Virus record (IMG/VR): IMGVR_UViG_3300037801_000074
Location: 1 to 36,610 of that record
From: a virus
Taxonomy: Duplodnaviria > Caudoviricetes
Length of the DNA stretch: 36,610 nucleotides
Reading direction: 5' to 3' (one strand)
Shown here piece by piece: positions 1-36,610 of this stretch (position 1 is the first letter of the stretch; each line of letters begins with the position of its first letter). Position numbers and translations under genes: made by a program. Below the pieces are notes generated by a model, which did no database searches, was not told the origin of the DNA, and saw only the letters and a program-made list of their open reading frames with translations.

Positions 1-429
1 AGCAACGTAGCCTATGCAAGTGGTAGTGCTAATACAAGTATTAGGGTCTCAAATGATGGTGGTAGTTCTTATGAGAGTAATAATGATTATCAACTTGCAA
101 TACTATGGGCAAGTCAGGTAGCAGGATTTAATGAGTATAATACAACAGCTGATAGTAAAGTTGATATTGGACTGTTAGGTGGTAGCACGGCTAATTTATG
201 TATGAATTTTTATACTTATATACATAACGCAAGTAACCCTTCTAAGTACACTTATTTTACAACACATGGCACTGCAATATCATCTGCAAGTCATCATGGT
301 CAAGGCATGTTTTATGGTGGTGGTCTATATGTAAATAAAGAAGAAATTGATGCTTTTAGTTTGTTTGGCGATGGTGGTCAAGTTATATCTACTGCAACTA
401 TTTCACTATATGGAATTAAGAGTTACTAA
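1..429 (+). CDS. Tail-associated protein, 5'-truncated paralogue 1 (...LYGIK family)
   Basis: Frame 1 is open from base 1 (SNVAYASGSANTSIRVSNDGG...) to TAA 427-429; C-terminus ISLYGIKSY resembles the next two ORFs. Confidence 0.6.
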   Translation, partial: SNVAYASGSANTSIRVSNDGGSSYESNNDYQLAILWASQVAGFNEYNTTADSKVDIGLLGGSTANLCMNFYTYIHNASNPSKYTYFTTHGTAISSASHHGQGMFYGGGLYVNKEEIDAFSLFGDGGQVISTATISLYGIKSY

Positions 430-956
430 TGGCTAGCAAATTAGAATTTATAAAATCAATTACTGTACCAAATAATGTTGCATCAACAGTAAGTGCAACT
501 GATATATTTACTTCAGATTATGACACTTATAAAATAGTTTCAACTGCACATATTCATAATGCTGACAAAGATATTTATATAAGATATATAAATAGTTCAG
601 GGTCAATAGTTAGTGATAGTGATTATGATGTTGCTACATTAATGATGAGAACTTCAGATGGTTTTTTAGATAGACCAACTTCAAGACAAAATATTGATAC
701 AGGCAGTTATTTTTGTTTAACTGCGGGTAACAATGGTTGTGGTGCAATAGAGTATGTTTTTAACCCAACAAACACTTCAAGCTATACTTTTGGTTTAAAT
801 CAAAGTATGGGTTTTTATGTTGGAAGTCAAGGTTATGGAACAAAAACAATTAGGGTTTTAAAACAAACTACTTCTATTACAGGTATTCAATTATACAATG
901 GGGAAAGCTCTGATAATTTTGGTGGTGGAACAATAAATGTATATGGAGTTAAATAA
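429..956 (+). CDS. Tail-associated protein, paralogue 2
   Basis: 175 aa, S/T/G-rich; ends GGTINVYGVK; TAATG coupling on both sides. Confidence 0.6.
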   Translation: MASKLEFIKSITVPNNVASTVSATDIFTSDYDTYKIVSTAHIHNADKDIYIRYINSSGSIVSDSDYDVATLMMRTSDGFLDRPTSRQNIDTGSYFCLTAGNNGCGAIEYVFNPTNTSSYTFGLNQSMGFYVGSQGYGTKTIRVLKQTTSITGIQLYNGESSDNFGGGTINVYGVK

Positions 957-1516
957 TGGCAGGTAGCTTAATAAAAATAGATGAGTTTACAATATCAAGT
1001 GCAGTTGCAAGTGTAACTCTTGGTGGTGGAAGTAGTGGTAGTAGTGGATTAAATGCTTCTATTGATAGCACTTATGATGTGTATATGTTAACTTATTCAA
1101 ATGTTGGTACATCATCAGATGGCAGAAATGTTTGTGTAAGAGTAACTAAGAGTGGAAGTGCTGATACAACTGCAAATTATGATTATGCTTATAAAGTTTT
1201 AAATGCTAGTTCTAGTTTTAGTAATGCAAGTTTTACTAATGAAAATGAGTGGACTTATCTGTTTGTAGATAATGTTGGAACAGGTACAAGTGAAACTGCT
1301 AGTGGTACTGCTTATCTGTTTAACTTTGCTAATGCTAGTGAGTTCAGTTTTATCACTGCTGAAATGGTAGAAGTTAATTTGACACCAAATACTAAAGGAA
1401 ATATGGGTGGTGGTGTTCATACAGTTGCAAGTGCTAGTGATGGATTACATTTTTTTGATGACGCAGGTGGAAACATAGCTAGTGGTACATTTACATTATA
1501 TGGTTTAATTAAATAA
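956..1516 (+). CDS. Tail-associated protein, paralogue 3
   Basis: 186 aa; shares YDxY, YDxA and GTFTLYGLIK motifs with paralogue 2. Confidence 0.6.
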   Translation: MAGSLIKIDEFTISSAVASVTLGGGSSGSSGLNASIDSTYDVYMLTYSNVGTSSDGRNVCVRVTKSGSADTTANYDYAYKVLNASSSFSNASFTNENEWTYLFVDNVGTGTSETASGTAYLFNFANASEFSFITAEMVEVNLTPNTKGNMGGGVHTVASASDGLHFFDDAGGNIASGTFTLYGLIK

Positions 1517-1549
1517 AAGATACAAATATATAGTAAGATAAAGGACAAC

Positions 1550-1849
1550 ATGACAGAACAACAAGCACTAGCACAAGCGACTTCAGAAATTGAAGCGATG
1601 AAGCCTATGAAAAAACAAGTAAATAATGTAGTAAGCGAATATAATGACGCTGACTATGAACAAGCAATCGAAGACAGAAAAAATAAAATTCTTGACGATT
1701 ACAATTATGGCTACATTAAATCAAGGCAAGAAGCATACCCATCTATTGCAGACCAACTAGACATGCAATATTGGGATAGTGTCAACGACACAACAATTTG
1801 GCAAGACACTATTGCACAAATTAAAGCTGACAATCCAAAACCTGAATAA
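1550..1849 (+). CDS. Putative tail fibre assembly/chaperone-like protein
   Basis: RQEAYPSIADQLDMQYWD...WQDTIAQIKADNPKP motif typical of ORFs next to fibre genes in aquatic phages; SD AAGGA. Confidence 0.55.
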   Translation: MTEQQALAQATSEIEAMKPMKKQVNNVVSEYNDADYEQAIEDRKNKILDDYNYGYIKSRQEAYPSIADQLDMQYWDSVNDTTIWQDTIAQIKADNPKPE

Positions 1850-1881
1850 CTAAGTTTTACAATTCTATGCTACGATGCACT

Positions 1882-1968
1882 ATGTGCATTTCGTATATAA
1901 CTGAAACAGGAACACACGTAAACCTATGTAATTGTAAATATGGGTTAGATATGTGTGAAAATTTATAA
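1882..1968 (+). CDS. Small Cys-rich peptide (MCISYITETGTHVNLCNCKYGLDMCENL); alternative start 1867
   Basis: Read manually; TGcTACGAT -10-like element 5 nt upstream; stop overlaps next ATG (TAATG). Confidence 0.4.
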   Translation: MCISYITETGTHVNLCNCKYGLDMCENL

Positions 1969-2147
1969 TGAGTAATGGTTACACAAATAAGGAAATGCTG
2001 ACATTGATATTACAAAATCAAAAAGAAATGAGAGAAGAAATTAGAGAAGTGAAACAAGAGCTATCCAAAAAAGTAAGTAGAACTGAAGTAGTAGGTTGGA
2101 TTGTAGCTTGTTCTTCAATAGTAGGGTTAGTAGGTATGAATTTATGA
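1968..2147 (+). CDS. 59-aa coiled-coil protein with C-terminal TM helix (lysis-associated)
   Basis: Manual translation MSNGYTNKEMLTLILQNQKEMREE...VVGWIVACSSIVGLVGMNL; coupled TAATG/ATGA. Confidence 0.6.
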   Translation: MSNGYTNKEMLTLILQNQKEMREEIREVKQELSKKVSRTEVVGWIVACSSIVGLVGMNL

Positions 2148-2356
2148 AGGCACAAGTTAATTTAGGGCAAATTTTACAAGGTGGTTTAGCCGCACTTGTA
2201 GGGTGGTTATTTAAAACTGTTAACGATATGCAACAAGAAGTAGCAACATTAAAAGCACAAGTATCAGCTTATCAAGAGAGTATTGCAGGTTTTAATCAAA
2301 ATTTAATGGTAATAGAAGAAGTTATTAGAGAGATTTTATTTAAGGTAGGTGGATAA
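2144..2356 (+). CDS. Small protein with N-terminal hydrophobic helix and coiled coil
   Basis: True start probably ATG 2144 (ATGA overlap) rather than 2096; LQGGLAALVGWLF followed by heptads. Confidence 0.6.
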   Translation: MKAQVNLGQILQGGLAALVGWLFKTVNDMQQEVATLKAQVSAYQESIAGFNQNLMVIEEVIREILFKVGG

Positions 2357-2394
2357 TGGACTGTTGTGGTGGTGGTTGTTGTGGTGGCAAGTAA
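2356..2394 (+). CDS. 12-aa micropeptide MDCCGGGCCGGK
   Basis: TAATG-coupled; AGGTAGGTGG upstream. Confidence 0.35.
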   Translation: MDCCGGGCCGGK

Positions 2395-2448
2395 AACATA
2401 ATTGTAAAATAACAAACACTTGCATCAAAACTGCTACAATATTGCGTA

Positions 2449-3009
2449 ATGTATGAAATAGTTAGTCGCCAAACGATAGGCTTACGTGAGCCTAAATCAA
2501 GGTCAGCAATTAACCCTTCATACGTTAAGGGCTTAACAGTACACTATACAGGCGACCCATACGAAACCAAACTCGATTACCTTGATGATGTTTTTCGTAA
2601 GTTAAAAAACATACAAAAATTTCACATGGACGATAGGGGTTGGGCAGACATTGGGTATAGTTTCGCAGTATCTAATTACAACACCGAGATTTTTGAATTA
2701 AGGGGTTTTGATGTATATAGTGCGCATAGTGGTGTCACACAGATAAATAAAACGTTTGCTAGTGTTGTGTGGTTAGGTGGTCAAAAAGATATACCTAACG
2801 ATAACGCAAAAAAAGCAATAGAACGTCTGCAACAAATTATGTCAGACAAATATAACAAAAAAATTATGGTTACAGGACATCGTGACCATAAAAAAACATT
2901 ATGCCCTAGTGCATCTATGTATGAGTGGCTAACATCTGTTGAGCCTTCTTGGAAGATAAAGAAGGTGAAAAAGAAAAAATGGTCGAAAACAAAGTACCGA
3001 TTTCTATAA
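2449..3009 (+). CDS. Endolysin, N-acetylmuramoyl-L-alanine amidase (Amidase_2/PGRP-like)
   Basis: VHYT, IQKFHMDDRGWADIGYSF, AHS, GHRD..TLCP zinc-amidase motifs. Confidence 0.9.
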   Translation: MYEIVSRQTIGLREPKSRSAINPSYVKGLTVHYTGDPYETKLDYLDDVFRKLKNIQKFHMDDRGWADIGYSFAVSNYNTEIFELRGFDVYSAHSGVTQINKTFASVVWLGGQKDIPNDNAKKAIERLQQIMSDKYNKKIMVTGHRDHKKTLCPSASMYEWLTSVEPSWKIKKVKKKKWSKTKYRFL

Positions 3010-3221
3010 AAGAGTTTGCCAAAAAACAACCAACTGTTATTTGGAAAACTGAAGAAGGTAAAAAACAATTACAGCAAGCAGTCAAAGCAATTAAAGAAGA
3101 CGAATTACAAGTATCAATTGCAATAAAATGGCTTAAAGACGAGTGTGGTTGGTCATTATCTATGAGAAGAATACGTGACATTGTAGATATGCACATAGGC
3201 GACAATTGGCAAGGTTATTAA
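2979..3221 (+). CDS. Small helical hypothetical protein
   Basis: ATG 2979 after GAAGGTG; lies directly upstream of the phosphoesterase. Confidence 0.55.
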   Translation: MVENKVPISIKEFAKKQPTVIWKTEEGKKQLQQAVKAIKEDELQVSIAIKWLKDECGWSLSMRRIRDIVDMHIGDNWQGY

Positions 3222-3222
3222 T

Positions 3223-4287
3223 ATGCCAAAAGATATAAACGAGTTTGCAGAAGAAGCTAAGGTTGAAGAAAAAATAGCAAACTTAAAATCAACAATTAAT
3301 AGATTACATAGTCAGTTAGAAAAAGAAAAAGATAAAAGTGCTGACATATTAAGAACTGTACAAGAAACAGTTAGAGATAGTATTGCAGATATAGATTTAG
3401 GCAAGATACCTAAACCAAAAGCTGTACGTAAAACAAAAAACGAAGAAGTAGCTGTAGCTGTTTTAAGTGATTGGCAATTAGGCAAAATAACACAAACATA
3501 CAATTCTGACATAGCAAAAGAACGTGTAGATGAATTTGGTGATTATGTTGTAGAGCTTACAAACATACAAAGAGCGCATCACCCAATTAAAAAATTACAT
3601 GTATGGGCTTTAGGCGATTTAGTAGAAGGCACAAACATATTTGCAGGTCAACAGTGGTTAGTTGACAGTGGTGTTTATAGACAGGTATTTAAAAATGGCG
3701 CACAAATGTTAGCTAAGTTTTTAATAAAAATGTTAGCTAACTTTGACGAAGTACACTTTGTTGGCGTAATTGGTAATCATGGAAGACTTGGTTTTAGGGG
3801 TCAACATCATTACGAAGATAATGCTGACAGATTTTTATACGAAACAGCAAGACTTATATTAGAAGAAGAAAAACGTATAACTTGGAATATACCTGAAGCG
3901 TCAGGTGGCGACCATGCGTGGTATGCAATTGACAACATAGGTAATTATTCTTGCATGCTTATTCATGGTGACCAATTTCGTGGAAGTTTAGGTGTGCCGT
4001 TCTATGGCGTAAGAAAAAAAGTATTAGGTTGGAAGTCAGTAGCTAGTGAAGGTCACATGCCACAGTTTAAAGATGTAGCATTTGGTCATTGGCATCAAGT
4101 ATATCAACAAGATATAAATGGTATTCATGTGCGTTGTGGTGGTAGCACAGAAAGTGATAATATTTATGCGTTGGAAAACCTTGCATCACAAGGCAGACCA
4201 TCGCAACGTTTGTTGTTTGTTAACCCGCAACGAGGGTGGACAACAGCAGAGTACCCACAAGTAAGACTAGGACTAAAGGAAGAATAA
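3223..4287 (+). CDS. Calcineurin-like metallophosphoesterase with N-terminal coiled coil
   Basis: SDWQ, LGD, GNHG, HGD, GHWH motifs. Confidence 0.85.
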   Translation: MPKDINEFAEEAKVEEKIANLKSTINRLHSQLEKEKDKSADILRTVQETVRDSIADIDLGKIPKPKAVRKTKNEEVAVAVLSDWQLGKITQTYNSDIAKERVDEFGDYVVELTNIQRAHHPIKKLHVWALGDLVEGTNIFAGQQWLVDSGVYRQVFKNGAQMLAKFLIKMLANFDEVHFVGVIGNHGRLGFRGQHHYEDNADRFLYETARLILEEEKRITWNIPEASGGDHAWYAIDNIGNYSCMLIHGDQFRGSLGVPFYGVRKKVLGWKSVASEGHMPQFKDVAFGHWHQVYQQDINGIHVRCGGSTESDNIYALENLASQGRPSQRLLFVNPQRGWTTAEYPQVRLGLKEE

Positions 4288-4496
4288 TGGATTATTGGAA
4301 AAATGCTTTAATTCGTGGACTTCGTACAGGCATACAGTCAGCACTAGCAGTAATACTTGCATCACAAGCAGGTTTTATGGACATGGACGTTCTTGCAAGC
4401 GCAGGAATTGCACTTGTCACAGCACTGTTGAGTGTCGCTCAAAATGCCATCGAAGATGCACCAATTAAAATCGGTAATAACATACCTAAAGGTTAA
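4287..4496 (+). CDS. Holin, r1t/actinophage type
   Basis: WKNALIRGLRTGIQ followed by two TM segments; start 4287 by TAATG coupling. Confidence 0.75.
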   Translation: MDYWKNALIRGLRTGIQSALAVILASQAGFMDMDVLASAGIALVTALLSVAQNAIEDAPIKIGNNIPKG

Positions 4497-4660
4497 TGTC
4501 ACTTTACGCAAGACGTAGGGGTATTAAAGGGCGTAAGCCTAAAAAAAACTACGATGTGCGTATTTGTGAACAAGATAAGTGTGATGTTAAATTATCAATA
4601 TACAATAAAAAAAAATATTGTTATACTCATACTAAGCCTGTAAAGAGGTGGACAAAGTAA
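4496..4660 (+). CDS. 54-aa basic Zn-finger-like protein
   Basis: Manual translation ...RICEQDKCDVKLSIYNKKKYCYTH...; TAATG-coupled to the holin. Confidence 0.55.
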   Translation: MSLYARRRGIKGRKPKKNYDVRICEQDKCDVKLSIYNKKKYCYTHTKPVKRWTK

Positions 4661-4767
4661 GAAACAAGTCTTGCTTTGTATAGATAGAAAGATATGGCTT
4701 TTCATCATATTAGCATGAGTGGACACTTGTTAGGTAAGATGATTTGAGTAGTTTTCTATTCTTTCAT

Positions 4768-4802
4768 AAGAAAACCCCCTATTGCTAGGGGGTTTATCTT
4801 TT
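4768..4802. terminator. Intrinsic terminator, probably bidirectional
   Basis: AAACCCCCTA-ttgc-TAGGGGGTTT 10-bp stem (GCAA loop on - strand); T-rich tails in both directions; between convergent units. Confidence 0.85.
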
Positions 4803-4836
4803 GTACGATAATAAGGGGATATGTCACAAAGACATA
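4768..4836 (-). ncRNA. Candidate anti-SD small RNA (~69 nt)
   Basis: Extended -10 TGgTACAAT (4850-4842), 5' hairpin UAUGUC/GACAUA, seed AUCCCCUUAUUAUCGUA, then the terminator. Confidence 0.6.
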
Positions 4837-4875
4837 CGATTATTGTACCATAAGTAAAGCAGTTGCCTGTATTAC

Positions 4876-5604
4876 TTAATTCTTCAATTGTAGCACATTA
4901 GCGAGTTCTTTTTGGTCTGCTAGTGCTAGTTGTTCTATTCTAAATTTAGCTTGTTTAAGGTCAGTTATTACATAAGGCAACAATAATGATTGCCATGCTT
5001 TTTGTATAACTTCTAATAAATCATCATTAGACATTGACTTTTGCAAGCGTTGTAATTCAACAATAGCTAGGTTAGGGCTACTAATACTAGCGCTATCAGA
5101 TGTTTTGGTATCATTAGAAGATACACTAACAGGGTTGTGATTAGCATGGGTATTGTCTTTTACTTCACCTGCAAAAGTCGCAGTCTTTTTATTCAGTGCA
5201 TTACTTCCTGCAACAGCAAGTTCATAATCACTTGCTTCAACTGAAGGAAATATAAATCTTAAAGCACGACCTGCACTAGAAGTTTGGCAGTTCTCTATGT
5301 GAGATGTTTGATTAACACCTTTACCACCTAATACTTCTTCTGCGTAGCCTTCAGCGTCAGCTTTATATTCGACACCTGCTTCTGCACACTTAACGTAAGT
5401 GTCAATATCAAAATTTTTATATGCTTTACAAATGAATTGTATTCTCGTACCATCATCAATTGTTTTTTCAAAAAGTAATCTGCCATTTGGATATTCAGCA
5501 TTAAAACGTTTAACGTTTTCAAATACAGGTACGTACTCTTTACCTTTGATGTTAATAGTTTCAACTGTTACTTTATTCTTCTTCTTCGTTTCTGTTTGTG
5601 TCAT
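4876..5604 (-). CDS. Putative single-strand annealing protein (Rad52/Sak-like)
   Basis: NIKGKEYVPV...SHIENCQTSSAGRAL N-terminal motifs, low-complexity linker and helical C-terminus. Confidence 0.6.
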   Translation of the reverse strand: MTQTETKKKNKVTVETINIKGKEYVPVFENVKRFNAEYPNGRLLFEKTIDDGTRIQFICKAYKNFDIDTYVKCAEAGVEYKADAEGYAEEVLGGKGVNQTSHIENCQTSSAGRALRFIFPSVEASDYELAVAGSNALNKKTATFAGEVKDNTHANHNPVSVSSNDTKTSDSASISSPNLAIVELQRLQKSMSNDDLLEVIQKAWQSLLLPYVITDLKQAKFRIEQLALADQKELANVLQLKN

Positions 5605-5752
5605 TATCCACCTTATCCTTCTCTAATTGCAAAACTAAAGTTGATGCAATTGTAAGTAATAAAATTACTTGTACGTCAACTTTGTTAGCGTCTTGTCGTA
5701 ATATGCTATTAGCAATAGCATTTAAGTTTTTCTTAATATCGTTTAAGTTCAT
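5573..5752 (-). CDS. 59-aa hypothetical protein (leaderless)
   Basis: MNLNDIKKNLNAIANSILRQD...; TTGCAT-N16-TACTAT-N7-ATG upstream. Confidence 0.5.
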   Translation of the reverse strand: MNLNDIKKNLNAIANSILRQDANKVDVQVILLLTIASTLVLQLEKDKVDNDTNRNEEEE

Positions 5753-5827
5753 AAAATAAATAGTAGTACATGTAGCATTATATGCAACACTTGTTATAAT
5801 AAATTTTACGATAAGGAAGGAAAAAAT
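5753..5827. promoter_or_regulatory. Divergent promoter pair with palindromic operator
   Basis: Leftward TTGCAT-N16-TACTAT; rightward TGtTATAAT (5792-5800); TGTAGCA-ttata-TGCAACA at 5771-5789. Confidence 0.65.
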
Positions 5828-6061
5828 ATGGAATTACTTACGTGTCAAGATATTGCACGTATAGCAGGCGTAAAAGTACGAACTGTTTATATGTGGATAT
5901 TTAGAACTAAGCAGGGTCTTATGAATTTCCCATCACCTGATGTGGATATTCCAAGAAGACCATTATGGAAATTAGAAACAGTCATAACATGGCTAGGACA
6001 AAGGGGAACAAATGTTACAAGTAAGGGGTCAGCAAGTACCACAGACAAAGTTATGCAATAA
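5828..6061 (+). CDS. HTH DNA-binding protein (AlpA/excisionase-like)
   Basis: LLTCQDIARIAGVKVRTVYMW...FPSPD...PLWKLETVITW. Confidence 0.8.
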   Translation: MELLTCQDIARIAGVKVRTVYMWIFRTKQGLMNFPSPDVDIPRRPLWKLETVITWLGQRGTNVTSKGSASTTDKVMQ

Positions 6062-6320
6062 AGGTACAAAGTGTACTGCTATTGGATTACATAGTCACAA
6101 ACTTAATCAAGAAGAAAAAATACTTTGGGCTTTAGAAACTTTTGATAAAGTGTCTAACGCTGAATTTGTATTTGATTTACGTTGTACAAGATTTGGTGGT
6201 CACTTGTTTAATTTAAGAGAGAAGGGCTACGTAATTGAAACTATCAGTGGCGATGCGCATGGTGAGTTTTATTACAAGCTAATAGCAAGACCTAACGACA
6301 CACAAATGGCTTTACTATGA
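6012..6320 (+). CDS. Winged-HTH protein (HTH_39-like)
   Basis: RFGGHLFNLREKGYVIET motif; SD AAGGGGA. Confidence 0.7.
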   Translation: MLQVRGQQVPQTKLCNKGTKCTAIGLHSHKLNQEEKILWALETFDKVSNAEFVFDLRCTRFGGHLFNLREKGYVIETISGDAHGEFYYKLIARPNDTQMALL

Positions 6321-7072
6321 AGGACAGAATAATTGCGAGTGAGTATTTTGCAATTGTTCCTGAAGCTATTTTATATGCAAATATAAGCGACAGGGCAGTT
6401 AGGTTATATGCAGTTTTAAGAAGGTACGCAGACGATAAGACCAATATGTGTTACCCAAGCAGAAGCACGTTGGCAAACAGGCTTTATACGTCAACTAGAA
6501 GTGTTGACAGAGCTATGGACGAGTTAGTAGCACTAGGCGCAATATCTAAACAAATGCGTAAGCTAGAAAACAACGAAGGCTACACAAGCAACATGTACAC
6601 ACTTAATGTCATAATTGCACCACCTAGCGCAGATGTGCGCTACCCTAGTGCAAATACGCCTGACCCTAGCGCACATGTGGCGAACAAAACAAAGCCAATT
6701 AAACATAGCCATAGAAACAGTGGTAAAAGAAAAAAAGATTTAGTTTTTGAAGAATTAGCTAAACAGTGTGGCATAGATTGGAACAACGCAACAGCAAATG
6801 AATTAGGAAGACTTAACAAAGCTGTTAAACAACTAAAAGACATAAATGCAACAGTTGAAGAAATACAAGAAGTTGCAAAGTGGTATAAGAAAAATTGGAA
6901 GAACATAACACTAACACCAACTGCAATTGCGAGTAATTGGTCTATGTTAAAACAAGAAGTCAAAACAGATAAACCTAAAGAGCCAAGAGATTGTAAAAAA
7001 CTAGGTTGTCAGTGGGTTGACTTAGGCGTAATTTACTATTGTCATTTTTGTAAAAGTGAGAAAACTAAATGA
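6317..7072 (+). CDS. Replication initiator (N-terminal HTH_36-type, lambda O-like layout)
   Basis: LYAVLRRYAD..CYPSRSTLA..SVDRAMDEL..G.I..SNMYTL; internal repeats; C-terminal CxxC pair. Confidence 0.8.
   Translation: MKDRIIASEYFAIVPEAILYANISDRAVRLYAVLRRYADDKTNMCYPSRSTLANRLYTSTRSVDRAMDELVALGAISKQMRKLENNEGYTSNMYTLNVIIAPPSADVRYPSANTPDPSAHVANKTKPIKHSHRNSGKRKKDLVFEELAKQCGIDWNNATANELGRLNKAVKQLKDINATVEEIQEVAKWYKKNWKNITLTPTAIASNWSMLKQEVKTDKPKEPRDCKKLGCQWVDLGVIYYCHFCKSEKTK
6623..6720 (+). repeat. Three 21-bp-spaced iteron-like repeats plus A-rich tract (putative origin)
   Basis: CCTAGCGCA 6623, CCTAGTGCA 6644, CCTAGCGCA 6665. Confidence 0.7.
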
Positions 7073-7416
7073 CATACAGTGAATACGAGTTAGACGATTT
7101 AGATGATGAGTTAGTTTATCCTTATGGCAACGCACCTGCACCAAAAGACAGAGCTGTAAGACGTAAACTACTTAGAGAAGCATTAGTTAAAATTGCAAAA
7201 AACAGATGCGAGTGGGCAGAGTGTAACGACATAGGTACTGACATGGCACACATAACTGCAAGTGGTATGGGTGGCGCTATTAGTAAAGACAGATTAGATA
7301 ACGTTGCTTTATTATGTCATCATCATCACATGTGTTTTGATTATCAAATGTCTGCAAAGCAAAGACAGTTTGCGTTATCAGAATTATTAAGGGGGTACGT
7401 GCTTGGAAATAGATAA
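7069..7416 (+). CDS. HNH-like endonuclease
   Basis: CEWAEC..DMAHI..LDNVALLCHHHHMCFD. Confidence 0.75.
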   Translation: MTYSEYELDDLDDELVYPYGNAPAPKDRAVRRKLLREALVKIAKNRCEWAECNDIGTDMAHITASGMGGAISKDRLDNVALLCHHHHMCFDYQMSAKQRQFALSELLRGYVLGNR

Positions 7417-8461
7417 CAGATTAGAAATAGTAAAACGTTTTGATTTAGAACAAAGCGACCATTACAAAGAGCCAATTGCTATCCCTGAATTTTATGAAGG
7501 TATAAATAGAATATTGTTAGTTGGTAGTAGTGGTAGTGGTAAAAGCACAATATTAAATACACTTGGTGGTGTCAGCAAATTCTCAGAATATACAACAAAA
7601 CCAATTTGTAATTACTTCCCTAGCGCTGACCTTGCACAAAAACATTTAAAAGACGCAGGTTTAAATAGTATGCCTACATGGATTAGACCATTAAATGAAG
7701 TTAGTGATGGTGAACGATTTAGAGCAGAGCTAGCTATTAACATGTTTAACAACAGAATTGTTATCATAGATGAATTTACAAGTGTGCTTGATAGAGAAAC
7801 AGCTAAGTCAATTTGTTACACAATTAATAAAGGCGTGTCTAACAATAAAAAATTAATATTAGCAACAGGTCACGAAGATGTAATTAAATGGCTAGATGGT
7901 TTTTACATTTACAATACAGACACAAATACATACATGCGTAATCAATACGAATACGAAGCACCAACTTTAGATATTGAACGTGTTAAATATGATACGTGGC
8001 ATTGGTTTGCTAAACATCATTACTTAATGGGCAACATTAATAAAAGTAGTCACTGTTATGTAACGTATGTAAATAATCGCATGGCAGGCTTTATTGCAGT
8101 TAATAATCAACTTGGTAGAGATACGCCAAACAGTAAACGAGAACATCGATTAGTTGTCTTACCACAATATCAAGGACGTGGTCTTGGTAGTTTGTTTTCA
8201 AATACAATTGCTTACTTATATCACATGCAAGGCTACAGATATTTTAGTAAAACTAGCAACGTGTTGTTAGGTGAGTACAGACAAAAACATGATTTATGGA
8301 AACCTACAACAACAAACTTACGTCAACGTATTCAGAATAAACCAAGTGGTTTTGACAATTGGAACGTAAATACAACAAGAATTAGTTATTCACACGAGTT
8401 TATTGGCAAAAACATTGACAAATTTGACGATATATTAGCTACTAATAACTTGCATACATAG
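7403..8461 (+). CDS. ABC-ATPase + GNAT (Mom-like) fusion, putative DNA modification enzyme
   Basis: GSSGSGKST, SDGERFRAELA, IIDEFTSVLDR; FAKHHYL, HRLVVLPQYQGRGLG; TTG start after AAGGGGG. Confidence 0.8.
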   Translation: MEIDNRLEIVKRFDLEQSDHYKEPIAIPEFYEGINRILLVGSSGSGKSTILNTLGGVSKFSEYTTKPICNYFPSADLAQKHLKDAGLNSMPTWIRPLNEVSDGERFRAELAINMFNNRIVIIDEFTSVLDRETAKSICYTINKGVSNNKKLILATGHEDVIKWLDGFYIYNTDTNTYMRNQYEYEAPTLDIERVKYDTWHWFAKHHYLMGNINKSSHCYVTYVNNRMAGFIAVNNQLGRDTPNSKREHRLVVLPQYQGRGLGSLFSNTIAYLYHMQGYRYFSKTSNVLLGEYRQKHDLWKPTTTNLRQRIQNKPSGFDNWNVNTTRISYSHEFIGKNIDKFDDILATNNLHT

Positions 8462-8485
8462 CACATACTGCTACACTAAGTATGT
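8450..8485 (+). promoter_or_regulatory. Sigma70-type leaderless promoter
   Basis: TTGCAT-N16-TACACT-N8-ATG with extended TG; contains ATAGCA-N5-TGCTAC. Confidence 0.7.
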
Positions 8486-9391
8486 ATGGTAAACAAAGAA
8501 AAAAAGTTATTTAAAGGTGAGTGGGCTAACGAAAACGTTAATCCTGAAGATTATATTTTTAACGATTTTTTAACTGCACAATCACATGAATATAACTATC
8601 AAGCTATTGCACAAGGTGGCAAAGCTGACAAAGCCTATGAGTGTGATTTATGTCATGCACATATTGCATGGGCTTATTATTTTGACAACAGAAATACAGG
8701 TAAAAAATTAATTGCAGGTATTGAGTGTGCAAATATTATGGATAGTGGTTTAAAAGCACAAGATTATCAAAGAGCTAAAAGAGCTAAAGCAGAACGTTTA
8801 AAGTTTACACACGAGCAAAACATAGATATGTTTCACAAAGAATATCCACACTTAGTGCAAGCTGTAGAATATTTTAAAGGGTCGCACTATGCTATTGTTG
8901 ATATTTTTTCAAAGATTAAGTGGGGTTTGTCAGGTAAACAACTTAACTATTTACAAAAATTACTTACAGATGCGTGGTTAACAGAAGTTAATAAGTATAA
9001 AACAGAGTTTAAACCACCTGCACCAAAGCTATCTGTTGGTGTTCAAACATTAAATGTAACTATTAGTAACTATTACTTCCAAGAAAAAGGTTATTACGCA
9101 ATAGAAAAAGCAGTGTTTGAAACAGAAGATGGTCAAACAATTTTTACAGGTAAGACCAAACAGCTTATACAAAAACTTTATGTTGACCATAGATGGTCAG
9201 ACGAAGAAGACTTTTGGACTTTAGATAAAAAAGAACGTAAGTCAGAGCTTACACACAACAAGTCTTATTACAAGAAAAACACAGAAGGTGTGCTTACTGT
9301 AGAGATACTATCAGAGTTTGCTGATGATAAGTACAGCGCAAAAATAAAAGATTTTATTGTCACACAAACGTATGACGATGTGCTACAATAA
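8486..9391 (+). CDS. Hypothetical protein with Zn-binding motif
   Basis: 301 aa; CDLCHAHI...GIECA. Confidence 0.7.
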   Translation: MVNKEKKLFKGEWANENVNPEDYIFNDFLTAQSHEYNYQAIAQGGKADKAYECDLCHAHIAWAYYFDNRNTGKKLIAGIECANIMDSGLKAQDYQRAKRAKAERLKFTHEQNIDMFHKEYPHLVQAVEYFKGSHYAIVDIFSKIKWGLSGKQLNYLQKLLTDAWLTEVNKYKTEFKPPAPKLSVGVQTLNVTISNYYFQEKGYYAIEKAVFETEDGQTIFTGKTKQLIQKLYVDHRWSDEEDFWTLDKKERKSELTHNKSYYKKNTEGVLTVEILSEFADDKYSAKIKDFIVTQTYDDVLQ

Positions 9392-9416
9392 TTACGTAAG
9401 ATAAGAAGGGATAAAA

Positions 9417-9755
9417 ATGGCTAAAAATCAAATAAAAATGTTTCAAGGCTTTGTAGTCGAGAGTGCTTACAGAGTTAATAAAACATCTGATTATTTTAAA
9501 ATTACAGAAAAACTACATCAAGAAGATAACTTGACTTTAGATATGGTTTTTATGTTTTACAAGCACATAATTAACGATGAAAAAACTGCACGTAAAGTTA
9601 TTACAGATGAAATAATCTTGGACAATATCACAGCGATGATAGAAAACAATTTTATTACATCTGATGGCAAGTTTACAGAGCATGCCAAAGAAGTATTAGA
9701 CAAAGAAGGCTTCTATGTCGATGACAAAGACGTAGTACAACCAAAGGGGGAATAA
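9417..9755 (+). CDS. Hypothetical protein
   Basis: 112 aa; SD AAGGGA; TGcTACAAT promoter at 9381-9389. Confidence 0.65.
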   Translation: MAKNQIKMFQGFVVESAYRVNKTSDYFKITEKLHQEDNLTLDMVFMFYKHIINDEKTARKVITDEIILDNITAMIENNFITSDGKFTEHAKEVLDKEGFYVDDKDVVQPKGE

Positions 9756-9934
9756 TGGCAATCAGTAAAGCTAATCTTATTGCAATAACTAATAAAGTAA
9801 TCCACGATGCACTACCAAATAATGTTGTGCTATCTAATTGGGAACTAGAACTTATTAGTGTTAAGGCAGTAGAAAAAATAACAGAAGAACTTGCTAAACA
9901 ATTAGTAAGTCAATTTACGAAAGATGGTAAATAA
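9755..9934 (+). CDS. 59-aa hypothetical protein
   Basis: Manual translation MAISKANLIAITNK...; TAATG-coupled at both ends. Confidence 0.6.
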   Translation: MAISKANLIAITNKVIHDALPNNVVLSNWELELISVKAVEKITEELAKQLVSQFTKDGK

Positions 9935-10203
9935 TGGCTAAATTACAATTACTAGATAAAGTAGATGACATCAACATGCTAAGAGGTATAGAGCCTAGAA
10001 CAATTGGCGCTTACAGATTAGACATGGCTTATGGTGGCTACAGATTAACACAATTAGTTAATGATGGTGGTGGCGAAACAGATATATCACCAAGACTTAA
10101 AGCTAGCGAGATGAGAGAGTTCTTAGATGGCTTCTTTAAAGGATATATACAAAACACCAACGACAGTACAGACAGATTATTAGAAAAAATAAAGGATAAA
10201 TAA
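9934..10203 (+). CDS. Hypothetical phage protein
   Basis: 89 aa; YRLDMAYGGYRL..NDGGG. Confidence 0.65.
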   Translation: MAKLQLLDKVDDINMLRGIEPRTIGAYRLDMAYGGYRLTQLVNDGGGETDISPRLKASEMREFLDGFFKGYIQNTNDSTDRLLEKIKDK

Positions 10204-10229
10204 TGGCAGTGTGTGCTACAATAATTAGT

Positions 10230-10388
10230 ATGATATATAAAATTACTGCAACAAGTTTGTGGGGTGACGTATCACAATTTGAATTTGACAACAAAGATGA
10301 TTTTTTGTCAAAACTTAGAGAGCTTAAAGACGAAGGTGTTGGCTATCTAATCAAAGAAGAATACATACCTGCAACAGAAGCAGTCTAA
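10230..10388 (+). CDS. Small hypothetical protein (probably leaderless; alternative start 10203)
   Basis: TGcTACAAT-N7-ATG 10230. Confidence 0.55.
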   Translation: MIYKITATSLWGDVSQFEFDNKDDFLSKLRELKDEGVGYLIKEEYIPATEAV

Positions 10389-10402
10389 ATAAGGTAGGGG
10401 AT

Positions 10403-10828
10403 ATGATTAAAAGATACACAAAGAAATTGGTTAAGTATTTTGTAGAGTTTTCGCAAGAGAACGAAGAACAAACAGAAACTAATGACCATTGGAACGCAAC
10501 GTTAACTGACCTGCGTATGACGCAAGGTCTTCTATCAATGACGCAAGAATTACTTTACAAACTTGGTAAGTACAATGAGTTATTTAAACTCAACACTTAT
10601 ACAAACATGTTAGATTTCATGGTTGCCATGACTAAAGTAGAAATTGCTTATCGTGACAGACAAGGGCATGCAAAGTCTAACAGTGCAGAGATGCAAGCAT
10701 TAATATATAAAAATACACAAAACATCAGAGAACAATTATGTTATGCAATTGATTTACCAAAAGATAACGAGTTCTATAAATTAATACACTTAGGTACTTT
10801 AAGGAAGTTGGTTAAAGAAAATGGCTAG
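10403..10828 (+). CDS. Hypothetical helical protein
   Basis: 141 aa; AAGGTAGGGGAT upstream. Confidence 0.65.
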   Translation: MIKRYTKKLVKYFVEFSQENEEQTETNDHWNATLTDLRMTQGLLSMTQELLYKLGKYNELFKLNTYTNMLDFMVAMTKVEIAYRDRQGHAKSNSAEMQALIYKNTQNIREQLCYAIDLPKDNEFYKLIHLGTLRKLVKENG

Positions 10829-10985
10829 TCATATTTGTGCAGATTGTAATACAAATGGTTATTACGAAACACATGAGTTTATAGATATGTGTAGTTATTG
10901 CGCAGATTTTCACGTCAACAAAAAATTATTAAACGATAAAGTCAACGCTACAGGTATGACAGAGAGAAGGGATATATGGATATAA
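10821..10985 (+). CDS. 54-aa Zn-ribbon protein
   Basis: Manual translation MASHICADC...MCSYC... Confidence 0.55.
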   Translation: MASHICADCNTNGYYETHEFIDMCSYCADFHVNKKLLNDKVNATGMTERRDIWI

Positions 10986-11218
10986 TTTGGGATTACAGTC
11001 ACGTTCTACACATTTTTTGGGCGTTCATTATGACAGGTGGAATACTTTATATAATCGGTTTGACTGTAGATATGTTAATTGCATATTTTAAAATGTTAAG
11101 AATTAAAAGAAAAATAATTAAAATTGCTAAAGAGCATTGGTTTGGTTTAACACTTGATGAGATGTACGCAAAGTTAAACGCAGGAATAGAAATAAAACCT
11201 AGTAAATATTTAAAATAA
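10976..11218 (+). CDS. Small membrane protein
   Basis: Hydrophobic N-terminal half followed by a basic stretch; SD AAGGGA. Confidence 0.6.
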   Translation: MDIIWDYSHVLHIFWAFIMTGGILYIIGLTVDMLIAYFKMLRIKRKIIKIAKEHWFGLTLDEMYAKLNAGIEIKPSKYLK

Positions 11219-11221
11219 AGT

Positions 11222-11249
11222 TTGCATAAGTGTAGCACTTTGTTACACT
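11222..11249 (+). promoter_or_regulatory. Sigma70-type promoter driving a non-coding unit
   Basis: TTGCAT-N16-TACACT with extended TG; TGTAGCA-ctt-TGTTACA palindrome. Confidence 0.7.
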
Positions 11250-11256
11250 TATAAAT

Positions 11257-11364
11257 GTAATGCTTATGTCTTAAAAGCAAGTTCCTAGAACTTTATTCGC
11301 AAGGCAAAGTGTTTATATATAGCATAAGAAGACCACGTTGTAAAAGACGTGGTTTTCTTTTTTA
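11257..11364 (+). ncRNA. Candidate ~105-nt sRNA
   Basis: Bounded by promoter and terminator; the ATGs near the start open only 1-4-codon ORFs; AAGTTC-cta-GAACTT hairpin. Confidence 0.5.
11326..11364 (+). terminator. Intrinsic terminator
   Basis: AAGAAGACCACGT...ACGTGGTTTTCTT followed by a T run. Confidence 0.85.
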
Positions 11365-11381
11365 TGCCTACAATAAATCTA

Positions 11382-11441
11382 CAGGTAGCAGTTTAGACAT
11401 GCGTCATGCCTTGATTTCGTAATCAAGAAGACTGCTACCTG
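11382..11441 (+). ncRNA. Candidate structured RNA element
   Basis: Perfect 11-bp CAGGTAGCAGT/ACTGCTACCTG stem enclosing CTTGATT-tcgt-AATCAAG; TACAAT 7 nt upstream. Confidence 0.45.
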
Positions 11442-11686
11442 CTTAACATACACTTGTTACAAACTTGCATGTCTATTAATTCTAATAGACCCAAAGACAT
11501 GCGACCACATAGTCTGCATGGCTTTATTAAACAAGAGTTGCACAAGACGTAACGTTTATTTAGTTGTGGTCTTTTGCGACAATATAAACACATTTTTTTA
11601 CCCATACTTAACTAATAGGGGAAAAGTTTTTAAAATTTTATTGTTTTTCACACATTATCTATAGAACAAGAGTTTATAATATTTGC

Positions 11687-12280
11687 ATGGAACAAGTAAG
11701 AATTTTGAGATTATCTTTATTTCAATTTGATGAAGAAAACCCAAAAGAACATAACATTGGCGAATTAATATTATCGATTAAAAGACATGGCTTTATAGAG
11801 CTTCCTGTAGTAAATGAAGAAACAGGTTTATTAGTAGCAGGACATGGCAGGGTAGAAGCATTACAACGCATGGTTATAGACCAAGAACAACCACCTTTAT
11901 ACATTGTCGCAGAAGAAGATACAGGCGAGTGGTTAGTACCTTACATCTCAATTAAATTTAAAACAGACCATGAAGCAAAAGCCTACATGATAGCTAGCAA
12001 CGCATTAACAATTGATGGTGGCTACAACGAACACAAGTTATTAGATATGTTAATGGACGTAAACGCACAAACAAACAATTTACTTGGTACAGGATTTGAT
12101 AGTCAAGACATTATGGACATGTTACACGCAAATGACAAAGGTCTTATCTTTGATGATGACTTTGGCAAACAAACACACAGTGTTAGCGTAGAAGCTGATA
12201 GTCTTGAACATGCAAAAAAAATTAAAGAAGATTTGGAAGAATTAGGTTACACATGTCAATTGAAGACGAAAACGAATTAA
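11687..12280 (+). CDS. ParB/Srx N-terminal domain protein (packaging-linked)
   Basis: NPKEH..SIKRHGF..PVVN..LVAGHGRVEAL..YMIASN; TATAAT-N6-ATG. Confidence 0.85.
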   Translation: MEQVRILRLSLFQFDEENPKEHNIGELILSIKRHGFIELPVVNEETGLLVAGHGRVEALQRMVIDQEQPPLYIVAEEDTGEWLVPYISIKFKTDHEAKAYMIASNALTIDGGYNEHKLLDMLMDVNAQTNNLLGTGFDSQDIMDMLHANDKGLIFDDDFGKQTHSVSVEADSLEHAKKIKEDLEELGYTCQLKTKTN

Positions 12281-12591
12281 ATTACCCTTCAGATTTACCT
12301 GCTGAAGTATTTACTGCGTATAAAATGCTTATTGCTTTAGCTACATTAAATTTTTCAGGAATAGAAGACGAAGTAGAGTATGCGAAGACTAGGGAATTAA
12401 TAATAGATGAAATATACCCAACAGGCATGATGCCCTTAGTTAAAACAGACAATACAGTAATTAATGGACATACACTATTCAATAGTGCGTTAATATTAAT
12501 TACAGAAATATTAGTTCACGCTTGCGATGAAGATGTTGATAAGATACAACATGTTTTACAGGAAGCAGGACTATTGGTAGTTAACAGCTAA
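12253..12591 (+). CDS. Hypothetical acidic protein
   Basis: 112-aa ORF in operon context. Confidence 0.6.
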   Translation: MSIEDENELNYPSDLPAEVFTAYKMLIALATLNFSGIEDEVEYAKTRELIIDEIYPTGMMPLVKTDNTVINGHTLFNSALILITEILVHACDEDVDKIQHVLQEAGLLVVNS

Positions 12592-12593
12592 AA

Positions 12594-12634
12594 CTAAACA
12601 GGATTTAGACGTTAACCTAACAGGATTAGGTAAC
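12594..12634 (+). promoter_or_regulatory. Tandem CAGGA-loop hairpins over the terS RBS
   Basis: CTAAA-cagga-TTTAG and GTTAACCTAA-cagga-TTAGGTAAC directly before ATG. Confidence 0.6.
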
Positions 12635-13069
12635 ATGGCAGGAAGACCAACTAAACTTACAAAAGAATTAATCGAAGAAATCGCAACTTACTTGCGTGCA
12701 GGTAACTATATAGAAACAACTGCATCTTTAGTTGGCGTACATCGTGACAGTATTTATGAGTGGCTTAAACGTGGAAACGCTGAAATCACTAGGGTTTCTA
12801 AATCAAATAGAGCAAGAATACGTAAAAGAGAAGAAATTTTTGTTGAATTTACCGACACAGTAAAAAGAGCGCAAGCACAAGCAGAAGCTATGTTAGTAGC
12901 ACAAATAGGTAAAGCATCTGAAAAACATTGGCAAGCATCAGCGTGGCGATTAGAACGCAAATATCCTGATAGATGGGGAAGAACAGAACGCAACGTTGCC
13001 ACTGCACAAGATGACCCACTTAAAGAACTAGCTAAACAATTACAAGACTTGCGTGATGATAGACCTTAA
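12635..13069 (+). CDS. terS: Terminase small subunit
   Basis: MAGRPTKLT..HTH..WQASAWRLERKYPDRWG; directly upstream of terL. Confidence 0.85.
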   Translation: MAGRPTKLTKELIEEIATYLRAGNYIETTASLVGVHRDSIYEWLKRGNAEITRVSKSNRARIRKREEIFVEFTDTVKRAQAQAEAMLVAQIGKASEKHWQASAWRLERKYPDRWGRTERNVATAQDDPLKELAKQLQDLRDDRP

Positions 13070-14273
13070 AGAAGGTAAGCAACTTAATTCAATACTTGAT
13101 AGTGACGCAAGAATAAACGTATGGCAAGGGTCAGTATCTAGTGGTAAAACAATTGCATCGCTTGTCAGGTGGATTGAGTTTGTAGCAACAGTTCCTTATG
13201 GCAACTTGTTAATGGTAGGCAAGACTGAACGAACACTTAAACGTAACGTAATAGACGTATTATCAGAACTTTTAGATGGTACAGGGTCATTAATAACAAG
13301 AACAGGTAGTGGTGAAATACAAATAGGCAGTAAAACTATTTATATAGTAGGCGCTAACGATGAGAGAGCAGAAGCTAAAATTCGTGGTTTAACTCTTGCA
13401 GGCGCTTATGGTGACGAAGTTACATTGTGGACAGAGAGTTTTTTTAGCATGTTGTTATCACGTTTACGTGTAAAAAACGCTAAATTATTTTTAACTACAA
13501 ACCCTGATAGCCCAAACCATTGGCTTAAAAAACAGTTTTTAGATAGAGAAGATGAACTTGATTTAAAGAACTTTGGATTTGAATTAGACGATAATCATAC
13601 ATTAGACCCACACTATGTAAGTTCATTAAAGGCAGAGTATGCGCCACCAAGCAGTTTATGGTATAGAAGATTTATTAATGGTGAGTGGGTTATGGCAGAA
13701 GGCGCTGTTTATGATACGTTTGACCAACAAATTAATGTAGTAACAGAATTACCTAAGATGCAAGAGTATTACGTTGGTATTGACTATGGCACAACTGCAC
13801 CATTTGTAGCTGTACTTATTGGTGAAGGCGTAGATGATAAGTTATACGTTGTTGATGAATATGTTTACGATAGTAAAACAAAACTAAGACAATTGTCAGA
13901 TGCAGAATATAGCAGAGAGCTAAGACAGTTTATACAAAAATACGACCCAAGAAGAATTTACATTGACCCTAGTGCTACATCTTTTATTACACAATTGTGG
14001 CGAGATAATGTACAAGGTGTTACAAAGGCAAACAATAATGTAGAAGATGGAATACGTGTAGTACACAATTTAATATCAAGTGGTAAACTGCTAGTTCATC
14101 AAAAGTGTGCCTATACTATTGAAGAAATTGAGAGTTATGTTTGGGATAGCAAACAGCAAGAGAAGGGTATAGATAAACCCTTAAAACGTAACGACCATGC
14201 TGTAGATGCGCTAAGATATGGGGTAATCAGTCTAGGCGCAGTATGGCGACATTGGATTAAGGAAGGACAATAA
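13053..14273 (+). CDS. terL: Terminase large subunit (PBSX-type)
   Basis: GSVSSGKT, YGDEV, TTNPDSPNHW, IDYG, DPSA, DHAVDALRY. Confidence 0.95.
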   Translation: MMIDLKEGKQLNSILDSDARINVWQGSVSSGKTIASLVRWIEFVATVPYGNLLMVGKTERTLKRNVIDVLSELLDGTGSLITRTGSGEIQIGSKTIYIVGANDERAEAKIRGLTLAGAYGDEVTLWTESFFSMLLSRLRVKNAKLFLTTNPDSPNHWLKKQFLDREDELDLKNFGFELDDNHTLDPHYVSSLKAEYAPPSSLWYRRFINGEWVMAEGAVYDTFDQQINVVTELPKMQEYYVGIDYGTTAPFVAVLIGEGVDDKLYVVDEYVYDSKTKLRQLSDAEYSRELRQFIQKYDPRRIYIDPSATSFITQLWRDNVQGVTKANNNVEDGIRVVHNLISSGKLLVHQKCAYTIEEIESYVWDSKQQEKGIDKPLKRNDHAVDALRYGVISLGAVWRHWIKEGQ

Positions 14274-14274
14274 A

Positions 14275-14355
14275 ATGCCTAAAGGCAAAGGTTATCCACG
14301 TGCTAATAAAAGCATGAAAAAAGTTAAAAAGAAAAAAAAGAAATCAAGATACTAA
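14275..14355 (+). CDS. 26-aa highly basic peptide MPKGKGYPRANKSMKKVKKKKKKSRY
   Basis: Fills the terL-portal gap; SD AAGGA. Confidence 0.55.
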   Translation: MPKGKGYPRANKSMKKVKKKKKKSRY

Positions 14356-15840
14356 ATGAAACAAATGCCCGCAAATGGGTCAGAGTACCCACCTAAAGAC
14401 CATAAACATATACAAAGGGTTTACGCAGAACACAGTGCATGGCATAGTGGCGACCCTGCAACGTTACGCAAAACTTACGCTGACGTACCACAAGATTATA
14501 GACCTAGACGTTATATGTTTTGGACACGTAAAGGCGCAACAGAATTACAAACAGAACGTCATCAAGTTCATGTGCCGTTAGCGGGTGACATAGCACAAAC
14601 ATCAGCAGATTTATTATTTAGTGAGCCACCTAAGTTTCAAATACCTGAAATGGAAACTGAAGCATCTGCAAAAAATTCACAGGAAAACTTAGATGCACTG
14701 TTGGCACAGTGTGGTTTTAAAAACAAATTACTAGAAGCAGGCGAATTGTGCGCTTCTATGGGTGGTGTGTTTTTAAGACTTGTGTGGGATTTAGAATATA
14801 TGAAATATCCAAACATACAAATAGTTAATCCTGATAAAGCATTTGCGACCTTTATGTATGGTCACTTAGTATCAGTAGCTTATGTAACAGAATATGAACA
14901 AGATGGAAGACAAGGTTTTTATAGGCATATCGAGTTACACAGCATGGGCAAGATAGAGCATGCTTTATACTATGGCACACAAAACAACTTTGGCGAGAGA
15001 GTTGCATTAACTGCTATACCTGAAACAGCAGGATTAGTCGAAGAAATACAATTACCATTTGATACATTGGCTAGTGTCTATGTACCTAATCAAAGACCAT
15101 TAAGAAGATTACGTGGATTAGATTATGGAAGGTCTGATTTTGATGGCATTGAAGGTATCATGGACGCAATAGACGAAGCATATACATCATGGCTTCGTGA
15201 CATACGTTTAGGTAAATCAAGAATTATTGTACCTACAGAATATTTAGAGAGAAGGGGTCGTGGACGTGGTAGTGCTTTTGACGTAGATGCAGAAGTATTT
15301 ACAGCTTTAGAGATAGACCCTAATACAGAAAACAAAGGCATACAACCTGTACAGTTTGAAATACGTGACCAACAACACAAAACAACAATCTTAGAACTTA
15401 TAGACAGAGCTGTTACAGGCGCAGGTTATAGCCCACAATCTTTTGGTCTTGGAATAGAAGGACGTGCAGAGAGTGGCACAGCTTTAAAGCTAAGGGAACG
15501 TAAGTCATTTATTACACAAGCTAAAAAACAAAGATATTGGACGCAACCATTAGAAGACATATTAGAAAAACTTATGATATTACATAATGAGATATTTAGT
15601 GCAGGTTACGAAGTCTTTAAGCCTACAGTTGTTTGGCAAGACAGCGTAGCACCTGACCCAAGAGAGAGCGCATCAGTAATAGAAACATTACATAGAGCGC
15701 AATCTGCATCATTAGAAACAAAAGTTAGACTTCTTCACCCTGACTTTACAGAAGACGAGATAGAAGCAGAAGTAGAAAAAATAGCTACAAACTATAATTT
15801 AGCTGATACAGGAATTGAAGTAATCGAAGAACTAGACTGA
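14356..15840 (+). CDS. Portal protein (SPP1 gp6/A118-like)
   Basis: SADLLFSEPP, YVPN..GRSD, DIRLGKSRIIVP, GYSPQSFG; position after terL. Confidence 0.9.
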   Translation: MKQMPANGSEYPPKDHKHIQRVYAEHSAWHSGDPATLRKTYADVPQDYRPRRYMFWTRKGATELQTERHQVHVPLAGDIAQTSADLLFSEPPKFQIPEMETEASAKNSQENLDALLAQCGFKNKLLEAGELCASMGGVFLRLVWDLEYMKYPNIQIVNPDKAFATFMYGHLVSVAYVTEYEQDGRQGFYRHIELHSMGKIEHALYYGTQNNFGERVALTAIPETAGLVEEIQLPFDTLASVYVPNQRPLRRLRGLDYGRSDFDGIEGIMDAIDEAYTSWLRDIRLGKSRIIVPTEYLERRGRGRGSAFDVDAEVFTALEIDPNTENKGIQPVQFEIRDQQHKTTILELIDRAVTGAGYSPQSFGLGIEGRAESGTALKLRERKSFITQAKKQRYWTQPLEDILEKLMILHNEIFSAGYEVFKPTVVWQDSVAPDPRESASVIETLHRAQSASLETKVRLLHPDFTEDEIEAEVEKIATNYNLADTGIEVIEELD

Positions 15841-15844
15841 TAAC

Positions 15845-18800
15845 ATGTCAGTTGAAGATACAGTACAGCAAGAATTAATCGCTGAAGAAAAAGCTGAAGT
15901 ATTTTTATCAATAGGTGAATATCTTAATCAAGCAATTATTGATTTAGTTTACGATGATGACATATATGACGCTGAACTAGCAAATGGTGACGCTAGTAAT
16001 TGGACATACAATAAATTACGTACAATAGAAGGTTTAATTGCATCTGCTGAAAAAGCAGGTAATGATTTACTTAAATTAGCAAGACCTACATTTCAAGATG
16101 TAGTTAATGTTGCTTACAATCACAGCGCAGAAGTAGCTACAGCAGAGTTAATAGCAGGTGGACAAACAGTTAATTTAGGCGCAGGGTGGGAAGGTATAAG
16201 CGAATATGCAGTTGATGCTTTAGTTGATGGTTTAGTTAACAGATGGGAAAAAAGAGTTGATAAGTTAGCAATAACATCATCAGTGCAAAACGAAGCAACA
16301 GATTATATAGAGCGTATAGCTAGTCAAGTTGTAGGTGGTCGTGCATTAAACGATGCACAAGCAGAAGCAGTCAGTGAATTAATAGATAAAGGCATACCTA
16401 TTTTTAAAGATAGTAAGGGTAGGAAATGGGCTATTGAAAATTATGCACCTATGTATGTTAGAACTGCATCGCAACAAGCAAGAGTACAAGGCGCACTAGA
16501 TACTTATGAAGCAAGTGGTAATCATTTAGTTTATATATCTGATAGCCCTGCTGAGTGTAAATATTGTAGAAAATATGAAGGGAAAATTTTTAGAACAACA
16601 GATAATATTGCTGATTTACCAAAGTCAAGACAAGAAGACCCACCATTACACTTAAACACTGCAAAGAACGCAAAACCTGTAGGTCTGTTTCACCCTAACT
16701 GTACGCATCAGGCGTTGTTGTACATAGAAGGACTTACAGATTTAGATAAGCAACCTGACCCTAAAGATGCAGAGCGTGAAAAAAATAGAAGCAATTTAAA
16801 ACGTGTACAAAAAAACAAACGTAGAGCTAGAGCAAAAATGAAGGAATATAAACGTAAAGGTCAAACAGCATATTACAAGAACGCTAAAGCAAATTGGAAT
16901 AAATGGTTGTCACAAGAAAAACAGCTTATGTCTTACTTTGAACGTCAAGGTCTAGGGTGGATAGGTGGCAACGACAGGTCATTACTATTAGCAGAAATGT
17001 TAGGCGTTGACCCTAAAGAGATAGCTAAGTTACAAAACAATCCACTAGCATTAGCAAAACTTGCACCAAAGACTGCGTTCCCTACAAAGCTAGTTACACC
17101 TAAAGCTAGAGATGCAATAGCAGATATAATAAGACCACCTGATATAAGCAACTTACGACTAGACGATGTAGAGCAACTATCACGTCAAGGACAGCTTGCA
17201 TTTAAAAGCAGTGGTTTAAAAAACATAGGTGATTTTGTTATAACAGACTTTACCTACTTAAACGAGAGCATACAAAAACAAATTAACTTCCAATACTATA
17301 AATATTTTGAGAGTGATTATGGCGTATTTAAGTATGCAGAAAACTTAAACCTTATGCACGCACCACCTAAACTACCAAGTTCGATAAACAGTAAAGTCAA
17401 GTTTGACGCATTTGTTAATGAAGGTGGCGTTGTATCTAACAAATATGCGTATTGGCAGTGGCATGAAGGTGACCTTGCACCAACTAAATATTGGCAAGAC
17501 GACAGAAAAACTAACTTATGGGATAAGATAGTTGAGAGAAAACTAGCAGAAGAAGTATCAGCAGGCGCAAAAACAAACAGAAAACAATATGTCAGTGGTG
17601 GTCTGCCGTCGTCAGGCAAGAGTAGAACTATATCAGGTAAAGACCCAAACAAAGCTGTTAAAACTATTGACCTAGCAGAATATGTGACATTAAACAGTGA
17701 CGACATGAAAACTATGTTGTTAATTGAAGAATATGGCACAACAGCAGATATAGCAATACATGATGAAATAAGTGATTTGTTTATTAACAGCGATACAAAT
17801 GGTGTAAACACAATAATTAAGTTAGATAGTGCAGGCAATATCATAGAAGGTCAAAGTGAAGTATGGGCTAAATTAAAGAAATCACACCCTGATGTTTTTG
17901 ATACATTATTTGCTGAGTATAAAAATGGACAAAAAATTGGTTATAAAGAAACAACAAGATTTAACGAGAAGTTTTTAACAGAGATAAAAGAGAGTATTGC
18001 AGAACGAGTAGTTGTAGTTCGTACAACAGATGTTGTATCAGAGATAATAGGTTTTGAAGGTGCAAACATTGTACATAGTGAGAGTTCAGCTTTACTTGCT
18101 TATGCACAAGATAGAGCAGGTGAACGTGGACTTAATATAGTACATGACGTAACGTTAGGGTCAGATAAACCACTTGATAAAATAGATGAGTTAATTAAAA
18201 CACATGGTTACATGGCAACAGAAGGTACATATATTGTGTATCAGGCAGAACAGGCTAAAAAAGGTGTTGTACAAAGATACGCAGAAGGCAACTTCCAAAA
18301 CCTGACATCTAAAGTAGCACGTGGACGTGGTGGTCGATACGTTTCAACAGGCGTTATTGACGAAGCTATGAAATTAATAGAAACTGATGCAGTAAACGAA
18401 ACATTAGAAATATTAGGACGACCTGCAATAAATGATAATGAGATTTATATGGCTAGGTTACTTAAATCAGGCAACGTTGACTTCAGAGATAATGGGTTTC
18501 AGATAATAGATAGAACATTAATTGACGAGAATACAGGTTATCCTGTGTCACGTAAAATCTTATTGCAACGTGGTAAAGATGGTATTCAAGGCATAAAAAA
18601 AGTAAACCCATCAACTAAAAATAAAGGACTTGATTTATTAGACATAGTACAAGAAGATACAAGGTCAAGACAAAGACCACGTGTAACAAAAGTCAAAGTT
18701 AAAGCAGAGCTTCCTAAAGCTAAATATGAAAAATCAGCGTTTAAAGGAATTATAGATAAATATAAAACAGACTTTAGGGTTTTAAAAAACAAAGATGGTT

Positions 18801-21800
18801 ATCTAACAAAGATACAAATGTACTTTGATAATTTAAGTGGGTCTAAATCTTACGTCACAACTGTAAGCACTAACTTTAATGTTGAAAACGCATTTGGTGA
18901 TAAATTTGACGTAAATGTAAGTACAGGACAAGTTAAGGGTGGTCATAGTAGAAGAAGATTTTATAGGGATTTGTCAGAAACAATTGACGATTTTAGATTA
19001 AATGAATTTGTAGATGATGCAAATTTACCTATTGGTTTGTCAAAGACACGTACAGCTAAAGATTATATTGTTAAAAGTATTGATGAAGCACAGTTAATTA
19101 TTAATAGTGAAACTGATAACTTGTTACGAAATCATCACTTGTATATTGTGCCTACTGTAGAAGATGCACATTTTTTATTTAATTCAGGAATAGCACCTAG
19201 TTTAATTTATGTTGGTGACAGTAAAGTGTTTGAAAAACACATTGACATAGTTACCAACTCTACACATAAAAGACTTAGAAATTCAGGTTATCCAAATTTT
19301 AGAAACATATTTCATGGTGATGATTTACCAATTAGATATAGCCCAAACTTCACAGATGGTTTTACTGTATCAAACCTTGAAAACATACCTGCAAAAATTG
19401 GTGAAGCAGACTTAGTTCATTACATAGCTAATACAGGAAAAACTGATGATTTTGATGCAATATCACATGAAAATTTATTTAAACCTGAATTGTCAGAAGA
19501 ATTTAAAAATACTGTTTATAGACAATTAGAAGTTATGCAGAAACAATTAGCTGATAATGGTATAGAACATGGCGCTATAAAAGTTATCTATAGTATTGAT
19601 GCTGTTGCATTTTACAAAAGCGCTTTAGATATACCTAAAGATGTAAGTTTTATAGATGAGTTGCTAGCAGGCAATATCGACCCATACGAAATGTATCTAG
19701 CAGGTGAACAATATAAAAATGGACAGTTAACTGTAACTAGATTTACAAATGAGAGTTCAGGTATGAATAGAGCTGTAGTCAAATTAAAACAACTATTAGG
19801 TATGAACTATCAAACTACGCATAACTTATATTCAGCTACACAACAAATTAAAGAAGCACAATTAGGAAGCGTATTAGTATCACAAACAAGTACAGTTGCA
19901 AAAGACGATGTAAAAGACATTTTTGAATTGACTAGACAGTCTTTAACAAATGAGAGATACATTGACGCAGAAACAGGACAATCATTTTTATACAGTGTTG
20001 TTGGTAAACACATAAACACAATTGATGCTGATGGTGATATGAATACTATATCAACTTTTAAAGTTGCACAAAAGGTTACAGAAGGTAAACAAGGAAGACA
20101 CGTAACAGACTTCTTAAACCTTAAAACAAAAAGAGTAGTAATGACTGTTGATGAATTTATAGAACAACAAAACCATATAAAAATTGATACTGATGGCGAT
20201 GTAGTTACTAAAAAAGCTAAGGTCAAGGGAAATACTAAAAAACAGTTTTTTAGCACAAGTGATAACCCAAGAGAGAGCAAAAGATTAATTGGTGCAGTGG
20301 GTAATACTAAAAATAACAATCAGTGGTTAAACAACGTTGACCAAGATACAATTAATGAACTTCAAATTGATAAACCAAAGTATGAAACACAACTTATTAA
20401 TAACACAACAGACGACTTTGTTTTAATAGAAAAACTAAAACAATTAAATGGTGATGATTTAATAGAAGTTGTGTTAGTTGATGAAAAAGACTTTGTTAAA
20501 AATTTTAGAGATGCTACAGACAATCCATACGCAGATGACATTACAGATTTTCTTGAAGGTCAAGTAAAAGATACGACACAACAACAACACAGTTCTATAT
20601 CAAATATTGGGTGGGCAGATGACCTAGACAAATACATTTATGGACAAGGTAATAGAGAAGGCAGAAGGGTAACTACATTACGTGGCGACAACCTAAGACT
20701 TAACACAAACATACCAAATGTAAGTGAAACAGATTTTGATGGATTACATAAAGTAGAAGTATCATCTGAAAAAGCATTAGATACATTAGCGTTACAACAA
20801 AAAGTAGAAGGTCACGATGATTTTTTACTACAAAACAGCGCTAAAACAACATCATTAGATAGTAATGAAACAATAAACAAAAAAGTATATAAGTTTGTAA
20901 AGCATGAAGGCGTTGAATTTGGTACGACACAAGCAACATCAACTAAATCAAATGTAAAAGGTAAAAAAGCGTTTTTAAATATAATTGAAGTTCCTAAAGA
21001 GCCAAACGTTAAAACAATTTATCACACTGTAGAAATAGATATAGATGATTTAAAACAAGATATAAGAGATGGCATGTTTAGCGTTACTAAAAACGATTTA
21101 CATTATTATCAAGATGGTGGTGATGTCACAGATGTTTTATTTGATAGAGATATTGAAGAATTTAAGTCGGTTAAGGCAATACGTAAGGTTATACCACAAG
21201 ATGTTTTGGACACAACAGAATTAGGCGAGTTATTGTTTTCTGTTAATGAAGAAGCCTATTATGGCGACACAGCAATACAGCGTCTTAAAAAAGGTTTAGA
21301 ACTAGAGAGTATGTTGCAATTTAGCGAAGACATGACTTTACGAGATATGGTAGAAATACGTTTAAATCGTAATACTGATTACACACAACATGTTATTAAA
21401 GCAAAACAAGATGGAAGTGGTGTCAATTTTATTGGTAAAAATTATAATCGTGGTGTTGTAAAGACCCAAGACCCATTAGTTCAACAATTAATAGAAGAAG
21501 CAACTTTAGATTATAGCCCTGCTGACATGGGAACAAGACAAGTCGATGCAAACAGAATATTTAAAGACAGGTTAATAAGCAAAGCTGTTGATAAAGGTTT
21601 AGTAAGTAATGAACTTAAACAAGCAGTTGATATAGTAGATACAGTTTTTGCAAAAGTAGGTGGTGTAAACAATCTAAATCTAACACAAGCAGAATTTGTA
21701 GATTTACTAGAACAGATAGAAGACATTAAAGATGAAACTTTAGCAGATAAAATAAAAATTATTGATGGTAAAGAAATATTAGAACTTCAATTATCTGACA

Positions 21801-23947
21801 GCGTAACAGAACAGATAAGTCAACTTATTGACCATAAAGAAATAGCACCTGAATTATTTGATTATGACGAACAAGTTTACAGAATTGTTATAGATACAGG
21901 CGAAGATATAAAACCACCTTTACACCACACAGGTATGATTGAAAATTATATTGAAACAGGTAATACAACAAGAGCAATAGGTTTATATAGAAGTGTTGAT
22001 AGTCAAATTAGCAGAGATATTTTAAGATACAACGTTGATATTGACACTGATACTTTATTAAATGAAATAGATAAAGTAACAAACTCTAGTGGTTTTTCGC
22101 CAAACAAAAATGAATTAGTAGCTAAGTTAACAACAACACAAGATATTGTAAACACATTAACTGATGGTATTAACACAGGTGAGTATTTAAACATTAATGA
22201 AACGTTTTTAAACAATGTTGCTGATTTTGGTTTAGTAGTAGATGCACCTGAAACAGCTTTATACAATACACATAAACTTGCTAAATTTGGTCACAGAAAT
22301 CTATTTAACAGTTCATCAATACCTATGGATATAGTCATTAAAGATTTAGAAACTTTTGCAGATTTAGGTTTAGTGTCGCAAGAAGAAATACTTGAATTAA
22401 AAAATTATATAGAATATACAACAAGTACCACAGGCGTTTCAATGAGTAACAAATATTTTAACGATGGTAGGCATGGTGTTAATTTAGCTTTAAAGCATGT
22501 AGCAGATGTTACAGACGATGTTATGATACAAGGATTTTTAATTGATGAACAATTAAAAGCCCAAGCACCTGACTTACCATTAAGCAAACACACACTTGTA
22601 CAACCTTTGACTTACGAGATACTTGAAGGCAGTCAACAAAAAAATACAAAATTAGTTGTTGCTTATGGGAACGAAGTAGGGTCAGATTTATTAGATTTAG
22701 ATAATAAAACATATACAGAAAAATTAATTGTATCTGAAAAAGGGGATTTACTTACAGGTATAAATTTAGAAGACCAATTTAATACAGGTAATGCTTATGA
22801 ACGTGGCGAGAGTGTAATAGTTAACGTGTCACCTACACGAGAAGCTGACACTAATTTAGTAATGTTATCGCAAGTAAATCAAGTTGTAGGCGTAGATGCT
22901 TCAGCACCAAGTAGCCAAATGTACAGTGCAGTTGTAAACGCCACGCACCCACAAGGGTCAGAAATACAGCTAGGGTCTTTAGTTTCTACATCTGCAAATG
23001 CAAGCACAGCTTATTCGTTTTCAAACAGTCAATTAAATAGAAATTTAGTCTTAAGTCACCCTGATGGAACGTTCACAATGCTAGACATGCCTGTAACATC
23101 TACAATTGCAGAATATAATCTAGCAAATACTGCATCAGTTAGGCATATATCAAGATTAGAAGGCGAGTATGAATATATAGTTCCATCTGATGCAAAACTT
23201 GAAGTTCTTGGTAGCACTGCCTATCCAATTAGAGTAAGTGCTAATGACAGAACAATTGATTTATCATTTTCGGAACAGCAATTTGAAAAAACAGTTGATG
23301 CAGTTTTAGATACATCTGATGAAATAATGGAAGAAAAAAAAGTACAGTACATATTGCTAGACAGATTAGACAATTACTCAAATTTAGATAGTGACAATAT
23401 ACCATTTCAAACTTTTAGAGAGATACATACAAGAAAACAAGTAGGTGGTGTTGTCTTAGATAAATCAACATTTAATCCTATAACAACTTATAGAAATATT
23501 AATGTTGTTGATTTAGAAGGTGTAGATAATTTATTTGATAATCAAGTTTTTGATGGTGATTTACCACAATCTTTTAACGAAATCAATATGGGAAGTAAAG
23601 ACAGCGCAATTCAAATAGTAAGAGCTTTGACAAGCGATAAAGTTATTGCAAACATAGAATATGCACAGTCATTAGCAGATGACCCTACAGTATTTGACTT
23701 TGACTTATTAGTAGCAAAACTCAAACAAGCACGTGGAATAGCTGAAAACGCTAAAGGCGCACAAGCGCTAACAATACAAAACTATTTTGCTACACAACTG
23801 ACAGAGTTTTTTTCATATTACAACGATACAGCAGGTGTTGAGTGGTACGAAGCAGACATGCCACAATTTTATAACTTCTTCTTTGACAATAGCTCTAGTA
23901 CATTAGACGATACAATATTAGAATTAATAAAAGAGATAGATGAATAA
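15845..23947 (+). CDS. Giant minor capsid (Phage_min_cap2/MuF-like) protein with zeta-toxin-like and ADP-ribosyltransferase-like domains
   Basis: DSKGRKW..Y..M.VRT..CKYC..EGK..GLFHPNCTH (aa ~190-290); GGLPSSGKS aa 585, DDMK, HSESS, GGRYV; STS aa 2381 and EYE aa 2441. Confidence 0.8.
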   Translation: MSVEDTVQQELIAEEKAEVFLSIGEYLNQAIIDLVYDDDIYDAELANGDASNWTYNKLRTIEGLIASAEKAGNDLLKLARPTFQDVVNVAYNHSAEVATAELIAGGQTVNLGAGWEGISEYAVDALVDGLVNRWEKRVDKLAITSSVQNEATDYIERIASQVVGGRALNDAQAEAVSELIDKGIPIFKDSKGRKWAIENYAPMYVRTASQQARVQGALDTYEASGNHLVYISDSPAECKYCRKYEGKIFRTTDNIADLPKSRQEDPPLHLNTAKNAKPVGLFHPNCTHQALLYIEGLTDLDKQPDPKDAEREKNRSNLKRVQKNKRRARAKMKEYKRKGQTAYYKNAKANWNKWLSQEKQLMSYFERQGLGWIGGNDRSLLLAEMLGVDPKEIAKLQNNPLALAKLAPKTAFPTKLVTPKARDAIADIIRPPDISNLRLDDVEQLSRQGQLAFKSSGLKNIGDFVITDFTYLNESIQKQINFQYYKYFESDYGVFKYAENLNLMHAPPKLPSSINSKVKFDAFVNEGGVVSNKYAYWQWHEGDLAPTKYWQDDRKTNLWDKIVERKLAEEVSAGAKTNRKQYVSGGLPSSGKSRTISGKDPNKAVKTIDLAEYVTLNSDDMKTMLLIEEYGTTADIAIHDEISDLFINSDTNGVNTIIKLDSAGNIIEGQSEVWAKLKKSHPDVFDTLFAEYKNGQKIGYKETTRFNEKFLTEIKESIAERVVVVRTTDVVSEIIGFEGANIVHSESSALLAYAQDRAGERGLNIVHDVTLGSDKPLDKIDELIKTHGYMATEGTYIVYQAEQAKKGVVQRYAEGNFQNLTSKVARGRGGRYVSTGVIDEAMKLIETDAVNETLEILGRPAINDNEIYMARLLKSGNVDFRDNGFQIIDRTLIDENTGYPVSRKILLQRGKDGIQGIKKVNPSTKNKGLDLLDIVQEDTRSRQRPRVTKVKVKAELPKAKYEKSAFKGIIDKYKTDFRVLKNKDGYLTKIQMYFDNLSGSKSYVTTVSTNFNVENAFGDKFDVNVSTGQVKGGHSRRRFYRDLSETIDDFRLNEFVDDANLPIGLSKTRTAKDYIVKSIDEAQLIINSETDNLLRNHHLYIVPTVEDAHFLFNSGIAPSLIYVGDSKVFEKHIDIVTNSTHKRLRNSGYPNFRNIFHGDDLPIRYSPNFTDGFTVSNLENIPAKIGEADLVHYIANTGKTDDFDAISHENLFKPELSEEFKNTVYRQLEVMQKQLADNGIEHGAIKVIYSIDAVAFYKSALDIPKDVSFIDELLAGNIDPYEMYLAGEQYKNGQLTVTRFTNESSGMNRAVVKLKQLLGMNYQTTHNLYSATQQIKEAQLGSVLVSQTSTVAKDDVKDIFELTRQSLTNERYIDAETGQSFLYSVVGKHINTIDADGDMNTISTFKVAQKVTEGKQGRHVTDFLNLKTKRVVMTVDEFIEQQNHIKIDTDGDVVTKKAKVKGNTKKQFFSTSDNPRESKRLIGAVGNTKNNNQWLNNVDQDTINELQIDKPKYETQLINNTTDDFVLIEKLKQLNGDDLIEVVLVDEKDFVKNFRDATDNPYADDITDFLEGQVKDTTQQQHSSISNIGWADDLDKYIYGQGNREGRRVTTLRGDNLRLNTNIPNVSETDFDGLHKVEVSSEKALDTLALQQKVEGHDDFLLQNSAKTTSLDSNETINKKVYKFVKHEGVEFGTTQATSTKSNVKGKKAFLNIIEVPKEPNVKTIYHTVEIDIDDLKQDIRDGMFSVTKNDLHYYQDGGDVTDVLFDRDIEEFKSVKAIRKVIPQDVLDTTELGELLFSVNEEAYYGDTAIQRLKKGLELESMLQFSEDMTLRDMVEIRLNRNTDYTQHVIKAKQDGSGVNFIGKNYNRGVVKTQDPLVQQLIEEATLDYSPADMGTRQVDANRIFKDRLISKAVDKGLVSNELKQAVDIVDTVFAKVGGVNNLNLTQAEFVDLLEQIEDIKDETLADKIKIIDGKEILELQLSDSVTEQISQLIDHKEIAPELFDYDEQVYRIVIDTGEDIKPPLHHTGMIENYIETGNTTRAIGLYRSVDSQISRDILRYNVDIDTDTLLNEIDKVTNSSGFSPNKNELVAKLTTTQDIVNTLTDGINTGEYLNINETFLNNVADFGLVVDAPETALYNTHKLAKFGHRNLFNSSSIPMDIVIKDLETFADLGLVSQEEILELKNYIEYTTSTTGVSMSNKYFNDGRHGVNLALKHVADVTDDVMIQGFLIDEQLKAQAPDLPLSKHTLVQPLTYEILEGSQQKNTKLVVAYGNEVGSDLLDLDNKTYTEKLIVSEKGDLLTGINLEDQFNTGNAYERGESVIVNVSPTREADTNLVMLSQVNQVVGVDASAPSSQMYSAVVNATHPQGSEIQLGSLVSTSANASTAYSFSNSQLNRNLVLSHPDGTFTMLDMPVTSTIAEYNLANTASVRHISRLEGEYEYIVPSDAKLEVLGSTAYPIRVSANDRTIDLSFSEQQFEKTVDAVLDTSDEIMEEKKVQYILLDRLDNYSNLDSDNIPFQTFREIHTRKQVGGVVLDKSTFNPITTYRNINVVDLEGVDNLFDNQVFDGDLPQSFNEINMGSKDSAIQIVRALTSDKVIANIEYAQSLADDPTVFDFDLLVAKLKQARGIAENAKGAQALTIQNYFATQLTEFFSYYNDTAGVEWYEADMPQFYNFFFDNSSSTLDDTILELIKEIDE

Positions 23948-24095
23948 AGAGTACAATATAAATTTAGATGAATTAGAATTAGAAGTAGTTAAACAACCTA
24001 TTCTGTTTAGCGAAACTAGACACACCAAAAATTCACGTCAATTTGAACGTGAACTTCGTAAAACAAATATATTCTTTAAAAAGTTAGGAAGATAA
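23940..24095 (+). CDS. 51-aa ORF, candidate immunity protein
   Basis: Manual translation MNKEYNINLDELEL...; overlaps the stop of the giant gene. Confidence 0.5.
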   Translation: MNKEYNINLDELELEVVKQPILFSETRHTKNSRQFERELRKTNIFFKKLGR

Positions 24096-24096
24096 T

Positions 24097-24333
24097 ATGG
24101 CAACTACAGAAAACGACAGATTTGCAATAGCAATAGGTCAATACAAACGTGGACAAATTACTAAGGAACAATTATTTAAAATTGCAGAAACAGTTACACG
24201 TGACCAAACACCACAAACAGAAGTTATGGGTAGTAAAGACGACAGCGTAGGTGGGTCAAGAACAGCAGAGTATTTAGGTATTATATTTGATAACGATTTT
24301 GCAATTGAACTTTATAATAAAATGAAACCATGA
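24097..24333 (+). CDS. 78-aa ORF, candidate antitoxin/immunity protein
   Basis: Position after the toxin-bearing gene; SD AGGA. Confidence 0.55.
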   Translation: MATTENDRFAIAIGQYKRGQITKEQLFKIAETVTRDQTPQTEVMGSKDDSVGGSRTAEYLGIIFDNDFAIELYNKMKP

Positions 24334-24587
24334 TACAAGCAGGCGACAGTCGCAACGACTTAAAAGTAAAAGAAGTAAAAGATACAATTGAACACGAAGG
24401 TATTACTTATTATGCGTGCAGTATTTATAAAATGTCAGCAGTATCAGGTAGTAGGGCAGAGTGGGCATTATTAAAAAGAAATAGTCACGATGAGATTATA
24501 GAGTGTGGTAATATTAGAAAACACAACAGGGAACATTATTTATCATTAATACAAAGGCATATTTCTAAATATGGCACTCATACCTAA
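24330..24587 (+). CDS. Hypothetical protein
   Basis: 85 aa; ATGA coupling. Confidence 0.55.
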   Translation: MIQAGDSRNDLKVKEVKDTIEHEGITYYACSIYKMSAVSGSRAEWALLKRNSHDEIIECGNIRKHNREHYLSLIQRHISKYGTHT

Positions 24588-24702
24588 ATGCGAGAAGTGC
24601 AAAGCTAAACTTGTAAAAGTCAAATCTAACATGTACTATTGTCAGGCTTCACCGACTATGTGCAGTTTATCACTAAAAACCTTCTATTTAGAAGAAGAAT
24701 AG
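24571..24702 (+). CDS. 43-aa Zn-ribbon peptide
   Basis: MALIPKCEKC...YYC...C. Confidence 0.5.
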   Translation: MALIPKCEKCKAKLVKVKSNMYYCQASPTMCSLSLKTFYLEEE

Positions 24703-24724
24703 ACATAACACAAAAAATCGTAAT

Positions 24725-24761
24725 TTGCAAATTATAGCAAAGTGTGCTACACTACTTACGT
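24725..24761 (+). promoter_or_regulatory. Early-type promoter inside the head module
   Basis: TTGCAA-N17-TACACT with ATAGCA-N5-TGCTAC. Confidence 0.7.
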
Positions 24762-24786
24762 ATGGTTAATGAAGGGATTATAAAAA

Positions 24787-24966
24787 ATGTTTGATGCTGA
24801 ATTTTACAAAGCCATTAGTGGTGTTGAAGATACAGAACTAACAGGTAACGAGATATTAGATTGTGGGAACTGTTTTACAAGAATACCAAAACATATTTTA
24901 GAAGACGCAGGTGACGTTGTGTTCTTAAATGAGTACACATGTGAAAAATGTCACGAGCCATTATAG
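24787..24966 (+). CDS. 59-aa Zn-ribbon protein
   Basis: CGNC...CEKC; SD AAGGGA. Confidence 0.6.
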   Translation: MFDAEFYKAISGVEDTELTGNEILDCGNCFTRIPKHILEDAGDVVFLNEYTCEKCHEPL

Positions 24967-24977
24967 GAAGGGGAACT

Positions 24978-25244
24978 ATGGCAGAGCAACCAACAGAACA
25001 AGAACTTCAGAAGTTCAAGTTCAGTGAAACTTTTGTTGTTGACTTTACAGTCGAAGCAAAAGATTATTCAAAAGCCAAGAGCATCTACGACAAGATGTTC
25101 GACAAAAACATTGTGTTAGGTTATGACACGTGGAAGGAACTAGAAACCAAAGACTTTAAAGGTGGCAAGTTCCATGTACAGACCAAAGACAAAGGTCAAA
25201 GAGAAGTAACTATTATTAATGACATTTGGGGGGAAGAAGAATAA
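24978..25244 (+). CDS. Hypothetical protein
   Basis: Start 24978 after AAGGGGA. Confidence 0.6.
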   Translation: MAEQPTEQELQKFKFSETFVVDFTVEAKDYSKAKSIYDKMFDKNIVLGYDTWKELETKDFKGGKFHVQTKDKGQREVTIINDIWGEEE

Positions 25245-25444
25245 TGGCAAAAATAGATGAGTTACATAAACAAGCAGAAGATGGCACACTACATTGTGAC
25301 GAGTGCGACTTTGACGTGTGTGATACTTTTGTAAAATGTAGTACAGAAGATTTGGATTGTGAGTTGTGCGCAGTGTTTCAACCACAAGACTTTTATGAAT
25401 ATGATATGTGTTTCTCATGCGCATCAGAACAAGACAAACTATAA
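25244..25444 (+). CDS. Acidic Cys-rich protein
   Basis: CDEC..C..C..CELC..CFSC; TAATG coupling. Confidence 0.6.
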   Translation: MAKIDELHKQAEDGTLHCDECDFDVCDTFVKCSTEDLDCELCAVFQPQDFYEYDMCFSCASEQDKL

Positions 25445-25455
25445 AGGGGGAATAA

Positions 25456-25914
25456 ATGGCTAGAAGAAGCAAAGATTTTCATGGCAAGAAGGTCTATAAA
25501 GTAAAACGTATTATCCACGAAACAGTCACAGTAGAAGCTAACAACGAAGAAGATGCTTTAGAGTTAGTTAACAAAGGCAAGATGGTACTTAGTGAGAGTT
25601 ATTACACACCACGTGGTAGATACAGTTCCAAAGTTAAAGCAAAGAGATTACTTGAAACTAAAAAAAATATAAAACCTGCAAGGATTTTGTCTTCAGCTTT
25701 AAGTAAGAGAGAGCAAAGTAAAAGAATAGAGAGAGCCAAGAACAGAGTTATGTCACAGATACCTTGCGACTATTGTAAAAAAACAAGGTCTGAACACATG
25801 TATGAACAGTGGGCGCAGTGGTGGTATTGCCATGACTTAGTCGAGTATAGACCAACACACACTTACGCAGAGTGGCAAGCAAAGCATGGTAAGGAAGTAT
25901 TAACACATGGTTGA
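25456..25914 (+). CDS. Basic hypothetical protein with C-terminal Cys/His cluster
   Basis: 152 aa; SD AAGGGGGA. Confidence 0.6.
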   Translation: MARRSKDFHGKKVYKVKRIIHETVTVEANNEEDALELVNKGKMVLSESYYTPRGRYSSKVKAKRLLETKKNIKPARILSSALSKREQSKRIERAKNRVMSQIPCDYCKKTRSEHMYEQWAQWWYCHDLVEYRPTHTYAEWQAKHGKEVLTHG

Positions 25915-26203
25915 AGCAACAGTACCATCAGATAAAAACGCTAGGGGATTTCACAACTTACCTGTTGGGTCATTGATTTCATTTCTGCACGAATATAATC
26001 CTGCCACTGACGAAATAGTTGATGAGCCATTAACTATGGAAATTAACGATATTGCAAAAGCACAATTTAAACAGTTAGAACTATACCGACACAAAACAAC
26101 AAAGCTAATAACTTACATGAAGATGTTTAGCACACAAGACAACGCTTACCAAACAACACTAGCAATTGAAAAATATCAAGAGAGAATAAATCATGCTAAG
26201 TAA
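25907..26203 (+). CDS. Hypothetical protein
   Basis: 98 aa; SD AAGGA. Confidence 0.55.
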   Translation: MVEATVPSDKNARGFHNLPVGSLISFLHEYNPATDEIVDEPLTMEINDIAKAQFKQLELYRHKTTKLITYMKMFSTQDNAYQTTLAIEKYQERINHAK

Positions 26204-26239
26204 TTGCATTAGTATTACAAACTGCTACACTAATACTGT
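26204..26239 (+). promoter_or_regulatory. Early-type promoter
   Basis: TTGCAT-N16-TACACT-N8-ATG. Confidence 0.7.
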
Positions 26240-26401
26240 ATGACAAAAGGGGATAAAAAAATGGTTGAATTAAAAGTTTCAGATTTCTTGTCTGAAGTCA
26301 AAGTATATACATTTAATGACCTTACTGAAGAAGACCTTGACAACGTCAAGTCACTTCAAGAACAAGGTGTTGATGTAGAAGTTAATAAGGTAGGTAAATA
26401 A
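26240..26401 (+). CDS. Small acidic protein (start 26240 or 26261)
   Basis: Manual translation (MTKGDKK)MVELKVSDFLSEV...; AAGGGGATA before the second ATG. Confidence 0.55.
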   Translation: MTKGDKKMVELKVSDFLSEVKVYTFNDLTEEDLDNVKSLQEQGVDVEVNKVGK

Positions 26402-26886
26402 TGGCAGGTGGCGACTGTTACGAAGCTAGTTTCAAAGAATTTATGCACAACATAAAAGAATATGACCACAACGATTGGGTCTTAGTACACGCTATGCGTG
26501 AACACATGGGCAAAGGCGCAGAGTGGTGGGGTGGTCATGCGTTCTTACTTAATAAAAAAACAAACAAAGTTATTGACCATAGTATTAGCGCAAGAAATAA
26601 TAATGATGGCGAGCCTATGGTTACAACATTAGACAAAGTCATAGAGATGTGGGATTTGCGAGTTGACCAAGAAGATATGTATGTTGAATACACACGTGGC
26701 GAGATGGTGCAGAAGGCATTAGAAACAGGTCACTATGGGTCTTGGGATTTGCCATTTGAGAATTGGCAAGCTGAAGGTTATGGCGACTACATGAATATAT
26801 TTCAACAAAAGTACATGCCAAGAACACGTAAGTTTTTAGAAGATGCAGGCGCAGGCAAAGTTAAGGACATTAGAGATGAGTTATAA
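26401..26886 (+). CDS. Hypothetical protein with possible Cys-His-Asp (transglutaminase/papain-like) triad
   Basis: GDCYEA...LVH...GHAF...VID. Confidence 0.55.
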   Translation: MAGGDCYEASFKEFMHNIKEYDHNDWVLVHAMREHMGKGAEWWGGHAFLLNKKTNKVIDHSISARNNNDGEPMVTTLDKVIEMWDLRVDQEDMYVEYTRGEMVQKALETGHYGSWDLPFENWQAEGYGDYMNIFQQKYMPRTRKFLEDAGAGKVKDIRDEL

Positions 26887-27226
26887 AGAAGAAGAAACTA
26901 TCAAACTAGATATGATTTATGTCGAAACAAAAACTTGTATTGTGTGTGGTAGAAATGGCGCAGTCAAGTGTTACAGAATAGATTACGATAAGTGGCGTAC
27001 AGGTACTTATGTACAAGATGCTATGCCTTACTTGTCAGCAGGTCGCAGAGAACAATTAATTAATGGTGTTCACCCTAACTGTTCCAAAAGTATTTATGGT
27101 CAAGATAAATGTGAGCATGTTTGGGAAGATGGGTGGTGCGAAAAATGCGAATTGCGCATTACAGAACAATACAAAAAAGAAGATGACGATTTATTTATGG
27201 GATATTATGAAGATACCAAACAGTAA
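26876..27226 (+). CDS. Zn-binding hypothetical protein
   Basis: CIVC..VQDAMPYLSAGRREQLINGVHPNC..CEKC; start probably 26876. Confidence 0.6.
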   Translation: MSYKEEETIKLDMIYVETKTCIVCGRNGAVKCYRIDYDKWRTGTYVQDAMPYLSAGRREQLINGVHPNCSKSIYGQDKCEHVWEDGWCEKCELRITEQYKKEDDDLFMGYYEDTKQ

Positions 27227-27551
27227 ATATTTTAAATTTAGATTAAGGCTTAGAGCTTTTATTTTTAAATTTAACATGCACTTTTGGTACAAAAGATACG
27301 AATTAAATACAAGATACAACAATTTTATATCAGATTACTTTGAGTGGTTTTGGGAAGCAGACAGTTACCACTACAGAAGTTTTAGGCACAGATGGCGCTT
27401 ACACAAACTGCTAGGCACAGAGTTTAAACTGTTTGTATCACAACCTAGACACAAATATTTATTTATGTTGTGTAATTGGTGGTTAAACGCATACGAACAC
27501 TATAATAGTAGATTATACTACACTAATAAAGCGATAGAGAGATGGGGGTAA
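27207..27551 (+). CDS. Aromatic/basic hypothetical protein
   Basis: Likely start MKIPNSKY at 27207. Confidence 0.5.
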   Translation: MKIPNSKYFKFRLRLRAFIFKFNMHFWYKRYELNTRYNNFISDYFEWFWEADSYHYRSFRHRWRLHKLLGTEFKLFVSQPRHKYLFMLCNWWLNAYEHYNSRLYYTNKAIERWG

Positions 27552-27552
27552 T

Positions 27553-27744
27553 ATGCCATTAGTAAAAGAAATTACAAGTAAAGTTAGAACTTATAAACTA
27601 TTTGGTCGCAAGATAACAGTTAGAATAGACCACAAGAAGAAACCTTATTGGGAATTTATAAATAAACAATACATACTAAATGATGATGAGAGAAAACAAT
27701 TAAAAAATGCAATTGATGATTTCATGCTTAATAGGTATAAGTAG
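27553..27744 (+). CDS. Hypothetical protein
   Basis: 63 aa; GGGGG SD-like. Confidence 0.5.
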   Translation: MPLVKEITSKVRTYKLFGRKITVRIDHKKKPYWEFINKQYILNDDERKQLKNAIDDFMLNRYK

Positions 27745-28138
27745 TTTTATAACACCACAAGTAATAGATGATTACAAGTCTTGCTTGTGGTTTTCTGCTA
27801 TTGCAGAGAGAACGAAACAAGCCCATCACGCAATAGTTCTTTATTTACCTGAAGAAGAATACGAGTGGGCAATTAAAACTATTTACTGCGAGAGTAGTGG
27901 CTTAAATTCTGCAACATCATCTGCAAATGCACGTGGCATTTGGCAATATTTAGTTAAAACAGAAAAATGGCTAGAAGAAAAACTAGGCGAAGAATTTAAT
28001 GTACGTAATCCTTATGACGCAACGTACATGACAGCATGGTTATTACGTAACGATGTAAACCCAAAGCGTCATTGGCAACCTTCACAGCACTGTTGGGATA
28101 AAAATATCACAAACTATACCATTAACTTACAAAGTTAA
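27707..28138 (+). CDS. Lytic transglycosylase (SLT/lysozyme-like) with N-terminal hydrophobic segment
   Basis: IYCESSG..A.GIWQY..T.KW..NPYDA..AWL..HW. Confidence 0.8.
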   Translation: MQLMISCLIGISSFITPQVIDDYKSCLWFSAIAERTKQAHHAIVLYLPEEEYEWAIKTIYCESSGLNSATSSANARGIWQYLVKTEKWLEEKLGEEFNVRNPYDATYMTAWLLRNDVNPKRHWQPSQHCWDKNITNYTINLQS

Positions 28139-28161
28139 GTCTATGATATATCAGTAAGCAC

Positions 28162-28201
28162 TACGTAAACAGGTTTACGTAATAGAAAAACTACAGGATA
28201 G
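28162..28201 (+). promoter_or_regulatory. Tandem CAGG(A)-loop hairpins before scaffold
   Basis: TACGTAAA-cagg-TTTACGTA and CTA-cagga-TAG overlapping the SD. Confidence 0.55.
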
Positions 28202-28210
28202 GTGATATAA

Positions 28211-28861
28211 ATGGCAGAAGAAAAAACTGCTGAAAACGTGCAAGAAGCTGAAGTTAGTAGCACTGACGAAGTTCAAGAAGAACAGTCAGTAGTATCTGAA
28301 GCAGAAGGTGTACAAACTGATAATGCTGATGAACTTGATAAGCGAATACAGAGAGCAAATAAGGAAGCGGCAAAGTTCAGAGTAGAAAAAAATGAACTAG
28401 CTGACGAACTTACAGACCTAAAACAAAAGTTAGGTCAAGCATTAGGTTTTGTTGACGAACAAGACGAGAAGGTCGAAGTAGATACTTTAACTAAAACAGT
28501 TTCAGATTTACAGACTGAAAACAAAATGCTAAAGCTACAAAGCGTATTTAACAACGTTGTAGAGCAAGCAGGTGGTGACAAAGAACTTACTTGGGCTTAT
28601 TTGGTCGCATCAGGTAAGTTAGTAGATGTTGACATAGAAGCAGAAGATAGTGTTTCTATTATTCAAGAGCTAGTGCAAACAGCTTTTAGAATTAAACCAA
28701 CACTACAAACGAAAACAGTTGCAGGTGTAACAGCTAGTGGAACTGACATTTCTAAAGAGCCAATACCACTTGATATTGCAGACCAAATTAAAAAACTAGA
28801 AGAAGATGGTAACTTTAAGGACGCAAGAGCATTAAAGATTGCGAAATTAATGGAACTATAA
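28211..28861 (+). CDS. Capsid scaffolding protein
   Basis: Acidic N-terminus, ANKEAAKFR, coiled coil; directly before the major capsid gene. Confidence 0.85.
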   Translation: MAEEKTAENVQEAEVSSTDEVQEEQSVVSEAEGVQTDNADELDKRIQRANKEAAKFRVEKNELADELTDLKQKLGQALGFVDEQDEKVEVDTLTKTVSDLQTENKMLKLQSVFNNVVEQAGGDKELTWAYLVASGKLVDVDIEAEDSVSIIQELVQTAFRIKPTLQTKTVAGVTASGTDISKEPIPLDIADQIKKLEEDGNFKDARALKIAKLMEL

Positions 28862-28901
28862 GTATTAATTTATCAATTTAATTAGAAGGAGATAGCCAAA
28901 A

Positions 28902-29870
28902 ATGGCAGGAATTACAGGGCAAGGTACAACCTTTAACTTACCCAATTACGTGGGTGACTTATTTGAGTTGACACCTTCAGATACCCCCTTCTTATCACTA
29001 ATTGGTGGGCTAAGTGGTGGTGAGAGTACAACTTCACCAACATTTCAATGGCAGGCATTTGACCTTAGAAGCGCAGGACAAAACGTTGCGCTAGAAGGTG
29101 CAAGTGCGCCTACTGCTGAAGCTAGAGTAAGAGCTAACTATTTCAATATATGTCAAATACATCAAGAAGTAGTAGAAGTTTCATATTCTAAATTAGCCGC
29201 AATTGGTGCATTTAGTGGGGAAAACATACAGGGAACAAACCCTGTTACAAACGAAATGGATTTTCAACTAGAGCAAATGCTAAAGCAAATTGCTAGAGAT
29301 GCAGAGTATTCATTTATTCAAGGCGCATTTCAAGAGCCTTCAGATAATACATCTGAAAGACAAACTCGTGGAATATTAGCCGCGGCAGGAAACCATAAAT
29401 ATATGGACGATGGTGGCGATGGTACAGGTACAGACCAAGCACTTACCGAAGACGCTGTATTAGATTTAATGCAGATGATTTGGGAAGATGGTGGTATTCA
29501 AGTATCAGAAACAGCTACCCTTATGGCAAACGCAAACGTCAAAAGACAATTAACTAAGTTATTTGTTACTGACAAGAACTACAGAGAAGAAAGCAGAAAC
29601 GTTGCAGGCGTAAACGTACAAACTATCGAAACTGATTTTGGTAGAGTGAACGTTGTTCTTAACAGACACATGCCTACAACCGAACTTGCAGTCGTATCTG
29701 CTGAACTATGCGTGCCTGTATTTATGAACGTGCCGGACAAAGGCTTCTTATTTACAGAGCCACTAGCTAAAGATGGTGCTAGTGACAAGTTTCAAATCTA
29801 TGGCGAAATTGGATTAAAATATGGTAATCCAAATGCGCATGGCAAGATTACAGACATAGCCGCAATATAA
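28902..29870 (+). CDS. Major capsid protein (SU10/DUF5309-like)
   Basis: TPSDTPFLS, EGA, N.CQIHQE.V.VS, TDFG, EPLAK.G..DKFQIYGEIGL; SD AAGGAG. Confidence 0.9.
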   Translation: MAGITGQGTTFNLPNYVGDLFELTPSDTPFLSLIGGLSGGESTTSPTFQWQAFDLRSAGQNVALEGASAPTAEARVRANYFNICQIHQEVVEVSYSKLAAIGAFSGENIQGTNPVTNEMDFQLEQMLKQIARDAEYSFIQGAFQEPSDNTSERQTRGILAAAGNHKYMDDGGDGTGTDQALTEDAVLDLMQMIWEDGGIQVSETATLMANANVKRQLTKLFVTDKNYREESRNVAGVNVQTIETDFGRVNVVLNRHMPTTELAVVSAELCVPVFMNVPDKGFLFTEPLAKDGASDKFQIYGEIGLKYGNPNAHGKITDIAAI

Positions 29871-29889
29871 ACCAACCATCATAAGTAAT

Positions 29890-29925
29890 AAAGCCCATCA
29901 TTAAGTTGGTGGGCTTTTTACTTTT
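29890..29925 (+). terminator. Intrinsic terminator after the major capsid gene
   Basis: AAAGCCCATCA...TGGTGGGCTTT followed by a T run. Confidence 0.85.
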
Positions 29926-29943
29926 ACGTGTTAAGATACACAC

Positions 29944-30087
29944 ATGGATTTTATAGATGACAAAGGCGTAATTCATAAAAACTTCCCTGTTTGGAAGGCA
30001 GATAAACTAGGGTATAAAGTTTATGATGGCGCAAAAGAAGAAATAAAAATCAAAGAAGACGTAAAAGTTATTGCTGAAGAAGAATAA
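29944..30087 (+). CDS. 47-aa hypothetical protein (leaderless)
   Basis: TGtTAAGAT-N6-ATG; manual translation. Confidence 0.55.
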   Translation: MDFIDDKGVIHKNFPVWKADKLGYKVYDGAKEEIKIKEDVKVIAEEE

Positions 30088-30089
30088 CT

Positions 30090-30248
30090 ATGGCTTGGTA
30101 TTTACTTAACGACCAACCTGTTTTCTTTGAGAACGAAGTTAAAGGACTACGTAAAATAGAAGCACCTGATAAAAAAGGTGGCGCTTGGAAAACTAAAGCA
30201 GGGGAACGTAGAAAAAAACAACAAAAACCTAAATTGGAAGAAGAATAA
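30090..30248 (+). CDS. 52-aa hypothetical protein
   Basis: Manual translation MAWYLLNDQP...; TAATG coupling. Confidence 0.55.
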   Translation: MAWYLLNDQPVFFENEVKGLRKIEAPDKKGGAWKTKAGERRKKQQKPKLEEE

Positions 30249-30694
30249 TGTCAAACAACGTATATTTAAGACCAAGTTACTGTACAACAGGTGAATATGA
30301 AACAGCAACAGGTAGAACTGCATCTGACGATACAGTTACGCTAGCAAAACTTAAACTAGCATCAGATATTATTGATTATCACATTACAACTGCATTTAAA
30401 GTAGATAGTGATGGCAACCCTACAAACAGCGATGTTCACGACATACTAAGAGATGCAACTGCGTTTCAAATGGAATACATGGTAGAACTTGGTATTGACG
30501 AATTTGATAAAATAGAAATGAAGGGTAGTGTACAGTTAGGGTCGCTTAATTTAGACAAATATCCTGACTTGTTATCACCTAGAGCTAAAAGAATTATGGT
30601 TAATCATGGCTTCTTAGGTTATAGGTCTGCAATATTTTATAACTATGATGACAGCTTACCAAAAGCAATAACAGACGACCAAACTTACGAATAA
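30248..30694 (+). CDS. Head-tail adaptor
   Basis: LKLASDIID..LRDATAFQMEY..VQLGSL..LSPRA; synteny. Confidence 0.75.
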   Translation: MSNNVYLRPSYCTTGEYETATGRTASDDTVTLAKLKLASDIIDYHITTAFKVDSDGNPTNSDVHDILRDATAFQMEYMVELGIDEFDKIEMKGSVQLGSLNLDKYPDLLSPRAKRIMVNHGFLGYRSAIFYNYDDSLPKAITDDQTYE

Positions 30695-31041
30695 TGGCAC
30701 ACGCAAGTAATCTTATTGCGCCATTACTTACTATGTCTGTTACAAGATATTCATTAAGTGGTAGTTCTGCTTATGGTGAAGTATTTGACACAGTACAAGA
30801 TACTTTTAAGTGTCGCATAGAGCCTTCTGCTAAACGTATATCAGAAAATGGTAGTAACGAAACAATAGCAAGTGCAAAGCTGTTTTGTAAAGGCGACCAA
30901 GCTGTAGAAGTAGGTGACAAGATTACATGGACACATGGTAGTGAAACTGAAACATATTATGTTTTACAAGTTAATGCAATTATGGGTTTTGCCCACATAA
31001 GCCATAAAGAAGTAATGTTAGGACTAGACAGTGGCAACTAA
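30694..31041 (+). CDS. Head closure/stopper protein
   Basis: Beta-rich 115 aa, YGE..CRIE..VGDKIT; synteny. Confidence 0.7.
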   Translation: MAHASNLIAPLLTMSVTRYSLSGSSAYGEVFDTVQDTFKCRIEPSAKRISENGSNETIASAKLFCKGDQAVEVGDKITWTHGSETETYYVLQVNAIMGFAHISHKEVMLGLDSGN

Positions 31042-31396
31042 TAAATCACAATTTAAGGTTAAGTGGTATGGCGATACAGTAAAAGAAATAACACGTACTG
31101 CTATTGGTCAGGGTGTATTCAGGGGATTAAACCACATTAAGAACGAAGCTAATTTTTTAACACCAATTGAAACAGGCGCACTTCGTAACAGCGCAACAAT
31201 TAAAATGGTTAATGAACGACAAGGTTTTATTTTTTATGACACACCTTATGCAGTAAGACAACACGAAGAATTAAATTATAGACATGACCACCCAACACAA
31301 GCTAAGTATTTAGAAATACCATTTATAACAGAGATGGACAAAGTAATTAATTTTATTGGACAACATATAGATAAGGCTTACGATGTTGGCAAGTGA
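31031..31396 (+). CDS. Neck/tail completion protein (HK97 gp10-like)
   Basis: TPIETGALRNS..YDTPYAVRQHE..AKYLE. Confidence 0.8.
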   Translation: MATNKSQFKVKWYGDTVKEITRTAIGQGVFRGLNHIKNEANFLTPIETGALRNSATIKMVNERQGFIFYDTPYAVRQHEELNYRHDHPTQAKYLEIPFITEMDKVINFIGQHIDKAYDVGK

Positions 31397-31799
31397 AGTA
31401 GCAGAGTGGATAGGTAGCAACATTACAAATTGTAGTTTTGATACAACAGGTGTATCAGGTAATGTTTTTATTTCAACTATGCCTGATAAGCCTGACACAG
31501 TAGTAATGGTTTCAGAGTATGGGTCAACAGGTGACGACAAAAACCCATTTGATGATATAAGCGTACAAGTTAGAGTACGTGGTACACGTGACCCAAGAGT
31601 TAGCTACAACATAGCTAAAGAAATATATGACGAATTACATGGTCTTACAAATACAGTGCTAATATCAGATGGAACACGAATTGTTAAAGTTGTAGCACAA
31701 AATACACCAATTGATATTGGACGTGATGACAACCTAAGACATGAGTGGACAGTGAACTTACAAATTGAAGTTCGCAACATTAGTACAAATAGAAGTTAG
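31383..31799 (+). CDS. Tail terminator (Minor_capsid_3-like)
   Basis: MPDKPD..VQVRVRG..IYDELHG..GRDDN.RHEW.VN. Confidence 0.8.
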   Translation: MLASEVAEWIGSNITNCSFDTTGVSGNVFISTMPDKPDTVVMVSEYGSTGDDKNPFDDISVQVRVRGTRDPRVSYNIAKEIYDELHGLTNTVLISDGTRIVKVVAQNTPIDIGRDDNLRHEWTVNLQIEVRNISTNRS

Positions 31800-31811
31800 G
31801 AAAGGTACAAA

Positions 31812-32240
31812 ATGGCAAATGCAAAAGTAGCATCTAAAACAGCTACATGGGAAGCATCTAACGATAGTGGGTCAAGTTACACTACTATTAATGGAATAAC
31901 AGACTTCTCTATGTCAAATTCACCTACAGACGCAGATGTAACTGACTTCGGTAGTGGACTTGCAACAGAACACAAAGTAATCAGAAGGGCTATTGAGTTT
32001 ACTCTTAATGGTTTCTGGCTAGAAGACGACAGCACAGGCGACATTGATGCAGGGCAAGAACTTGTATATGATGCAGGTAAAGCTGACACAGTTCTTAATT
32101 ACAAGTTAACAACCGATGGTGGTAGCACTATCGTATTCGATGGAACTGCTGTCTTTACACTTAGTGGTGAAGTAAATGGTGTTATGACTTGGTCAGCAAC
32201 ACTTAGAGCATCAGGCGCAGTCACTTATACTGACGCTTAA
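31812..32240 (+). CDS. Major tail (tube) protein
   Basis: DVTDF..FTLNG..GQ..TWSATL..SG; synteny. Confidence 0.8.
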   Translation: MANAKVASKTATWEASNDSGSSYTTINGITDFSMSNSPTDADVTDFGSGLATEHKVIRRAIEFTLNGFWLEDDSTGDIDAGQELVYDAGKADTVLNYKLTTDGGSTIVFDGTAVFTLSGEVNGVMTWSATLRASGAVTYTDA

Positions 32241-32257
32241 TAATCAAAGGAAATAGC

Positions 32258-32638
32258 ATGGCGCAAAACGAAGTATATAAAGACTTTGATGAAGCATGGT
32301 CAGACGTAGATGACCAACCAATAAAAGTGAAAATAGGTGGTAAAACTTATGATTTACCATCTAGTGTAAGCGCACAGTTTATGTTGGAAGTCACTAGGAT
32401 TAGCGCTAATAATCCTAGTGCTTCTGAATTAACTATGGCAGACATGGGTCGCTTGGTAAGTGCTTTATTCGGTAAATCAACTATGGACGAGTGGCTAGAT
32501 AATGGTATGTCACTTAATCAGTTAAACGATGTAATGATGTTTGTATTAGACAAATATGGTTTGGTCGGTGGTGATGCTGACCCAAAAGTAATACAGCAGA
32601 GTACAGAGCAGAACAAAAAGTCAGACAAGGCGAAGTAG
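32258..32638 (+). CDS. Tail assembly chaperone (G)
   Basis: KDFDEAW..IGGKTYDLP; between tube and tape measure; slippery site near the end. Confidence 0.75.
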   Translation: MAQNEVYKDFDEAWSDVDDQPIKVKIGGKTYDLPSSVSAQFMLEVTRISANNPSASELTMADMGRLVSALFGKSTMDEWLDNGMSLNQLNDVMMFVLDKYGLVGGDADPKVIQQSTEQNKKSDKAK

Positions 32639-32883
32639 AAGAATTTTTTAACAATTGGAACGTACTCGAAGCTGACTTCCAAAGAGAATATAGCATCAAT
32701 CTGATGCAAGAATTAAATGATGGTATGTCATGGCGCAGGTTTAATGTATTGTATAATTGCCTAAGCAGTCAGAGTGTAACAGTAGAATTAAAGTCGCATA
32801 AGATGACACAGCTTAACAGTGGCACTACTAATATCACTACTGACAAGCACTTAGATAAATATTTAAAACAACAGTTTGGATAG
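32581..32883 (+). CDS. Tail assembly chaperone GT extension (Gp15-like) via -1 frameshift
   Basis: C CCA AAA at 32581-32587; the -1 frame is open to TAG 32883 and encodes LEADFQREYSINL..MSWRRF. Confidence 0.8.
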   Translation, partial: PKSNTAEYRAEQKVRQGEVEEFFNNWNVLEADFQREYSINLMQELNDGMSWRRFNVLYNCLSSQSVTVELKSHKMTQLNSGTTNITTDKHLDKYLKQQFG

Positions 32884-32889
32884 GACAAC

Positions 32890-35724
32890 ATGGCACTAAC
32901 AGTAGGTGAATTAAACGCAGTATTGACTGTTAATGATACTAATTTTGGCAAAACCCTTGACGAAGCTAAAAATAAAATGGAAAAAGTAGCCCATGAAGGT
33001 TTAGAGATGGGTGATGACATTAACAAAGGCATGGAAAAAGGTAAAAAGGGTAGCAATAGTCTTAATAAAAATTTAGATAAAAACGATAGAAAATTAAAAA
33101 AAGGACAAAAATCAGCTAAGTCATTTGGTGAAAAAGTAGGTAAGGCTTTTAAAATAGCCGCAGTTACAGCATTTGCAAGACAAATAGGTGTAGTTGCTAA
33201 ACAGATGGCAGACCTTGCACTAGAAGCACAAGAGAGTGCGGCGGCTTTTGAGATAACATTTGCAGGTAGCGTTGACGAAGTAACACGTTTTGTTAATAAG
33301 ATGTCACATGCTTTTGGTATGACAAGAGCAGAGATGCAACAAGTAATGGCAGTCACAGGGTCGGTTATACAAGGTTTAGGTTTAAATAGTCAAGCCGCGG
33401 CAGAAATGTCAACAAAGATTTTAAATCTTTCAGGTGACTTGGCGGCTTTTATGAATATTCAGGAAGGCGCTTCAATGCCTGCAAACGCCATGCGTAAAGC
33501 ATTAACAGGTGAGTTTGAGAGCTTAAAATCGCTAGGTATCGTACTGCGAAGCGCAGAAATTGAAACACGTGCATTAGCCATGACTAACAAGAAGTCAGTC
33601 AAAGATTTGACACAAGCTGAAAAAGCAACAGTGTCACTTATGCTTATTGAAGAAAAAATGGGTCACATTAAAGGTCAGCTAGGTCGTGAAGCTGAAGGTG
33701 CGGCAAACCAAATAAGACAATTGCGTGCAGAGTTTAAAGAGATGCAAACATCAGTAGGTTTTATGTTATTGCCTATGGTAGAAGAATTAATACCTGCAAT
33801 ACGTGACATGATGCCTGCTTTTGAAGGTGTTGCATCTATGATAGCAAATTTAGTTAAGGCAGTGCTTACAGGATTTATGCCTGCATTTCAGGTTGTAGCA
33901 GATATAATTGCATTAATAGCGCCAAATATTGAAATACTTGCACATTTTGCAGGTGTTGTGTTAAAAAAAGCATTTCAGATTATTGCTGATTTATTAAATG
34001 CAACGTTAATACCTGCACTTGAAGCTGTAAACCAATTATATACTTTTATTGCTAACACACTCGGTTACACAACAGAAGCACAAAAAAAATACAACAGAGA
34101 AGCAGAAACAGCAGAAGGTGTTATACAAAGATTAACTGATGCTATTGACGCAGGTGTTGACCCACAAGTTGCTTTTAACAATGCTATGAAGGACGCAAAT
34201 GATTTAGGAATAGAACAAAGTGAAGTCTATGACGATGCAACGCAAATTGCATTTGGATTTAGCGATGCAAAGCAAGCAGAAATAAAAGCGTTAATAACTG
34301 CAAAAAAAGCGCATTTAGAAAATTTACAAGCTACAGCAAACAGTTCTTATCAATCATATATTTATGAAAAACAAATAGAAGCTACTGAAGGTGAATTATA
34401 CGATTTAGAACAACAATTAATAGCAAACGAATATGCACAATATGGTTATATAAGAGCGCAAGGTATGGCTACTGAAGGAACAGAAGTATTTACAGATGAA
34501 ACAGAAGAAGCTACAGAAGAAGTCAAAAAAAATACTGTTGAACTTGGTAAAAATACACAAGCTAAATTAGACAACTTGAATATACAAAACGAGAGCTTAA
34601 CTGCTTTATCAGGTTTTTTAAATGCAACTATGCAACTTAATGAATTATTAAAAGAAGAAGGCGTAGAGCAAGAAAAACTAAACACATTAATGGCAAAACG
34701 AGCAGAAATACAAAAGTTAGTTAACAAACACAAAGGTGTAGGTGAAGTACAAACAGAAGTTGAATTAGCACAGATAGCTAAGTTGAGAGCGCAAGAAGCA
34801 AAACTGTTAGAACAAAAACAAAAGGGTATAGACTTACGTTTAGAAATTGCAGGTGCAGAATTAGATTTACAAGACGCAATAGTAGCTAAAGATGAAAAAG
34901 GTGAAGAAGCAGATGCTAGAGATGAACTGCGTATTAAACAACAACGTCTTAGATTAGAACAACTAAAAGCTGAACAAGATACAAGCAAAGATGTAACTAT
35001 TGAACTAGCGCAAGTACAACAAAACTTAAACGATGCAATAAAACAATCAACTATGGCATCACAAGAGTTTTTACAAGCAGAAAAAGCGTTAGCACTTGTT
35101 AATAAAGATATTGCTAAACAAGAAACTGCTTTAGCTGATGCAAGAATATCAACTGACGAAAATCAGTTAGAACTTGCACAAGCCAAATTAGCAGTAGAAA
35201 ATGCAAGAGTTATGATAACTGATAAAAATATGATGCACGAAGCACGTCAATCATTAATGTCAATAATGGGTATGTCAGGTAAAGAAGTTGACGAATTTTT
35301 ATCAGGCATGGGTATAAATGTAAACAGAGTAATTAAACCATTAGCTGACGCTGACTTTGGTGAAGATTTTGACACAAGTTCATTTTTCAAAAAAGAAACA
35401 GAAACAGATAAACCTGATACAGAAACAACAACAACAAATGGCGACAATTTATTTACAAAAGAATTAAATAAAACATTACGTGGTGGTGGTGGTGGTGCAT
35501 CTATGGGATTTGGTGGCAAAGCATTTTTAGGCGACCACTCGTTAGACTTAGGTGATAGAAATAGTGTTGCTAGTAGGGTATTAGATAATTTTAATAAAGG
35601 ACAATCATCAACTAACGTAGTTGTAAACATAGACCCTACACTTGATGCTGAAGCTAAAGTTGATAAACAGTTGGCAGACTTTAACGATAGATTAAACGTT
35701 GGCAGAAGGTTTAAAGTATTGTAA
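32890..35724 (+). CDS. Tape measure protein
   Basis: MALTVGEL.A.L; GDLAAF.N..ALTGE.ESLKSLG; long helical body; synteny. Confidence 0.9.
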   Translation: MALTVGELNAVLTVNDTNFGKTLDEAKNKMEKVAHEGLEMGDDINKGMEKGKKGSNSLNKNLDKNDRKLKKGQKSAKSFGEKVGKAFKIAAVTAFARQIGVVAKQMADLALEAQESAAAFEITFAGSVDEVTRFVNKMSHAFGMTRAEMQQVMAVTGSVIQGLGLNSQAAAEMSTKILNLSGDLAAFMNIQEGASMPANAMRKALTGEFESLKSLGIVLRSAEIETRALAMTNKKSVKDLTQAEKATVSLMLIEEKMGHIKGQLGREAEGAANQIRQLRAEFKEMQTSVGFMLLPMVEELIPAIRDMMPAFEGVASMIANLVKAVLTGFMPAFQVVADIIALIAPNIEILAHFAGVVLKKAFQIIADLLNATLIPALEAVNQLYTFIANTLGYTTEAQKKYNREAETAEGVIQRLTDAIDAGVDPQVAFNNAMKDANDLGIEQSEVYDDATQIAFGFSDAKQAEIKALITAKKAHLENLQATANSSYQSYIYEKQIEATEGELYDLEQQLIANEYAQYGYIRAQGMATEGTEVFTDETEEATEEVKKNTVELGKNTQAKLDNLNIQNESLTALSGFLNATMQLNELLKEEGVEQEKLNTLMAKRAEIQKLVNKHKGVGEVQTEVELAQIAKLRAQEAKLLEQKQKGIDLRLEIAGAELDLQDAIVAKDEKGEEADARDELRIKQQRLRLEQLKAEQDTSKDVTIELAQVQQNLNDAIKQSTMASQEFLQAEKALALVNKDIAKQETALADARISTDENQLELAQAKLAVENARVMITDKNMMHEARQSLMSIMGMSGKEVDEFLSGMGINVNRVIKPLADADFGEDFDTSSFFKKETETDKPDTETTTTNGDNLFTKELNKTLRGGGGGASMGFGGKAFLGDHSLDLGDRNSVASRVLDNFNKGQSSTNVVVNIDPTLDAEAKVDKQLADFNDRLNVGRRFKVL

Positions 35725-36610
35725 TGTCAACAGTTAATGTAATAATTGGTGGCACTTCATATAACGCATTAGAAAACAAAGTTGTAGTAGATGATAATGC
35801 AGAAACTAGAAGTCGTGCAGTAGTACAAATATATGACGATAAAACAGGTGGTAACTTTTATTCTTTTGAGCCATATCAAAGCATAGAAATACAAGACGCA
35901 AGTTCTAATACTGTATTTAAAGGTGTAGTTATAAAACCTGTTGCTACACTAATAAGCCCAACAAAGCGTATGTGGCGTTTACAGTGTGCTGACAATCACT
36001 TCTTTGTTGATAAAAGAATAGTTGCTAGGGGTTACACTAATCAAAAAGCAGGCGATATTGTTAAAGACTTAATAGCAAACGTATTTAGTGCAGAAGGTAT
36101 TAGTGAAGGAACAATAGACGATTTAGCTACTTTAAAAAACATGGTCTTTAACTATGTAAATGGTGACAGAGCGTTACGTACATTATCTGAATTGACTAAC
36201 GCAGTTTGGTATGTTGATGAAGATAAAAAGTTACATTTTTATGAGCGTACAAGTAATAATGCGCCATTTGCTGTAAGAGCTGACGATGTTTTAACTACAC
36301 CACCACCATATTTTGACAAAGCTAACTTTAAATATAGGAACAGTCAATACATTACAAATGTCAAAAACGTTACAGATAGTCAACAAGAGTTTTTTATTGG
36401 TGATGGAACTAGACAAACTTTTAATGTTGGTTATCCACTTGCACAAACACCAACAATTGAAGTTAACACAGGTAGTGGTTATGTAACACAAGATTTAGGA
36501 ATACTTGGTGTTGATGAAGGTAAAGATTTTTATTATTTAGTTGGTAGTACAGAGATAGTGCAAGACTTTTCTGACACAGCTTTATCTTCTACAGATAGTT
36601 TAAGAATAAC
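35724..36610 (+). CDS. Tail hub/minor tail protein, 3'-truncated
   Basis: Manual translation MSTVNVIIGG...AGDIVKDLI...WYVDEDKKLHF; no stop seen; TAATG-coupled to the tape measure gene. Confidence 0.7.
   Translation, partial: MSTVNVIIGGTSYNALENKVVVDDNAETRSRAVVQIYDDKTGGNFYSFEPYQSIEIQDASSNTVFKGVVIKPVATLISPTKRMWRLQCADNHFFVDKRIVARGYTNQKAGDIVKDLIANVFSAEGISEGTIDDLATLKNMVFNYVNGDRALRTLSELTNAVWYVDEDKKLHFYERTSNNAPFAVRADDVLTTPPPYFDKANFKYRNSQYITNVKNVTDSQQEFFIGDGTRQTFNVGYPLAQTPTIEVNTGSGYVTQDLGILGVDEGKDFYYLVGSTEIVQDFSDTALSSTDSLRI

Follow-up and report, generated by a model that had tools for sequence, protein, structure and literature searches.

A candidate antisense RNA complementary to a ribosome-binding-site tag of non-structural genes in a tailed phage and its relatives

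The window analyzed herein, the whole 36,610-nucleotide stretch of a linear virus record (36.6 kb, 96% complete, 35% G+C), encodes head, tail, lysis and replication genes. Its terminase and capsid proteins were nearest to those of Streptomyces, Rhodococcus and Amycolatopsis phages or prophages (47-61% identity) and to one Oscillospiraceae MAG (63%), and many of its genes start without a leader behind an extended -10 box. The actinobacterial kinship of terminase and capsid together with these leaderless genes suggested that the host is likely a low-G+C actinobacterium; the host genome itself was not found. RNA contigs resembling the window (at least 99% identity) came from runs labelled as seawater or as unspecified metagenomes. 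The window also encodes a 2,700-residue minor capsid fusion (15845-23947) with a Zeta-toxin-like domain at residues 741-846, the counterpart of which comprises only about 1,290 residues in three relatives, and an ABC-type ATPase fused to a GNAT acetyltransferase (7403-8461), a gene that was found in the window clade and not in the other relatives.

The element under study sits between two converging transcription units, separated by a two-way intrinsic terminator with a GCAA loop (4772-4795), the stem of which was found on each strand by a terminator scan. On the plus strand, its neighbours are the phosphoesterase gene, the holin gene and a 54-codon gene (4496-4660) of a lysis-side operon, the last encoding a basic protein with a Cys/His motif that is about 80% identical across relatives and for which a family match was sought and none found. 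On the minus strand, it is preceded by a gene at 4876-5604 assigned to PHROG 11717 (function unknown), whose product gave Sak of phage 80a as its best fold match, although with an E value of 1.7 on a low-confidence model; on this weak evidence, it is probably a Sak/Rad52-like single-strand annealing protein, and is referred to below as SSAP-like.

An earlier note, made from the letters of this DNA alone, had proposed that a small RNA is encoded here on the minus strand, and all the elements it named were found where it had placed them. As confirmed by a sequence check, these include a 5' hairpin (4835-4821) and a 17-nt seed AUCCCCUUAUUAUCGUA (4820-4804) ahead of the terminator. The seed consists of the core AUCCCCUU (4813-4820), which is the complement of AAGGGGAU and the slot of which holds CCAUCCUU in the relatives, and of a 3' extension (4804-4812) pairing with upstream parts of several leaders. 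The ATG at 4835 encodes MSL followed by a stop codon; this peptide, having just three codons and occurring in the window only, was rejected as the product.

Two promoters were predicted for the element. P1, with the extended -10 box TGCTACAAT (4887-4895, minus strand), lies within the last codons of the SSAP-like gene and would give a long form of about 112 nt (4880-4768), which doubles as the 3' UTR of the SSAP-like mRNA and is predicted to fold into a 5' hairpin, a long stem with the seed in a bulge, and the terminator. P2, TGGTACAAT (4842-4850, minus strand), is the promoter named in the earlier note; it also provides the 5' arm of the long stem that displays the core as a bulge, and would give a short form of about 68 nt (4768-4835) with the entire 17-nt seed single-stranded. 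In the long form, the core had a predicted unpaired probability of 0.81 and the 3' extension was occluded. The fold of the long form had a z-score of -6.0, and of -3.3 when the terminator was removed, with 0 of 200 shuffles as good. Since several leaders in the window also pair with the 3' extension, which is free only in the short form, both starts may be used there.

The length of about 70 nt and the promoter at 4850-4842 proposed in the earlier note did not extend beyond the window, whereas the P1 box recurred in all sequence types described below and predicted a longer RNA. Among 24 units (two with the same sequence in this part were counted as one), which are related and not independent trials, the box took the form TGnTAnnnT in 14 and G-n-TA-nnn-T in the other 10, these forms having a background of 16/269 and 54/269, respectively, at ordinary gene ends. 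The box fell in differing codon frames across the relatives, and the predicted RNA measured 94-117 nt in all but one of the 24 distinct units, that one having been mis-cut by the script. Small RNAs that arise from a 3' UTR by way of an internal promoter have this promoter near the end of the upstream gene, within its coding part, and share its terminator; both traits were found here at the motif level. A terminator hairpin was likewise present at the same place in all 26 distinct intergenic regions. No Rfam family matched the element at threshold. As for the strand, G-U pairs in the seed hairpins of two relatives (L005 and G007) were compatible with the minus strand only, and one G-U pair in the long stem of the window favoured the plus strand. 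No conserved plus-strand reading frame was found 3' of the site in the 26 regions (22 by script, 4 by eye), and a plus-strand mini-gene of 10 codons (AAGGGGAT-ATG) was rejected because it lies past the terminator, has no fitting promoter and is not conserved. In four metatranscriptome runs, six contigs of at least 99% identity covered the holin region, the SSAP-like gene and ORF 5752, but 4572-4973 was in none of them and no transcript of the element was seen, in assembled contigs that hide strand and ends and from which short RNAs are easily lost.

The leaders with which the seed could pair were then compared between two classes of genes, which were called by our own script and classified by position and homology, not by expression. 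Assigned to the non-structural class were 24 genes, namely those of the SSAP-like operon, those from the HTH gene up to but excluding the ParB-like gene, and those located between head gene and scaffold; the comparison class had 33 structural/late genes. Six starts in the window were set by hand, two of which (10976 and 26261) were shifted to the tagged start, leaving 13 of the 15 hits reported below unaffected; the leader set excludes ORFs 11435 and 27063, a single start of G001 was entered by hand, and low-scoring gene calls below 150 nt were removed.

All of the target strings listed in the earlier note (at 10396, 26247, 6001, 24968, 9406, 10967, 24772 and 5807, and in the leader of the gene at 5604) were present. 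On the minus strand, the leader of the SSAP-like gene (5605-5616) offered 11 bp with one bulge and carries [AG]AGGATGG in 24/24 relatives. The tagged leaders on the plus strand include those of the winged-helix gene 6012 (6001-6007), where three complete relatives have AAGGATGG, of gene 9417 (9406-9412), the first gene behind an operator-bearing promoter, and, by seed pairing, of genes 10976 (10967-10973), 24787 (24772-24778) and 24978 (24968-24974). The perfect 10-bp match claimed at 10396-10405, spanning the leader and start of gene 10403, was indeed found, but three of the bases it needs are paired in the 5' hairpin, the opening of which costs 3-7 kcal/mol. Similarly, the match at 26247-26255 exists and is the strongest predicted target, but the start it serves is 26261, not 26240. 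Beyond those listed, tagged leaders were found at 7403 (the ATPase/GNAT gene; 7389-7395), 9755 (9744-9750), 25456 (25444-25450), 25244 and 27553. The HTH leader, also named as a target, does contain TACGATAA (5807-5814, plus strand); this string pairs with the seed extension only, and the HTH leader is a doubtful target because no tag occurs there in the relatives inspected. An extra AAGGGGAT lies inside the 2,700-codon head gene (22740), and the leader of gene 9934 (about 9920-9933) reads AAAGATGGTAA, one base off the tag of the relatives and possibly a decayed copy.

At -9 kcal/mol or better, the 17-nt seed bound 15/24 non-structural leaders and 0/33 structural/late leaders in the window, in agreement with the early-over-late enrichment that the earlier note had anticipated. 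None of 1,376 random antisense 17-mers and none of 300 shuffles reached 15, the best reaching 14. In a scan that used no early/late labels, this site ranked first among 1,224 intergenic 16-mers of the window, and the seed site ranked second, second and third in relatives. When the costs of opening were counted, the figures became 12/24 versus 0/33 for the long form and 15/24 versus 6/33 for the short form. A generic tail of 16S rRNA also favoured early leaders (p 1e-4), because many late genes are coupled or leaderless. With strong-SD leaders alone, the contrast in the window was 13/16 versus 0/3 (p 0.02), and that in three complete relatives was not significant singly (p 0.11, 0.07 and 0.17). 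Two RBS classes thus exist as had been claimed, and the seed fits the non-structural one. Both the seed of the window and that of the relatives paired poorly with AGGAG-type leaders, such as those of the phage's own late genes, a type that host genes probably use as well.

Scans with the phosphoesterase and the 54-codon protein led to syntenic relatives. The distinct intergenic regions numbered 26, of which two belonged to the window type and the remaining 24 fell into six sequence types. Left out were six distant matches in another context and four cut-off loci; L023-L028 were left out as distant phosphoesterase relatives with another gene order, and the GC-rich G019, G021 and G023 served for homology comparison only. 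Between the SSAP stop codon and the terminator, CATCCTT (CAUCCUU in RNA) was present in all 24 distinct relatives; it was the sole 7-mer common to them, and outside the seed no 7-mer exceeded 12/24. Its complement marks the same class of genes: AGGATGG preceded 9/27, 11/30 and 8/25 non-structural starts in three complete relatives versus 0/44, 0/38 and 0/40 late starts, that is, 0 of 122 late starts overall. In the window and its 98% identical twin (G003), AAGGATGG did not occur at all.

The window clade therefore departs from the rest in tag and seed alike, as the earlier note had predicted for co-varying relatives, although only one such switch was sampled, separating the window and its twin from all others with the root left open. 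In cross tests, the leaders of the window clade were paired better by their own seed than by that of the other clade in 15/17, 15/16 and 14/18 cases, and the leaders of relatives by theirs in 10/10, 11/14 and 11/11; the orthologous SSAP leader matched the local seed in 26/26 regions. Among the AAGGATGG phages, seeds were not discriminating (own seed better in 6/10, 7/12, 5/16, 5/14, 10/13 and 10/11). Across six relatives of three types, no common fold was found, the folds differing by type, and the core was largely unpaired in the fold of each type (probability 0.50-1.00).

A second C-rich loop was observed in the 5' hairpin of the predicted RNA in L127/L014 (G025), L123, L137 and L141, the presence of which did not track the counts of AAGGG-type leaders among the relatives. 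In L127, this loop is identical to the AUCCCCUU of the window, so that the window seed may derive from a retained second seed after loss of the first rather than from mutation of a single one. Further clades of the window type were looked for, and the scan for P0004, which like P0003 stands at 57% to the SSAP-like protein of the window, found none; in the MCP and terminase scans, from which 33 terminase loci were set aside, no record was shown to be of the window type beyond the twin. An exact search of viral contigs with the 17-mer gave three matches, namely the twin genome and two in unrelated contexts (L003 and L004), the latter taken as chance.

The lysis-side operon of the relatives showed features of its own. 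The gene of the 54-residue protein directly precedes a structured 3' region, which ends, on the plus strand just 5' of the terminator (L012:8055-8085, L010:7195-7215), in another conserved hairpin, whose loop reads G[AG]GG and whose stem of 6-8 bp covaries (10 variants, three G-U pairs favouring the plus strand); the window clade has no such hairpin. In L131, L135, L160 and L163, a sense copy of the tag was also found within this 3' region and might act as a sponge for the small RNA.

In summary of what is observed, the tag occurs only on non-structural leaders, one complement without a reading frame occupies the same slot in every relative examined, and the two differ jointly between the clades. 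The element is real and conserved, and likely of the trans-acting anti-SD RNA type. Since the seed complements a tag that only non-structural genes carry, and a change in the one goes with a change in the other, the locus likely makes a small RNA that would turn those genes down; in this form, we consider it rather probable, from comparison of the sequences, that an RNA of about 110 nt pairs with a private SD variant of the non-structural genes and blocks their translation as a group. The RNA would be made from the host-type extended -10 promoter in the last codons of the SSAP-like gene and, in addition, as the 3' portion of the SSAP-like mRNA; in the window, a second promoter perhaps contributes. 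The exposed C-rich core of the RNA would meet the tag and keep the 30S subunit off, and late genes would be spared, their starts being of the AGGAG type, coupled or leaderless.

Regarding the timing, the earlier note had envisaged an early-to-late switch. Nothing showed late expression, the predicted promoter being of an ordinary host type. Instead, an operator-like 7-3-7 inverted repeat lies over the extended -10 of early cassette promoters and is conserved in relatives (5772-5788, 8458-8474, 9370-9386, 11232-11248, 24734-24750 and 26212-26228 in the window). It had 0-3 mismatches at most early cassette promoters versus 5-8 at the promoter of the RNA in four genomes, and 8 matches in the window versus 1.7 expected, for a consensus drawn by eye from the same genomes. 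The HTH gene, which is without the tag in the relatives inspected, is a candidate for the binder of this repeat. With the operator on the early promoters and none on that of the RNA, the RNA would likely keep accumulating after early transcription is shut, and would then silence leftover early messages. Such a delayed brake, as opposed to a late-induced switch, is a plausible timing to which we give slightly less than even weight.

Other explanations of the locus have to be weighed against this proposed group silencing. One of them is that only the tail of the SSAP-like mRNA matters, folding in cis onto its own RBS, with the other tagged leaders as bystanders. The match between seed and SSAP leader in 26/26 units, the position of the element at the 3' end of that mRNA and the precedent of the icaR mRNA (available text of PMC3868564) agree with this, but it leaves unexplained the 8-11 other tagged leaders per genome and their absence from late genes, the genome-wide switch of the tag, and the retention of the -10 box at the gene end in differing codon frames; moreover, the SSAP leader of the window ranked only 10th to 13th once opening costs were included. 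We thus regard a purely cis-acting 3' UTR as unlikely. Slightly less unlikely is a protein that reads the tag, either a RegB-like nuclease or a translational repressor, with the intergenic copy serving as a plus-strand decoy or binding site. T4 RegB inactivates early mRNAs by cutting GGAG/U in SD sites (available text of PMC3014915), most tag variants contain GGAU or GGA, and the plus-strand copy of L012 would occupy a hairpin loop. Such a copy would lie past the terminator with no promoter noted, whereas the minus-strand copy has the promoter on one side and the terminator on the other. The minus strand is also favoured by wobble pairs in two relatives, and neither an RNase nor an RNA-binding family turned up among 36 (PHROGs) and 12 (Pfam) window proteins, with most small genes being unassigned.

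The same RNA and targets could also be put to another use, restraining lytic genes in a carrier or lysogenic state as c4 does, or shutting off host mRNAs. A host-type promoter without operator, an adjoining divergent promoter pair with a conserved inverted repeat (5772-5788), and the resemblance of the seeds to the 16S tail would suit such a role, but neither an integrase nor a clear repressor was found among the window proteins scanned (36 by PHROGs, 12 by Pfam), and the poor pairing of both seeds with AGGAG-type leaders, probably those of the host, speaks against host messages; this use appears quite improbable. Least probable, in our judgement, is a relic of promoter-RBS cassettes shuffled by duplication or gene conversion, with the intergenic copy left as a dead cassette that does nothing as an RNA. 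Although tagged leaders often have a common promoter/operator context, and the plus-strand orientation of the copy is that of most tagged leaders, a dead copy should decay, yet this one is the sole 7-mer that stays unchanged through six types of sequences with no other kinship, and it keeps its place and unit length with no plus-strand operator, promoter or frame.

The earlier note had known of no description of such a system in phages, and this held in one part only. Two RBS classes are already in print as the SAS of Cluster K mycobacteriophages, repeats at the RBS position of non-structural genes (Pope et al. 2011, accessible text of PMC3203893), which were proposed at that time as possible sites for RNA or protein, and for which a single opposite copy was noted in four K1 genomes with its partner left open. 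SAS and ESAS also occur in Cluster EF Microbacterium phages (PMC7302621), no role is assigned to SAS in the accessible text of PMC7302621, PMC4351075, PMC11373665 and PMC12699233, and the role is still given as open in the 2024 and 2025 papers among these (PMC11373665, PMC12699233). In the literature searched, mostly open-access, no phage RNA directed against a class-wide RBS tag was found.

The tag of the window resembles SAS in its confinement to non-structural genes, where it takes the RBS position only a few bases from the start codon, and in having one copy without a gene start, which here is antisense within an RNA of its own transcription unit. As with ESAS, an inverted repeat covers the promoter at a subset of sites, here a different 7-3-7 repeat over the extended -10. 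The two have no sequence kinship, however: the tag measures 7-8 nt versus 13 for SAS, and the 13-bp SAS consensus of Pope et al. was not matched by leaders of the window or the relatives. Furthermore, unlike in Cluster K, the complement is universal in our sample and lies in a short unit bounded by promoter and terminator.

In Anaya and Adephagia, the reversed SAS was found to form the 10-nt apical loop of a long hairpin (L107:39848-39908 in Anaya; L108:38660-38720 in Adephagia, about 58659-58719 of JF704105), a candidate anti-SAS RNA. The hairpin stands behind a conserved SigA-like promoter motif in the gap between genes 92 and 93, where late transcription of Adephagia is reported to begin (accessible text of PMC11373665), and 6 of its 19 pairs were changed on both sides over nine phages. 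Among 12 aligned K phages, the loop was exact in 6, altered in 4 and absent in 2 (Pixie and Keshu); the reversed copy was absent in K2/K3, and no reversed SAS copy was found in the TM4 stretch examined. As SAS was unchanged in three altered-loop phages (Ekdilam, Tierra and Shandong1), no co-variation was found in Cluster K, and the persistence of SAS where the antisense loop is altered or absent counts against generality. In L120-L122 of Cluster K, a second repeated leader word, ACAACTGAATA, was observed before tail and some right-arm genes. That phages address a gene class by a private SD dialect and silence it by one antisense RNA, a design that would explain at least the SAS of K1, is offered as a tentative possibility. 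If it holds, a K1 late leader displaying the anti-SAS loop would account for the SAS motifs, and the open question of SAS would become directly testable, as cultured K1 phages permit mutation of the loop in a laboratory host.

Among known systems, the c4 RNA is released from a longer RNA by RNase P, has a fixed set of three stem-loops, serves immunity and has a single operon as its target. The exposed loops of c4 of P1 and P7 pair in trans with phage mRNA, one of them over an RBS, and their specificity changes with the target between the two phages (available text of PMC5320573). The predicted exposed segment complementary to a phage RBS is shared with c4 (PMC5320573, PMC12197685), but the RNA of the window differs in having neither an Rfam match nor a conserved fold, and in having a dozen or more dispersed predicted targets. 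The Rfam C4 model gave no match at the gathering score in the window or the loci of seven relatives and was absent among the matches with E<=10, and the three conserved stem-loops of c4 with their a' and b' loops were not found, the folds differing by type without a consensus. The core also recalls the UCCCC-motif RNAs of Staphylococcus aureus (RNAIII, RsaE and the icaR 3' UTR), with a C-rich anti-SD core of nearly the same letters that, in the icaR type, is located in a 3' UTR (available text of PMC3868564); those are host RNAs with host targets, unlike the element here, and have no private tag class tracking the seed. With T4 RegB, the predicted outcome is the same, early messages being turned off through a sequence in the SD site, but RegB is a protein nuclease needing ribosomal protein S1, as opposed to the RNA reader proposed here (available text of PMC3014915). 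For the phage antisense RNAs met in the literature, the targets are host messages or one operon, and class-wide shut-off of early translation is known from the RegB protein. One RNA that reads an RBS tag across a gene class would give phages a compact developmental control; matched pairs of tag and seed could act as orthogonal translation switches. If the proposed silencing is true, this marine phage family, in which the tag and its reader change together, would hold an RNA counterpart of T4 RegB.
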